From assembly GCA_965197825.1 (NCBI GenBank), contig CBDANW010000002.1:138059-202058 (forward strand): a stretch of 64,000 nt of DNA. The letters are read 5' to 3'. A program made the position numbers and the translations under genes. Each line of letters opens with the position of its first letter. Position 1 is the first letter of the stretch. Positions 1 through 64,000 of this stretch are shown one piece after another. The notes beneath the pieces were generated by a model. It did not search any database, had not been told where the DNA came from, and was given only the letters and a program-made list of their open reading frames with translations. This DNA is from Candidatus Marinacidobacterales bacterium (GTDB lineage Bacteria; Acidobacteriota; Vicinamibacteria; Marinacidobacterales; DATDRI01).

Positions 1-212
1 AGAACAATAAGTCTCTGCTGACGTTCTTTGGTAGAAAGCCCGCCGGGTATCTGTGATACAAGGGCGTCACGATGATCAGATATTGCACGATTTACGGACT
101 TAGCTTTGTTTTGGTGCGTATCACCGCCTGATTTGATGCCATCAACCAAGGGAGAAAGTGCTTCGTGAAGACAGTCGAGACACCTTGACTTATAGTCGAC
201 CAAATTAGTCAT
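1..212 (-). CDS. hypothetical protein, partial (runs off window start); candidate nuclease partner of the upstream C-protein-like regulator
   Basis: ATG at 212-210 (MTNLVDYKSRCLDCLHEALSPLVDGIK...) is open to position 1. Its start overlaps the stop of the upstream HTH gene (ATGACTAA), so the two are translationally coupled. No motif is recognisable in the ~70 aa visible. Confidence 0.3.
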   Translation of the reverse strand, partial: MTNLVDYKSRCLDCLHEALSPLVDGIKSGGDTHQNKAKSVNRAISDHRDALVSQIPGGLSTKERQQRLIV

Positions 213-501
213 CTGCTCCCCTGTTCAAACAAGAGAGCAGACGGGAAAGAGACACGTCGAGCGCTTGAGAAATATTTAGGAGATTGACAAGGCTGATATT
301 TCGCTCGCCCCGCTCTACACTGCCAATGTAAGTGCGATCTAAACCGGACAGATCCGCAAGCGCCTCTTGTGATAGACCACGTTCAGAACGGAGACGTCTA
401 ATCTCTGACCCAACTCTGTGTAAATGTTTGTTAAAGGCGCGTCCTCTCATGGATGTGTCCCGAGGTCCGTGGAAAAAGAACGGCGCCCTCCACTCCGTCA
501 T
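205..501 (-). CDS. XRE-family helix-turn-helix protein resembling restriction-modification controller (C) proteins
   Basis: IRRLRSERGLSQEALADLSGLDRTYIGSVERGERNISLVNLLNISQALDVSLSRLL is a textbook HTH_3 domain of C-protein length. The real start may be the internal Met (MRGRAF, position 450). Its upstream region is occupied by the end of an IS256-like element. Confidence 0.75.
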   Translation of the reverse strand: MTEWRAPFFFHGPRDTSMRGRAFNKHLHRVGSEIRRLRSERGLSQEALADLSGLDRTYIGSVERGERNISLVNLLNISQALDVSLSRLLSCLNRGADD

Positions 502-627
502 CAGAGTATCATATCAGGCGGCAACCTCCGCGTGTTCGAGAACCTCGCTCAGACGTTGGTAGCCGTCGATGCGTCGTAGTTGAATCTGGCCAGAGGCGAT
601 AAGCCCAAACAGCAAAGCGACCGCGGA

Positions 628-2027
628 GGTGATGTCTTAAGATTCCTGTCAAAGAAAAACGATGTATGGTTCCCCAAGCTCAAACCCGTCCCCGTCATGG
701 GGACAGAAAAGGAGAACCATACATCATGGGAAAGGTACTACCGAGTCAGCGATTGCTCAAGCAGTTCGAGGAACAACTGGTATTTGGGGAGATGAATCTC
801 TCGGAGATCGTCCGGTCGGGAGCTCAGATGATGCTTCAATATGCGTTGGAGCGCGAGGTGACGGAGGCGTTGGGTCGAAACTACTATGAGAACGCTCCGG
901 CAACGACGAAGGAGAAGGGACGACGCAACGGGTATGAGTCGCATCGGGTCCTCACGGGCGAGGGAGCGGTAACGGTGCAAGTGCCGCGGGTACGAGAAAC
1001 AGAGAAGGTGTTTCAGTCAAAGATTCTCGACGCCTACGTGAGCCGGACCGAGAAACTCGATGAACTGATCGCGCGGATGTACGTCCACGGGATGTCGACG
1101 CGTGACATTGAGGCGACGTTCGCGGACGTGCTGAGCGGCACGGGTGTCTCGAAGTCGGTGGTGAGCCGGGTCACACGGTGTCTGTCGGAGGATTTCGAGG
1201 CGTTTCGAAAACGGGATCTCTCGAACGAGAAGCTGTTGTATCTCGAGCTCGACGGCACGTACCTGCGCTACCACCAAGGAGCGGAGAGGAAAGAGCCCAT
1301 CCTCGTTGCGACCGGCTATCGCGCTGATGGGACGCGAGTTCTTCTTCATATCGGTGTCGGCAACCGAGAATCCTACGAGAACTGGAAGGGGTTCTTGCAG
1401 GAGATAGTGGCCCGAGGAATGAGGGAGCCGTTGCTCATCGTGACGGACGGGAATCCTGGAGTGCTCAAAGCGATCGCAGAGGTCTTCCCTCGAAGCCTCA
1501 AGCAACGTTGCCAGAAGCACCGCCTCGAGAACATCCTGGGCAAGGCTCCGAAGGAAGTGCGCGACGAACTCAAGGCGGCCATCCTTGAGTCGTTCCATGC
1601 GAACAGCTACGAGCAAGGGCTGAAGAAGGGTCGGGAGGTGATCGCTCGGTACCGTCAACGATTCCCGAGCGCGATGAAGTGCATGGAAGAGACCCTCGAA
1701 GCGTGTCTTCAGGCGCTACGCCTTCCTGCGGCGCATCACAAAAGGCTTCGCACGTCGAATCTACTTGAGCGCACGTTCGGAGAGCACAAACGTCGCACAA
1801 AGGTCATTCCTCACTTCTTCACCGAGGAGGCCGCGATGAAACTCTCGTTCGCTGTGCTCTTGGCCGTCGCAAACAAATGGCGCGGCGTGAGGATGGATGT
1901 CTTCGCCGCTAGGAAAGTCGAGGAGCTTCGCAACGAGCTTCTCCCGCAAGGCACGTCGGAGGAATCAGCAGCTTAACCGAGCGCGGGGAACCGTACGGAG
2001 ATTTGACAGGAAAATTAAGACTTGACC
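628..2027 (+). mobile_element. IS256-family insertion sequence, intact copy 1
   Basis: 1400 bp with imperfect terminal inverted repeats GGTGATGTCTTAAGATTCCTGTCAAA / GGTCAAGTCTTAATTTTCCTGTCAAA. An 8-bp direct duplication ACCGCGGA lies at 620-627 and 2028-2035. Confidence 0.9.
726..1976 (+). CDS. IS256-family (mutator-type) transposase
   Basis: Typical family sequence (MYVHGMSTRDIE..., LLYLELDGTYLRY..., QRCQKHRLENIL..., RTSNLLERTFGEHKRRTKV). GGAG lies 7 nt upstream of the ATG at 726, so the track start at 666 looks like an upstream extension. Near-identical copies are at 37148-38398 and 42107-43357. Confidence 0.9.
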   Translation: MGKVLPSQRLLKQFEEQLVFGEMNLSEIVRSGAQMMLQYALEREVTEALGRNYYENAPATTKEKGRRNGYESHRVLTGEGAVTVQVPRVRETEKVFQSKILDAYVSRTEKLDELIARMYVHGMSTRDIEATFADVLSGTGVSKSVVSRVTRCLSEDFEAFRKRDLSNEKLLYLELDGTYLRYHQGAERKEPILVATGYRADGTRVLLHIGVGNRESYENWKGFLQEIVARGMREPLLIVTDGNPGVLKAIAEVFPRSLKQRCQKHRLENILGKAPKEVRDELKAAILESFHANSYEQGLKKGREVIARYRQRFPSAMKCMEETLEACLQALRLPAAHHKRLRTSNLLERTFGEHKRRTKVIPHFFTEEAAMKLSFAVLLAVANKWRGVRMDVFAARKVEELRNELLPQGTSEESAA

Positions 2028-2372
2028 ACCGCGGACTCCTCGCTGGAGAACGACGCTTGGGTTTTCGTCCGGCGTCGAAACTCGCGGTTGAGATTCTCCA
2101 GAGCATTGGTCGTTCGAATCGATTTCCACATGGCACGAGGGAATTCATAGAAGGTCAGCAGCTGATTACCGGCCTCCTCTAGGCTTCGGACGACGGCCGG
2201 CGCGAGAGGCATCCACTTGGCGACGAGTTCGTCATAGGCTTTGCGAGCATCGATCCCGTTCTTGGCGTAGACGATCCGGTTGTAGTCACGCCGGAGCTCA
2301 CGGCGTGCGTGCGCCGGGCAATGTTCGAGCAAGTTGGCGCGCTTGTGCTCGGTACATCGCTGCAACCGGCAC

Positions 2373-2682
2373 CCCGTCCTGTGCCAAAACTCAGCCCTTT
2401 TGAAATAGACCATAAATCAGCAGCTTAGCGACTGGGCCGAGGGCCCCTAGGCTTTACAGTTACCCAACCCGCGGTCGACCTTCGAGAGCCGCGGCCGTTT
2501 CACCGGACGGCAGAGGACGGCGAGCTGCTGCCGAAGAGCGACATTGTCGAGAGCCAGCTCGCGATGAGCCTTGAAGGCGGAGATGAGAGCGCGAACAAAC
2601 GACGAAATCAAGCAGGTATGGTGCTGGCAGACCGGAGACTAATCAAGTTCGGGGCGCCCGGATGAATAAATAGAAGGCACAG
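2373..2682. mobile_element. ~310-bp non-autonomous (MITE-like) derivative of an rve-type IS
   Basis: Runs from CCCGTCCTGTGCCAAAACTC... to ...GGATGAATAAATAGAAGGCACAG (CTGTGCC/GGCACAG termini). It carries only the first ~55 codons of a transposase (MISSFVRALISAFKA.RELAL.NVALRQQLAV) in antisense. A second copy is at 36347-36660. Confidence 0.6.
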
Positions 2683-3820
2683 GTATTTGGGGAGATGAAT
2701 CTCTCGGAGATCGTCCGGTCGGGAGCTCAGATGATGCTTCAATATGCGTTGGAGCGCGAGGTGACGGAGGCGTTGGGTCGAAACTACTATGAGAACGCTC
2801 CGGCAACGACGAAGGAGAAGGGACGACGCAACGGGTATGAGTCGCATCGGGTCCTCACGGGCGAGGGAGCGGTGACGGTGCAAGTGCCGCGGGTACGAGA
2901 AACAGAGAAGGTGTTTCAGTCAAAGATTCTCGACGCCTACGTGAGCCGGACCGAGAAACTCGATGAACTGATCGCGCGGATGTACGTCCACGGGATGTCG
3001 ACGCGTGACATTGAGGCGACGTTCGCGGACGTGCTGAGCGGCACGGGTGTCTCGAAGTCGGTGGTGAGCCGGGTCACACGGTGTCTGTCGGAGGATTTCG
3101 AGGCGTTTCGAAAACGGGATCTCTCGAACGAGAAGCTGTTGTATCTCGAGCTCGACGGCACGTACCTGCGCTACCACCAAGGAGCGGAGAGGAAAGAGCC
3201 CATCCTCGTTGCGACCGGCTATCGCGCTGATGGGACGCGAGTTTTTCTTCATATCGGTGTCGGCAACCGAGAATCCTACGAGAACTGGAAGGGGTTCTTG
3301 CAGGAGATGGTGGCCCGAGGAATGAGGGAGCCGTTGCTCATCGTGACGGACGGGAATCCTGGAGTGCTCAAAGCGATCGCAGAGGTCTTCCCTCGAAGCC
3401 TCAAGCAACGTTGCCAGAAGCACCGCCTCGAGAACATCCTGGGCAAGGCTCCGAAGGAAGTGCGCGACGAACTCAAGGCGGCCATCCTTGAGTCGTTCCA
3501 TGCGAACAGCTACGAGCAAGGGCTGAAGAAGGGTCGGGAGGTGATCGCTCGGTACCGTCAACGATTCCCGAGCGCGATGAAGTGCATGGAAGAGACCTTC
3601 GAAGCGTGTCTTCAGGCGCTACGCCTTCCTGCGGCGCATCACAAAAGGCTTCGCACGTCGAATCTACTTGAGCGCACGTTCGGAGAGCACAAACGTCGCA
3701 CAAAGGTCATTCCTCACTTCTTCACCGAGGAGGCCGCGATGAAACTCTCGTTCGCTGTGCTCTTGGCCGTCGCAAACAAATGGCGCGGCTGGGCTTGATC
3801 CGGTTTCGTAGACGGTTTAG

Positions 3821-4722
3821 TTAAGCTGGCGAAGTCCTCATCCGTCGTTCAAACTCGGCCGGACTGACCTGGCCGAGGGTCGAGTGTCGTCGTCTCTGGT
3901 TGTAGAATACCTCGATGAAGTCGAAGAGGGCCATCTTGGCCTCGCCGCAACTTAGGAAATGCTCCCCAAGCTCGTGCTTGACTGTGGAGAACCAGCTCTC
4001 GATGACGGCGTTGTCGTAGCAGTTGCCCCGTCGGCTCATGCTCCCGGTCATGCCATGCGTCTCAAGGAGACGTTGGTAGTCTTTGCTGGCATACGGACTG
4101 CCCTGATCGGAGTGATGCAAGAGCCCTGCGGCCGGTTGGCGACGTTTCAGTGCCATCCGCAACGCCTTGATAACCAGGTGACGGTCGTTAATAGCACTTA
4201 CGGCCCACCCAACGAGGAATCGCGAGTAGAGGTCGAGGAGCGCCGCGAGATAAAGCTTCCCGCCGCTGCCGATCACGAACTCGGTCGTGTCCCCGACCCA
4301 CCGTTGGTTCGGCGCATCGGCGACGAAGTCTTGCCCGAGCACATTGGCCGCGACGGGCTGGCCATGACCGCTTACCGTCGTGCGCTTGAAGCGTTTGCGT
4401 ACTCGAGCAATGAGGCCTTCTGCCTGTTTCAACCGAATCACCCGCTTCCGACTCACTCGGTACCCCTGCTCGTGCAGGTCGTGATGAATCCGCGGACTCC
4501 CATAGGTGCGGCGACTCGCCTCATGGGAGGCACGAATCAACACGCGCAACTGGCGGTCCCGGCGCGCGTGGGCCGACGGCGGCCGACGTGCCCAGGCATA
4601 AAAGCCACTCCGAGAGACGTTGAGAATCTGACACAGGTGAGCGACCGGTACGGTGGCCTTCTCCGCCTGGATGAACGCGAATCTTACTCGCTCTCCCTCG
4701 CGAAGAAGGCCGCGGCTTTTTT
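3821..4722 (-). CDS. IS3-family transposase OrfB (rve/DDE integrase), expressed as OrfAB by -1 frameshift
   Basis: The -1 frame opens at the A7 run (SRGLLREGERVRFAFIQAEKATVPVAHLCQILNVSRSGFYAW...). It continues through YGSPRIHHDL, WVGDTTEF, HHSDQGSPYAS and NCYDNAVIESWF, which are DDE(35)E motifs. Confidence 0.85.
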
Positions 4723-5001
4723 TAAAACGTCGCGCTCCACCCGCAACCGCCGATTCTCTTTGCGGAGCCGCCGAAGCTCCTCGCGTTCCACGCCCGTCAA
4801 GCCCGTCCGGCCCTTCGTCCGATCGGCCCGGGCCTGACGGACCCAGTTGCGAAACGCCGATTCGGTGAGGTCAAGCTCCCGGGCCACCCGACCCACGCTC
4901 TGGCCCTCATCAAGCACCAGCCGGACCGCGCCTGCCTTAAACTCGTCATCAAACTCCCGGCGGGGTCGCCGGGGCTGCGTTGTCTTTGCCATTGTGGACA
5001 T
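4684..5001 (-). CDS. IS3-family transposase OrfA (HTH)
   Basis: MSTMAKTTQPRRPRREFDDEFKAGAVRLVLDEGQSVGRVARELDLTESAFRNWV... followed by a leucine-zipper-like RRLRKENRRLRVERDVLKKAAAFF. This is the classic OrfA layout. Confidence 0.85.
   Translation of the reverse strand: MSTMAKTTQPRRPRREFDDEFKAGAVRLVLDEGQSVGRVARELDLTESAFRNWVRQARADRTKGRTGLTGVEREELRRLRKENRRLRVERDVLKKAAAFFARESE
4716..4723 (-). promoter_or_regulatory. programmed -1 ribosomal frameshift site (A AAA AAA G)
   Basis: A TTTAAAAAAAGCC heptanucleotide sits at the orfA/orfB overlap, just before the orfA stop. Confidence 0.7.
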
Positions 5002-5192
5002 CGTATCCGCCTTTCAGAAAGTGTCCACGAAACTGGATCAAGCCCACCGGCGTGAGGATGGATGTCTTCGCCGCTAGGAAAGTCGAGGAGCTTCGCAACG
5101 AGCTTCTCCCGCAAGGCACGTCGGAGGAATCAGCAGCTTAACCGAGCGCGGGGAACCGTACGGAGATTTGACAGGAAAATTAAGACTTGACC

Positions 5193-5442
5193 TTCCTCGG
5201 GGCACCATCTCCTGCAAGAACCCCTTCCAGTTCTCGTAGGATTCTCGGTTGCCGACACCGATATGAAGAAGAACTCGCGTCCCATCAGCGCGATAGCCGG
5301 TCGCAACGAAGATGGGCTCTTTTCTCTCCGCTCCTTGGTGGTAGCGCAGGTACGTGCCGTCGAGCTCGAGATACAACAGCTTCTCGTTCGAGAGATCCCG
5401 TTTTCGAAACGCCTCGAAATCCTCCGACAGACACCGTGTGAC
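5193..5442 (-). pseudogene. internal IS256 transposase fragment in inverted orientation
   Basis: Encodes TRCLSEDFEAFRKRDLSNEKLLYLELDGTYLRYHQGAERKEPIFVATGYRADGTRVLLHIGVGNRESYENWKGFLQEM. It abuts the right IR of the preceding copy on one side and a MITE on the other. Confidence 0.8.
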
Positions 5443-5763
5443 CCCGTCCTGTGCCAAAACTCGGCCCTCTTGAAATAGCCGATAAATCAGCAGCTTAGCG
5501 TCTGTGTTTTGCGATGGTGCCAAGGGCCGTGGCCTTTACAATCGTCTGGCCCGAGGGTGTTATCTTCGGATCCATCATGACGTACCATGTGCAATTCCTA
5601 CTGTTGGTCAGGCAGCCGTTGTTCGATCGGGCAGCCCTGCCGCTCACACAGACCTCATGGGTGCTTCCACCATTAAGTGTTGGCAAAATGACACTAAGAC
5701 TTTACGGTGCATTAAATTACAGCCATGGTCTTTCAAAAGGGCCGAGTTTTGGCACAGGACGGG
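5443..5763. mobile_element. ~320-bp MITE with ~33-bp perfect terminal inverted repeats (TIR-A family), copy 1
   Basis: CCCGTCCTGTGCCAAAACTCGGCCCT.TTGAAA ... TTTCAAAAGGGCCGAGTTTTGGCACAGGACGGG. The interior keeps only the start of the rve-type transposase (MTYHVQFLLLV). Near-identical copies are at 29440-29758 (inverted) and 47061-47384. Confidence 0.8.
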
Positions 5764-5831
5764 AAGCCGTGTCACACGAAGGGCCGGAGCGTCAGACGAA
5801 CGCTCGTCGAGGACACTGAGGGCGGGGCGCC

Positions 5832-6236
5832 ATGGAACGACTGATCCCCCGAATCGACGCGCTTATTACGTCTGCGTTGGTTTCGTGGCGTCGGGAGGGG
5901 CACAACATTCGAGTCCAGTTGAAGAAACGTTCCCGGACGCAAGTCGTGCGATGTGCGCGGACGCAAGACCGGTACGTGTTTCGATCCTCAGTGCTTCCAC
6001 CGAAGCAGGTCACGACATCCGATAGGGCTTGGCGGGACCTCGCGTACCGCGCGTGGCGGCGGAACGCGGCCAAAGAGCTGGTCACGTTCTCCTTCGACGA
6101 GCAGGACGCGCTCATTGGCGTAATCGAGGTTCCCGCCGCGACGCTGGATCGCGAAGAGCTGCAGTTGTATGTCGAGACGTTGGCGAAAGAGTGCGACCGG
6201 TTCGAGTACGCCCTGACGGGTGAGGACGTTGAGTGA
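5832..6236 (+). CDS. hypothetical protein (134 aa)
   Basis: Single clean ORF between IS debris, ending ...VIEVPAATLDREELQLYVETLAKECDRFEYALTGEDVE. I cannot assign a family with confidence. Confidence 0.35.
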   Translation: MERLIPRIDALITSALVSWRREGHNIRVQLKKRSRTQVVRCARTQDRYVFRSSVLPPKQVTTSDRAWRDLAYRAWRRNAAKELVTFSFDEQDALIGVIEVPAATLDREELQLYVETLAKECDRFEYALTGEDVE

Positions 6237-6466
6237 GGAGTGTTCCAAAGATGCCGACGACTTCGTTACGAATGGCCGTCTGGCCAAAATACTCGAACGC
6301 CGTCGTGTCCAAAAATACAAACGAACTGGTGCTTGCGCTGTTTACTGTTGGTGATGTGTACGCATCCCTTTGCAAAAAAGGCGCTTACGCTCCATTTAGC
6401 GCGCAGCGAAGGTCACGAGCGCTATTTTGGCTGTAACTTAATGCACTGTAAAGTCTTAGCGTCGTC

Positions 6467-7060
6467 TCACCAACACCTGATGGAGGAAGCACCTGCTCCG
6501 CCGGTCAAAAGAGTCCCCCTCTTTGACCCAGGAGCAAGAATGTCCGGGTCGTCGTTCCGAACGCTGTTCACTCTGGTGCTAACGGCACGCTTCTCGTAAG
6601 GGCCGCCATAGGGTTCACGCACCAAGTCGAGTAGTCTCGGCACCGGCGACGTTGGGTCGAGCCAGTCGTCGAAACAGTCTGGAGCGATGATGGCGGGCTG
6701 TCGATGGTGAATGTCGGCAAGCTCTGGAGAGGCCGTCGTCGTGATGATGGTGAAGGATTCGAGGGAGTTGTTGCCCTTGCCACAGTGCTCCCACAGAGCG
6801 GCAAACGAAAGCGGCAACCCGTCGCCAAGCGCCAAGAAGTAAGGCTGCTTGCCGTACCCGGTCCGTTGCCCGTCTGGTCAAAATACTCGAACGCCCAGCG
6901 GGTCAGCAGTTTGCACCTTTCCGAGGGCTGCTTGAATCTGGCATCGCGGTCGGATACGTATTTCTTCCGGGTGCGCAGTTCGTTGCCTGCAGCTCGCCCC
7001 GGCAGCCGATTTGAGCCAGCCGTGCGCACCCCCGGTGGGCCTGTCGCCCGCCACCCGCAG
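6467..7060 (-). pseudogene. SOS-response-associated peptidase (SRAP/YedK, DUF159) gene, frameshifted and 5'-truncated
   Basis: The C-terminal part GKQPYFLALGDGLPLSFAALWEH...SFTIITTTASPELADIHHRQPAIIAPD..WLDP...YEKRAVSTRVNSVRNDDPDIL is typical of SRAP. The upstream segment ...RCKLLTRWAFEYFDQTGNG is in another frame (1-nt shift near 6850). The N-terminus is replaced by an IS terminus at ~7068. Confidence 0.6.
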
Positions 7061-7067
7061 CCCAGGG

Positions 7068-7182
7068 GTCGGAAGCCAGTCCTGCGGCGCGAAATACCCT
7101 GGATTCTGCGCGGATTCCAAGGGCGTCTAAGCTGCTGATTTGTGGTCTATTTCAAAAGGGCCGAGTTTTGGCACAGGACGGG
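7068..7182. repeat. terminal ~115 bp of a TIR-A-family IS (solo end)
   Basis: GGTCGGAAGCCAG.CCTGCGGCGCGAAATACCCTGGATTCTGCGCGGATTCCAAGGGCGTCTAAGCTGCTGATTTGTGGTCTATTTCAAAAGGGCCGAGTTTTGGCACAGGACGG. The same variant occurs at 29876-29992 and 52944-53059. Here the terminus sits inside a CRISPR repeat. Confidence 0.75.
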
Positions 7183-7439
7183 ATTGAAACTCAGCGCCAG
7201 AACCATCCGCCGCGTATGGAGTGCGTCTCCCCTCGCTTCGGCGGGGGGAGTGGATTGAAACCTGAGTAGCGGGTTGTCCCGGAGCGCTTGCGCGGTGGTC
7301 TCCCCTCGCTTCGGCGGGGGGAGTGGATTGAAACTCAAAGAGCGCCTTGATATCGAAGGTCGGGTTCGTCTCCCCTCGCTTCGGCGGGGGGAGTGGATTG
7401 AAACATGGCGAATCTGTTTCACGAGTCGGGGACAATCGC
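7181..7439 (+). CRISPR. orphan CRISPR array remnant: 3 full 37-nt repeats plus one truncated repeat, 4 spacers
   Basis: The repeat GTCTCCCCTCGCTTCGGCGGGGGGAGTGGATTGAAAC occurs at 7225-7261, 7298-7334 and 7368-7404, and the repeat tail GGATTGAAAC at 7181-7190. Spacers are 34, 36, 33 and 35 nt and all differ. Each repeat has an internal hairpin (CCCCTCGC-TTCG-GCGGGGGG) and an ATTGAAAC 3' tag. No cas genes are in the window. Confidence 0.8.
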
Positions 7440-7677
7440 GTCCTGTCCAAAAACACAAACGAACTCAAGACTGGTGCGCCGGGCCGTTTCGATCGTCATC
7501 GACCCATGGCGAGCCCCAGTTCTGGGGCGCGTCGGAGGCGATGTCGGCGATTCGGGTTCCCCGTACGCGCAGGGAAAACACGGTCCAGCAACGGGATGCC
7601 ACGCTCCCGGGCGGAGACCTGGATCCAGGCCCGGGCCGCACCTGGACCAGAACGTGCTAGCGGCTACGCCGCGGTAG

Positions 7678-7958
7678 CCCTGGCCTTGATTCTGGACTCC
7701 TCGGGCGGCCTCTTTTCCGACGCTGCACGGCCCTGTCAGCGACCCGCTCCCCCCCTTTGGCGCAAACGTGGCAATCGAAGATCGAGATTAGAGACCAAAA
7801 CCGAAAATGAGGCCTCTTCAGCCCTTCTAGCGCGTCTCTGGTGACACCTACCCCTGCCAAACCCCGCCAACCGCGCGAAAAATCTCACCCGTCTCTGCAG
7901 TGCCACAATTTGCAAGACTGGGTGGCGGATGGTGAAGTCTGGAGCTATCCGGTCTCGG
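7678..7958 (+). repeat. noncoding ~280-bp 'module X', copy 1 (paralogues at 41398-41676 and, partial, 47383-47418)
   Basis: Roughly three-quarters identical by eye to 41398-41676, with shared blocks such as GCGTCTCTGGTGACACC, CTGCAGTGCCACAATT and GGGTGGCGGATGG..GGAGCTATCCGGTCTCGG. No convincing ORF on either strand. Confidence 0.6.
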
Positions 7959-8305
7959 GCCACATTCGACAAAAATGGGACATTTTGTAAAACCCGAATT
8001 TGAGAACCATCTATTTTAGAGGGACTTACGTCCGTACACGTCCATACACCTAGAGGAGGGGTTCTCAGAATGGGAGGTCAAAATACGAATATAAAACGAA
8101 AATATCCTATCGCGCGGCCGGGCCACAGCAGCGTCTTACAGCGCGATGGCACGCCGCAGGCTTCTTCTCTGTACCGGTCAACCTCCCTCGAAAAGCCCGC
8201 TAATTCCCGTAGTGTCGCCCAAACCGCGCAAACTCTAATGATGATAGCGGCATTATTGATGATGAAGGGTAACGGAGCCGACCTCGTTCCGACGAATGAA
8301 CCCCA

Positions 8306-8965
8306 TCATCGCGGGTCCCGCGGGCGTGTGGTTTTGATCTTCGCCCCCGGATACTTCGCCTTGACCTCCTTAGCGTAAGCCTCCCGCCGTCGGCGCTGGG
8401 CTTCAGGCCGATGGGCTTCGTACCAGCGGTGCGACCGCACCATCTGGGAACAGCTCGAGGAGCAGTACCGCTGACGCCGCGTCTTTACGATTAGACGTTG
8501 ACACGCTGGCCGGAGACACCGGGCGAGCCGGTGCCCACTGTCCTCCAGGATCTCGACCACCGCGATCCAGAACGAGTCGGGCCACTTGGCCAAGATGCTT
8601 CGTTCGAGCTGTCCCTCGTACTTTAACAACATCACTTGATGTGCTCGGATCTCTATCTGCACCAGAGGGGCATCCGGAAACGAGACGAGGTGATCCAGCT
8701 TGTCCAGGACCTCGTGTTGCAGGGCAAGCAGGGCTACGGGTGTGAGCTCACCATCGGTTGGCTCGCATGGATGCACGCGATAAATACCGCTTAACCTTAT
8801 TTCCGGCAGTTCTCTCGACCACCGGTCGGCTGACTCAGCCGTCAATTCCGTCTGGGCAAACTCCACGAGTTTTGCCAGACGGCGTGCATGGATGTGGCTT
8901 CGGCGCCTCGTCGCAACGGATGCCGGCACCTTTTTGCGGCTCGAGCGTTTTCTCTTAACGGTCAT
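8306..8965 (-). CDS. hypothetical protein with C-terminal Cys-rich zinc-ribbon-like motif (prophage remnant)
   Basis: 219 aa with a basic N-terminus. The C-terminal CLRPACQRLIVKTRRQRYCSSSCSQMVRSHRWY resembles CGNR-type zinc fingers. It is divergent from the ParB-methylase gene. Confidence 0.45.
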   Translation of the reverse strand: MTVKRKRSSRKKVPASVATRRRSHIHARRLAKLVEFAQTELTAESADRWSRELPEIRLSGIYRVHPCEPTDGELTPVALLALQHEVLDKLDHLVSFPDAPLVQIEIRAHQVMLLKYEGQLERSILAKWPDSFWIAVVEILEDSGHRLARCLRPACQRLIVKTRRQRYCSSSCSQMVRSHRWYEAHRPEAQRRRREAYAKEVKAKYPGAKIKTTRPRDPR

Positions 8966-9072
8966 GGCGTATGAATGTCCCCCCTAAATGTCATAACGTT
9001 GAATTATATCATAACCGTTGAACATCTGTTTCGAACGCGCTATCTTGTTCATGAACAACGAGAACCGGAGAC

Positions 9073-10425
9073 ATGACGAAATCCAGTTCACGCCGTCGCA
9101 CCAAGGCCAAGCGCCCGCGTGCCGCTGTGCCGAAAACCGTACCCGCCGACAACGCTGCTTCCAGACGCGATCCGAAAAATGCGGAGATGCCCTCGCTGGT
9201 CGAGGTGTCGGTCGTCCCGCTCACGAAGCTGACGCCGCTAGAGGACAACCCGAGAACGCATACGACCCGCGGGATTGATTTCATTGCGGCGTCCCTCGAT
9301 CGCGTGGGGGCTGCGCGCTCAGGCGTCATTGACGAAGAGCGCGTGATCCTGGCGGGCAACGGAATGCGGGAGGCTGCGGTACAGGCCGGCTATCGAGACG
9401 CCATCGTGGTGAGTGTCGACGGCACACGGCCGGTGTTCGTGCAGCGGGCAAATCTTAGCCCGCCGCAAAAGACGCGGGTCATCATCGACGACAATCGCGC
9501 AAGCGAGCTGAGCGGCTGGAATGCGAGGTTGCTCGATTATGCCGAACAAGACCCGAGCATAAAGCGGGAGTGGACGGCGCCGGAATGGCGCGCCGCCGTG
9601 GGACCCGGGCCGATCACCGAAGGCCGCACCGATCCCGATGCCACCGTCGCGCACCGGCCAACAACCATCGTTCGTGGCGATCAATTCCGGCTCGGCGCCC
9701 ATCACCTGCGCTGCGGCGACAGTACCGACTCGGCCGACGTCCAGGCACTCCTAGGCGATCGGAAGCCCTGCCTCATGGCCACGGATCCCCCCTACGGAGT
9801 TAACTACGATCCGAGCTGGCGAGCCGGAGTCGATGGAGGCAAGAAGCATGCTGCGGGCCGCGTAGCAAATGACGATCGCATCGACTGGACGGCTGCGTTC
9901 CAGCTGTTCCCCGGTGATGTTGCCTATTGCTGGCACGCAGGCTTGCACGGCAAGGTGGTCGCGACCGCGTTGCGCACTGCTGGGCTCGAGGTCCGGTCCC
10001 AGATTATTTGGTGCAAGCAACATTTTGTCTTTAGCCGTGCTGATTATCACTGGCAACATGAGGTCTGTTGGTACGCGGTCCGCACGGGTCGTTCGTCCCG
10101 ATGGAAGGGCGACCGGGCACAGACCACAGTGTGGTCGGTTCCAAACAATAACCCGTTCGGCGGGGACGCGACGGCAGCAAACGCGCCCACCGGGCACGCC
10201 ACCCAAAAACCGGTAGCCCTTTTCGAGACACCGCTCCTGAACCACACTGAGTCCGGCGAGGCGGTGTACGACCCCTTTGCCGGCAGCGGCACCGCGGTGA
10301 TTGCCGCGGAACGACTGGGGCGCACCTGCTACGCCATGGAAATCCTGCCCATGCACGTGCAGTCGATCATCGATCGGTGGGAAGCATTTACCGGCAAGGC
10401 GGCGGTGAAGGTCTCGGGAGGATGA
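9073..10425 (+). CDS. ParB-like nuclease domain fused to N6-adenine/N4-cytosine DNA methyltransferase (phage-type orphan methylase)
   Basis: The N-terminus has a ParB/Srx motif (LEDNPRTHT...ILAGNGMREA). The methylase has motif IV, MATDPPYGV, and the AdoMet motif VYDPFAGSGTAVIAAERLGR with HATQKPVALF. No adjacent endonuclease is present. Confidence 0.85.
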   Translation: MTKSSSRRRTKAKRPRAAVPKTVPADNAASRRDPKNAEMPSLVEVSVVPLTKLTPLEDNPRTHTTRGIDFIAASLDRVGAARSGVIDEERVILAGNGMREAAVQAGYRDAIVVSVDGTRPVFVQRANLSPPQKTRVIIDDNRASELSGWNARLLDYAEQDPSIKREWTAPEWRAAVGPGPITEGRTDPDATVAHRPTTIVRGDQFRLGAHHLRCGDSTDSADVQALLGDRKPCLMATDPPYGVNYDPSWRAGVDGGKKHAAGRVANDDRIDWTAAFQLFPGDVAYCWHAGLHGKVVATALRTAGLEVRSQIIWCKQHFVFSRADYHWQHEVCWYAVRTGRSSRWKGDRAQTTVWSVPNNNPFGGDATAANAPTGHATQKPVALFETPLLNHTESGEAVYDPFAGSGTAVIAAERLGRTCYAMEILPMHVQSIIDRWEAFTGKAAVKVSGG

Positions 10426-10426
10426 G

Positions 10427-10891
10427 GTGGGGGTGAGTCGAGCCCAGCGTGAACGGGTCGCCTTGAGACAACAGGCCGTGCTCGACGCCTACGAGGTTTA
10501 TGGCACGATTGCCAAAGCTTGCGAGGTAGCCGGCGTCCCGCGCTCGGAGCATTATCGCTGGTTGAAGGGTAAACGCTACGCGGCGCGATTCGTGGAGGCC
10601 GAAGAACAGTCCATCCAGGCGCTGGAGACCGAGGCTCGTCGCCGGGCGCTGGCCGGGACGGAGAGACCTCTCTTGTACAAAGGAAAGGAGGTAGGGCACA
10701 CCCGCACGTTCAGTGACCCCCTCATGATGTTTCTATTGAAGGCCAAGCGGCCGGAGGTCTATCGCGACCGGAGGCTCCCTGCCCGTACCGAGCTTCCGGA
10801 CGCCTCGGCATCTTCTTCTGACGCCGGACTGCTGACGCGGATCAGCAGCGCAACCTTGGAGAAGACTCTTGCCGAAATCACCGACACTTGA
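10427..10891 (+). CDS. phage terminase small subunit-like HTH protein
   Basis: N-terminal HTH (GTIAKACEVAGVPRSEHYRWLK) and the segment LMMFLLKAKRPEVYRDR are typical of small terminase subunits. It lies immediately upstream of, and overlaps, the large-subunit gene. Confidence 0.6.
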   Translation: MGVSRAQRERVALRQQAVLDAYEVYGTIAKACEVAGVPRSEHYRWLKGKRYAARFVEAEEQSIQALETEARRRALAGTERPLLYKGKEVGHTRTFSDPLMMFLLKAKRPEVYRDRRLPARTELPDASASSSDAGLLTRISSATLEKTLAEITDT

Positions 10892-12290
10892 AGCTCTCCG
10901 CACCACGCTCCGCCCGGATGCGATTCGCGCCGAGCTGCGTCGGCGTGCAATGCCGACCACGACCAACGCGGAGCTACTGCAGTACGTGGAGGACACCTTC
11001 GGGGTTCGGATTCCGCAGGTTCGCTGTTGCGCGAGGCATCGGACGCCCGCTGAGGCATTTTGCGACAGCTATTTTGCCCGGACGCCCGTCACGGTTTGGA
11101 ACGCGTCCCGGGCCTTTGGGGGAAAGACCTACTTGCTGAGTCTTCTCGCCCTGACGGAATCCGTGACTCTCGAAACCAGCGTCACCGTGCTAGGCGGTTC
11201 GGGGGAGCAGTCCGTACGGGTCCTCGATGCGATGCGCGGGCACTGGGGGGCACCCCATGCGCCACGCCATCTGCTCGATGGACTGCCTAAACTCAACAAA
11301 ACCCGTTTACTCTGGGGCAATACCATCACAGCTCTCACCGCGTCCCAGACAGCCGTCCGCGGTTTGCATCCGGCGCGGCTACGTATCGATGAGGCGGACG
11401 AGATGCGCCTTTCGATCCTCGAAGCCGCTCAAGGCCAACCGATGGATCAAAAAGGTGTGCGGGCGCAGACCGTCATCGCCTCTACCCATCAGCACCCAGA
11501 CGGTACGATGACGGAGGTGCTCCGCCGAGCTGCCGAACAGGGATGGCCCGTGTACGAGTGGTGCTGGAAGGAAACGCAGGAACCGCACGGCTGGCTCTCA
11601 CCGGCACAGGTGCAGCGGAAACGCTCCGAGATCACGGCCCAGATGTGGCGCACGGAATTTGACCTCCAGGAGCCGACCGCCGAGGGGCGCGCCATCGATC
11701 CCGATGCCGTGGAGTGGACGTTCGATGCCTCGCTCGGTGAAAGCAACGCCGCTGCGCTCGAGCATGGGTGGGAGGCCGTGCCGGGCGGACCGAAGAAGCA
11801 GCCCCGCCGACGCCGACGATACGCTCACGGAGCCGACTGGGCACAAGCGGTCGACTTCACGGTGGTGGTGACCTTACAGTGTGATGTGAAGCCGCTCCAG
11901 CTGGTGGCCGCCGTGCGCACTAACCGGCGCCCCTGGCCCGTTATGATCGACTTGCTAGACAGCGCCGCGGAACGCTACCCGGGGCCTGTCGCCCACGATG
12001 CCACCGGCGGTGGGTCCGTGGTCGCTGAGTACGTAAAGGCGCGCGAAGTCCTCGATTTTCAGATGACGGGTCGTCAACGCCGGGACCTTTTTATCAGCTA
12101 TATCGCGGCGCTCGAACGCCATGAGCTCAAGATGCCGCGGCTCGAACCCTTCTATCGCGAGCACAAGTACTGTAGTGTGGATGCTCTCTACGGGAACGGT
12201 CACCCGCCGGATACGGTCGTCGCCTGCGCGTTGGCCTATCACGCGTTCCGCACCGGCCGCGCACCGGGTGACTACGGCATCACGATCTGA
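10869..12290 (+). CDS. phage terminase large subunit
   Basis: Walker A-like RAFGGKTYLLSLLAL and Walker B LRIDEADEM are followed by an RNaseH-like nuclease half (HGADWAQAVDFTVVVTL). The likely start is the internal Met MPTTTNAELLQYVE. No portal or head genes follow, because the prophage is truncated by IS debris at ~12300-12450. Confidence 0.7.
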   Translation: MPKSPTLEALRTTLRPDAIRAELRRRAMPTTTNAELLQYVEDTFGVRIPQVRCCARHRTPAEAFCDSYFARTPVTVWNASRAFGGKTYLLSLLALTESVTLETSVTVLGGSGEQSVRVLDAMRGHWGAPHAPRHLLDGLPKLNKTRLLWGNTITALTASQTAVRGLHPARLRIDEADEMRLSILEAAQGQPMDQKGVRAQTVIASTHQHPDGTMTEVLRRAAEQGWPVYEWCWKETQEPHGWLSPAQVQRKRSEITAQMWRTEFDLQEPTAEGRAIDPDAVEWTFDASLGESNAAALEHGWEAVPGGPKKQPRRRRRYAHGADWAQAVDFTVVVTLQCDVKPLQLVAAVRTNRRPWPVMIDLLDSAAERYPGPVAHDATGGGSVVAEYVKAREVLDFQMTGRQRRDLFISYIAALERHELKMPRLEPFYREHKYCSVDALYGNGHPPDTVVACALAYHAFRTGRAPGDYGITI

Positions 12291-12447
12291 CGGCTGACGC
12301 CTCGGTTCGCTGACACGCGACCCACTGAAGTTGCTCCACGACTTCGTCCTCGCTTCGTCTTGCGGAGAGCACGCCACCGCTTCATATACTCGCGCTGATA
12401 GTCAGTCTTCGCGCGGCCCTTCAGTGCCATTTCAGCAAGTCATCGCC

Positions 12448-12626
12448 CTGTGCCTTCTATTTATTCATCCGCGCGCCCCGAACTTGATCGGTCTCCGGTC
12501 TCCCGGGACCATGCCTACATGATCTCGTCGTTTGTTCGCGCTCGGCCCTTGGCACGGCCGCAAACACAGACACTAAGTTGCTGATTCATGGGCTATTTCA
12601 AAAGGGCCGAGTTTTGGCACAGGACG
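12448..12626. mobile_element. ~180-bp MITE (CTGTGCCTTCTATTTATTCATCC ... GAGTTTTGGCACAGGACG)
   Basis: Joins the 5' end and the 3' end of the rve-type IS with no coding capacity. A second copy is at 61883-62064 and a 150-bp variant at 29840-29992. Confidence 0.7.
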
Positions 12627-12739
12627 CGGTCGCGACTTCCGAGCAGCCCGCCCGAACGCCCTTTAGGTGGCAGATCTCACCTACGTTGCGACGTGGCAAG
12701 GTTTCGTCTACGTCGCGTTTGTCATCGACAGGACGCCGT

Positions 12740-13696
12740 TCAGCGCTCGCAGACAACTCCGTCCCCGTCGGCATCTCGCATGTAGGGATACGCAGGATGG
12801 CCGCGGCGCACTGGCGCGATCCCGTGGCGCCGTGCTTCAGCGCAAGTGATGCGGCCGTTGCCGTTGTCGTCGTACTGACGGAGCGCGCTACTGCCGCTGG
12901 TCGCGCGGGCCGAGCCTTGGCGCGCCGTGCCGCCCTTGGCCTCACCGCCACCAGCTTCGCAGACAATCCCGTCGCCGTCACCATCGCGCATATAGGCGTA
13001 GGCCGGATGGTCGCGGCGCACCGGGGCGATCCCATGGGTGCGAGCCTCGGCGCACGTGATACGGCCATCGTCGTTGTCGTCCCACTGGGTGAGTATCTCA
13101 CGCGCATCGGCGGCCGTCGGGGTGATGTCCTGAGCGACCGGTGAGGCACCACGGGCCACCATGACGAGGTCGGTCGACTGGCATCCAGACAACACGCGTT
13201 CAAGGGTGTCTGCTTCGCGCTCGTCTATCGTCAGACCGTACTTTCGGCGGACAGCGACGCTACGGTCTGCGAACCAGCACCGGTTCTGGTCGGGTAACCA
13301 CTCCGCGGCATCCCGAGCGCGCTTCTGGTTCCGGTTCACGCCGGGACTTGCCAGCGTCAGATTCAGCAGATCCGTTGCGAAGCGTCGGCGGGTCGCCTCA
13401 TCCGCCACACAAAGTCCGCTGTCGTGTGCCTCGGAGCGGGCGACGATATGTTCAATGTCCGTCTCCCGTTTGTTGGCGAACCAGCGGCCCGTGTAGGGAC
13501 CATAGACGCCGCCAAGCTCGGCGATGACCCGGTCCTCCACAGACTGCGGATACCGATAGTCGTCAGCATCGTACGGGGAGCAACGGGATTCGGGGGCAAC
13601 CACCAAGCCCCGCCACGACGTCTGGGCCGTGGCGGGGTTGTGCCACGAGCCCGTGGCGAGCACAGCGATCCATACGGGAATGGGGAAGTGTCGCAT
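12740..13696 (-). CDS. secreted DUF1524/His-Me-finger-type nuclease with two C-terminal Excalibur calcium-binding repeats
   Basis: Signal peptide MRHFPIPVWIAVLATGSWHNPATAQ. Nuclease motifs are TDIEHIVARSEAHDSG and LNLTLASPGVNRNQK. Two repeats of ITCAEAR.HGIAPVRR.HPAY.YMRD.DGDG.VCE follow. Confidence 0.75.
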   Translation of the reverse strand: MRHFPIPVWIAVLATGSWHNPATAQTSWRGLVVAPESRCSPYDADDYRYPQSVEDRVIAELGGVYGPYTGRWFANKRETDIEHIVARSEAHDSGLCVADEATRRRFATDLLNLTLASPGVNRNQKRARDAAEWLPDQNRCWFADRSVAVRRKYGLTIDEREADTLERVLSGCQSTDLVMVARGASPVAQDITPTAADAREILTQWDDNDDGRITCAEARTHGIAPVRRDHPAYAYMRDGDGDGIVCEAGGGEAKGGTARQGSARATSGSSALRQYDDNGNGRITCAEARRHGIAPVRRGHPAYPYMRDADGDGVVCER

Positions 13697-13808
13697 CTTA
13701 TCTTACCTCTTACAGGCTATGCCGTCGTTCTCTCGGTCGATTGCGCGCGATGGAGACGCATATCGCGGTCCTCCACCTAGTAGCGTACAGCGGCGAAGAA
13801 TGGAACTC

Positions 13809-13936
13809 GGGTGCTTCCGCAATCAAATGTTGGCGCCTGCCGTGTAACCCGTTCGCGTGCTAGAGTTTGAGCCTGATTTCGAGAGGCGCAGTTCTTTCGT
13901 CGATGCCGGCTGGGCCGAGTTTTGGCACAGGACGGG
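13809..13936. repeat. ~128-bp IS-end-related element ending in the TIR-A terminus
   Basis: GGTGCTTCCGCAATCAAATGTTGG...GGGCCGAGTTTTGGCACAGGACGGG. An inverted copy is at 63267-63394. Confidence 0.6.
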
Positions 13937-14046
13937 CTCTGGCGCCGATTCGCAAGCTGGTGCCGCCGGCGGGGAGGATCGACTTCTCGCCGTTGATTCT
14001 GCTGGTCCTCCTTCAGATTCTGAGGCGCGCGTTGATGGTCAAGTGA
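13937..14046 (+). pseudogene. 3' fragment of a yggT-family membrane protein gene
   Basis: LAPIRKLVPPAGRIDFSPLILLVLLQILRRALMVK* matches the conserved YggT C-terminus. Everything upstream is replaced by the IS-end element. Confidence 0.55.
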
Positions 14047-14148
14047 AGATTTTCCTGTAAAGGTTCCGGAGGCGCTGGACCCTCCCAGCATCATGCAGCC
14101 TCGTTCAAATTACTCAACGTCCTCTCAGAAGGAGGCAGGTCACAGTGG

Positions 14149-17100
14149 TTAGGATACCGCAATTTCCTCTATGCTACCCGAGCTAAGAAACACGAGAAGC
14201 CCTCTTTGTGCGGCAGTAGCGCGCAGGTAATCCCTCAATTGAGTTCGATACAGCTCTACAATCCTCTGCACGGGAGCTACGTCGCTTTTCCAATCCACAA
14301 CTGTATCGATGTGGCCTGTTCCATCAACCGCGACCGCATCTGCAACGCCCGCTGTCAAGGAAGCCACCCCGTTTTCAACCGTGCCCGTGTAGATGCAAAA
14401 CTCCGGTAGCAACCGGGGACGTATGTCAGCAATCGTTGGCAGTTGCAGCGTCCGCGCGATCGTTTTTGCTATCTCGGTGCTGCATGGTCCGTCCTGAGGA
14501 TCCGGTGCATCATCAATACCCAACTGGCCAATGAGCTCGGCGGCGCGCGTTTGCAACACTTGCACGTCTTCCGCAGTTTCGCCGGTGAGCACCTCTTCCA
14601 TCAGCTTGTGCAGAATGAGGCCTCGTTCCCGGCTGCCTCGAGCCAGCACTTCCTCCGCTGATTCGGGCATAGTTTCGAGCATCGCCTCTGTGCCGACGAA
14701 TACTTTCTCTGCCTGTTCCACCGGCTCTAGCGGTTCCTCATGGCGGCTGGGCCGATGCCACCTTATACGCCATTGATTGGCAGCGATTGTCGCGGCTTCA
14801 CGTTGCCACGTTGCGACATCCTGGCTATTGGAACTGCCGGTTGCCTCCACCGGTGGTGCTCTTTCGAATCGTCTCGTATCAAGAAGTGGTAATGATTCGA
14901 TGTCGAGGTCGACCAGGCTGAGCCAATCGTTGGCCATGCGCTCGTTCTGCCTTGGGAGCAGAAGCAGATCCCGCGCACGGGTCAATGCCACATACCAGAG
15001 ACGAACGCGCTCACGCTGCAACTCTTCTTCTTCCTCCTCGCGCACCCTCTCGTAGTCCCGGCTCGGATATTCAAATACTTTGAAATGAACACTGTCGTCC
15101 CGGCTCCTGTACAGGAAGCCCCTGTTGGACCGCAACGATGTCGTGGAATTGATCGGTATCACGATCGGCCATTCTAGCCCCTTCGCCGAGTGCATTGTAA
15201 TGATAGAAACGGCGTCGTCTGCTGCATCGGGTCTGCCCTCCGCCTGGGCGTCACCGTCATCCCAGCGTCGCCACATCGCACCGGCGAAATCGCCGATACC
15301 GCGCCCCGCATAAGCCCGTGCCATTTCCAATACAAGATCGACATTGGCGAGCGCCCGTTCAGCACCACGCGGATTGCGTGCTTTGAGGATCGGCCGAACG
15401 TTAAGCTCCTCCATCGCTTCGGCAAGCACAAGGTACGGCGTTGTGCGGCGGGCCTTGCGGGCGAGGTTTTGCAGCACGATGAGAGTATGCTGAAGCAACT
15501 GGTTTTCGATCCGCTCAGGCGATGTCCACAGATACAGCCGGGATTCCTGTTTCTCTCCAGCCCGTAGCGCCTCTATTTCATCGGCGATCTGTTCTTCGGT
15601 GAGTCCTACCAGCGGCCCGCGGATCAAGGCACCGAATGCGAGCGTATCGCGGTGATCCGCTATTGCTCTTGCAATGGCGATCATGTCTTGGACTTCCTGG
15701 CGGCGGAAGAAACCCTTGCCCGCTTGTGTGGCAATTGGAATCCCGAGGCGCTCGAGGGCTCGCTCGTAGATCCAGAGGCTGGTGCCAGTCGGCGCGACCA
15801 GGGCGATGTCGCCGGCGCATGCAGGCCGGAATTGCTTTTCCGCCGTGTCCGATACAGGATACGCTCCTATCAGCCTCCACACGATATCCGCCACAACGGA
15901 CGCTTCTTCCCGTCGCACTTCATTTACGACCAGCTTTCCTCGTTTTCTGTGGCGCTCACCGAGCTGGACTTCAAAAGCTGCAACACTGGGTTCATCTCTG
16001 GCCTTACGAATGGGACTAAGTGTCGTGAAGCCAGGTTGCCCCTGTGTTTCAGCGAGCATGGCCTTAAATTGTTGGTTCACATATTGAAGGATTGATTCCT
16101 TCGCCCGAAAGTTGGCGGTCACCTCAAGGATCGCAGCCTCCGCGTCGTCCGAGAGCGCTCTTTTTGCGAGAAGATAAGTGTGCACGTCGGCACCTCGGAA
16201 CCGATAGATGGCCTGTTTCGGATCGCCAACCAAGAACAGCGCGCCAGCGCGGATAGCGAGCTCATGCCACGGCCCCGTTGGATCGCCCTCACCTGCAATT
16301 CGCCAGAGGATTTCGGCCTGCAGCGGATCGGTATCCTGAAACTCATCCACCAGAATGCGGGGATAGCGTGCCGCGAGAGCGGCTCGTACTGGCGCGTTAT
16401 CTCTGAGAAGGTCCCGTGCGTGATGTAGCAGATCGTCGAAGTCAAGGAGAGCAGCGTTGCGCTTGTAGTTCCGGTAAAGGTCGCGAAGCACGTCAAACTC
16501 GGCAACAAACCTATAAAACGCAACACCTCCGAGGCCAACGCAAAAATCATGATACGCTTCCTCGCAGGCTTGGTAGAGGCTATTGCCGCGCGCACTTAGT
16601 TGCTCACCCTTTGCAACGCTTCCGCCGACGGCCCTCGCGGCGTTCTTCCACCGCGTCTTGCCGCGCCATTGCTTGAACTCTCTTGAATTCGTTTTGCAGG
16701 CGGACGGGGCGTCATGGAACAGCAGTTCGGCGGTCGAGCGACCGGTCAGAGGTCTTGCCGTTGCCTCACGAACCATATCGGCTATCCGGCCGAGATTTGC
16801 AGTGATTTCGCGTGTGACAGGCTCCAGCACACGGCAACCGCTATACCAAGAAGTGAACTTGTCAACCGCTGCTATAAATCTTGCGAACACTGTCTGGTCG
16901 AGTTGTCCTTTTACAGCCTGGGCCGTGCGGTGGGTCTTCAGAAACTGTGCGGTTTTCTCTATCAGATCCAACGTCGCATCAGGTGCCTTGATGAACAGCT
17001 CGCCGAAAAAGTCCTCCTCGCCACCCGCGCCTTGAATGGGTGGAACACGCCCGATGCCTTCCGCTCCTCGGTTACGCCCGAAATGCGCCGAGAGCCAAGC

Positions 17101-17580
17101 TTTCATCAAATCCTCATAGGCGAGTTCCGCTGCTGCTGGATCGACGATCTCCGCGTCCGGATCAAGGCCTGTCTCGACGGAATAGGGCCTGATCAACTGC
17201 TGACAGAAACCATGGATCGTCGTACAGGTGACTTCATCTAAAGCGGCAGCACCGCTTTCAAGCGCTGCCTTGTGGTCGTCAGTCAGGCCTTTCGGTAATC
17301 CCTCTTCGAGTTCGACGGGCACTTTGCCGTCCAGAAGCGACCGCACAAAACCTTCTATTCGCTCAAGCAGTTCGGCAGCGGCCGCCTCCGTAAACGTGAT
17401 TGCGACGATCTTCTTCGGATGCACGCCCGAGGCAACCAGTAGCGCCACCCGCCCGGCCATGAGTGCGGTTTTCCCGCTTCCAGCGCCGGCCTCGACGAGC
17501 AATGTGCGCTCATGGTCCGTAAGCGCTGCGATACGTGCCTCGGAATCAGGGAGCACGGTAGCAATACCGGCTTCTGACAT
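14149..17580 (-). CDS. addA: AddA-type UvrD/Rep-family helicase with C-terminal PD-(D/E)XK nuclease
   Basis: Walker A VEAGAGSGKTALMAGRV, motif II VDEFQDTDPLQ and HSAKGLEWPIV. The C-terminal nuclease has VADAVAVD...IDTVVDWKSD...YRTQLRDY. The real start is MSEAGIAT at 17580, with GGGAGGAG 8 nt upstream. The track's 95-aa N-terminal extension overlaps addB. Confidence 0.8.
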   Translation of the reverse strand: MSEAGIATVLPDSEARIAALTDHERTLLVEAGAGSGKTALMAGRVALLVASGVHPKKIVAITFTEAAAAELLERIEGFVRSLLDGKVPVELEEGLPKGLTDDHKAALESGAAALDEVTCTTIHGFCQQLIRPYSVETGLDPDAEIVDPAAAELAYEDLMKAWLSAHFGRNRGAEGIGRVPPIQGAGGEEDFFGELFIKAPDATLDLIEKTAQFLKTHRTAQAVKGQLDQTVFARFIAAVDKFTSWYSGCRVLEPVTREITANLGRIADMVREATARPLTGRSTAELLFHDAPSACKTNSREFKQWRGKTRWKNAARAVGGSVAKGEQLSARGNSLYQACEEAYHDFCVGLGGVAFYRFVAEFDVLRDLYRNYKRNAALLDFDDLLHHARDLLRDNAPVRAALAARYPRILVDEFQDTDPLQAEILWRIAGEGDPTGPWHELAIRAGALFLVGDPKQAIYRFRGADVHTYLLAKRALSDDAEAAILEVTANFRAKESILQYVNQQFKAMLAETQGQPGFTTLSPIRKARDEPSVAAFEVQLGERHRKRGKLVVNEVRREEASVVADIVWRLIGAYPVSDTAEKQFRPACAGDIALVAPTGTSLWIYERALERLGIPIATQAGKGFFRRQEVQDMIAIARAIADHRDTLAFGALIRGPLVGLTEEQIADEIEALRAGEKQESRLYLWTSPERIENQLLQHTLIVLQNLARKARRTTPYLVLAEAMEELNVRPILKARNPRGAERALANVDLVLEMARAYAGRGIGDFAGAMWRRWDDGDAQAEGRPDAADDAVSIITMHSAKGLEWPIVIPINSTTSLRSNRGFLYRSRDDSVHFKVFEYPSRDYERVREEEEEELQRERVRLWYVALTRARDLLLLPRQNERMANDWLSLVDLDIESLPLLDTRRFERAPPVEATGSSNSQDVATWQREAATIAANQWRIRWHRPSRHEEPLEPVEQAEKVFVGTEAMLETMPESAEEVLARGSRERGLILHKLMEEVLTGETAEDVQVLQTRAAELIGQLGIDDAPDPQDGPCSTEIAKTIARTLQLPTIADIRPRLLPEFCIYTGTVENGVASLTAGVADAVAVDGTGHIDTVVDWKSDVAPVQRIVELYRTQLRDYLRATAAQRGLLVFLSSGSIEEIAVS

Positions 17581-17581
17581 C

Positions 17582-20792
<3,211 letters not shown>

Positions 20793-20869
20793 TACCGGTT
20801 GGCACGCGTCGCCTGACGGACCTAGCTTCTCGCGGGGAACAATGCGTTCTTTCTTAATCACGTTATTGC

Positions 20870-20988
20870 GTCGTTGGCCCGGCAGCGACAGAGTGCAGAA
20901 CCTCCACCGAGGCGAAGACGAGTTCGCAGGACCTCAACTCCCATGGCTGTCTGCCCGTCAATACGCGATCTTCTCTTTTGCGGATCAC
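20870..20988. repeat. terminal fragment of another IS type (end TGTGATCCGCAAAAGAGAAGATCGCG...)
   Basis: Shares ~120 bp with 52675-52800. Shorter related termini occur at 36931-37025, 43497-43540 and 63167-63215. Confidence 0.55.
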
Positions 20989-20995
20989 ACCTCTC

Positions 20996-21487
20996 CTACG
21001 TCGGTAGATACTTCGAACCGCGGTTATCGAAAGCAGGACGCGTACCTTCAAGCACGTTAATTGCGTGCAGATTCAATTCCGGTGCTTCAATCGAGCCCAT
21101 GGTGTAGTGCACTCGATTTCCATCGCTGCGATCGATGTCGGCATAGATGATCTGTTCAGCGTCGCATACCAAGAAGTGCCGGCCCCAAAACTTCTTCCTC
21201 AGGTGAGCAAACTCCTGAAGGAGTACACAGGAGCTTATACCCTTTAGCCACTGCACGATCGTACTGAGGTCCTGGTGCGGACGGTAGGACAGGAAGACGT
21301 GGACGTGGTCGCGTGCAACCTTACCCGAGATAATGTGCCGCTCATGTTCCAGCGCGATCTGACGAATGAAATCGCGCACACGAACCGCTACCGGGCCGAT
21401 GAGCACCTTTTTACGATATTTCGGTATCCAGACGACGTGCGCTTTCAGGTCCGTTTTCGTGTGCGCTCCGTGCCTGTAGTGACGCAC
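20996..21487 (-). CDS. tnpA: IS200/IS605-family TnpA-like (HUH) transposase, C-terminus atypical
   Basis: KAHVVWIPKYRKKVL and the HUH motif DHVHVFLSY are present, followed by FWGRHF. The expected Tyr-containing GY(F/Y) segment is not recognisable. Hairpins lie upstream at 21520-21590, and another IS terminus abuts the 3' end. Confidence 0.6.
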   Translation of the reverse strand: MRHYRHGAHTKTDLKAHVVWIPKYRKKVLIGPVAVRVRDFIRQIALEHERHIISGKVARDHVHVFLSYRPHQDLSTIVQWLKGISSCVLLQEFAHLRKKFWGRHFLVCDAEQIIYADIDRSDGNRVHYTMGSIEAPELNLHAINVLEGTRPAFDNRGSKYLPT

Positions 21488-21595
21488 GCGACCACACTAC
21501 CACGACCTTCTCTTCGCCTAAAGGCGAGGGGTTTCCACCATCCCCGGAAGGGACACTAAAACAGTCTCCGGAAAACCCGGAGAGGTTCATTCTCT

Positions 21596-24500
21596 TCAAC
21601 CCTTGTCCCCACCAATGATCTTGTCCACGTACGAATACCGGCGACCCAAGATGCCCAAGAGTGTCGTTCCCACCTGAACCGTGAGCCGCTTCAGGTCGAA
21701 GAAGTCAAGAATGGCCCTAAGATGAGCGATCGATCCAGGTTCAAGGCCGCTACTCTCGGTCAACCTTCGCGCAACCAGTTGAAGCTCGCTGGGCGGGATC
21801 TCCTCGAATTCGCGGGGGCCTCTATCACGCACGATAATCGGCAGTGCACTCGCCGATCGAACGATCGTGTACACGAGCGCCAATTTTCTGGATTCGTCCT
21901 CCGAGACGACTTGCCCTTTCCGGATCGCGTGCTGCAAGGCTTTGTTCATCGCGCGTTTGAGCGGACTACCCATCCTGAGAATTCCGCAGCCGCGAAGATA
22001 GATGTCGTACGACCGTTTAGCGAGTATCGGCCCTTCGACGTCGATGATCCGGCGGAGGACTTCCGCCACTTGCGCAGGGTTCGCGTGTCGTGGGTCGGGG
22101 CCGCTGTCTCCTTCAAAGGCAACGTACGACTCGCGCGCTCCGGAGGTGCCGCTCCTGGGAGACGGTTGTGGAAACGGTGAGGGCTCCGGAACCAAAGACA
22201 GCACGGATGGCTGCAACTCCTCCTCATCAACCGTACGGATCGCAACTCCGGAGGCAGGTACGTCGGAAGCGGGTTGATGCACCTCCAGTAGAGCCGCATC
22301 CGACGGCGGGACGCCTGTGGATTCCGGATCCACGCCAGCAGGCGGAGGCTCGCTCGCTTCGGGTTCTACAAATGCCTCCTCCCTGCCGCCGAACGTCTCA
22401 ATGCTCGCGGGTGACGGAGGCTCACTGGCTGCCTTATCAATCCCGCCGGGTTGGATACCCAGGCGATCCAGGTCGTCCCAGACCGGCTCCATCGCCCTCA
22501 CCGGATCGCGGTAGAAGTCGCCGCCCCGAATCCGCGCGAATTGCCATCCGGCCCGCTCCAGGTCGCGCTGCCTAGACATGTCGTGCTCATAACGCTCAGC
22601 TCCGTGCCACTCGTCACCGTCACACTCCACAGCAAGCCGCCCTTGCATGCCTTCCACGACGAGATCGATTCGGTAGCGGTGGTTGGCGGGGTCGCCCACG
22701 CAGACCTGGGTCCGGACGTAGAAGCCTCGATCTGTGAGCCGCCGATACACATCTCTCTCGAACTTGGAGTCGAAGCGTTGTTCGCCTTCCTCGGTTGTCT
22801 GGCGCGTCGGGTCAAGCATGTAGCTCAGCAGACGGTATCGCATGCATGCATCGCTCAGCACGTCCAGCTTCGACGTGTGGTAGAGCCAGAGTTGGTCCTG
22901 AGCCCTGCTGACGGCAACGTTGAAACGCTGTCGTGCCGATTCAGCTGTTAGTGCGCCGATCCGTCTCTCCCCGGGAGCCGCGACCATGCTTAGGAATATG
23001 ACGTTTCGCTCGTCCCCCTGAAACGCGTAGGCGTCTCCGCAGATGAGCCGCCTCTCTTCGATGACCTCAGGGTCCAGAGTTTCCAAAAGTCTCCGCTCGA
23101 TCAGCTTGGCCTGCCCCTCCCCTTGAAGGCTGATGACGCCCATGGTTGCTCCCGCGTAACGGGGATCTTTAACGCAGGCCGCTATTTGACCAACCACCGC
23201 GTCTGCTTCGGGCGGATTCTGAGCGTTCTGCGTGCCGCCGACTCGATAGCCCTCAGCCACATGACGTAGCATAAGAGGCTGGAGGCGATTCGCCGGATAG
23301 GCGCGCAACGGATCGAGAGGCGTGCCGTTACTCGCGTAGCAGAGATCATTCGAAAACTGGATGATCTCAGGCATACATCGGAAATGCTCGCGCAACACAA
23401 GGTTCTGACTAAATCTGATCTTGGCATTGCCGTACAAGCTGCTCTGAGCAGAGAGTGCGTGATGATGAGGAATGCCCTCCAGATAGTGCTGTTGCAGCCC
23501 TGCAATCGCTGCGTCAGCAACTCCTATACCGTACGGACTGATCTGCTGGTCGTCGCCGACCACCACAAGCTTCTTGGCGATATAGAAGAGGAAGAGGCTT
23601 TCGACCCCTAACTGGCTCGCCTCGTCTACTATGACAAGGTCATAGCGGCCCGGTGCCGGATCGACCATTTCGGCGACGAGATACCGGGGCATGATCCATA
23701 CGGGAATGGCGTCGCGGCATGCATCCATGTACCGCCGCGCCTCCTGCCGAAGGCGAGCCATCTTGGCCGACTTTCCCGTCCCCTTACCCATGGCCCGAAC
23801 GGCTTCACGCCAGCTTTTCAGAGCGGCAGCCTGACGGGGGGAGAGCCTTTCGAAGAACTGCGTCCAAGCGCGCATGGCAGCAGCTTTAGCTAGCAGGCTA
23901 CCAATCTCCTTTTCTATCTCGTGCCGACGCTCCCAAAGCTCGTGTTGGTATTCGAAGTCTGATCGCTTCTCGAGCCAAACATCTGCCAGCGCCCATCGCC
24001 ATGCGTCCTCCCACGCCTGAAAACGAGTCTCCCAAGCTTGATCGCCGAGGCTTGAGGCGACGGACTCTACAAGGCCGGGGGCAGCATTGCCGAGTACTTC
24101 CTCAACGTGCATCCTCCGCTGCTGATCCATTCGAGTTGCTTCGGTAGAAACAACGAGTGCGTGGCTCTGACTGTAGGCGTAAACGTTACGTGACTCGACT
24201 GCGTCGGCGAGCGCCTGAACGACAGGATGGGCATCGTGGAGACCGAGTAGGCTCGCGAGCTGTTGGACACACGAGTCAACCCTGCGCGACGCTTCCTTGA
24301 AACGATCCTCGACGGATGCAACGTCAATCAATTCCAGGCACTCCTGCGCCTGACCATCCAGCCAGTCGGGCTCCGCGATCGGCGGCATTTCGCCGGCCAT
24401 TGATTGAGCGAGGAGATGACAGCCGTTTGCATATTCGCGGCACTTCTGGAGGACGGAGGCCTGCTCTTTAAGTACCGCGATACTCACACGTCGGTCGCCC

Positions 24501-26881
24501 GCAGGTGGCGGCGCGGCGCCGACGCCATTCCAAACCGATTGCAGATCCGCTAGCTCAGACCCACATTCCAAGTAATCGTTGACAACCTGCAGTCTGTCAG
24601 CATCCGCGGCGCCTTCCCCATCGACCACGACCTCATCTTTTAGATAGGCACGCCCTTTTAGCTCCCTAGGAGTAACGATGCCGAAACGTTTCCACTTGCC
24701 ACCGTCCTTGAAGTAGGAGAGCGCGGCTGCAGCGTCGGCGCGTACTTTTCTAGGATCGTAGGCATCGGGTAACTCGACGGTTTGGTGGCCGACACCATCG
24801 ATCAGACGTTCAATTCTGGGAAGGCGATCTCGGCTAACGTCTAAGACCGTGTCCCAGCGGGCCTGTCGCCCCGAAACTAGGTCCCGGAGTGCCGTCTCTT
24901 TCCATTTCCCTTCGATGCGGTCCAGCACAAGACGTTGCTCCTCGAGCTGCTTGAGCTTCGCTCGAAGTTGCTCCCGCGAGTCGCCGGACAGCGTCTGAAT
25001 CGCAGCGTAGGCGGCGTGCGACAGCATTTCCTCGTGGCTCGCGATGTTCGCCGCCGCCTCCTCCTCCGCAGTGACCGCGGATGCAAAATTGGCGGGGGCT
25101 GGCAGATCAGAACTTGCGGGTATCTGCACGTTTGCTTCCGAGACCTGTTCATCTGTGTACCGCCGCCGGATCGTGAGCCACGACATCACGTCTTTATTTG
25201 AAAGGGGCGGTGCCTCTTGCGCATCTCGTGGCAACTTCAGCCATGAGTGCCGATCACTCTCCCGAGCGACTCTCTCGGCAATTGCCGAGGCGGTCCCGTT
25301 ATAGGTGCCATGGGCAACCGAATGTGGACATGTCTCTTCCTCACGCAAGCTACGGAGCTCTGAGTCAGTGTCTGCCAGGCGGCCACGAGCGTTGTCGAGT
25401 TCACGGTCGACTTCGGCAGTTCTGTCGTCGTAAGCTCCGGGCGAATAGGCGGCTTGCCGAGTCGTAATTCCCTGCACCGACGTGTTGAGCTCTGCGAACG
25501 CATCGCCTCCCTGCCCGAGGAGGCTGACACAGAGTGGCTGAATCTCTTCCGGGAGCTTATCCTTGAGCACTTGGAGGGCTCGTCCGGTCTCAGCGGTGAT
25601 TAGTACTCGCTTGCCGGTAGCCAACAAGTGGCATATCAGATTGGCTATCGTGTGACTCTTGCCAGTCCCTGGCGGCCCCTGAACCAGGACGCCGCGCCGG
25701 CGGCTGATCGCCTCAACAATGCGACGCTGCTCCCGGTTCGCGGCCAAGGGAAAGTAAACCTCGGCGGGATCTTCTACGGCGCTTTCCCTTCCCTGCTCTT
25801 CGCGTCCACGGTCGCCGTCGGTTGCGCCGTCTCCCACATCCTCGATCAGTCCTCCCCATAGTTCTGGGATCTCAATCTCATCGTTGGAGAGCTGGTCGAT
25901 AAGCTCGCTGTAGATTCGAACCATTCCGGTCTGGGTTCTCTTGCGCAGTATGAGGGCCGGTGCAAAGCTCATCGTCGGGTCGTTCGCGACACTCGCCTTG
26001 GCGCCCAGCCCGGCCGACCACTGCGAGTCTGGACTGAGCGCACCTACCCAGGCTCTGAGCGCGGTGTGCATTTGCCCCTTGTCCCAGATGTCGTCACCGA
26101 TCTCCTCAAGCTGCATCTCAGCCGAGGCATAATGGGTCCGGTCAGGACGGAGCTCGGCCTCCAGCATGTCGTCCTCGATCCTGAGACGAGCGCCGTCGCC
26201 TGGCGGGAGAACGCGAATCACACCTTTGGCAGGATCAAACTCAACTTCGACTCGCCCCACGACGGCGTGCCGACGGATCGGAATGACTCTCTCGTTGAGC
26301 TTGGCGCGCCAGTCCAGGAGGCCCAACCCAAGAACAACCTCAATGATCTCACCTTGCTTCCGCACCTGCGTATGCAAGCGGAACAGCTGGGCGTAGACTC
26401 TCTGAATCGCCTCGCGACGACGATGCTCCGTCGACCACGCCTCCCAGTGTGGCGCGTAGCTGTCGTAGGCTTTCTGGATCCCCGGATGGTCGCTGAGTGA
26501 CCGTTCCCTCAGCGGTGGAGTCTCTCCCTCTTCAAGCTCAGCTTCTTGGTCCTGCAGGAATATGGTCGGCCACAACGCGGGGATTTCGGTCGTCGCGCGC
26601 CTGAGTGCTTGCTCGTCTAGCCACGGCAGCGTCGACGCGGGCGGTGGTGGCGTTTTTTCGAATCGCTGCTTCTTGACCTCCAGCCAAGGGTCGTCTGTAT
26701 CGTGGTCGTCCATCCATGCCGCGCATCGACAGTCCGACTCTTGAGGCATGTTGCCAAACCAAAGAACGGTGTCATAATTCGTCACATCTCGGACTGTGGT
26801 TGTCCGAAGCCCGACGAACTCCTTCAGGTAGCGCGCCAGCCGGAGCGAGGGGTTCTCCAATTGGACGTCGTTCGGGCTCAT
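21596..26881 (-). CDS. giant SF1 (Upf1-like, AAA_11/AAA_12) helicase fused to a Vsr/DUF559-like endonuclease and a DUF3320-like tail (Hhe-like)
   Basis: Helicase motifs are VLVQGPPGTGKSH, DLVIVDEASQ, VVVGDDQQISP, GDERNVIFLSMV and RFNVAVSRAQDQLWLYH. The nuclease module reads FERDVYRRLTDRGFYVRTQV..YRIDLVVEGMQGRLAVECDGDEWH. The C-terminal segment is VEGPILAKRSYDIYLRGCGILRMGSPLKR. The start is set at MSPNDVQ (26881) because the 39-aa track extension reads into an inverted-repeat element. Confidence 0.8.
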   Translation of the reverse strand: MSPNDVQLENPSLRLARYLKEFVGLRTTTVRDVTNYDTVLWFGNMPQESDCRCAAWMDDHDTDDPWLEVKKQRFEKTPPPPASTLPWLDEQALRRATTEIPALWPTIFLQDQEAELEEGETPPLRERSLSDHPGIQKAYDSYAPHWEAWSTEHRRREAIQRVYAQLFRLHTQVRKQGEIIEVVLGLGLLDWRAKLNERVIPIRRHAVVGRVEVEFDPAKGVIRVLPPGDGARLRIEDDMLEAELRPDRTHYASAEMQLEEIGDDIWDKGQMHTALRAWVGALSPDSQWSAGLGAKASVANDPTMSFAPALILRKRTQTGMVRIYSELIDQLSNDEIEIPELWGGLIEDVGDGATDGDRGREEQGRESAVEDPAEVYFPLAANREQRRIVEAISRRRGVLVQGPPGTGKSHTIANLICHLLATGKRVLITAETGRALQVLKDKLPEEIQPLCVSLLGQGGDAFAELNTSVQGITTRQAAYSPGAYDDRTAEVDRELDNARGRLADTDSELRSLREEETCPHSVAHGTYNGTASAIAERVARESDRHSWLKLPRDAQEAPPLSNKDVMSWLTIRRRYTDEQVSEANVQIPASSDLPAPANFASAVTAEEEAAANIASHEEMLSHAAYAAIQTLSGDSREQLRAKLKQLEEQRLVLDRIEGKWKETALRDLVSGRQARWDTVLDVSRDRLPRIERLIDGVGHQTVELPDAYDPRKVRADAAAALSYFKDGGKWKRFGIVTPRELKGRAYLKDEVVVDGEGAADADRLQVVNDYLECGSELADLQSVWNGVGAAPPPAGDRRVSIAVLKEQASVLQKCREYANGCHLLAQSMAGEMPPIAEPDWLDGQAQECLELIDVASVEDRFKEASRRVDSCVQQLASLLGLHDAHPVVQALADAVESRNVYAYSQSHALVVSTEATRMDQQRRMHVEEVLGNAAPGLVESVASSLGDQAWETRFQAWEDAWRWALADVWLEKRSDFEYQHELWERRHEIEKEIGSLLAKAAAMRAWTQFFERLSPRQAAALKSWREAVRAMGKGTGKSAKMARLRQEARRYMDACRDAIPVWIMPRYLVAEMVDPAPGRYDLVIVDEASQLGVESLFLFYIAKKLVVVGDDQQISPYGIGVADAAIAGLQQHYLEGIPHHHALSAQSSLYGNAKIRFSQNLVLREHFRCMPEIIQFSNDLCYASNGTPLDPLRAYPANRLQPLMLRHVAEGYRVGGTQNAQNPPEADAVVGQIAACVKDPRYAGATMGVISLQGEGQAKLIERRLLETLDPEVIEERRLICGDAYAFQGDERNVIFLSMVAAPGERRIGALTAESARQRFNVAVSRAQDQLWLYHTSKLDVLSDACMRYRLLSYMLDPTRQTTEEGEQRFDSKFERDVYRRLTDRGFYVRTQVCVGDPANHRYRIDLVVEGMQGRLAVECDGDEWHGAERYEHDMSRQRDLERAGWQFARIRGGDFYRDPVRAMEPVWDDLDRLGIQPGGIDKAASEPPSPASIETFGGREEAFVEPEASEPPPAGVDPESTGVPPSDAALLEVHQPASDVPASGVAIRTVDEEELQPSVLSLVPEPSPFPQPSPRSGTSGARESYVAFEGDSGPDPRHANPAQVAEVLRRIIDVEGPILAKRSYDIYLRGCGILRMGSPLKRAMNKALQHAIRKGQVVSEDESRKLALVYTIVRSASALPIIVRDRGPREFEEIPPSELQLVARRLTESSGLEPGSIAHLRAILDFFDLKRLTVQVGTTLLGILGRRYSYVDKIIGGDKG

Positions 26882-27078
26882 CTTATGACCTCGGGTCCGG
26901 CCGAGCCACCGGCAAACGCGTTGGGCAGGATCGTCAGCGAAACGTCGTGGCACCGCTTGCCATCGAATACACCGCAAGGTACTGTCAAGTTGAGGCATTC
27001 AGGGCCGATCCGACCCCAAGATGTTGGCAACACGGTGCGCTCAAGCCCCATTATTTAGCGGCCCGCTCCGAGCTTGAG

Positions 27079-28538
27079 GGGGATGTCCCGGCCGCTGTTG
27101 AATTTGGTCGGGTAGCGGCGGCACCTGTGAATACTCTTAGGCAGCAAACTCATCGCTGTCAAGAGATTTCTGTTTGCTTCTAAGCGCGTGAACGAGAGCG
27201 CCCATATGGCGATAGCCTTTGATACGCCGGAACTTTTTCTGCGCGGTGACGACGCCAAGAGCGGTCCATCGGCGAACCATGGAAGGACTCTACCAACGCT
27301 TGACGTTTCTCGATACTCTGCGAATGGTTCCGTTGAGATTCTCAATGGCGTTCGTCGTGGCAAGAGACTGGCGAAGTAAGGCGGGCAGCGCGAGCTTCAC
27401 GACCGTGAGTGTCTCTTCCATCCCTTCACGAAGGCTTCCGGCAGCTTCGTCGTAGCCGTTTCGCTCGAGCCACGACACCAATGCCTGAAGTCGCTTGCGC
27501 GCCTTGTCGGCACTCTTGCACTTGTAGGCTTCCTTCATCGTCTGGAGCACGTAGGCGTGACGAGATTTGGGAAGGTACGAGCGAAGATTCCGGAGTTTAT
27601 GGATCTGGCACCTTTGGATGACCGCGAGGTCCCCCAAAACGTCGACGAGTGCCTTGCGGATGCCTTTGCCTCCGTCCACTACGCAGAGAATCGACTCATC
27701 GACGCGCAAGCCTCGCTCGAGAAGGTCCTGCAACATCGCGGTGCACACCCGAGAGTTCTCCGTCGAGCCCAGCCATATACCCAGGGGCACCTTCGTTCCA
27801 TCTATTGTGATACCGAGAGTTACGACGACGGTCTGTCCGGCCACCTCAAGGCCATCCAGCATCAGTGCCGCAAGCTCGAACTCCTCTAGCCGCCGAGACA
27901 GGTATTCCTCGAGCTTCTTAGTCGTCTGGCTCACGAGGTGACGGCTGGCGGCACTCTTACTCGTGCCACGAAACTTCAACTTGGCCGTGGGTTTGTCCAG
28001 ACTCGATTCGTAATTTCGGGTCGATACCCCCACCAAGATCTGATTCAACACTCGCTCTGGAAGCGGGTCTTCTTCGCGGAAGGCTTCGAAGTGTGGAAGC
28101 GACGCCTCCTCGCCCGACTTCGAGCGAACTCGAGGTCGCGACACTTGGATGCGACGACCACCGAAGCTCAGCTCTCCGTTCGTGCTCCCCCAGTGGTTAT
28201 GAGTTCGCTCCTTCTCGTGCTTGCCCTTGAGCCCCGCGATCTCCTCGGCGTCCTCTCTGAGCAGTAGGTGCAGAGCTGTCAGTCCTTGCTCGTACACCCA
28301 TTCCGTCAGATCCGCCTTCGTGGCCGCGATCCCAGCTATCATCGGTAGCAGTATCTGACCGACTTGGCCAACTACCTTGCCCGTAGGCGAGTGCGTTTGC
28401 TTTCTTACTGGCTTCTTCGATTTCCTAGGCATTGGTGGCTCCTTGTCCCCCTCTGGAGACGGTTTATTGGCAGACCTATTCTTAGGCCGGCCAAGGAGCC
28501 GCCGCTACCCCAAATTCAACATCCGGCGGGACATCCCC
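27079..28538 (-). mobile_element. third type of IS256-family insertion sequence with 8-bp target duplication
   Basis: Ends GGGGATGTCCCGGCCGCTGTTGAATTTGG... / ...CCAAATTCAACATCCGGCGGGACATCCCC. The direct duplication AGCTTGAG lies at 27071-27078 and 28539-28546. Confidence 0.85.
27137..28432 (-). pseudogene. IS256-family transposase with an in-frame TAG stop
   Basis: The 380-aa ORF ends ...TTNAIENLNGTIRRVSRNVKRW*. The same frame continues as SPSMVRRWTALGVVTAQKKFRRIKGYRHMGALVHALRSKQKSLDSDEFAA*, which is the conserved family C-terminus. Confidence 0.75.
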
Positions 28539-28649
28539 AGCTTGAGACCTCAACTTGACAGTACCCTTTGTCATTGTCCCAACGCTGGATCCCGACGGCG
28601 TAACGGATTCCGGTAATCTGGCACGTTGTCACGTCGCCACGTTGATCTA

Positions 28650-29120
28650 CTATTCGCCTTTGGTTTTCTCCAGGTAAATCATTGTCGGGAAGGATCGTTT
28701 CGGATACCGACCTGAGAATTCTAGTTGATGCCTACGAAGCTTGGTTCCTTGCTTGTTGACTAGGTCGTGGCCTTTCGACAAGAGATACCGGATGAGAGCC
28801 CGCTCAGCCAAGGCCAAGCACTTGGATAGTCGTTGGCCGCGTTTCGTCACAAGTCTACCGGCCAGCAGAACCCGCTTTCCGGTTTTGGCGGCGTGAAGAT
28901 GCCGCATCAAACGCAGGTTGTTGAGATGCCCCTTGACGCGTGCGCGGATGTTGCTCGCCTTGCCCACATACAACGCTTCGAAGTGACGGCCCCACTGCCT
29001 TCCAAAGATGTAGATCCCTGCTGCATCCTCGACCTTGCTAAGGTCGAGGTTGTAGATCATGACACCCCTTCTGACGTCTCTGAGCTGGATCGGACGAGTC
29101 CAGTCAATCCACAGCTTCAT
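28650..29120 (-). CDS. GIY-YIG domain protein (156 aa)
   Basis: AAGIYIFGRQWGRHFEALYVGKASNIRARVKGHLNN carries the GIY and YVG motifs plus the conserved Arg and His. It has the same orientation as the giant helicase gene and lies ~300 bp upstream of it once the IS is removed. Confidence 0.65.
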   Translation of the reverse strand: MKLWIDWTRPIQLRDVRRGVMIYNLDLSKVEDAAGIYIFGRQWGRHFEALYVGKASNIRARVKGHLNNLRLMRHLHAAKTGKRVLLAGRLVTKRGQRLSKCLALAERALIRYLLSKGHDLVNKQGTKLRRHQLEFSGRYPKRSFPTMIYLEKTKGE

Positions 29121-29439
29121 CCAGCGACCTCCTTACATTGTCGTCATAAGCTTCGCTTTAGGCATCCAGAGGTTACGCGATATCCCTGAATTTTGCGGAA
29201 ATTTTTGTCAGTCGCCAAGTGGGCCGAGACGGCGGATTGTAGCACCATCAACCAGATTCTGCCTGTTTCCGAGTGGTCAATGCCGGCGTCTGGGGTTAAA
29301 CCTCGGACCAAAGCGGCAGGTCGATCCGTAACATAAACCGATAGCGCCTCCACCGCTGCACCTCGTACGGAGACGAATCGAACGCCATCAGATTCGCCTC
29401 ACCGTGGTGGACATCGCTGGGGACTTCGAAGTGGTCCAT

Positions 29440-29758
29440 CCCGTCCTGTGCCAAAACTCGGCCCTTTTGAAAGACCATGGCTGTAATTTAATGCACTGTA
29501 AAGTCTTAGTGTCATTTTGCCAACACTTAATGGTGGAAGCACCCATGAGGTCTGTGTGAGCGGCAGGGCTGCCCGATCGAACAACGGCTGCCTGACCAAC
29601 AGTAGGATTTGCACATGGTACGTCATGATGGATCCGAAGATAACACCCTCGGGCCAGACGATTGTAAAGCCCACAGCCCTTGGCACCGTCGCAAAACACA
29701 GACGCTAAGCTGCTGATTTATCGGCTATTTCAAGAGGGCCGAGTTTTGGCACAGGACG
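29440..29758. mobile_element. ~320-bp TIR-A MITE, copy 2 (inverted relative to copy 1)
   Basis: Near-identical to 5443-5763 in reverse complement. Confidence 0.8.
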
Positions 29759-29839
29759 CGCATAGGAGTTCGGGCGCGCCAGCTGGACGAAACGGATGGT
29801 CTGGAGGAGAGGTCTGCTCGGGAGCGCCTATCGCAGAGC

Positions 29840-29992
29840 CTGTGCCTTCTATTTATTCATCCGCCAGCCCCATGGGTCGGAAGTCAGCCCTGCGGCGCGA
29901 AATACCCTGGATTCTGCGCGGATTCCAAGGGCGTCTAAGCTGCTGATTTGTGGTCTATTTCAAAAGGGCCGAGTTTTGGCACAGGACGGGGG
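29840..29992. mobile_element. ~150-bp MITE variant (CTGTGCCTTCTATTTATTCATCC ... GGCACAGGACGGG)
   Basis: The same termini as 12448-12626 with a different internal segment, shared with 7068-7182. Confidence 0.65.
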
Positions 29993-30399
29993 TGGTTTTG
30001 GGCAAGACTGTCCGCCGCCATACCAGCCAGGAGTTCGTCGCCTTCTTGGAGCAGCTGGTTGCGAGCCACAAGCGAAAGCGCGAAATACATGTCATCCTCG
30101 ACAATCTGTCGGCTCACAAGACCGCCAAGGTCGCACAGTTCCTCGAGGCCAACCCAAAAGTCCGACTCCACTTCACACCCACATATTCCTCCTGGCTGAA
30201 CAAAATCGAACTCTGGTTCTCCAAGATCGAGCGTGCCCTGATCCATCGAGGCGTGTTCACGTCAACCCACGACCTGACCCGCAAGATCATGCGCTACATT
30301 CGCAAGTACAACGAAGACCCCAAGCCCGTGAAGTGGACCTACAACGATCCGTCACGACGCATTAAAACCACTAAACGTTCAGTTGTTACAGTCTACTAG
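29993..30399 (+). pseudogene. C-terminal half of an IS630-family transposase
   Basis: IHVILDNLSAHKTAKVAQFL...LHFTPTYSSWLNKIELWFSKIER is the DDE region of IS630/Tc1-like transposases. The 5' half is deleted at the MITE junction. Confidence 0.75.
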
Positions 30400-30537
30400 G
30401 TGGTCATCTGCATGGTGACGACCCGCCCGCCCAAGACGATTGTAAAGCCCACGGCCCTTGGCCCGGTCGCAAACACAGACACTAAGCTGCTGATTTATGG
30501 TCTATTTCAAAAGGGCCGAGTTTTGGCACAGGACGGG
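30399..30537. repeat. right-end ~140 bp of the TIR-A IS (solo end)
   Basis: Matches 54178-54313 (GGTGGTC.TCTGCATGGTGACGACCCG.CC.CCCAAGACGATTGTA.AGCC...GGCACAGGACGGG). Confidence 0.75.
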
Positions 30538-31040
30538 AACGAAGGAGGCTGACGCTCGCGCACGAGCTTGCGCATTGGCTCATCAATGCGGACAGCCTCT
30601 CTGACAAGGACAATGAGCGAGCCGCGAACGTCTTTGCGGGTGCGTTCCTGATGCCGGCTGAGCATCTGCTCGGCGAGGTTGGCAAACACCGGAACGCTCT
30701 CGGTTACAAGGAGTTGATCGAATTGAAACATCTCTACCGGGTGAGTGGCGCTGCGCTGCTTGTTCGACTGCGCCAGCTTGAAGTGATCAGTGAATCGACT
30801 TTGACTTACGCGTTTCAAACGATCGGCCGCGGCTGGCGCACGCAGGAGCCGGAAGAGCTTGAGCCGTCGGTGGAAAGAGGGACGCATGAGCGCGCGCGGC
30901 GTTTTGAACGACTGTGCTACCGGGCGCTCGCTGAAGGGCTGATTTCGTTGATCAAGGGCGCTGAGCTACTGCGGCTTCCTGTGCCGCAAGTAGCGGCAGA
31001 CCTGAAAGGGCCGCAGGGCGTCCATGCGGATCGTCGTTAG
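30538..31040 (+). pseudogene. ImmA/IrrE-family (COG2856) metallopeptidase, 5'-truncated
   Basis: The reading frame starts at the IS terminus with RRRLTLAHELAHWLINAD...ERAANVFAGAFLMPAEHLL (HExxH motif). The stop overlaps ATGCGGATCGTCGTTAGTGATAGCAGC (MRIVVSDSSCLIDLT*), a 15-codon stub that looks like a PIN-domain start. Confidence 0.6.
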
Positions 31041-31119
31041 TGATAGCAGCTGCCTCATCGATCTCACATAAATTCGCCTTCCTAGTCCGTAGTGTCGGCG
31101 TAGTCCTGTGGGCCTACAT

Positions 31120-31811
31120 TTAAGATTGATAATCCTTTACGGCTTGCTGAATGATTCGCCGGACAACGTCGTTGACAGATTCGAACTCCGCGGGTGACAG
31201 GTTCAGCCAGATCCTTTTTCTCTTCTTCATAAAGTCGACACCGGCGTCAGCCAACGAATCGTCGAACGCATCTTTGTCCGATAACTTAACACCCAGTCGC
31301 AAATGACCTTTTCGCGGGTAGCACACAACAAAATTACGAGTACGCAATCCGTCGCTAAGACCGATATGGCTTTGTGTGTAGTTCAGCGTGTGCTTCTTTT
31401 CGCAAAACTCGTTAATCATCTCTCCGACGGTGTCGACGAGCACCATGATCTCTTGCGGACGTTTGCTCTCCCAGAATGCTCGATCCGCTGGAGTCTTCGC
31501 CCCTTCCTCCTCCTCCTCCTCCTCCTCCTCCTCATCAACTCTCAGTTCGGTTTGATCCAGAACCTTGACGAAATCCAAAAGGATATGATCGTTAACTTTC
31601 AATGCGCTGAACTGAATGCAGATAAGCGGAATGGACCCAGAGAACAAAGACAGAACGTTGAGGAAGCGTGATGTGATGTTTTCTGCAACGAGTACCGCAA
31701 CGTGCTCGTACGCTGGATATCGGCGTCTCTCGATGTCCCAGTATTCGATTGTCCTGATTATGTGACTAAGCTGCCCCACAAACTCTACGAATATTGCCCT
31801 CAGCAGCTCGT
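31120..31811 (-). pseudogene. hypothetical protein (possible PD-(D/E)XK-like N-part, poly-Glu linker), 5'-truncated by IS fragment
   Basis: The coherent sequence ...AIFVEFVGQLSHIIRTIEYWDIERRRYPAYEHVAVLVAENI...(E)10...NYTQSHIGLSDGLRTRNFVVCYPRKGHLRLGVKLSD has no Met before the junction. The first ~70 aa of the track ORF are antisense to a transposase fragment. Confidence 0.45.
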
Positions 31812-32145
31812 GCTCTCTGCCTTCAAGGCTCGTCGCGAGCTGGCTCTCGAGAATGTCGCTCTTCGCCAGCAGCTCGCCGTCCTCCGCCGTTCGGTGAAAC
31901 GGCCGCGGCTCTCGAATGTCGACCGCGAGTTTTGGGTGCTGTTGCGCAGAATCTGGACTGACTGGGAGAGCGTCCTCGTCGTCGTGAAACCTGGGACGGT
32001 CGTCAGCTGGCACCGTTGTGGGTTCAGACGATATTGGGCGTGGAAGAGCCGACGGCGTAGGCCTGGACGACCAGGCGTCGCTCCCGAAATACGTGAGCTG
32101 ATACGGAACATGAGCAGGGCCAACCCCGGTAGGGTCGAGGGCTGG
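31812..32145 (+). pseudogene. N-terminal fragment of rve-type transposase
   Basis: SAFKARRELALENVALRQQLAVLRRSVKRPRLSNVDREFWVLLRRIWTDWESVLVVVKPGTVVSWHRCGFRRYWAWKSRRR.GRPGVAPEIRELIRNMSRANPG. It is truncated at both ends. Confidence 0.7.
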
Positions 32146-32339
32146 TCCTCGCGTTCCACGCCCGTCAAGCCTGTCCGGCCCTTCGTCCGATCGGCCCGGG
32201 CCTGACGGACCCAGTTGCGAAACGCCGATTCGGTGAGGTCAAGCTCCCGGGCCACCCGACCCACGCTCTGCCCCTCATCAAGCACCAGCCGGACCGCGCC
32301 TGCCTTAAACTCGTCATCAAACCTGGGTCAAGCCCACAT
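32146..32339 (-). pseudogene. IS3-family orfA fragment with element terminus
   Basis: Encodes LDEGQSVGRVARELDLTESAFRNWVRQARADRTKGRTGLTGVERE and ends in ...GGGTCAAGCCCA (compare 5035-5046). Confidence 0.7.
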
Positions 32340-32579
32340 CGGTGTTACAAAGGGCTCAGTCGCACCAACGTTGAGCCGACCTTTTGAGCCGGTGCCACCT
32401 CCAGAGACTACCGCGTTTCATTCATTCGGTGTGGCCGTCAGGCCGTGGAAAACTTGACAGTACCCGCTCGGGTGTCACATCCTCAACCGGATGGACGAGT
32501 TTGGTAGGCCGAAATCCTACGCCTTGGTATCGTGAACGAGGGGTTGGGATAGCGGCCCTACTCGCGCCGGGGTTGAATC

Positions 32580-35500
32580 ATGCAACAGCACCGGAAACAG
32601 TGGCAAAAGGAGTTCGGGCTCGCCAAACATGGTGACCTTTTTCTCACGACGAATGCCGACCTTAAAAACACGCCTCCGAAAGCGTCCCGGGCGCACGTCG
32701 CGCGCCGCGCGTTTGACCTCCTCAGGCTCGATGGCGTGCTTTGCACCGATAGCGCGCCGCTGGTCTACTTCAAGCAGGTCGAGCGGATCAACAACGCCCA
32801 AATCGTAACTCTTCACCGCACGTTCTGGAACCACGGCGGAGCGCCAATCCTTGCCGTCATAGCGCCGAACGAGGTTCACATCTATTCCGGCTTTGTGAGA
32901 CCAGCCCTTGGCGCCGAGAGCGCACAGCGCATCCCGGCTTTCGTTGAGACGCTCGATCGGGCGTCCTCTGAGTTGAAGGGATTCTTGCCGACAGTCGAAT
33001 CCGGAGAATTCTTTCGAAGGCACCCGAAATCATTCGATCCTTCGCACCGCGTTGATCGCGATCTCCTCGAAAACCTCCAGACAACCCGCGACAAGCTGCT
33101 CGCTCTGCCCGCCGCAAAGATGGATGCGGACGCGCTTGACGCCCTTCTGTGCAGGCTCGTTTTTGCCTGCTATCTATTCGATCGCCGCGTAATCGGTGAC
33201 AGCTACTTGAAACGAATCGGCCTGCCGAACGCGACGCACCTGAGCGGCATTCTCGGCCTGCAGCCAAGAACTAAGGCCAAAGAGCACCTTTATAGGCTCT
33301 TTGAGCGGCTTAGCAAAGACTTCGATGGTGACCTTTTTAGCGATGACCTCGAATCCGAAGCAAGATTCGTATCAGCATCTCACATCGAACCTCTCTATGA
33401 ATTCTTCCGCGGCACGGACGCCGTCACCGGGCAGCGTTCATTCTGGCCCTACGATTTCTCCGCGATTCCCGTCGAGACGATCAGCGCAATCTATGAACGG
33501 TTCCTCAAAGCACCAGAAAAGCGCGCAGGCGCGTTCTATACGCCGCGCTTCCTCGCCGAACTCGTTCTTGACATTGCATTGAGTCCGACTTCCTCGCTCC
33601 TCAAGAGCCGTTACCTGGACCCTGCCTGCGGCTCAGGCATCTTTTTGGTAGGCCTCTTCAATCGCATTGCTGAGGAATGGAAGCGGACTAATCCTGAAGC
33701 CAGGAACGACCGCAGAGCACGGGAACTCCGTAAGGTGCTCTGCGAGAACCTGTGCGGCGTCGATATCAATCCGACGGCATGCCGCATCACGACGTTCAGT
33801 CTTTACCTCGCTTATCTCGACCAACTCTCTCCACGCGACATCCACGAACTGCGGCGGAAAGGCCACAGGCTTCCGAAACTTGTGCATCAAGTGCAGCAGC
33901 CGCAGAGCAGGAATGTCGAAGGCAATATCTGGTGCGGCGACTTTTTCTCTAGAACCGGCGAATATCCTTCTGACGTCGATTTCGTAATCGGCAACCCTCC
34001 ATGGGGCAGCACCGCTAAAGCAGGCTCACCGGCCGCTGGCTGGTGTTCTCGTAGAGACGCCACACTCACGGTACCCGACAGACAGATCAGCGCCGCATTT
34101 ATCTGGAAAGCAGCTCACCATGTGAACAACGCAGGACGCATCTGCTTCGTGCTTCCGCATGGCACCATTTTCAATCGCAGTAATACGGCTCTCCAGTTCC
34201 AGCGGATGCTTTTCAGGCGGCACGCCGTCGACCAGGTAATGAACTTGGCGGACTATCAGCGATTCCTTTTCGAAGAGGCCGGCCACCCTGCGATCGTGAT
34301 TTCCTATAGGAAATCATCCCCGAAAGACCGGCAACACAAGATCCAGTATTCGGCGCCGAAAGTGGACTGGCTCGTCACTAGAAGTGAAGTCGTCGCTGTG
34401 GCGCCAGAAGATCGAGACACCGTGACGGTTGGAGACGTGCTCCTGGACTTGGAGAGTCCAGACGCACCGCAGATCTGGAAACAGAGATTTTGGGCCACAC
34501 CACGAGACCGGCGCCTGATCGACCGGCTGTTGCTTTACCCACGCCTCCGCGACCACGTACGCCAAATCAAGGAGATTGCTCCCGCCAAGCCGTGGGTGAT
34601 CTCCGCGGGCATCCAGAACATGGGGCCAAGCGATGATCCTGCAAGGGCTGAGACCATCGCCTTGCCGTCGAAGCTCTTCATCGACGCAAGATCAAGGAAC
34701 ATTGATTTGTTCGTACTGCCCAGCGACTGCCGGGAACTCCCCGCGGCGGAGTACACGGTCAGAAGCAGGTCGAACAAAGCGACCACGGTCTTTCACGCAC
34801 CGCATGTGCTCGTCAAGCAAGGGTTTACTGGGGCGGCGTACGCCGATTTTGATGCCTCGTTTCTGTTTTCCCTGCGAGGAGTCAGCGGCCCTCCTCAAGA
34901 TCGGAACCACCTGATCTTCCTCGCAGCTTATTTCCGCACTGCCCTCGCAAGGTTCTTCTCGTTTCACACTTCATCGAGCTGGGGTATCAGTCGTCAGCTC
35001 GTTGGGGTGGATGAACTGCTACGGCTCCCGTTTCCCCTGCCGGAGGCGTTGCCTGACCCTCAGCGCGCTTGGGGAATTGTCAACGAGGTTGCCGACATCG
35101 TGACTAGAGCCGTGGTAGCAGCTGATGATTCGTTCATCGACCGCAATGCGCTCGTGAAGATAGCGAGTGACTCCATTGAGACATTGATGGACGAGTACTT
35201 CGACATACTTTCGTTGGAGCGAACCCTGATCGACGATACGGTTCGCGTAATCATCCCGAGCGCCCGCCCCACAAGGAACCGGCGGCTTGTGCCGACAGTC
35301 GAGCCGAGCAAGCAAACGCAGCGAGATGACTACACGAATCAGCTCTGCGCCACGCTCAACGAATGGTCGAAGAACAGTCCGTTCGTCGTCGAAGGTCGCA
35401 CAATCGCATCCGCCAGCCTCGGTATCGGGGTCGCGATGCTCGAGAAGAATGTCCGCGGACGCCCAACTCCCGCGCACCTACACGACGACGACGATTTGCT

Positions 35501-35705
35501 GGCGTCGTTGGAGCGGCTTCGCCGGCTGACGTCCCGTCGGCTCAATACATTCGAACTGGTACGCAGCACTAAGGTCTTCGAACAGGATCGCCTGTACATC
35601 GTGAAGCCGATCGGACGCCGCTTCTGGACAGAGACGGCGGCCCTCAACGACGCCGACGAAATCGCAGGCTCAATTCTGATGCAAAATTCCAAGGAAATGG
35701 CGTGA
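32580..35705 (+). CDS. large gamma-class N6-adenine DNA methyltransferase (Eco57I/MmeI-like architecture), 1041 aa
   Basis: Motif X GAFYTPRFLAELVLD, motif I YLDPACGSGIFLVG and motif IV DFVIGNPPWGS are present. A ~330-aa N-terminal domain precedes them and a ~450-aa C-terminal (target-recognition-like) region follows. Confidence 0.8.
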   Translation: MQQHRKQWQKEFGLAKHGDLFLTTNADLKNTPPKASRAHVARRAFDLLRLDGVLCTDSAPLVYFKQVERINNAQIVTLHRTFWNHGGAPILAVIAPNEVHIYSGFVRPALGAESAQRIPAFVETLDRASSELKGFLPTVESGEFFRRHPKSFDPSHRVDRDLLENLQTTRDKLLALPAAKMDADALDALLCRLVFACYLFDRRVIGDSYLKRIGLPNATHLSGILGLQPRTKAKEHLYRLFERLSKDFDGDLFSDDLESEARFVSASHIEPLYEFFRGTDAVTGQRSFWPYDFSAIPVETISAIYERFLKAPEKRAGAFYTPRFLAELVLDIALSPTSSLLKSRYLDPACGSGIFLVGLFNRIAEEWKRTNPEARNDRRARELRKVLCENLCGVDINPTACRITTFSLYLAYLDQLSPRDIHELRRKGHRLPKLVHQVQQPQSRNVEGNIWCGDFFSRTGEYPSDVDFVIGNPPWGSTAKAGSPAAGWCSRRDATLTVPDRQISAAFIWKAAHHVNNAGRICFVLPHGTIFNRSNTALQFQRMLFRRHAVDQVMNLADYQRFLFEEAGHPAIVISYRKSSPKDRQHKIQYSAPKVDWLVTRSEVVAVAPEDRDTVTVGDVLLDLESPDAPQIWKQRFWATPRDRRLIDRLLLYPRLRDHVRQIKEIAPAKPWVISAGIQNMGPSDDPARAETIALPSKLFIDARSRNIDLFVLPSDCRELPAAEYTVRSRSNKATTVFHAPHVLVKQGFTGAAYADFDASFLFSLRGVSGPPQDRNHLIFLAAYFRTALARFFSFHTSSSWGISRQLVGVDELLRLPFPLPEALPDPQRAWGIVNEVADIVTRAVVAADDSFIDRNALVKIASDSIETLMDEYFDILSLERTLIDDTVRVIIPSARPTRNRRLVPTVEPSKQTQRDDYTNQLCATLNEWSKNSPFVVEGRTIASASLGIGVAMLEKNVRGRPTPAHLHDDDDLLASLERLRRLTSRRLNTFELVRSTKVFEQDRLYIVKPIGRRFWTETAALNDADEIAGSILMQNSKEMA

Positions 35706-36343
35706 ACGTTCTCGGCAACTTGGCTGATTGGACTGATCTACTGGACCACATGGTCCCTGACATCCTCAGCGTCACCATCGCGGCCTGGGAATCACTACCG
35801 CCGATCGCCGCTGACGAAAAGGAGGACGACATCACATTCACACTTTGCCGCGCCCTCCGGCAGAATCGTGAGGCCAGGCATCTTCCCTTTCAGATTCATA
35901 CGCAGCAAGTAGAGCTCGACCCCTCGCCAGGGGAAGACAGGGGCCGCCTGGATATCGTGTTCAATCTGCTTGTGCCTTGTGAAGAAATCTATTCCTGTCT
36001 GGAGGGAAAGCGCCTCAACGTCGTCAAGGACGGCACTACAAGGGCCTATGCCTCAGAATATGTGCGCCGCGGCATGATGAGATTTGTCACAGGGCAATAT
36101 GCCCGCGCTGTGCGTCATGGTGGGATGATCGGCTACGTCCTTGACCATAACGTCACTCGCGCGATTGCCAATGTCGAGGCAAATGTCCAGGCTCAGTGCT
36201 CTGCCCTTCGCATGACACCGCCCGGAAAATTGCTCGACTCGGAGGCACTAGGACCCGACAAGCGCGTCAAAGAGACTCATCATCAGCGCGAACACGACAC
36301 CAGCACATTCCACATTCATCATCTGTTCATGGCAGTGAACTGA
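35702..36343 (+). CDS. PD-(D/E)XK-type nuclease-like protein (213 aa) coupled to the methyltransferase
   Basis: The GTG start overlaps the methylase stop (GTGA), with AAGGA 6 nt upstream. GRLDIVFNLLVP...YSCLEGKRL fits a D...E-x-K motif. Confidence 0.5.
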   Translation: MNVLGNLADWTDLLDHMVPDILSVTIAAWESLPPIAADEKEDDITFTLCRALRQNREARHLPFQIHTQQVELDPSPGEDRGRLDIVFNLLVPCEEIYSCLEGKRLNVVKDGTTRAYASEYVRRGMMRFVTGQYARAVRHGGMIGYVLDHNVTRAIANVEANVQAQCSALRMTPPGKLLDSEALGPDKRVKETHHQREHDTSTFHIHHLFMAVN

Positions 36344-36346
36344 AGA

Positions 36347-36660
36347 ACCCCGTCCTGTGCCAAAACTCAGCCCTTTTGAAATAGACCATAAATCAGCAGC
36401 TTAGCGACTGGGCCAAGGGGCCCTTAGGCTCTACAGTTACCCAAAACCCGCGGTCGACGTTCGAGAGCCGCGGCCGTTTCACCGAACGGCGGATGACGGC
36501 GAGCTGCTGCCGAAGAGCGACATTGTCGAGAGCCAGCTCGCGACGAGCCTTGAAGGCGGAGATGAGAGCGCGAACAAACGACGAAATCAAGCAGGCATGG
36601 TGCCGGCAGACCGGAGACTAATCAAGTTTGGGGCGCCCGGATGAATAAATAGAAGCACAG
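36347..36660. mobile_element. ~310-bp MITE-like element, copy 2 of 2373-2682
   Basis: Same termini and internal sequence. It abuts the nuclease-like gene stop by 3 nt on one side and an IS256 fragment on the other. Confidence 0.65.
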
Positions 36661-36932
36661 GCGAAGACATCCATCCTCACGCCGCGCCATTTGTTTGCGA
36701 CGGCCAAGAGCACAGCGAACGAGAGTTTCATCGCGGCCTCCTCGGTGAAGAAGTGAGGAATGACCTTTGTGCGACGTTTGTGCTCTCCGAACGTGCGCTC
36801 AAGTAGATTCGACGTGCGAAGCCTTTTGTGATGCGCCGCCAGGAAGGCGTAGCGCCTGAAGACACGCTTCGAGGGTCTCTTCCATGCACTTCATCGCGCT
36901 CGGGAATCGTTGACGGTACCGAGCGATCACCT
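36661..36932 (-). pseudogene. internal/3' IS256 transposase fragment
   Basis: Colinear with 37218-37490 of copy 2 (…RYRQRFPSAMKCMEETLEACLQALRLP…). Both ends are truncated by other elements. Confidence 0.75.
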
Positions 36933-37025
36933 GTGCTCCGCAAAAAGTCGATCCAGCGTTGATTGCGCGTTTTAGACACGCCATGGTCGGCTGCTTCTGG
37001 CCGGTCTTCTTTTTTGCGGATCACA
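36931..37025. mobile_element. 95-bp miniature element with TIRs CTGTGCTCCGCAAAAAG / CTGTGATCCGCAAAAAAG
   Basis: The inverted termini are visible directly. The same terminus occurs at 63167-63215 and, in extended form, at 20870-20988 and 52675-52800. Confidence 0.55.
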
Positions 37026-37096
37026 GGTACTGCACACCCCGTCGGTCGAACACGTGAACTTGCGGCTCCTCGACTAAGGAAATCCGACTCTACCGA

Positions 37097-38496
37097 GGTC
37101 AAGTCTTAATTTTCCTGTCAAATCTCCGTACGGTTCCCCGCGCTCGGTTAAGCTGCTGATTCCTCCGACGTGCCTTGCGGGAGAAGCTCGTTGCGAAGCT
37201 CCTCGACTTTCCTAGCGGCGAAGACATCCATCCTCACGCCGCGCCATTTGTTTGCGACGGCCAAGAGCACAGCGAACGAGAGTTTCATCGCGGCCTCCTC
37301 GGTGAAGAAGTGAGGAATGACCTTTGTGCGACGTTTGTGCTCTCCGAACGTGCGCTCAAGTAGATTCGACGTGCGAAGCCTTTTGTGATGCGCCGCAGGA
37401 AGGAGTAGCGCCTGAAGACACGCTTCGAGGGTCTCTTCCATGCACTTCATCGCGCTCGGGAATCGTTGACGGTACCGAGCGATCACCTCCCGACCCTTCT
37501 TCAGCCCTTGCTCGTAGCTGTTCGCATGGAACGACTCAAGGATGGCCGCCTTGAGTTCGTCGCGCACTTCCTTCGGAGCCTTGCCCAGGATGTTCTCGAG
37601 GCGGTGCTTCTGGCAACGTTGCTTGAGGCTTCGAGGGAAGACCTCTGCGATCGCTTTGAGCACTCCAGGATTCCCGTCCGTCACGATGAGCAACGGCTCC
37701 CTCATTCCTCGGGCCACTATCTCCTGCAAGAACCCCTTCCAGTTCTCGTAGGATTCTCGGTTGCCGACACCGATATGAAGAAGAACTCGCGTCCCATCAG
37801 CGCGATAGCCGGTCGCAACGAGGATGGGCTCTTTTCTCTCCGCTCCTTGGTGGTAGCGCAGGTACGTGCCGTCGAGCTCGAGATACAACAGCTTCTCGTT
37901 CGAGAGATCCCGTTTTCGAAACGCCTCGAAATCCTCCGACAGACACCGTGTGACCCGGCTCACCACCGACTTCGAGACACCCGTGCCGCTCAGCACGTCC
38001 GCGAACGTCGCCTCAATGTCACGCGTCGACATCCCGTGGACGTACATCCGCGCGATCAGTTCATCGAGTTTCTCGGTCCGGCTCACGTAGGCGTCGAGAA
38101 TCTTTGACTGAAACACCTTCTCTGTTTCTCGTACCCGCGGCACTTGCACCGTCACCGCTCCCTCGCCCGTGAGGACCCGATGCGACTCATACCCGTTGCG
38201 TCGTCCCTTCTCCTTCGTCGTTGCCGGAGCGTTCTCATAGTAGTTTCGACCCAACGCCTCCGTCACCTCGCGCTCCAACGCATATTGAAGCATCATCTGA
38301 GCTCCCGACCGGACGATCTCCGAGAGATTCATCTCCCCAAATACCAGTTGTTCCTCGAACTGCTTGAGCAATCGCTGACTCGGTAGTACCTTTCCCATGA
38401 TGTATGGTTCTCCTTTTCTGTCCCCATGACGGGGACGGGTTTGAGCTTGGGGAACCATACATCGTTTTTCTTTGACAGGAATCTTAAGACATCACC
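37097..38496 (-). mobile_element. IS256-family insertion sequence, intact copy 2
   Basis: 1400 bp with the same IRs as copy 1. A 9-bp duplication CTCTACCGA lies at 37088-37096 and 38497-38505. Confidence 0.9.
37148..38398 (-). CDS. IS256-family transposase
   Basis: Identical to copy 1 except for R-to-L in ...CLQALLLPAAHH.... Confidence 0.9.
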   Translation of the reverse strand: MGKVLPSQRLLKQFEEQLVFGEMNLSEIVRSGAQMMLQYALEREVTEALGRNYYENAPATTKEKGRRNGYESHRVLTGEGAVTVQVPRVRETEKVFQSKILDAYVSRTEKLDELIARMYVHGMSTRDIEATFADVLSGTGVSKSVVSRVTRCLSEDFEAFRKRDLSNEKLLYLELDGTYLRYHQGAERKEPILVATGYRADGTRVLLHIGVGNRESYENWKGFLQEIVARGMREPLLIVTDGNPGVLKAIAEVFPRSLKQRCQKHRLENILGKAPKEVRDELKAAILESFHANSYEQGLKKGREVIARYRQRFPSAMKCMEETLEACLQALLLPAAHHKRLRTSNLLERTFGEHKRRTKVIPHFFTEEAAMKLSFAVLLAVANKWRGVRMDVFAARKVEELRNELLPQGTSEESAA

Positions 38497-38523
38497 CTCT
38501 ACCGAAGCCCGCCTTTGACCCGA

Positions 38524-39477
38524 TCAATCGCCTAACGGAAAACCGATAGGATTCGCCTCGATCAACTCGATAACATGACGAATACCAATTGCGACGAGGA
38601 TCCCAGGGTTTTCCTGAACGTATAGCCCTGCTGGTTTACCTTCTGGATCAGTAATCGTGTTCCGATTCTGGTCAACAACGGGTTGCAGTGGCGTAGGATA
38701 ATGTGCAACAACCCCAGCCACGCGTAAGTCGGTTGCCGAGCCACCCATTGGAGCAAACACCACTGGACCACCGCTGAATCCAGGATTCACGTGCGCGTCC
38801 AGGTAAATCTTGGATACATCCCCGAATTCGAAAGCGCTCACGATGCCGGATTTAACAAACGGGAGTGGAAGGCCTCGATTGATTTTTTCACCACTAGAGT
38901 TCATTCTATATGGAAATCCAAGAAAGAAAACTTGCTGTCCGTAGGTTAGGTTGGCTTGTGATGCAGTCAAATCAAGAGACGGCGATATACGGATCGGACA
39001 CGAAAGTACCGCGACGTCTGCGTCACCGTCACCGATTCCAACAACCTCTACAGCCAAGTTTTTCCATTGCTCTTCGTGAAACACACGGATGCTATCTCCG
39101 GAATCAATTCCCTTCACAACATGGCGAGCTGTGACCAGGTATTGCTTGGAGGCATGATCGATGGCAAAAGCAGTACCGGTAGAATCTCGCCACTTGATGT
39201 GAAAGACTCTGGATAATACGTTCGTCGTAATCATGGGTGTCGCTCCCAACGCAGCTTGAAAACCGACCGGTCCGGCACCCGACGCCGTTGCTCTCCCTAT
39301 AATCATCCCGGCAACGAGAAGGAACATCCAGATGCGACGGCGGGTTCGTCCTTCATGCCATCGATTCTCGAACCCTAGGTCAGCGAACACGTGGCCGATG
39401 CAGCATGCGATCTGCATCGCTTCACACCGACGGCTGCGGCTGGTATCGCTCGAGGTTGGTTCGGGTGCTTCCGCCAT
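38524..39477 (-). CDS. membrane-anchored trypsin-like (S1/Trypsin_2) serine protease
   Basis: An N-terminal TM segment (IWMFLLVAGMIIG) is followed by the catalytic triad contexts LVTARHVV, DADVAVLS and NPGFSGGPVVF. G+C is visibly lower than in the flanks. Confidence 0.7.
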   Translation of the reverse strand: MAEAPEPTSSDTSRSRRCEAMQIACCIGHVFADLGFENRWHEGRTRRRIWMFLLVAGMIIGRATASGAGPVGFQAALGATPMITTNVLSRVFHIKWRDSTGTAFAIDHASKQYLVTARHVVKGIDSGDSIRVFHEEQWKNLAVEVVGIGDGDADVAVLSCPIRISPSLDLTASQANLTYGQQVFFLGFPYRMNSSGEKINRGLPLPFVKSGIVSAFEFGDVSKIYLDAHVNPGFSGGPVVFAPMGGSATDLRVAGVVAHYPTPLQPVVDQNRNTITDPEGKPAGLYVQENPGILVAIGIRHVIELIEANPIGFPLGD

Positions 39478-39807
39478 TAATGGTCAATTTCAAAAATGCC
39501 GAGTTTTGGGACAGGATGGGGTGGCCTTCATGGACGCGAAAATGTCTGTGAGTGAATTGCGCTGTATCGCCGTGTAGCCACTTGGTAGCGCTCGGATCGA
39601 TATCCTGGGTGTGCACGTGGGCAACGGTTTTCACGGTGCTAGACATCTGATGCGGCTCCCTGCATGGGTGGCTGTGCGTCGATGACGCCAAGCAGCTCCC
39701 TCGTGCGGATGCCCCAGATGACCTTGCCCAAGAGCAAGTCGTGAGATATCTCCTCCCAAGCCTTGGTCACACCGGCGAGGAGTTCCACGTCTGTTTCTGA
39801 GGTTGCA

Positions 39808-40614
39808 TCACCGCCTCGCTTCGGAATGCTTCTTTTCCCCGCGAGACGTGCTCGTGACGGCGTCCGAAGAGGGTAGCTTGGCGGTCCTGCCTTTACCCTC
39901 TTCCTTTTTGCTCACGAACCGGCGAGACTGCTTTCGAAGTAGCATTGCACTTGCACCCATAAGCGTCGTAAATAGCACGACAATTGCTGGCAGCAAGGGC
40001 GTGATTGATTCAGTGGTGCTAGAGTCGCGTTCATCGAATAATACGAGAACCATAGTCATCAACGCAGTTGTAACGCCTAGCATTAGGCTCATCGTCGTGA
40101 CCATTCGTGATCTATATTCTGCCAAATCTGACCTTGGTCCTTGTCCTGCTCCGGTAACATCTGCATCCCCTTGGCTAGGCTCATGTGATACGTGGATGAG
40201 GGCATCTAGCTGATTGTAGTATTCTTGTTTCGTCTTGGCAGAGATAAAACTCGAATCCATTATTTCCTTTGTAAGTTCCTCGCCTATTTGGGCAGGGGCG
40301 TGCAAATCATTTCTTTTAACGGCGTATTTCCGGGCGGTGGCACTGATAAGAGATTCTACGACTCGCCGTTCAGGAACGCTTCTCTCAGGAATGCCTAGCC
40401 GAAGAGCATAAACTATTTCTAGATTGGCCGACTGAAGTTTTTGCATGTACTCCCCACGGTCCCTACGGGAGAGAACTTTTCGGGAGACGAAAGTGACTAA
40501 CAGCCCGCTAAGGGTGCCGCCCCCTATACCAACTATCCATGGATTGTTGAGCCAGTCCAGCAAGGTTTTACCTTCATCGACCTGAGACGATTGGAACGCC
40601 TCATAGCCTATCAT
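39808..40614 (-). CDS. hypothetical 3-TM membrane protein (268 aa), low G+C
   Basis: One N-terminal TM (WIVGIGGGTLSGLLVTFV), a ~120-aa soluble helical region, two C-terminal TMs (MVTTMSLMLGVTTALMTMVLVLF; LLPAIVVLFTTLMGASAMLL) and a basic tail. I recognise no family. Confidence 0.5.
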   Translation of the reverse strand: MIGYEAFQSSQVDEGKTLLDWLNNPWIVGIGGGTLSGLLVTFVSRKVLSRRDRGEYMQKLQSANLEIVYALRLGIPERSVPERRVVESLISATARKYAVKRNDLHAPAQIGEELTKEIMDSSFISAKTKQEYYNQLDALIHVSHEPSQGDADVTGAGQGPRSDLAEYRSRMVTTMSLMLGVTTALMTMVLVLFDERDSSTTESITPLLPAIVVLFTTLMGASAMLLRKQSRRFVSKKEEGKGRTAKLPSSDAVTSTSRGEKKHSEARR

Positions 40615-40855
40615 TCATTTTCCTTGGCGAAGGATCGGATCTCGGCGGTGCTTTCGCCATTAAGTGTTGGTGATTTGTACGCATCCCGTCCTGTGCCAAA
40701 ACTCGGCCCCTTTGAAATAGATCATAAATCAGCAGCTTTGTGTTTGGGTTTGCGACTGGGCCAAAAAGACTTGGTGTTGCTCGACTGTTTTCACTTTGCC
40801 GACCGCAACCTTTAGAGTTCTGTTCGTCTTCATCGTCCTTCGGGTCAAGTCTTAA

Positions 40856-41043
40856 CCCTAATCGCAAATAAACGTCACCGTGTCTGAGGTCTTTGGCCCC
40901 GTGAATAGCACCTTTTCCAGGTTCTGCATACACCGTGCAGAATCACCTATAGTGGCGGCGAGCGGGTGCCCCAGCACGAGCTTCTCGCCTGCGCCCAGTG
41001 CGGCTGTTTCGCGTTTTCGTGCTTCGAAGATTTTGCGATTAGG
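40856..41043. mobile_element. 188-bp MITE (TIR CCCTAATCGCAAA) inserted at TTAA inside an IS256 inverted repeat
   Basis: GTCTTAA[CCCTAATCGCAAAT...TTTGCGATTAGGG]TTAATTTTCCTGTCAAA. The uninterrupted IS256 IR reads GTCTTAATTTTCC, so TTAA (or TA) is duplicated. Confidence 0.7.
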
Positions 41044-41397
41044 GTTAATTTTCCTGTCAAATCTCCGTACGGTTCCCCGCGCTCGGTTAAGCTGCTGATT
41101 CCTCCGACGTGCCTTGCGGGAGAAGCTCGTTGCGAAAGTGGACGGCGCAACAAATGGTCCATGCTTTTCCATGGGATACGGCGCCGAATTACTGAGATAC
41201 AACGTGGTACTAACCGTGGGGTCAGGTCAACTGGTCGGCCGTGCTTCGGCCACCCACCCAACTTCTACCGGTTGGCAAGGGGTTTCACTGATATGTGGGA
41301 TGGTTTCCTCCTTGGCAAGCGATACCTCATCCACGACCGGGACCCGCTATTCACCAAGGCGGTACGTGGGCTGTTGAGAGATTCAGGCGTGAAGCAG

Positions 41398-41915
41398 CCC
41401 TGGCCTCGATTCTGGGCCTTTCGGGTGGCCTCTCTTCCGCCGCCGGACGGCCCTGTCAGCGTCCGTTCTCCCCTTTAGCGCAAACGTGGCACTCGAAAAT
41501 CGCGATTAGAGACGAATACCGAAAATGAGGCTCATTCAGCCCTTCTAGCGCGTCTCTGGTGACACCTGATCCGACAAAACCGCGCCAACGGCGCGGAAGA
41601 TCTCACCCGTCTCTGCAGTGCCACAATTGGCCAGACTGGGTGGCGGATGGGACAGTTTGGAGCTATCCGGTCTCGGCTGGAAACCGAGAATAACAGGGAA
41701 TTAACAGGGAATTTAGGCCGTTTTGAGGCTGATCGGGCCGTATTTTAAGGTGGTAACCCTCTATATTTCTAATGGTTAGATGGCAATTCCCTGTTCCGAA
41801 AAAACAGGGAATTTGAGATGACCGAACAGGGAATTTGAAATAGGCAAACAGGGAATTGCTCTGGAGGAACAGGGAATTAAAGTCAGCGAACAGGGAAATG
41901 TCACGGTCAGCACAT
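41398..41915 (+). repeat. module X copy 2 plus iteron array (8 x AACAGGGAAT)
   Basis: Direct iterons start at 41692, 41703, 41803, 41825, 41847, 41868 and 41889, with one inverted at 41785-41795. The last five have 21-22 bp phasing. A copy with 7 sites is at 47436-47620. Confidence 0.75.
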
Positions 41916-42055
41916 GAGGGGTTCCATTCGACCGCACGGATGGCTTTCCGCCCCGCCGGTCAAAAGAGTCCCATCTCCGACCTCGGAGCAAGAATGTCCG
42001 GGTCGTCGTTCCGAACGCTGTTTACTCTGGTGCTAACGGCACGCTTCTCTAAGGG

Positions 42056-43454
42056 GGTCAAGTCTTAATTTTCCTGTCAAATCTCCGTACGGTTCCCCGC
42101 GCTCGGTTAAGCTGCTGATTCCTCCGACGTGCCTTGCGGGAGAAGCTCGTTGCGAAGCTCCTCGACTTTCCTAGCGGCGAAGACATCCATCCTCACGCCG
42201 CGCCATTTGTTTGCGACGGCCAAGAGCACAGCGAACGAGAGTTTCATCGCGGCCTCCTCGGTGAAGAAGTGAGGAATGACCTTTGTGCGACGTTTGTGCT
42301 CTCCGAACGTGCGCTCAAGTAGATTCGACGTGCGAAGCCTTTTGTGATGCGCCGCAGGAAGGCGTAGCGCCTGAAGACACGCTTCGAGGGTCTCTTCCAT
42401 GCACTTCATCGCGCTCGGGAATCGTTGACGGTACCGAGCGATCACCTCCCGACCCTTCTTCAGCCCTTGCTCGTAGCTGTTCGCATGGAACGACTCAAGG
42501 ATGGCCGCCTTGAGTTCGTCGCGCACTTCCTTCGGAGCCTTGCCCAGGATGTTCTCGAGGCGGTGCTTCTGGCAACGTTGCTTGAGGCTTCGAGGGAAGA
42601 CCTCTGCGATCGCTTTGAGCACTCCAGGATTCCCGTCCGTCACGATGAGCAACGGCTCCCTCATTCCTCGGGCCACTATCTCCTGCAAGAACCCCTTCCA
42701 GTTCTCGTAGGATTCTCGGTTGCCGACACCGATATGAAGAAGAACTCGCGTCCCATCAGCGCGATAGCCGGTCGCAACGAGGATGGGCTCTTTTCTCTCC
42801 GCTCCTTGGTGGTAGCGCAGGTACGTGCCGTCGAGCTCGAGATACAACAGCTTCTCGTTCGAGAGATCCCGTTTTCGAAACGCCTCGAAATCCTCCGACA
42901 GACACCGTGTGACCCGGCTCACCACCGACTTCGAGACACCCGTGCCGCTCAGCACGTCCGCGAACGTCGCCTCAATGTCACGCGTCGACATCCCGTGGAC
43001 GTACATCCGCGCGATCAGTTCATCGAGTTTCTCGGTCCGGCTCACGTAGGCGTCGAGAATCTTTGACTGAAACACCTTCTCTGTTTCTCGTACCCGCGGC
43101 ACTTGCACCGTCACCGCTCCCTCGCCCGTGAGGACCCGATGCGACTCATACCCGTTGCGTCGTCCCTTCTCCTTCGTCGTTGCCGGAGCGTTCTCATAGT
43201 AGTTTCGACCCAACGCCTCCGTCACCTCGCGCTCCAACGCATATTGAAGCATCATCTGAGCTCCCGACCGGACGATCTCCGAGAGATTCATCTCCCCAAA
43301 TACCAGTTGTTCCTCGAACTGCTTGAGCAATCGCTGACTCGGTAGTACCTTTCCCATGATGTATGGTTCTCCTTTTCTGTCCCCATGACGGGGACGGGTT
43401 TGAGCTTGGGGACCATACATCGTTTTTCTTTGACAGGAATCTTAAGACATCACC
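42056..43454 (-). mobile_element. IS256-family insertion sequence, intact copy 3 (inserted into an SRAP gene fragment)
   Basis: 1399 bp. A 9-bp duplication CTCTAAGGG lies at 42047-42055 and 43455-43463. The flanks rejoin to match 6580-6640. Confidence 0.9.
42107..43357 (-). CDS. IS256-family transposase
   Basis: Identical protein to copy 1 from MGKVLPSQ onward. A 1-nt deletion in the 5' leader changes only the spurious upstream extension. Confidence 0.9.
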   Translation of the reverse strand: MGKVLPSQRLLKQFEEQLVFGEMNLSEIVRSGAQMMLQYALEREVTEALGRNYYENAPATTKEKGRRNGYESHRVLTGEGAVTVQVPRVRETEKVFQSKILDAYVSRTEKLDELIARMYVHGMSTRDIEATFADVLSGTGVSKSVVSRVTRCLSEDFEAFRKRDLSNEKLLYLELDGTYLRYHQGAERKEPILVATGYRADGTRVLLHIGVGNRESYENWKGFLQEIVARGMREPLLIVTDGNPGVLKAIAEVFPRSLKQRCQKHRLENILGKAPKEVRDELKAAILESFHANSYEQGLKKGREVIARYRQRFPSAMKCMEETLEACLQALRLPAAHHKRLRTSNLLERTFGEHKRRTKVIPHFFTEEAAMKLSFAVLLAVANKWRGVRMDVFAARKVEELRNELLPQGTSEESAA

Positions 43455-43689
43455 CTCTAAGGGCCGGCCACCATAGGGTTCACGCACCAAGTCTGTCTGC
43501 CCGTCAATATTCGATCTTCTTGTCTACGGATCACCACCTCCTTGCCGTCAGAAGACGGGTCTAGGTATTCCTGTTCACGGAGGCACACAACCCGGTCTCT
43601 TCCGAGATCGTGCCACTGCACGCAGCCGCTTAACAACACTTGATGGCGGAAGCACCCTGGCGGTTGACCCCGCCGTGTCCAAGTCCCTC

Positions 43690-44460
43690 TTACGAAGAGC
43701 CGCCCTTGACCGGATTCAAGAACTCCTGCATCAGCTCGATCGGAAGTGGGAATACGAGCGTCGAGTTCTTTTCGGTTGCGATCTCGGTAAGAGTCTGTAG
43801 ATAGCGTAGCTGGATCCCCATCGGGTGTTGCCCGACGACCTTCGCCGCCGCCGCCAACTTATCAGAGGCTTCGAACTCACCATCGGCGTGGATGATCTTG
43901 GCTCGCTTCTCCCGTTCCGCCTCCGCCTGCTTGGCCAGCGCACGCGTCATTTCGGCCGGTAGGTCGACGTGCTTGACCTCGACGGAGGTGACTTTGATGC
44001 CCCACGGGTCGGTGTGTTTGTCCAGGAGATCCTGGAGCTGCATGTTGAGCCGCTCACGTTCGGATAGAAGATCATCGAGCTCCACTTGACCGAGGACGCT
44101 GCGGAGCGTCGTTTGCGCAAGCTGAGAAGTCGCATGGAGAAAGTTCTCCACCTCGACCACCGCCTTGATCGGATGAACGACACGGAAGAAAACCACCGCG
44201 TTTACCTTCACCGAAACGTTGTCGCGAGTGATCACATCCTGGGGCGGCACGTCGAGAGCCACCAGTCGGAGACTCATCTTCACCATGCGATCGATCGGGC
44301 TGAAGACGAAGATGAGTCCCGGCCCCTTGGGATAGGGCAGGAGCTTCCCGAAGCGAAAGATGACTCCTCGCTCGTACTCGTTGAGAACCTTGATCCAATT
44401 GAGGAAAAAGATTGCGAGAAGAATAAGACCAATAAACCCACCCAACGGTAGCCCAAACAT
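43690..44460 (-). CDS. SPFH/Band-7 (stomatin-like) membrane protein
   Basis: An N-terminal TM is followed by [12 protein letters not shown]...[21 protein letters not shown]...[30 protein letters not shown], a typical SPFH core. Confidence 0.8.
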
Positions 44461-44462
44461 CG

Positions 44463-44600
44463 CTCACTCCTTTTCTGATTCCGTCGAGTCCCCCGAAAAG
44501 GGCTTCACTCGGAGGACGAGCCCATTCATTCCAGTCACCTTGACGCGTTCACCGAGGTCCATCCCTGCTCCTGTCTCCGCACCCCCCACGAGTGGTACCA
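44463..44600 (-). pseudogene. C-terminal OB-fold remnant of an NfeD-like gene
   Basis: VVPLVGGAETGAGMDLGERVKVTGMNGLVLRVKPFSGDSTESEKE* lies immediately upstream of the SPFH gene, which is the usual nfeD-SPFH order. A stop precedes it and no membrane part is present. Confidence 0.45.
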
Positions 44601-44968
44601 CCTTCTAAGTATGGAGTCGCACAAGGACTATTACCCCAGGGAGCTAGCTCGGGCCCGTCTGATGATCGCTACCACACTGGCTAGTGACTTACAAATTTCT
44701 CAGCCTCTTGGGTCGAACGACTCCAACCCTACTCCTCACCCGTAACGGGCTGCGGCTGGATCCAGAGATGGAGCGCGGCTATACCCCGTCCTGTGCCAAA
44801 ACTTGATCCACTGGTAACGTTACAAGCGACCAGTTGACGCGGCGTGGACGGTGGGGCCTGCAACAACCATTGAGCAGAGCTACCCTCCTTGGTCCGGTCG
44901 CAAACACAGACTCTAAATTGCTGATTTATAGTCTATTCCAAAAGGGCTGAGTTTTGGCACAGGACGGG

Positions 44969-45610
44969 AAGGGGTTCTTGCAGGAGATGGTGGCCCGAGG
45001 AATGAGGGAGCCGTTGCTCATCGTGACGGACGGGAATCCTGGAGTGCTCAAAGCGATCGCAGAGGTCTTCCCTCGAAGCCTCAAGCAACGTTGCCAGAAG
45101 CACCGCCTCGAGAACATCCTGGGCAAGGCTCCGAAGGAAGTGCGCGACGAACTCAAGGCGGCCATCCTTGAGTCGTTCCATGCGAACAGCTACGAGCAAG
45201 GGCTGAAGAAGGGTCGGGAGGTGATCGCTCGGTACCGTCAACGATTCCCGAGCGCGATGAAGTGCATGGAAGAGACCTTCGAAGCGTGTCTTCAGGCGCT
45301 ACGCCTTCCTGCGGCGCATCACAAAAGGCTTCGCACGTCGAATCTACTTGAGCGCACGTTCGGAGAGCACAAACGTCGCACAAAGGTCATTCCTCACTTC
45401 TTCACCGAGGAGGCCGCGATGAAACTCTCGTTCGCTGTGCTCTTGGCCGTCGCAAACAAATGGCGCGGCGTGAGGATGGATGTCTTCGCCGCTAGGAAAG
45501 TCGAGGAGCTTCGCAACGAGCTTCTCCCGCAAGGCACGTCGGAGGAATCAGCAGCTTAACCGAGCGCGGGGAACCGTACGGAGATTTGACAGGGAAATTA
45601 AGACTTGACC
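44969..45610 (+). pseudogene. 3' 640 bp of an IS256 copy including the right IR
   Basis: Begins at a TIR-A terminus (44887-44968) with ...KGFLQEMVARGMREPLLIVTDGNPG and runs to ...GACAGGGAAATTAAGACTTGACC. Confidence 0.85.
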
Positions 45611-45781
45611 AAACTCATGACGGAATGTCGTTTGAAGCAGCCAGTGAACTTCATCGGCTCAGAAACGACAATCGCCAGTTAAAGCGCAGCTATCGATACA
45701 CCCAAATCGGATTGTGGATCGCGGCTCTCAGCTTGCTTGCGAATTTCGTGATGGCAATTCTCAAGGCACTCGGACTCTTCC

Positions 45782-46633
45782 CTAAATGAGGTACTTGAAG
45801 CCGAGCACCATAGACCAGGGATTGATGCCACTGATTTCAGTGTCGCTCGGAATAGGAAGCGGATGCACCTCGTAAGGACTCGTGTCCTCAAGGTCATCGA
45901 CCCAGATATAGGACGCCTTCACGCCGATTAGGAGCTTGTCGCCCAAACGATAGTCGACACCGACAAAGATCTGCTTGGAAAGCCCGCTGTCGGACAGATC
46001 GACGTCCTGCAGGCTGTTGTACTCCGCCGCGGGACGACCCTCGCACGGCTGATTGATGCAGGAATATTCGCTGCTGAAGTACAGCCCGGACAACTCCATG
46101 AAGGACAGCCCCAGCCCAACACCCAGATAAGGCATGATCCGGTTTTCCGCGAACGAGAAGTCGTGATAGGCGTTCAGGGACAGCGTGCGCACGGCCAGAG
46201 CATCGACTCTGGCTGTGCTGGTCGACGTATAGTTGCTGTCTTCGTTGGGTAGGATCGGAGACCCATCGAGCAAGGTAATGCCGGTGAATTCTTGCTCGAC
46301 GTTGTTCGATCGCTGGGAGGCCGACACCTCCAAGCGCACTTCGCCGAAATCTCGACCGAAGGCAACTTCAAAGACAGTACCGAGATCGGAGGGCAGGTCG
46401 TAAAACCACCGATAGCCCTCGGGCGTGCCGCTGCAAAGGTCGTTCGGATAACAGATGTTGTCCCGGTTATGGCCGGCCTGCTTCATGACGGGATTCGAGT
46501 TCGTACCGCCGCTTGCGCTCAAGTACCATCCGTAGGACCCCGGCTCTTGACCCGCGCTCCGTTCCGCTCCGCCGAGTACGGCGCAAATCGCAAGGGTGGC
46601 TCCGAAGGTCTGCTGCTGTTTGGACAAATGCAC
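45782..46633 (-). CDS. outer-membrane beta-barrel protein (OmpA-like/porin-family barrel)
   Basis: Signal peptide MHLSKQQQTFGATLAICAVLGGAERSAGQ. Alternating amphipathic strands rich in Y/G/S follow, with a C-terminal ...WSMVLGFKYLI. Confidence 0.6.
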   Translation of the reverse strand: MHLSKQQQTFGATLAICAVLGGAERSAGQEPGSYGWYLSASGGTNSNPVMKQAGHNRDNICYPNDLCSGTPEGYRWFYDLPSDLGTVFEVAFGRDFGEVRLEVSASQRSNNVEQEFTGITLLDGSPILPNEDSNYTSTSTARVDALAVRTLSLNAYHDFSFAENRIMPYLGVGLGLSFMELSGLYFSSEYSCINQPCEGRPAAEYNSLQDVDLSDSGLSKQIFVGVDYRLGDKLLIGVKASYIWVDDLEDTSPYEVHPLPIPSDTEISGINPWSMVLGFKYLI

Positions 46634-46791
46634 TTAAGTCACCTCCAGTTGAGTCCGATCACCTTATTTGAGGCAACCAAGTCCCCAAGAATCCCGAGAA
46701 ACGGGTCTCACACTATGGAGCCGGTGAGGGGAGATATCAATCGCCCGACGGGGGGCAGGCCCAAGGCATGAGCCACCTCCGGGTGGCAGGT

Positions 46792-46980
46792 TCATGTTGA
46801 CGAGCGGCGCGGACGCCGAGGAAACGTGTGGGCGGCATCGAGTATCGACGTGTAGACGATATCACGAAAATCGTGCAGAAGGACGAAGCGCTCCGCAATA
46901 TGCGTGTAGTGAAGGGCGGTCCCGGAATCCCTGAAGACCTTCTCGATTGCGGCTTGCCATGTCATCTCTCTGGGGCTCAT
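46792..46980 (-). CDS. small HARE-HTH-like protein (possibly a truncated remnant)
   Basis: MTWQAAIEKVFRDSGTALHYTHIAERF resembles the N-terminal winged-helix of Mrr/RpoE-delta-type (HARE-HTH) proteins. The rest is not diagnostic, and the upstream part of the track ORF is MITE sequence. Confidence 0.25.
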   Translation of the reverse strand: MSPREMTWQAAIEKVFRDSGTALHYTHIAERFVLLHDFRDIVYTSILDAAHTFPRRPRRSST

Positions 46981-47060
46981 CCGGGTGCTCTTCTTCTCGG
47001 CTCGCCGTGCTATAGGTCTGCCCAGGTGCGAACGGGCCACAGCATGTCGCATTGACCTGA

Positions 47061-47384
47061 CCCCGTCCTGTGCCAAAACTCGGCCCTCTTGAAATAGCCG
47101 ATAAATCAGCAGCTTAGCGTCTGTGTTTTGCGATGGTGCCAAGGGCCGTGGCCTTTACAATCGTCTGGCCCGAGGGTGTTATCTTCGGATCCATCATGAC
47201 GTACCATGTGCAATTCCTACCGTTGGTCAGGCAGCCGTTGTTCGATCGGGCAGCCCTTGCTGCTCACACAGACCTCATGGGTGCTTCCGCCATTAAGTGT
47301 TGGTAAAATGACGCTAAGACTTTACGGTGCATTAAATTACAGACATGGTTTTTCAAAAGGGCCGAGTTTTGGCACAGGACGGGG
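47061..47384. mobile_element. ~320-bp TIR-A MITE, copy 3
   Basis: Near-identical to 5443-5763, in the same orientation. Confidence 0.8.
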
Positions 47385-47640
47385 TGGCGGATGGTGCAGT
47401 TCGGAGCTATCCGGTCTCGGCTAGCAGCCATCAATAACAGGGAATTAACAGGGAATTTGGGCCATTTTGAGGCTGATCGGACCGTTTTTGACGTGGTAAC
47501 CATCTGTATCTCAAATGGTTAGATGGCAATTCCCTGTTCCGAAATAACAGGGCATTTGAGATGACCGAACAGGGAATTTGAAATAGGCGAACAGGGAATC
47601 ACTCTGGAAGAACAGGGAAATGTCACGAGCAGCATGTGAC
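47383..47640 (+). repeat. truncated module X tail plus iteron array, copy 3
   Basis: AACAGGG(A/C)AT occurs at 47436, 47447, 47546, 47568, 47590 and 47611, and inverted at 47528-47538. The upstream part of module X is deleted at the MITE terminus. Confidence 0.75.
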
Positions 47641-48186
47641 GGGCGTCGAACTCGACGTACTATTTGCACAATACGAGCTTTGCACCTCGGCTTAGCTCAC
47701 CGGCGTACACTTAAGCTGTTGATTCATGGGCTATTTCAAAAGGGCTGAGTTTTGGCACGGGAGGAGGATGCCCCGCATCGGATCGATTTTTTCGGAGCAC
47801 AACGGTTCCAGGCTCTCTCCTTAACCGGATTGTGTTAGCATGCACTCGCAGCGTTGCAGAGAGCGACAACGATGGGCACCCACAATTTCGGCTTTCCATC
47901 TCGGTCATCTCGCCGGTTATAGTGCGCCGTGGTCCTGCTGATCCGAGTCATTCCTGGCGGCGACTGTGCCTCCACGCCTTTCCCATTTATATGCCTTCTC
48001 AGACCAAGTACGCGCAGCCGCCGACTGTCTCTCCACCGACGGCGATCCATTCGCGGTGGCCGCGCCGAGAGCAACCGCCAATTCCCCGCCCAGTGCTACC
48101 GACGCCGGGCCCTGCGCTTGAGGAGCGTGGAGGCCACGAAAACGCCGGCGTCCCCGGTCACCAAAACACGAACCCGGAGGATCACC

Positions 48187-48381
48187 ATGACAACCCGACA
48201 AACGCCTCGGGGCGCCAGTGCGCGCCGAGAGGCCACCGACGTTTCAGAGAGGACAACCATCTCCGCTAGCGATGTCGGTGTCACACTTAGGATCAGCGAC
48301 AAGGCTTTGAGAAAACTCGACCAGATTCAAGAGGAAACAATCAAGGCCGCACAGGAGGACCAGAAGTTCTCTTGGCGATGA
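48187..48381 (+). CDS. small (64 aa) possible ribbon-helix-helix protein
   Basis: GGAGGA lies 6 nt upstream of the ATG. VGVTLRISDKALRKLDQIQEE fits a beta-strand/helix RHH start. It ends 54 nt upstream of the 526-aa gene. The assignment is weak. Confidence 0.3.
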   Translation: MTTRQTPRGASARREATDVSERTTISASDVGVTLRISDKALRKLDQIQEETIKAAQEDQKFSWR

Positions 48382-48435
48382 GCTTCCGGTGCGCCCGCCT
48401 CTACCAAGCCATCTCCTCCAACTGTCGGGCCCACA

Positions 48436-50016
48436 ATGAAAATAAAGTACGTTGTAGAGGCACTTGACAGTCAGGACGATTGGTCGCGCTTAGCCGAGGC
48501 GCTCGGCGGTGAGGACTTCGATGTAGTACGCAACATACTCCGACACCTCCGCGTGCTCGACGCGAAGTCCTATGTTCTCGAAGACCCGTACATCGACCGC
48601 GACTACTCGGTGGACTACCTTCATTTCTATGCCCGGACGTTCCGAGCCTACGAGCGTCACTGCAAGCGTGTCCATTTCTTCTCTGACGACATATCTCCGC
48701 TCCTCAGTCGACCCCTATCCACAGATCGACTGGTCGAGATTCAGCGTTTCTCAAACACCACCTATTGCGGCTTCTGTGTCATCCGTCCCTTGTCAACCGC
48801 CCCGATCGGCAGAACGGTCCTCAGAGCGCGGGTCCGCAATGGCTTCGACATGGAGGCAACCGTCACCTGCCGTGCTGACTTCCACGCCCACCTGCTCAGC
48901 GTTGACCTGCAAGTCACTGGTGCGTCCTTCCTCCAACAGGACGCCCGCGTGGGCGCGTGCGCCCAAGTTGCCATCTGGGCAGGCATGCGACACATGCAAG
49001 CACGGCACAGCTACAACTGGGTTTCCGTGGCGGACATCACGCAATTCGCTACGCCGACGACCGCAACCGAGGCCGTTTCCCTTCCCGCCGGATCGGAATT
49101 CCTCACCTCCGAACGGATGATTCGTGCGATCAGTGAAGCCGGCTATCAGCCTCTTTGTTTCCGACGCCCGGCCATCGACCGCGCCATCCTTCCGTACGTC
49201 GAATCGGGAATTCCGGTTATCCTCGGCCTCAATATCGATGGAACTCTCGGCCACGCCGTCACCGTAATCGGCCGCGTCTTCGCTAAACAGGACCCTCCAA
49301 CCAACAGCGCCATCGACTACGTCCCCGCCTACATAGTCCACGACGACCAGAGCGGCCCCTACATGTGGCTCCCCATGGACCGCGACGCCAGCACGACCTT
49401 CTCCTTCACCGACGATACGATTAAACGTGACACGCCCGCCGGACCCATCGAGTTGAATGTTCGCGGCCACGCGGTCTTCGCCGTAGCCCTCATGTCCACC
49501 AGGGTCTTCTCGACCGCGGCAGCCGCCGAGCATTCCGCCTGGGACAGAATCGACGAAAACTTGCACAAGATGCCGGAGACCCGTAGGCTACTTGACGAAC
49601 GCCAACTCCCCGTCAACGCCAGGCTCTTGGACGAGCTGCAGGCAGCGTACAACTCCGACCACATTGTGCTGCGGACATACCTGACGTCCGCTGCCGGCTA
49701 CCGCCACCACCTTGCCGAAGGCTCGGCCAGTGACGACCTCAAGGACGCCTTGCTAGATCTCCACCTGCCCCACTTCACATGGATCACCGAGGTCTCCACG
49801 ATCGATTCCTACAACCAGTCTTCCCCGGGCTTGCGGCGCATCTACGGACATACGGTTCTCGATGCGACCTCGACCGGCAAGGACGGCGACGGCCTACTGG
49901 TGCTCCACCTTCCCGGGCTTCTCGTCACCCACGACATCAATGCACGAGAGTATCCAGAGAAACTCGCCTTGATCAGGGACGACAGGTTGTACGAGTGCCG
50001 CGAGAAGTTACTCTAG
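48436..50016 (+). CDS. 526-aa protein with a papain-like cysteine peptidase signature (unassigned family)
   Basis: FLQQDARVGACAQVAIWAGMRH (Gln then Cys), GTLGHAVTVIGRV (His) and YIVHDDQSGPY (Asp/Asn) occur in the order expected for a papain/C39-like fold. They are preceded by a ~150-aa N-domain (DPYIDRDYSVDYLHFYARTF..CKRVHFF) and followed by a ~190-aa C-domain. Confidence 0.45.
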   Translation: MKIKYVVEALDSQDDWSRLAEALGGEDFDVVRNILRHLRVLDAKSYVLEDPYIDRDYSVDYLHFYARTFRAYERHCKRVHFFSDDISPLLSRPLSTDRLVEIQRFSNTTYCGFCVIRPLSTAPIGRTVLRARVRNGFDMEATVTCRADFHAHLLSVDLQVTGASFLQQDARVGACAQVAIWAGMRHMQARHSYNWVSVADITQFATPTTATEAVSLPAGSEFLTSERMIRAISEAGYQPLCFRRPAIDRAILPYVESGIPVILGLNIDGTLGHAVTVIGRVFAKQDPPTNSAIDYVPAYIVHDDQSGPYMWLPMDRDASTTFSFTDDTIKRDTPAGPIELNVRGHAVFAVALMSTRVFSTAAAAEHSAWDRIDENLHKMPETRRLLDERQLPVNARLLDELQAAYNSDHIVLRTYLTSAAGYRHHLAEGSASDDLKDALLDLHLPHFTWITEVSTIDSYNQSSPGLRRIYGHTVLDATSTGKDGDGLLVLHLPGLLVTHDINAREYPEKLALIRDDRLYECREKLL

Positions 50017-51434
50017 TTCACAATCGGTTTCGTCGGTAGCGTTCCATTGTCGCCCATACCAAACCGGCTGTTGGCAGTCTGCGAACACTCGACGCAGTCC
50101 ACGCCCCGCCGCGGCATGTCGTAACCCGCCACTGCCCGACGGGAGTTCCATCGAAACCATCCGGTCTCTGCGTTGTCGTACTTCAGACCCGTCAAGTGGA
50201 ACAGAAAATCGTCTGCAGCATGCGCGCAGGAGATCGCGTTCATGGTGACCACACTTGGCGCCACTACACCCGGGTCGTTCACGTATGCGTATCCGCGCCT
50301 GGCCGCCTCCGGCACCGCCTCGTCCTGCAAACTTCCAGGGTTGATCAGCCCGTTACACCACAGACACCCTTGCTCGGGTGTAACCATCCGGCTGACGCAG
50401 AACACGTTGCCTACGGTCCCGTCGTCCGCAACCGGAATCTTCGCACCGACCTGGATACCAGGAATGCCGTACTGGTGCACGATCGCGTTGAAGAGCAGTC
50501 GCGCCCCCATGGTGTCCGCCGCGAGGAAAAGGAAGTCGCAGTCTGTGAAACGCGCCGCCACATCCTCGTCGAGAAAGTCCCTCGCCATTGCCTCGATCCG
50601 CGCGTCGCGGTTCGCACGACGAATGTTCCGGGCCGCCATCCTGACTTTGGGTCCCCGCAACCGGTCCGCGATGACCCTCGGCACCCATGAAGGCACGACC
50701 GCATCGCGTCGGCGAGCCCCGATGAGGCGCGGCAGGTTCGTTACATCCGCCCTATCTGGATCTGCGAGTACGAACTCCCCAACGCCAAGCCGGCCCAACA
50801 GTTCAGCCAGTATGGATCCAGCCCCGCCGAGCCCCACGATGCCCACGCGCGTCCGTCGCAACAGATCCTGACCGGCGTCCCCGAACAGGCGACTCTGTCG
50901 GTCGTACATCCCCACAGCCCCGACTTGGGTCTCGGGCATCGGAAACAGTAACTGTCGTCGGTGGCCGACGACAGTCGCCTGGCTCAGCGGAACCCGCGCA
51001 CAACCGGGAAACCAGAGATCCCCAGCCGCTGCGGATCGTGCGAAAACCAACGCGCCGACCGGCATGCCTCGTGCTATGTCGAGGAGAGCCGGATAGCCGC
51101 GTTCGTGCGACGCCATATCGTCCCGCGAAAATCCGACCGAGTCAGTCCCGCCATGGTTGTGAATGGCGAGATACCCCAGCCGCCTGTCCCTCGCACGGAG
51201 AATCCGGCTCTGGATGAACTCTGCCTTCAGCATGCGATAGCCACGCCTCCCCGGCACGTAGTCCACACCGTCCTTCGCCAGATGGATTTCCCTCGCGACG
51301 AGCCTTAGGCCGCGGTCGGACTCGCACGTGCCGGCAAGGATCACTGCACCGTGCTCGTCGCCATCCCCGGGAAACAGGTGCCTCTGGAGTTCGGCGTACA
51401 GCCCGCCAGGGATCGTCAGCCTCCAGGGCTTCAT
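50013..51434 (-). CDS. JAB/MPN metallopeptidase fused to ThiF/MoeB-type E1-like adenylyltransferase
   Basis: JAB half: DEHGAVILAG (Glu) and LAIHNHGGTDSVGFSRDD (HxH...S..D). E1 half: RVGIVGLGGAGSILAELLGRLGVGEFVLADPDRADVTNLPR plus the CLWC and CVEC pairs. The start MKPWRL at 51434 overlaps the upstream stop (ATGA). The track's 142-aa extension is spurious. Confidence 0.8.
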   Translation of the reverse strand: MKPWRLTIPGGLYAELQRHLFPGDGDEHGAVILAGTCESDRGLRLVAREIHLAKDGVDYVPGRRGYRMLKAEFIQSRILRARDRRLGYLAIHNHGGTDSVGFSRDDMASHERGYPALLDIARGMPVGALVFARSAAAGDLWFPGCARVPLSQATVVGHRRQLLFPMPETQVGAVGMYDRQSRLFGDAGQDLLRRTRVGIVGLGGAGSILAELLGRLGVGEFVLADPDRADVTNLPRLIGARRRDAVVPSWVPRVIADRLRGPKVRMAARNIRRANRDARIEAMARDFLDEDVAARFTDCDFLFLAADTMGARLLFNAIVHQYGIPGIQVGAKIPVADDGTVGNVFCVSRMVTPEQGCLWCNGLINPGSLQDEAVPEAARRGYAYVNDPGVVAPSVVTMNAISCAHAADDFLFHLTGLKYDNAETGWFRWNSRRAVAGYDMPRRGVDCVECSQTANSRFGMGDNGTLPTKPIVN

Positions 51435-51823
51435 GTTGGCCTCTTCATCCAGCGGATGACCTTCAGCAACTTCAACGCCGCCGTGTCCGTCTCGGGGTTC
51501 AGCCTGTTCGATCGGCGCGAGACCTGGATAGCCGGTTGGCCTCGAAACGCCCCCGTCCCGAAGCCGCCTCCCAGACCGCCGCCGTCTGACCGCACCAAGT
51601 CCGCGTTCGTGAAGTGCGGATACACGTCGGCGTACGGGTACTGGAAGGTGATCTGGAAGCCGATCCAAACCTCGGCTTGCACGTAGGGGCAACCCATGGG
51701 GATGTCCTTCACCACCACGACTGCCCCGCCAGAACCGTCCGATTCCGCCTCCACGGCACACTGGTCGAACGTACGACGGATCTCCTCGATTGCCGTGGTC
51801 ACCCCGGGAACGATCATGCTCAT
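51431..51823 (-). CDS. prokaryotic E2/UBC-fold-like protein (130 aa)
   Basis: VWIGFQITFQYPYADVYPHFTN resembles the E2/RWD core strand-turn (YP..P.F). Its position between the Ubl and E1 genes, with ATGA overlaps on both sides, supports this. The only cysteines are C22 and C45. Confidence 0.55.
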   Translation of the reverse strand: MSMIVPGVTTAIEEIRRTFDQCAVEAESDGSGGAVVVVKDIPMGCPYVQAEVWIGFQITFQYPYADVYPHFTNADLVRSDGGGLGGGFGTGAFRGQPAIQVSRRSNRLNPETDTAALKLLKVIRWMKRPT

Positions 51824-52089
51824 GAGTTGTCGTCGTTCTCGATGGCGAGGAACCGATCATTGGAATGCACCTCGATGGACTCTTCGTCCCCGACCAGTTC
51901 CGTCTTCCCGCCGCCGAGTTCGATGCTCAGCACGAAGTCCTCCTTGATGTTCACACCTTGATCGATCGCCGCCTTCTTGATGCTCTCGCCCGTCTGCTTC
52001 GACCTATCGAGTACCACCGGCTTGTCGTTCAACGCGATTTCGACCTTCCCGTCGTCGATCCCGCCCTTCACATCTTCATCGCTTGCCAT
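51820..52089 (-). CDS. ubiquitin-like beta-grasp protein of the 'multiubiquitin' type (single domain, 89 aa)
   Basis: KVEIALNDKPVVLDRSKQTGESIKKAAIDQGVNIKEDFVLSIELGGGKTELVGDEESIEVHSNDRFLAIEND matches the pattern of prokaryotic Ubl proteins encoded with E2 and E1-JAB genes. It is the first gene of the operon. Confidence 0.6.
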   Translation of the reverse strand: MASDEDVKGGIDDGKVEIALNDKPVVLDRSKQTGESIKKAAIDQGVNIKEDFVLSIELGGGKTELVGDEESIEVHSNDRFLAIENDDNS

Positions 52090-52120
52090 GTCTCCACCCC
52101 TTTCAAAGTTGGCTTCTAAT

Positions 52121-52141
52121 TGCTATAATGAAATTATAGCA
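52121..52141. promoter_or_regulatory. 9-3-9 palindrome containing two back-to-back TATAAT boxes (divergent promoter/operator)
   Basis: TGCTATAAT-GAA-ATTATAGCA lies in an AT-rich 74-bp gap between the Ubl operon (start 52089) and the XRE gene (start 52164). TTCAAA lies 16 nt upstream of the plus-strand TATAAT. The direct repeat GCATATATGA occurs at 52139-52148 and 52158-52167. Confidence 0.6.
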
Positions 52142-52163
52142 TATATGACTAAGGATTGCATAT

Positions 52164-52553
52164 ATGAAATATAGAGAACACCGCACGGAACGTTTCGATG
52201 TCGCCGCGCTACACGCCGCAATGGACTCCGAGCGCCGTTCCCGCCGCCTCACCTGGAAAGATGTGGCGGCGCAGTCGGGCGTCAGCGCATCCACGCTCAC
52301 TCGTCTGTCCCAGGGCCGTCAGCCCGACGTCAACAGCCTCGCAGCCCTCACCGCCTGGCTCGGGATGTCCGCAGACCATTTCATGTGTGCGGAAACCGTT
52401 GACCAGTTCGGCGCAGCAAGCCCCCTTGCCCAGATTTCCTCCATCCTCCATCGAGACCCCCACCTGAATCCCGAGGGGGCGGTTGCCCTTGAGGAGTTAA
52501 TCCGGGCCACGTATGCGCGTATAAGAACTGACAGCGAGCCAGCAACAGACTGA
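52164..52553 (+). CDS. XRE-family HTH transcriptional regulator (129 aa) divergent from the Ubl operon
   Basis: LTWKDVAAQSGVSASTLTRLSQGRQPDVNSLAALTAWLGMSADHF is an HTH_3/31 domain. A ~55-aa C-terminal extension follows. Confidence 0.75.
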   Translation: MKYREHRTERFDVAALHAAMDSERRSRRLTWKDVAAQSGVSASTLTRLSQGRQPDVNSLAALTAWLGMSADHFMCAETVDQFGAASPLAQISSILHRDPHLNPEGAVALEELIRATYARIRTDSEPATD

Positions 52554-52674
52554 CCCCTGCCCGTCGCCCCGCTCCTCCCGTCTAGTCAGAATACTCGAAC
52601 GCCCAGCGGGTCAGCAGTTTGCACCTTTCCAAAGGCCGCTTGAATCCGCCATCGCGGTCGGATACGTATTCCTG

Positions 52675-52800
52675 TTGTGATCAGCAAAAAAGAAGATCGC
52701 GAATTGACGGGCAGACAGCCATGGGAGTTGAGGTCCTGCGAACTCGTGTTCGCCGCGGTGGAGGTTCCGCACTCTGTCGCTGCCGGGCCACCGAGGTTGT
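52675..52800. repeat. terminal fragment of the TGTGATC.GCAAAA...-type IS
   Basis: TGTGATCAGCAAAAAAGAAGATCGCGAATTGACGGGCAGACAGCCATGGGAGTTGAGGTCCTGCGAACTCGT... matches 20870-20988 in reverse complement. It is preceded by a 100-bp SRAP gene fragment (52583-52680). Confidence 0.55.
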
Positions 52801-52943
52801 ACTCCCTTTTATTTGAACGGGAATCTATTGGATGGTCGAAGACGTCGGTGGACAGGTTATCCGAGCCATCGATCCTGGAGTCCATGAGGCCCAGGCCGTC
52901 GAGTGGAGCCAATCTCATACAGCTCGAGTTTATGGAAGGGACA

Positions 52944-53059
52944 GGTCGGAAGCCAGCCCTGCGGCGCGAAATACCCTGGATTCTGCGCGGATTCCAAGGG
53001 CGTCTAAGCTGCTGATTTGTGGTCTATTTCAAAAAGGCCGAGTTTTGGCACAGGACGGG
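52944..53059. repeat. solo TIR-A IS terminus abutting a truncated transposase gene
   Basis: The same 115-bp variant as 7068-7182. It points into the transposase gene at codon ~17. Confidence 0.75.
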
Positions 53060-54082
53060 GTCAACCGCCACCAGCAGGATGTGATCGACTACCTGCAAGA
53101 GGAGAACCGTGTGCTCCGAGCCGGGCTTCGGGGCAAGCGTCTCAGGCTCTCTGACGACGACCGGCGTAGGCTTGCCGTCAAGGCCCAGGCTTTGGGCCGC
53201 GAGGCGCTGGCCCAGATTGCGTCCGTTGCCACACCCGCTACGCTTCTGCGTTGGTACCGCTGCCTCATCGCAGCCAAGTACGATGGCAGCAAGAACCGGA
53301 GCCCAGGCCGACCTCCGACGGCGAAGGACATCCGTGAGCTCATGGTACGCATGGCGCGGGAGAACCCGACGTGGGGATATACGCGTCTGCAGGGCGCACT
53401 CAAGAACCTCGGATATGAACTCGGACACAACACCATCAAGAGGCTCCTCGCCGAGCACGGTATCGCGCCGGCTCCGGAGCGGGGCAAGAGCATGTCGTGG
53501 AGCACCTTCCTCAAGGCTCATTGGGGCGCTATCGCTGCGACAGACCTGTTCACCGTCGAGGTTGTGAACCCGTTCGGGCTCGTCCTCTACCATGTCCTGT
53601 TTGTCATCGATATCGCCACTCGCTGCGTGTGCATCGGTGGGATGACCTCAGACCCCAACGGGGAGTGGATGAAGCAGGTGGCAAGAAACCTCACTGACAT
53701 GTGGGATGGTTTTCTCCTTGGCAAGCGATACCTCATCCACGACCGGGACCCGCTATTCACCGAGGCGGTACGTGGACTCTTGAGAGATTCAGGCGTGAAG
53801 CCCCTGCGCCTTCCCGCCAATAGTCCGAATCTGAACGCCTACGCGGAAAGATTCGTTCTCTCCATATGTCGAGAATGTCTCGACCGTTTCGTACCTCTCA
53901 GTGAGGGACACCTGCGGACAGCGGTAACCGAATATGTCGTGCACTATCACACCGAACGGAACCACCAAGGCATCGGCAACGAGCTCATCACACCTCTGCC
54001 GGCAAGCGTGAAAGACGCTGGCCCCGTCGTGTCGCGAGAGCGACTTGGAGGCATTCTCAACTACTACTACCGTGCCGCATAG
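53060..54082 (+). pseudogene. rve (integrase-core) transposase missing its first ~16 codons
   Basis: [20 protein letters not shown]...[32 protein letters not shown]...[10 protein letters not shown]...[17 protein letters not shown]...[10 protein letters not shown]. The track ORF start at 52832 reads through unrelated IS debris. Confidence 0.75.
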
Positions 54083-54313
54083 ATTGTCGTCGGCGACGGT
54101 CGCCCCTCGGTGGGCTCGACCGGCGTAGTGTGGAAACACAGCTTCAGGAACACGCTTGGATATTCGCTCTCGACCAGGTGGTCGTCTGCATGGTGACGAC
54201 CCGTCCACCCAAGACGATTGTAGAGCCTACGGCCCTTGGCACGGTCGCAAACACAGACTCTAAGCTGCTGATTTATCGTTTATTTCAAAAGGGCTGAGTT
54301 TTGGCACAGGACG
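53060..54313 (+). mobile_element. rve-type (IS481/IS3-like) TIR-A insertion sequence lacking its left ~200 bp
   Basis: Transposase body plus a ~135-bp right end finishing ...CTAAGCTGCTGATTTATCGTTTATTTCAAAAGGGCTGAGTTTTGGCACAGGACG. The left end is represented only by the fragment at 20586-20792. Confidence 0.75.
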
Positions 54314-54682
54314 CCGTAGGGTCTTAGCGTCATCTCACCAACACTTAATGGCGGAAGCACCCGGAGAATTCAGAAGGCGCTATTGGCGGCGGGTCATCCA
54401 GTAGACGAGTTCGGGCATTCGCGTCCGACTGCATAGAGTCCTGTCCGCCCCGCCTATCGCGGAGCACCCGTGGCCGAATCACGGCGGAGGACAACGATGG
54501 AGCCTGACCAGAAGCCCGCTGCGCCGGACGGTTCCCCCGCTGCTGCTCAGGGTGCCGACTATAATGATGATGAAGGACACGCAACCGATCCCGTCCTGTT
54601 CCAAAACTAGGCTCTTTTGAAATAGGCCATTGCGTTTTCGGCCAAATTGGCAAAATTGACGCTACAATAAATGGAGAGTTGC

Positions 54683-54886
54683 ATGCAGACCCTGAGCGCG
54701 AAAGACGCAAAATACGGCTTCGGACGGCTGATCGACCTTGCCCGCGCCGAGCCGCTTGCGGTGACTAAGCATGGGCGGCCAGTTGTTGTTGTGCTCTCGG
54801 TAGAGGAATACGAGCGGCTGAAGGCGCTGGAGAGCACCAGTGCTGGAGAAAAAGACGAGAGGGCAGAAAAGACCGATAGCGAATGA
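54683..54886 (+). CDS. Phd/YefM-family antitoxin-like protein (67 aa), no cognate toxin
   Basis: MQTLSAKDAKYGFGRLIDLARAEPLAVTKHGRPVVVVLSVEEYERLKAL. GGAGAG lies 5 nt upstream of the ATG at 54683. The stop overlaps the hsdM start (ATGA). Confidence 0.75.
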   Translation: MQTLSAKDAKYGFGRLIDLARAEPLAVTKHGRPVVVVLSVEEYERLKALESTSAGEKDERAEKTDSE

Positions 54887-57002
54887 TAGCGGACCACCTG
54901 ATCGGCATCGAGCAGTTCGAGGCGAACCTCTGGAAGATCGCGGATAACCTGCGGGCGAATTCGAACCTCGCGTCGAACGAGTATTTCATGCCCATACTGG
55001 GCCTGATCTTCCTGCGGCACGCGACGAACCGCTACTACGAAGCGATGGCGGCGATCGAAGAAGACAGGACCGCAGGCAGGATGCCGGAGCGCCCACTAAT
55101 CGAAGCCGATTTCACCCGGCGCCGCGCGCTGATGCTACCCGAGGCGGCGCGCTATGACGTTCTGCTGGAGATGCCCAAGGATGGCAATCTCGGCGCTACA
55201 GTGAACGCCGCCATGGAAGCCGTGGAAGATCACTTCCCGCCGCTCGCGGGCCAACTCCCGAAGGACTACGAGCACTTCGAGGACGATGTCCTGGAAGCAA
55301 TGATGCGGACCTTCGATTCCGAGGCGCTGCGCACGGCCTCGGGTGACGTGTTCGGCCGCATCTACGAATATTTCCTCACGCAGTTCTCGAAGGAGGGCGC
55401 ACACGACAACGGCGAGTTCTTCACCCCGCCTTCGATCGTCCAGACTATCGTCAACGTCATCGAGCCCGACCACGGTGTCGTCCTCGACCCCGCCTGCGGC
55501 TCGGGCGGCATGTTTGTGCAATCGAGTCACTTTATCGAGGACGAGGGCGAGGACACGATGAAGCGGGTTACGTTCTACGGCCACGAGAAGAACGAGACCA
55601 CCGCGAAGCTGGCCCAGATCAACCTCGCCGTTCATGGGCTGCAGGGCACCATTCGAGCCGGGAACGAAGCCATCACTTACTACAAAGACCCGCACGAACT
55701 CGTCGGCAAGTGCGATTTCGTCATGGCCAATCCGCCGTTCAACGTGGACGAAGTGGATGCCGAGAAGGTCAAGGGCGACAAGCGCCTGCCGTTCAGCCTG
55801 CCCGGAGTGAACAAGTCGAAGAAGGTCTCCAACGCCAATTACTTGTGGCTCTCCTATTTCTACAGCTACCTGAACGAAACCGGCCGGGCCGGGGTCGTCA
55901 TGTCGTCGCAGGCTTCCAGCGCCGGGCGAGCCGGGCGAGACGAGGCCAAAGTGAGACAGAAGCTGGTCGAGAGCGGCGCCCTCGACGTGATGCTCGATAT
56001 CCGCGGCAACTTCTTCTACACCCGCACCGTGCCCTGTCAGCTCTGGTTTTTCGACCGGGCGAAGGAGCGAGACCCCGAGCGGGTCGATCACGTCTTGATG
56101 CTCGATGCGCGCAATATCTATCGCAAGATCTCGCGTGCCATCTTCGACTTTAGCCCGGAGCAGCAGAAGAACATCGCCGCCATCGTCTGGCTCTATCGGG
56201 GGCAGTCGGATCGCTTTCTCAAGCTGGTGGAGACCTATCTCGGGCAGGCCATCGCGGAAGGGCAGGCGACCGACGAGCCGCTGGCGGTGCTTGAGGATGC
56301 CCTCGGCAAGCTGATCGATCTGGCCGAACCCTTTGCGACCGGGAAGCACGATCCTGACCCGCTAGCCGAGACCTGGGAGGAGCTAACCTCCGCACAGGCC
56401 ACATTATCGGCCGACATAGAAGCGTTAGCGGCCGAAGTTGCAGCGCGAGCCGCCAACTGGAACGAGAGTGGGAGCGAAGGAGGGAGGGACAATGCCGCCC
56501 TCCATGCGGTACGTGAAGGTCTGCGCGACATGGCCGAACGCTGCCGGGACCTGACCAAGCAGATCGATCTAGCGGTGAAGCTCGCGGGGCGCGTAGTCGA
56601 TATCGCCGTGAAGGAACTTGACGCGCGGGAATCGGACCACTGGGACAGTACCGACATCAACAAAGCGCGCAAGGCGCTGGAGGGCGTACGGGCTGGGGCC
56701 GTCGAATCGATGCGCCAAGCGCGCTACTTCGTCCGCCAAGCTGACTGGCTACAGGAGCGGTTTCCCGATGCCGAATTGCGGGATGTCGAGGGGCTGGTGA
56801 AGCTGGCCGACCGCGCTGAGATCGAAGCACATGACTGGAGCCTGACGCCCGGCCGCTATGTCGGAGTCGCGCCAGACGACGCGGACGAAGATTTCGATTT
56901 CGAAGTGGCTCTGCGGTCCATTCACATCGACTTGAAGGGGCTGAACGAGGAAGCGGCGGAACTCGCAGTGCGAATCACAAGGAACTTCGAGGAGTTAGGG
57001 GC

Positions 57003-57006
<4 letters not shown>
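54883..57006 (+). CDS. hsdM: type I restriction-modification system methyltransferase subunit
   Basis: N-terminal HsdM domain (LWKIADNLRANSNLASNEYFMPILGLIFLRHA), motif X EFFTPPSIV, motif I VLDPACGSGGMFVQS and motif IV FVMANPPFNV. Confidence 0.9.
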
Positions 57007-58148
<1,142 letters not shown>

Positions 58149-58185
58149 TGGGAGCACCCGGCATCACCAGGGGAGGGCACGCGCG

Positions 58186-61100
58186 ATGGCGGTGACGCCC
58201 ATCAACAGCGAGGACAGGCTGGTACAGGCGACCTTCGCCGAACATCTGGAACGGGTGCTGGGCTGGGACAGCCTCTATGCCTGGAACGAGGAGACCTTCG
58301 GGCCCGAGGGCACCCTCGGCCGTGCCGATACCAAGCAAGCGGTGCTGATCCGCGAGCTGCGAGCGGCGCTGGAACGGCTAAACTCCGATCTGCCGACCTC
58401 GGCCATCGACGATGCCATGCGGGACCTGACCGTATACGATATCAGCCGCTCGATGGTGCAACACAACCGCGACTTCTATCGGCTGCTCCGTGGCGGCGTG
58501 CCCGTGGAATACCGGGACGACCAGGGCCTCCGGAAATCCGCCCGAGCGCGGGTGATCGACTTCGACAATGCACCGGACTCAAACCGCTTTCTTGCCGTGC
58601 GTGAGCTGAAGCTGACCGGCATCCGCACGCCCAACTACAACCGCCGCGCCGACCTGGTCTGTTTTGTCAACGGCCTTCCGCTGGTCTACATCGAGTTGAA
58701 GGCAGTCTACAAGAACATTCGCGAGGGCTTCGACAACAACCTATCCGACTATATGGACGAAAACGTCATCGCCCACGCCTTCCATCACAACGCCTTCCTA
58801 ATCGTTTCGAACGGTGACCGTGCCCGCTACGGCTCGATCACTAGCGAGTGGGGGCATTTCGCCGAGTGGAAGCGGCTCGACGAGGCGGACAAGGGCAGGC
58901 TGGAAGCGGAGGTCCTCTTGAACGGCATGCTGGCGAAAGATCGGCTGCTGGACATTGTCGAGAGCTTCATCCTGTTCGACGAAAGCAAGCCGGGGGCCAC
59001 ACGCAAGGTGGTCGCGAGGAACCACCAGGTGCTGGGCGTCAACCGGGCAGTGGCATCTGTGTCACGGCAAGAAGAATTGAAACTGGAGTTCCCACCGGAG
59101 CAGCGCCTGAAGCACCGCGTCGTCGAGTTGCCGCTTGAATCTGGAGAACTAGTCCAGGAAGTACCAACCCGAGATCGGGTGACTGCGCGGTCGCCGTTCA
59201 TTCCCGAAGGCCCGCTCGACATCATCGAGCGGGCGCACCCCGACCTCGGTCGGCTCGGCGTATTCTGGCACACCCAGGGCAGCGGTAAGTCCTATTCCAT
59301 GGCCTTCTTCGCCGAGAAGGTGCGGCGGAAGCTGGAAGGCAATTTCACGTTCCTGCTCATGACCGACCGAAACGATCTCGACGGCCAGATATACAAGACT
59401 TTCGTCGGCTGTGGCATCGCCGACGACCAGACGCCTCGGGCCGCGTCGGGCGACGATCTGGAAAAGCTGTTGAAGGAGAACCACCGCTACGTCTTCAGCC
59501 TGATCCACAAGTTCAACAAGGATGTCGATCCAAAGCAGCCCTACAGCGAGCGCGACGACATCATCGTGATCTCGGACGAGGCGCATCGCACTCAAGCGGG
59601 GCGGTTGGCGCGCAACATGCGTCTCGCCCTGCCGAATGCGGCCTTCATCGGCTTCACCGGCACGCCGCTTTTCAAGCAGGACGAGATCACCAAACGCATC
59701 TTCGGCGATTACGTCTCTCGATACGATTTCAAGCGGTCCGAGGAGGACGGCGCAACCGTCAAGCTGGTCTACGAGAACCGGGGCGAGAAGCTGGGTGTCA
59801 CACGGACGGATCTGAATGACCGCATTGCGGCGAAGATCGACGAGGCTGAGCTGGACCCCGACCAGGAGGCGCTGCTGGACAAGCTGTTGGGTCAGGACTA
59901 CGAGGTCATCACCGCGGACGAACGGCTCGACAAGATTGCCGCCGACTTCGTCGAGCACTGCGTGACCCGCTGGGAGTCGGGCAAGTCGATGCTGGTCTGC
60001 ATCGACAAGATCACCTGTGCCCGGATGCTCCAGCAGATCGTTCCACGATGGCAGGCGAAGGTGGCGTCGGTCCAGGCAGCGGCCGACGTGAAACGCGCGG
60101 CGGCGCAGGCGGCGCGTGACAAGACCAGTCGCGCCGCGTTTGAGGAGGAGGCGCAGCAGCTGGCGGCCCAAGCGGCCTGGCTGGATGAGACAATCGTTGA
60201 GATCATCATCAGTGAGGCGCAGAACGAGGTCAAAGACTTCGCGAAATGGGGCTTCGACATCATCCCACACCGTGCCCTGATGAAGCAGGGCTTCGAGACC
60301 GCCGACGGTCAGAGGGTGGATGTAGAAACCGCGTTCAAAAACCCGGCGCATCCCTTCCGCGTCGCCATCGTCTGCGCCATGTGGATGACCGGTTTCGATG
60401 TCGAGTGCCTTTCGACGCTCTACATCGACAAGCCGATGAGGGCACACTCCTTGATGCAGGCGATCGCGCGGGCGAACCGGGTATATCCTGGCAAAGATTT
60501 CGGTCTGATCGTTGACTACAATGGCATGCTGAAAAGCCTACGGGAGGCGCTGGCGCAGTATGCGCTCGGCGATGATGGCGCCGGCGACGAGGAGACCGTC
60601 GCGCCGGTCGAGGAGCGTGTGCAGGCCCTGATCGAGGCCATCGAGGCGACAGAGGTGCATCTGCGCGGGCTAGGCTTCGACCCTGCGACGCTTGTCGGCT
60701 CGACTGGTTTCGCGCGTATCAAGGGACTGAAGGATGCGGTCGAGGCCGTCTATTCCAGCGACGAGGCCAAGCGTCGATTCGAGATCCTCGCCAGACAGGT
60801 GTTCGTCCGTTTCAAGGCATTGCTGATGGAACCGTCGGCGTTTGCCTACGCCGAGCGGCACGACAACATCGAGGCAATCTACAAGAAGCTGACGGAGCGG
60901 CGCGATACTGCGGACGTGACAGAACTCTTGAAGGAGCTGCACCGGATCGTCAACGAGGCGATCCGCACGCAGGCGCCGGGCGATGACCAATCCGAAGGTC
61001 TGACCTTCGACCTCAGCCAGATCGACATGAAAAAACTGCGCGACGAGTTCGCAAAGAAGGTCCGGCACAAGGCAACGGCACTTCAGGACATCCGCGAGAT

Positions 61101-61602
61101 CGTCCAGCAGAAGCTGGACGAAATGTTAGCACGCAACCCTTTGCGCATGGACTATCAGCAGAAGTACGAGGAAATTGTCGACGATTACAACCGCGAGAAG
61201 GACCGCGTCAACATCGAGAAGACCTTCCGTCGACTGATGGAACTCATGGACGAGTTGGATGCGGAGCAGAAGCGCGCGATCGAGGAGGGCCTCAATGAGC
61301 ACGAACTCGCGCTGTTCGACTTGCTGAAGAAGGACGATCTTGCAAAGGCTGAGCGGGAGCGCGTCAAGCAAGCGAGCCGCAATCTGCTGGCGTCTATAAG
61401 GGCGCGTCTCTCCGAACTCGACCGTTTCTGGGAGAAGGAGCAGACCAAGGCGGATGTGGAGGTGTTCATTCTCGACGAGGTGTACGCCTGCCTGCCGACG
61501 CCGCCATTCACCGCCGATGAGAAGAAGGTGGTCGCGGCCGAGGTCTATGCACATGTCTGGCAACAGGCCGTCAGCGGTGAATTTACAAGGGCGGCGTGGT
61601 GA
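58186..61602 (+). CDS. hsdR: type I restriction endonuclease R subunit (SF2 helicase/translocase plus nuclease)
   Basis: N-terminal nuclease region (ADLVCFVNGLPLVYIELK), motif I FWHTQGSGKSYSM, motif II IIVISDEAHRTQ, later helicase motifs (MWMTGFDVECLSTLYIDKPMRAHSLMQAIARANR) and a long helical C-terminus. Confidence 0.9.
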   Translation: MAVTPINSEDRLVQATFAEHLERVLGWDSLYAWNEETFGPEGTLGRADTKQAVLIRELRAALERLNSDLPTSAIDDAMRDLTVYDISRSMVQHNRDFYRLLRGGVPVEYRDDQGLRKSARARVIDFDNAPDSNRFLAVRELKLTGIRTPNYNRRADLVCFVNGLPLVYIELKAVYKNIREGFDNNLSDYMDENVIAHAFHHNAFLIVSNGDRARYGSITSEWGHFAEWKRLDEADKGRLEAEVLLNGMLAKDRLLDIVESFILFDESKPGATRKVVARNHQVLGVNRAVASVSRQEELKLEFPPEQRLKHRVVELPLESGELVQEVPTRDRVTARSPFIPEGPLDIIERAHPDLGRLGVFWHTQGSGKSYSMAFFAEKVRRKLEGNFTFLLMTDRNDLDGQIYKTFVGCGIADDQTPRAASGDDLEKLLKENHRYVFSLIHKFNKDVDPKQPYSERDDIIVISDEAHRTQAGRLARNMRLALPNAAFIGFTGTPLFKQDEITKRIFGDYVSRYDFKRSEEDGATVKLVYENRGEKLGVTRTDLNDRIAAKIDEAELDPDQEALLDKLLGQDYEVITADERLDKIAADFVEHCVTRWESGKSMLVCIDKITCARMLQQIVPRWQAKVASVQAAADVKRAAAQAARDKTSRAAFEEEAQQLAAQAAWLDETIVEIIISEAQNEVKDFAKWGFDIIPHRALMKQGFETADGQRVDVETAFKNPAHPFRVAIVCAMWMTGFDVECLSTLYIDKPMRAHSLMQAIARANRVYPGKDFGLIVDYNGMLKSLREALAQYALGDDGAGDEETVAPVEERVQALIEAIEATEVHLRGLGFDPATLVGSTGFARIKGLKDAVEAVYSSDEAKRRFEILARQVFVRFKALLMEPSAFAYAERHDNIEAIYKKLTERRDTADVTELLKELHRIVNEAIRTQAPGDDQSEGLTFDLSQIDMKKLRDEFAKKVRHKATALQDIREIVQQKLDEMLARNPLRMDYQQKYEEIVDDYNREKDRVNIEKTFRRLMELMDELDAEQKRAIEEGLNEHELALFDLLKKDDLAKAERERVKQASRNLLASIRARLSELDRFWEKEQTKADVEVFILDEVYACLPTPPFTADEKKVVAAEVYAHVWQQAVSGEFTRAAW

Positions 61603-61882
61603 TTCCGGGCGCCCATTAGAGGTGCTCAGCAGAACAAAAGGAGCGAGTGTAAAGATCAGGGGATGACGAAGACTGAATATCTCAAGGACAGTTACAAGTC
61701 GCGACTATACATTCTGCATGCCTCAACTCGTACACTCCGAAGAGAGGACTCATCAAGGTTGCGGCCCCTTCTGCTCCTATCTTTGTTGCTAGGAGTTTTT
61801 AGAGAGACTTGAGAGATACCCATTTAACGTTTTTCGGCGGAGAGACAAGAGTCTGGAGGGCTTTTGAGTCAATACCGTCAGT

Positions 61883-62064
61883 TGTGCCTTCTATTTATTC
61901 ATCCGCGCGCCCCGAACCTGATCGGTCTCCGATCTGCCAGGACTATGCCTGCATGATTTCGTCGTTTGTTCGCGCTCGGCCCTGGGCACGGCCGCAAACA
62001 CAGACTCCTAAGTTGCTGATTTATGGGCTATTTCAAAAGGGCTGAGTTTTGGCACAGGACGGGG
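61883..62064. mobile_element. ~180-bp MITE, copy 2 of 12448-12626
   Basis: TGTGCCTTCTATTTATTCATCC...GAGTTTTGGCACAGGACGGGG. Confidence 0.7.
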
Positions 62065-62100
62065 TCTAAGACGATTGAACTCTTGCGTACTGAAGCGGCA

Positions 62101-63156
62101 TCACAATGTGGCACGCCAGCATCTAATGATGCGCAGAAATTTCCCTACATTGTAGCCAATATAAACCAGAGTCTCGTGAATGCCTCGTGAATCGTCTTGT
62201 CCAACATCCCCGTCACCTCGCAGGTTTCTGTTGGCAATCTCCAGCATTCGTTTCAACGATTTCCTCTTGGACAAGGAACTATGGCTCACTTCATTATTGC
62301 GAAGGACATCCAACAGTGTACCGAGCGTGTAGTCGTCCCCATATACTTCAAAGATTTTGAAGTCCAACCAGTCGCCCCTAGCTAGTGAACGGCGACCGTA
62401 GTTGAGGGGATTGTAGTCGTCCAAATGATTGTATCCGCCGTGCCATTTGCCGAGTCGGTATTCGGAGTCCGCTCGCTGAACGGACATGAACATACCTTGC
62501 TCGAACGAGTTCAGAACGCGAGCGTTCTGTCCGACATATAGGTCAAATAGAGAGCAGTTGTTTTCTATAGGCTTCTGGCGAATGATTTGTTTGTGCTGTC
62601 GAGTGAGGTACTCCATCGCAGTTTTCGAGTCGAGCATCATTTTGTGTAGAATGCTCACGACAGTCTGAAACGTGAAATACGAAGCATTAAAAGAGCGTGC
62701 CCTGATTAGGTTTGTCTCAAATCCCTTCACTAGTTCGCACACGGCGCCAACGCTCCTTGATGCGGCCTTGAGAAAAGCATCTTGTGTCTCGCTCAAAATA
62801 AAGGCTAGCTGAGGAGGAGGCCACTTCAGGGCTTCCTGAAGCCCGGTCTCAGTAAAATCAACATATGCTCCATGATCGCCCTTGGGACAGATCTCCAGCA
62901 AGCCATCAGATACAGCTATAAGAAGAATGTTCTCATCCTTTTTTGACAAGATGTAATAGCGCCCCGTGAATCCTTTGGCGGAGTTGCTATAAAGAGTGAG
63001 ATCCTTCTTGCATATGGGGCCGTAGTTACCTTCAAGAGATAGATCCATTAAGATAAGACAAAGACCTTTTGTTGTTAGGACACCGTTAGGTGATAGGGCG
63101 TCCTTTGGTGAACGATCTGTGAAGTACAGTTTCGTCCAGCCGGAATGTGGTTTCAT
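62101..63156 (-). CDS. hypothetical protein (351 aa), low G+C, no recognisable motif
   Basis: A long clean ORF in a markedly AT-richer segment. The start is set at MKPHSGW (63156) because the 18 upstream codons of the track ORF lie in an IS-type terminus (63167-63215). Confidence 0.5.
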   Translation of the reverse strand: MKPHSGWTKLYFTDRSPKDALSPNGVLTTKGLCLILMDLSLEGNYGPICKKDLTLYSNSAKGFTGRYYILSKKDENILLIAVSDGLLEICPKGDHGAYVDFTETGLQEALKWPPPQLAFILSETQDAFLKAASRSVGAVCELVKGFETNLIRARSFNASYFTFQTVVSILHKMMLDSKTAMEYLTRQHKQIIRQKPIENNCSLFDLYVGQNARVLNSFEQGMFMSVQRADSEYRLGKWHGGYNHLDDYNPLNYGRRSLARGDWLDFKIFEVYGDDYTLGTLLDVLRNNEVSHSSLSKRKSLKRMLEIANRNLRGDGDVGQDDSRGIHETLVYIGYNVGKFLRIIRCWRATL

Positions 63157-63266
63157 TGGTAACTGCCTGTGCTCCGCAAAAAAGAAGATCGACCAGAAGC
63201 AGCCTACCATAGCAGGTCGGTATTAGACCTGCTATGCGGGGGGAAACTCACGTTCTGCCTGTCGCA

Positions 63267-63394
63267 CCCCGTCCTGTGCCAAAACTCGGCCCAGCCGGCA
63301 TCGACGAAAGAACTGCGCCTCTCGAAATCAGGCTAAAACTCTAGCACGCGAACAGGTTACGCGGCGGCCGCCAACACTTGACTGCGGAAGCACC
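63267..63394. repeat. ~128-bp IS-end-related element (inverted copy of 13809-13936)
   Basis: CCCCGTCCTGTGCCAAAACTCGGCCCAGCCGGCATCGACGAAAG...CCAACACTTGACTGCGGAAGCACC. Confidence 0.6.
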
Positions 63395-63421
63395 ATTTGG
63401 ACCAGACGCGAGAGAAAGAGG

Positions 63422-64000
63422 TCAAGATTCTATCTGAATATTGGCGTTGCTCGGGTTACAGCATTCCGAGTCTCGCACACAGCGACAACCGCCGACCGCG
63501 AGGAGAGCGCCGAGCACCGGAGCCGTGAGATAGATCCAGAGAGCTTGGACGTGTCCACTCACCAGCGCGGGTCCGAGGGAGCGCGCCGGATTCATCGACG
63601 CACCCGAGACGGGTCCCCCTAAGAGAGACCCTAGGGCGACGGCTCCACCTACGGCGACTCCTGCCAATAGGCCCTTCTCTTTTGCGCCGGTGGAAACGCC
63701 GAGAATCACGAACATCAGAATGGATGTGAGGAGCACCTCGAGAACGAAAGACTGCGAAGCCCGACCAGCGGGAATTGTCGCGCCGAGGGTCTGGCTCTCC
63801 AGAAACAACGCACGAACGATGAGGCTGGCAGCGAGGGCACCTGCGGACTGACTAACGACGTAGGGCGCAACCTCACGGCGCGACATTCGCCCCGAGGCCC
63901 AGAACCCTAGTGTCACGGCGGGGTTCAAATGCGCACCGGAAACGTCCCCCACCGAATAGATCATTGCCATGACCACCAGACCGAACGTGAGGGCCACGCC
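63422..64000 (-). CDS. MIP-family channel (aquaporin/glycerol or metalloid facilitator), N-terminus beyond window end
   Basis: Two NPA boxes (GAHLNPAVTLG and GASMNPARSLGPA) and the typical TM pattern. The frame is still open at position 64000. Confidence 0.85.
   Translation of the reverse strand, partial: GVALTFGLVVMAMIYSVGDVSGAHLNPAVTLGFWASGRMSRREVAPYVVSQSAGALAASLIVRALFLESQTLGATIPAGRASQSFVLEVLLTSILMFVILGVSTGAKEKGLLAGVAVGGAVALGSLLGGPVSGASMNPARSLGPALVSGHVQALWIYLTAPVLGALLAVGGCRCVRDSECCNPSNANIQIES

Follow-up and report, generated by a model that had tools for sequence, protein, structure and literature searches.

The gene at 48436..50016 of the window (the whole 64,000-nucleotide stretch of DNA that was analysed) encodes a protein whose central domain is, according to its predicted structure, a papain-fold (clan CA-type) cysteine peptidase domain. 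Together with a small upstream ORF it is, judging from sequence conservation, a two-gene module and an evolutionary unit. The module occurs alone or next to E1-type operons, including Bub-type ones, and in the window it belongs to a six-gene cassette that moves horizontally as a block. We tentatively hypothesize that the small partner holds the protease as a latent effector and that Bub-like machinery provides a coupled layer of regulation.

Papain-like domain of the 526-aa protein

The first-pass annotation had read the Gln-Cys-His-Asp order of papain-like or C39-like peptidases from this ORF, and the ORF and the quoted motifs are present as described: FLQQDARVGACAQVAIW spans aa 165-181, GHAVTVIG aa 272-279 and VHDDQSGPY aa 301-309, while the quoted N-domain motif corresponds to aa 50-82. 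The features of the gene are as follows, A2 and A3 being alignments of 41 and 82 sequences, respectively.

48436..50016, + strand: protease gene, ATG start, 526 aa, three-domain protein (ORF list)
48436-48930, + strand: N-domain, aa 1-165 (AlphaFold2 model)
48931-49509, + strand: papain-like peptidase domain, aa ~166-358 (AlphaFold2 model, Foldseek)
49510-50013, + strand: C-domain, aa ~359-526 (AlphaFold2 model)
48937..48939, + strand: codon of Gln168, proposed oxyanion-hole residue, 7 residues N-terminal of the nucleophile (invariant in A2 and A3)
48958..48960, + strand: codon of Cys175, proposed nucleophile, at the N-terminus of helix 175-191 (invariant in A2 and A3; model)
49252..49254, + strand: codon of His273, proposed general base, within strand 270-283 (invariant in A2 and A3; model)
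49345..49347, + strand: codon of Asp304, proposed third triad member, in the hairpin turn between strands 298-303 and 307-313 (alignments, model)

Gln168, Cys175, His273 and Asp304 are among just 14 invariant columns in A2, which reaches down to 24% identity, so the match to the motif exceeds chance. All four are also invariant in A3 and retained in a Pseudomonas branch only 27% identical to the protein, and the adjacent Asp303 is nearly invariant in the family alignment. The shallow alignment A1 (at least 71% identity) left the central domain with a pLDDT below 50, whereas A3, which adds relatives of 32-65% identity, yielded an AlphaFold2 model with pLDDT 90.4 and pTM 0.92, in which the triad residues take the positions listed above and the C-terminus is structured, with strands to about aa 521.

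The papain-like fold predicted from the motifs was borne out when the model was compared with the PDB by Foldseek: the top match was staphopain 1cv8 (C47, E 5e-5), and C47, C39 and C70 structures were matched with probabilities up to 1.00. Other staphopain matches were 8oig, 1y4h, 1pxv and prostaphopain 1x9y, the C39 domain of ComA (3k8u) gave a TM-score on target of 0.70, and further neighbours included PCAT1, the LahT-type 6mpz, AvrRpt2 (C70), BpJOS, UfSP and ZUFSP. The Ubl-directed enzymes BpJOS (E 1.2e-3), UfSP (9.6e-3) and Mug105 (9e-2) rank below staphopain and C39, and PDB sequence and profile searches found no match to deubiquitinase (DUB) families.

At the sequence level, the protein itself has no Pfam match at E<=0.1 and is thus below the thresholds of PF03412 and PF13529, but 13 of the 41 relatives match PF13529 (Peptidase_C39_2) weakly (best E 0.0025), and precomputed PF13529 matches exist on some distant relatives. 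Searches of NCBIfam, PADLOC models and PDB sequences returned nothing either, which agrees with the earlier remark that no known family could be named for the flanking domains. In the PDB sequence search the N-domain aligned with a cathepsin-L propeptide at E 1.8, which is not significant. The PF20137 (DUF6527/BubE) domain is absent on a Pfam scan, the fold being papain-like instead. Both flanking domains contain many invariant polar residues in A2, which could point to another activity. Inspection by eye of the N-terminus found neither a signal peptide nor a membrane segment, and the protein appears to be cytoplasmic. A profile search at E<=1e-3 collected 3702 cluster representatives of the family, whose members are annotated merely as "hypothetical protein". 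One apparent fusion, a 1022-aa protein (P0132) with fn3/cadherin-like domains and a fragment of the family, is a probable assembly or gene-call chimera and was set aside as uninformative. The conserved residues and the model predict, with near certainty, a functional cysteine protease of the papain type.

The small partner and the two-gene module

Upstream of the protease gene lie two features.

48187..48381, + strand: small partner ORF, 64 aa (MTTRQ...QKFSWR*) (translation, conservation, coding signature)
48382..48435, + strand: spacer of 54 nt between the small ORF and the protease gene, C-rich and G-poor (folding)

The small ORF is preceded by a GGAGGA Shine-Dalgarno sequence 7 nt 5' of its ATG. 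It was found in all 48 close loci; its distance to the protease gene is 49-67 nt in 47 and 136 nt in the remaining one (L032). Jackhmmer recovered it in 21 of 35 distant loci; with additional copies visible by eye, it is present in most distant loci overall. Conservation is concentrated in the C-terminal ~35 aa, including the extreme C-terminus, the last 40 codons have a pN/pS of 0.37 with codon-position differences of 468/269/920, and the ORF is called as a gene in the 99%-identical locus L096 and in other loci too. The first-pass annotation contained neither this ORF nor the Bub identity of the neighbouring genes.

In most loci the partner ends with FSWR, FALR, FAFR or (F/L)x(V/M/F)G, with or without an E1 nearby, and the type of ending is uncorrelated with E1 presence. 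The small partners of Pseudomonas and Shewanella have other C-termini, and their homology to the partner in the window was not demonstrable. The Ubl C-termini (ENDDNS, KPQG) are unlike the tails of the cognate small partners, so nothing points to the partner as a mimic of the Ubl tail.

There is no obvious Shine-Dalgarno sequence in the spacer before the ATG of the protease. Folding revealed no significant structure (z-score -0.44 in the window and +0.44 in locus L012) and no terminator in the spacers of the window clade, whereas the equivalent spacers of four distant subfamilies (L088, L087, L083 and L056) form a GC hairpin followed by a U-run, with z-scores of -2.9 to -5.0. The hairpin of L088 was missed by a consensus terminator scan and is clearly shown by folding.

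This layout can be compared with two groups of papain-like peptidases. The leader recognised by C39 domains is an amphipathic helix that ends in Gly-Gly, and the small partner resembles such a leader in being short, probably helical by eye, and conserved at a C-terminus that is often ...xG. [quoted passage not shown] However, the latter has two extra conserved domains and no membrane part, no ABC transporter is present in the window cassette or the related loci inspected, and the genomic setting is one of defence or mobile islands and Ubl operons. Moreover, no cargo peptide follows the 'leader', because the small partner ends at the would-be C39-type cleavage site. Staphopain (C47) genes are co-transcribed with a dedicated small inhibitor gene, which parallels the pairing of the protease with its partner. 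Staphopains are only 11-15% identical to the protease in sequence, and they are secreted; staphostatins are beta-barrels encoded downstream, unlike the helical-looking partner, which is encoded upstream.

The module is found without E1, JAB or Ubl nearby in about 14 of 33 distant genome loci and in 5 of 11 other distant loci obtained by protein look-up or plasmid search. Such stand-alone modules are located in Tn7 cargo beside BrxR, in RES/HEPN/UvrD islands, in integrase islands and on a conjugative plasmid. Elsewhere, E1-type operons of four layouts adjoin the module, with a recognisable Ubl in three. Besides the layout in the window, a clade with 35% identity carries the operon Ubl2-JAB-X.E1 together with CapH/CapP, the convergent E1 gene again overlapping the protease stop by 4 nt; sphingomonads have E1 and JAB; and in Pseudomonas the order CapP-CapH / BubA-BubBD-BubE-small-protease represents a complete Type II Bub operon plus the module. 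The Pseudomonas block recurs at 69-99% identity in five loci, which represent at least four genome lineages and mostly differ in their flanks. Starting from Bub genes, few associations emerge: BubBD-like genes are carried by ~126 plasmids and BubCD-like genes by ~121, yet only 4 plasmids carry a detectable relative of the protease. The module is therefore not supported as a general Bub component.

The window cassette and its relation to Bub, 6e and CBASS systems

In the window, the module is part of a cassette with the following further features.

50013..51434, - strand: JAB/JAMM peptidase-E1 fusion, 473 aa from MKPWRL, BubCD homologue (PDB, Pfam)
51431..51823, - strand: E2-like protein, 130 aa, ATGA overlap with the JAB-E1 start (position, alignment)
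51820..52089, - strand: Multi_ubiq Ubl, 89 aa, single beta-grasp, ATGA overlap with the E2 start (PF14452)
52164..52553, + strand: XRE-type HTH protein, 129 aa, divergent from the Ubl operon (HTH_31, HTH_3)
48130..52570, no strand assigned: six-gene cassette, about 4.4 kb (shared blastn homology)

The JAB-E1 gene is convergent to the protease gene, the two stops overlapping by 4 nt (50013-50016). Its product matches Citrobacter BubCD (PDB 9ea4) with E 1e-23 over aa 5-413 and ThiF of Pfam with 6e-31. Invariant among 40 orthologues are E27, H92, H94, S103, D106, R236 and Y382, for which BubCD has the counterparts E28, H91, H93, D104, R227 and Y370 (JAMM residues, adenylation Arg and crossover-loop Tyr). 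PADLOC assigned the JAB-E1 protein to generic CBASS E1-E2 models only and had no model that matched the protease, the E2-like protein or the Ubl. The E2-like protein has no Pfam or PDB match, neither to an E2 profile nor to an E2 structure; it has no conserved Cys after the YPHF (HPN-like) motif, while H70, S102 and S105 are invariant, and its counterpart on a Mycolicibacterium plasmid matches Prok-E2_E weakly (E 5.7e-4). The Ubl scores 26.7 bits with PF14452 against a cutoff of 24.5, and its C-terminus, ...AIENDDNS, is conserved and has no terminal Gly. The HTH protein, conserved at 61-93% in cassette loci, is a probable repressor, and a promoter-like site is located at 52102-52129 (+). Scans of four other cassette proteins detected no DUF6527 (BubE) domain, nor do gene calls and annotations show one in related loci.

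The cassette moves horizontally as a block. Where the cassette is complete, the first position with blastn homology is 48127-48176 for the closest loci and lies further in for more divergent ones, and the homology mostly ends at 52513-52572; the nucleotide identity is 64-86% among MAGs of many phyla, two of the host lineages have sponge- or coral-derived names, and the flanks show no homology. The full cassette is kept in 38 of 46 close genome loci, and decay variants that lost the Ubl genes and kept the small ORF and the protease are L010, L020, L024, L026, L031 and L036. Around the cassette in the window there are IS256-type and rve transposases, a type I R-M system and a Phd antitoxin. A phage origin was discarded, as none of 50,697 phage records was matched by tblastn.

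The order Ubl, stand-alone inactive E2/RWD-like protein and JAB-E1 has been described for a subset of 6e operons (PMC1779556). With Type I Bub/6e systems (BubAB, BubCD, BubE) the cassette shares the BubCD-homologous JAB-E1 and the Multi_ubiq Ubl; its putative E2, with no conserved Cys after the HPN-like motif, may be a further resemblance. It differs in that the Ubl and E2 are separate ORFs with a 4-nt overlap instead of a BubAB fusion, no BubE gene is present, the Ubl does not end in Gly, two invariant CxxC pairs (C357/C360 and C447/C450) occur in the E1, and a lone HTH gene replaces CapH plus CapP, CapW or CapK/S; the convergent arm of small ORF and protease is an addition. BubE (DUF6527, PF20137) and our protease are both encoded beside operons of Multi_ubiq Ubl and ThiF-type E1 (PMC11601596), but BubE is a small C4 Zn-binding beta-sandwich with a Ser-His dyad, and since a relative of the protease is adjacent to BubE in Pseudomonas, the protease is not simply a replacement of BubE. 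On plasmids, the operons most closely related to the JAB-E1 operon carry neither BubE nor a protease of this type; the convergent genes 3' of such operons in Nostoc (562 aa) and Mycolicibacterium (468 aa) were rejected as relatives of the protease (hhalign probability 0.1), and their products have no informative Pfam match. An identification of the protease with the "predicted metal-binding protein" of the 6c operons of Iyer et al. was also rejected, as 6c corresponds to the CEHH/Type II Bil operon and CEHH is an E2.

Like the module, Type II CBASS has a self-sufficient core that occurs alone or with an added E1/JAB layer, resides in defence islands and is accompanied by CapH/CapP-type regulators (PMC10097602; PMC11601596). 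In contrast to CBASS, the module has no nucleotide-signalling enzyme, and a separate Ubl is present in three of its four layouts. Furthermore, Cap2 conjugates the flexible tail of the CD-NTase, whereas the C-terminus of the protease is modelled as structured.

Possible roles of the module and their implications

The explanation that we favour, and that we regard as plausible rather than probable, assumes that the small partner holds the protease in a latent state and that the Bub-like genes add regulation coupled to it. The protease would be the latent proteolytic effector of a conflict or stress system. The small partner would be a helical protein whose C-terminal tail resembles the non-primed side of a clan-CA substrate, with Phe/Leu in P4, a hydrophobic residue in P2 and Arg/Lys or Gly in P1, followed by a free carboxylate, and it may bind the peptidase as a product-like ligand, an inhibitor or an escort, similarly to a cleaved subtilisin prodomain; we infer the inhibitor or escort role from its sequence. 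The partner would be made in excess. A terminator hairpin lies between the two genes in distant subfamilies, and the protease gene has no obvious Shine-Dalgarno sequence. The Ubl machinery may tag the partner, the protease or the targets of the protease, a layer that would resemble Cap2/Cap3 added to the self-sufficient CBASS core. If the protease is a latent effector with such a coupled layer, it is probably not simply a second deubiquitinase. Observations that count against this explanation are the deviating partner tails in Pseudomonas and Shewanella, the rare association from the Bub side, the terminator-free spacer of the window clade, the absence of matches to PADLOC models and the many invariant polar residues of the N- and C-domains. 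A more specific proposal, that in some Bub-type pathways the module constitutes the output arm, appears unlikely; Ubl conjugation would then license the protease, by tagging or removing the partner or by tagging the protease itself, or would direct it to Ubl-tagged proteins.

The first-pass annotation had suggested a deubiquitinase-like or Ubl-processing role from the neighbourhood of the gene. The link with Ubl systems holds and is recurrent, given the four E1-type layouts, but the specific role is not established and is partly contradicted. As a Ubl-specific peptidase, the protease would process the Ubl C-terminus, deconjugate, or both, acting as the analogue of BubE in the window, with the JAB domain serving a different linkage or step. 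The BpJOS clippase, UfSP and ZUFSP are indeed among its structural neighbours, the E1-type operons beside the module mostly include a recognisable Ubl, and the Ubl in the window, ending with ...ENDDNS without a terminal Gly, may need trimming. The cassette also lacks DUF6527/BubE, which all described Bub operons carry (PMC11601596). We nevertheless consider this role doubtful. The neighbourhoods of many family members contain no Ubl, E1 or JAB, BubE is already encoded next to the module in Pseudomonas, the nearest plasmid JAB-E1 operons do without both BubE and the protease, and the best structural matches are C47 and C39 enzymes, not DUBs. The protease is paired with its own small ORF in a separate transcription unit that is convergent to the Ubl operon and not inside it, and if the partner tails report the subsite preference of the protease, their mismatch with the Ubl tails argues against Ubl specificity.

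We also find it rather unlikely that the two genes form an autonomous protease system, be it a defence effector or of a toxin-antitoxin-like kind, which just travels with the Ubl machinery and has no cross-talk with it. This reading is consistent with the common stand-alone modules, with the decay variants, with the rarity of the association among Bub operons and with the general clustering of defence genes in islands. However, module and E1-type operon are linked in four layouts independent of each other, the overlap of convergent stops by 4 nt is kept between clades only about 35% identical, six genes with common sharp borders are retained together across phyla, and the Bub-plus-module block of Pseudomonas is preserved although its flanks mostly differ.

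Papain-fold enzymes form acyl-thioester intermediates, and Cys175 might form a thioester with an activated C-terminus, that of the Ubl or of the partner, and transfer it to an amine on a target. The protease would then work as an E2/E3-like ligase or transpeptidase and contribute the thiol chemistry missing from Bub-type E1 and E2. Bub E1 and E2 use Tyr and Ser oxyesters and no catalytic Cys (PMC11601596), the E2-like protein in the window has no Cys in the expected position, and the free C-terminus of the partner is conserved and often Gly. Such acyl transfer is nonetheless very unlikely: stand-alone modules have no E1 and therefore nothing to activate the free carboxylate, the ending of the partner does not follow E1 presence, and no precedent was found in the literature searched. 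A scaffold or sensor without catalysis, such as a pseudo-protease that binds the Ubl or peptides, would accord with the two large extra domains and their invariant polar residues, and pseudo-proteases are common in signalling, but this is highly improbable, as the invariance of the four catalytic-type residues down to the Pseudomonas branch is not expected for a pseudo-enzyme.

Our results make it possible to describe a large unnamed family as papain-fold proteases with a previously unannotated small partner gene, and the cassette clearly exemplifies how a putative conflict system is transferred between phyla. Bub pathways have been characterised biochemically, but neither a target nor an effector nor a phage-defence phenotype is known for them (PMC11601596; PMC13373217, June 2026). 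Although most Bub operons are without the module, its ties to Type I-like, Type II and other Ubl/E1/JAB operons provide a route to what Bub conjugation controls, and the Pseudomonas loci offer cultivable and tractable hosts. If the module were the output arm of such pathways, it would constitute a bacterial switch analogous to ubiquitin-dependent proteolysis and the first testable effector for Bub operons.

Protease family and its small partner

The module of protease and small partner adjoins four further genes in the window:
48187-48381 (+): 64-aa ORF, the small partner
48436-50016 (+): 526-aa protease
50013-51434 (-): 473-aa JAB-E1
51431-51823 (-): 130-aa E2-like protein
51820-52089 (-): 89-aa ubiquitin-like protein (Ubl)
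52164-52553 (+): 129-aa HTH protein

The 526-aa ORF starts with ATG and contains every motif from which the first-pass annotation had proposed a papain-like triad; its flanking domains, which resembled nothing nameable at that stage, remain so, since sequence searches of Pfam, NCBIfam, PADLOC and PDB with the protein gave no match. A word-indexed search found 462 relatives, with the top 120 all 71-99% identical, and exhaustive HMMER against 1.84 billion cluster representatives yielded 3702 at E<=1e-3, of which 2735 reach E<=1e-10; most are 480-600 aa long. Only 14 columns are invariant among 41 full-length members with identity down to 24%. They include the proposed catalytic residues Q168, C175, H273 and D304, as well as three N-domain residues (D54, R78 and F82) and two of the C-domain (W449 and D476).

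In a first structure model, based on a shallow alignment, the central domain failed; a second, from 82 sequences (32-88% identity), reached pLDDT 90.4 and pTM 0.92. In this predicted model, helix 175-191 begins at Cys175, His273 lies within strand 270-283 and Asp304 is at the turn of the hairpin after that strand, which, as modelled, is the papain arrangement. The predicted papain-like fold is borne out also by Foldseek matches in PDB to staphopains (C47, E 5e-5), the C39 peptidase domains of ComA and PCAT1 (TM on target up to 0.71), AvrRpt2 (C70), the ubiquitin clippase BpJOS, UfSP, ZUFSP and a papain-like toxin. At the sequence level, 13 of the 41 relatives match Peptidase_C39_2 below threshold. 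With the full-length model as query, neither the N-domain (aa 1-165) nor the C-domain (aa ~359-526) had a significant structural match in PDB or BFVD. An intact papain-fold catalytic apparatus is thus supported. We found no published description of the protease family or the small partner in the literature searched; the family is new, unnamed and of clan-CA type, and its chemistry is not of a new kind.

The small partner ORF has a GGAGGA Shine-Dalgarno sequence, and its end lies 55 nt upstream of the protease ATG, which has no obvious Shine-Dalgarno sequence of its own. The small ORF was found in 48/48 close loci (spacing 49-67 nt in 47), with a conserved C-terminal half (...VGVTLxISxKALKELDxIQEETIKAAQEDQKFSWR); its last 40 codons have a pN/pS of 0.37, and changes by codon position there are 468/269/920, the third position dominating. 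Jackhmmer connects it to small ORFs upstream of the protease in 21 of 35 distant relatives, and in most of the others such an ORF is recognisable by eye. In a branch of Pseudomonas, Burkholderia and Shewanella, whose proteases have 700-780 aa and are about 27% identical, a 52-56-aa ORF lies 54-68 nt upstream. Most partners end in F-(S/A)-(W/F/L/I)-(R/K) or (F/L)-x-(V/M/F/A)-G, the same set with or without an E1 encoded nearby; those of Pseudomonas and Shewanella have different C-terminal endings. That the partner gene is obligatory for the family is supported.

The spacer between the two genes measures close to 55 nt at most loci, even in branches only 27% identical (range 49-77, outlier 136). 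It is C-rich and unstructured in the window clade. In four distant subfamilies it forms a GC hairpin with a U-run after it (z -2.9 to -5.0), stopping some 10-20 nt short of the protease ATG, an arrangement suggestive of attenuated read-through to the protease gene there:
L088, 6946-7000: GC hairpin and U-run
L087, 5945-6000: GC hairpin and U-run
L083, 5822-5889: GC hairpin and U-run
L056, 7925-8000: GC hairpin and U-run

Bub-type cassette and its surroundings

The 473-aa gene is convergent with the protease gene and overlaps its stop by 4 nt; the 130-aa and 89-aa genes follow on the minus strand with ATGA overlaps, and the HTH gene is divergent beyond them. Citrobacter BubCD (9ea4) is the best PDB match of the 473-aa protein, nearly full length (E 1e-23), and the equivalents of BubCD E28, H91, H93, D104, R227 and catalytic crossover-loop Y370 (numbering of PMC11601596) are invariant in 40 JAB-E1 orthologues. 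The Ubl is a Multi_ubiq domain, and the E2-like protein has no Cys after its YPHF motif and invariant S102 and S105. The order Ubl, stand-alone E2/RWD-like, JAB+E1 is that of a subset of the '6e' operons of 2006 (PMC1779556), now named Type I Bub (PMC11601596). The window's operon is Type I-like, and the cassette is a new variant that differs from described Bub operons in its unfused Ubl and E2, the absence of the deconjugase DUF6527/BubE, a Ubl ending ...ENDDNS with no Gly, and two invariant CxxC pairs in the E1. Orthologues keep the Ubl C-terminus ...FLAIENDDNS without terminal Gly. The two CxxC pairs of the BubCD-like E1 are C357/C360 and C447/C450, one of them near the crossover-loop region, and four further Cys are invariant as well. 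Citrobacter-type BubCD reportedly has no crossover-loop Cys; the pairs may form a structural zinc site like that of ThiF/MoeB, or may offer a thiol route.

Around the cassette lie two transposases, one of IS256 type, with an inverted partial copy of 650 nt, and one of rve type, as well as a ~35-90-nt repeat in several copies, a Phd antitoxin and type I restriction-modification (R-M) genes, consistent with a mobile, defence-rich region:
40685-40764, 44880-44970, 47044-47128, 47351-47386, 47678-47768, 52971-53063, 54227-54333: repeat copies
42056-42705 and 44961-45610: 650-nt inverted copies
42107-43420 (-), 43690-44460 (-), 44954-45559 (+): genes of the IS256/Mutator and SPFH/Band-7 region
54671-54886: Phd/YefM antitoxin, overlapping the start of the type I R-M genes
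54883-57006: HsdM, type I R-M
57003-58148: HsdS, type I R-M

The repeat (core TTTCAAAAGGGCYGAGTTTTGGCACAGGACGGGG) has at least 7 copies in both orientations, with direct copies on either side of the cassette, about 370 nt away on the left and about 400 nt on the right, and may be a MITE-like element or IS terminal repeats. The IS256/Mutator-family transposase gene and its 99% identical, partial inverted copy flank the SPFH/Band-7 gene, a layout that looks like a composite or decayed transposon.

Distribution of the module

A genome scan with the protease alignment gave 79 loci. The close clade comprises 46, with proteases 56-84% identical, in MAGs of Acidobacteriota, Chloroflexota, Alpha- and Gammaproteobacteria, Rhodothermales, Binatia, Nitrospirota, Thermodesulfobacteriota and Spirochaetia, in Bradyrhizobium and Mesorhizobium isolates, and in lineages with sponge- or coral-derived names. 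JAB-E1, E2 and Ubl keep the same arrangement in 38/46, usually with the HTH gene; the others are deletions or remnants. For the closest loci, DNA homology to the window sets in at 48127-48176; it mostly stops at 52513-52572, with none beyond; because the borders are common and nothing is shared outside, the unit is a 4.4-kb six-gene cassette. These data suggest that the cassette has recently passed between phyla, perhaps inside host-associated communities. The cassette (48130-52570) is 64-86% identical in nucleotides to L004-L049, from MAGs of at least eight phyla (protease 56-84%, JAB-E1 up to 91%), and its carriers include Candidatus Poriferihabitaceae and Candidatus Palauibacter poriticola, whose names mark them as sponge or coral associates. 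Natural deletion variants (L026, L046, L020, L024, L010, L036) are useful as controls for dependency: L026 keeps the small ORF, protease and HTH with Ubl/E2/E1 excised, L046 keeps Ubl, an E2 fragment and HTH with the protease truncated, and L020 and L024 have E1 remnants only.

Among 33 distant loci, 6 have a convergent operon of X-E1 (~440 aa), JAB and a tandem-beta-grasp Ubl ending KPQG, with CapH/CapP, and at least 4 of these keep the 4-nt stop overlap with the protease gene. In these six (L050, L051, L054, L057, L069, L074) a 176-aa Ubl ending KPQG(AS), Prok-JAB and an E1 with an unassigned N-domain fused to ThiF form an operon divergent to CapH/CapP and convergent to the module, an apparently undescribed layout. 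Another 13, from sphingomonads, have E1 and JAB, often adjoining AbiE, and 14 have no E1, JAB or Ubl nearby. Among further relatives, from look-ups and a plasmid search, stand-alone modules were located in Tn7 cargo beside BrxR, in islands with RES/HEPN/UvrD or integrase genes, and in one case on a conjugative plasmid. A Pseudomonas block, CapP-CapH / BubA(Multi_ubiq)-BubBD(DUF6791+ThiF)-BubE(PF20137)-small-protease, occurs at five loci, which represent at least four genome lineages (a P. aeruginosa plasmid, the P. syringae group, P. viridiflava and one other), with proteases 69-99% identical and flanks that differ in most. Only 4 plasmids carry a protease relative, whereas BubBD-like genes are found on about 126 plasmids and BubCD-like genes on about 121. 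Both BubE and the protease are absent from the plasmid operons closest to the window's JAB-E1 operon, and tblastn against 50,697 phage records gave no relative of the protease. Plasmids of Rhizobium ruizarguesonis, Mycolicibacterium chubuense and Nostoc sp. (L093-L095) carry operons under CapH/CapP regulation, in which the Multi_ubiq Ubl and the E2-like protein are unfused and the JAB-E1 is 47-53% identical to the window's, with no annotated DUF6527/BubE in the incomplete PLSDB gene tables; they may be a BubE-less Bub subtype. A recurrent, non-obligatory link of the module with Ubl/E1/JAB operons is supported.

Role of the protease

The partner tail, with hydrophobic P4 and P2, Arg/Lys or Gly at P1 and then a free carboxylate, resembles the non-primed half of a clan-CA substrate, which suggests a product-like ligand in the protease cleft, as a cleaved subtilisin prodomain is in the cleft of its own protease. 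The partner would be the more abundant product, because of the intergenic terminator of distant branches and the missing obvious Shine-Dalgarno sequence before the protease. Excess of inhibitor over a dangerous enzyme is the usual logic.

The deubiquitinase-like role first proposed retains the recurrent Ubl-operon link in its favour, but a simple second deubiquitinase is unlikely because the module exceeds any single Ubl system in age and spread, coexists with BubE, is dispensable for sister Bub-like operons and is its own transcription unit; we consider a Ubl-specific peptidase improbable. Just as improbable is an unlinked toxin-antitoxin-like or defence module with Ubl operons as mere co-travellers, a reading that accords with the stand-alone modules and has the recurrent link against it. 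An acyl-transfer or ligase role of Cys175 is very doubtful, and a pseudo-enzyme, given the invariant catalytic residues, hardly credible. We tentatively prefer a restrained protease effector, with which the Bub-like machinery would be coupled as a layer that regulates it or cooperates with it; the occurrence of the core module both alone and with an E1/JAB layer parallels Type I versus Type II CBASS (PMC11601596).
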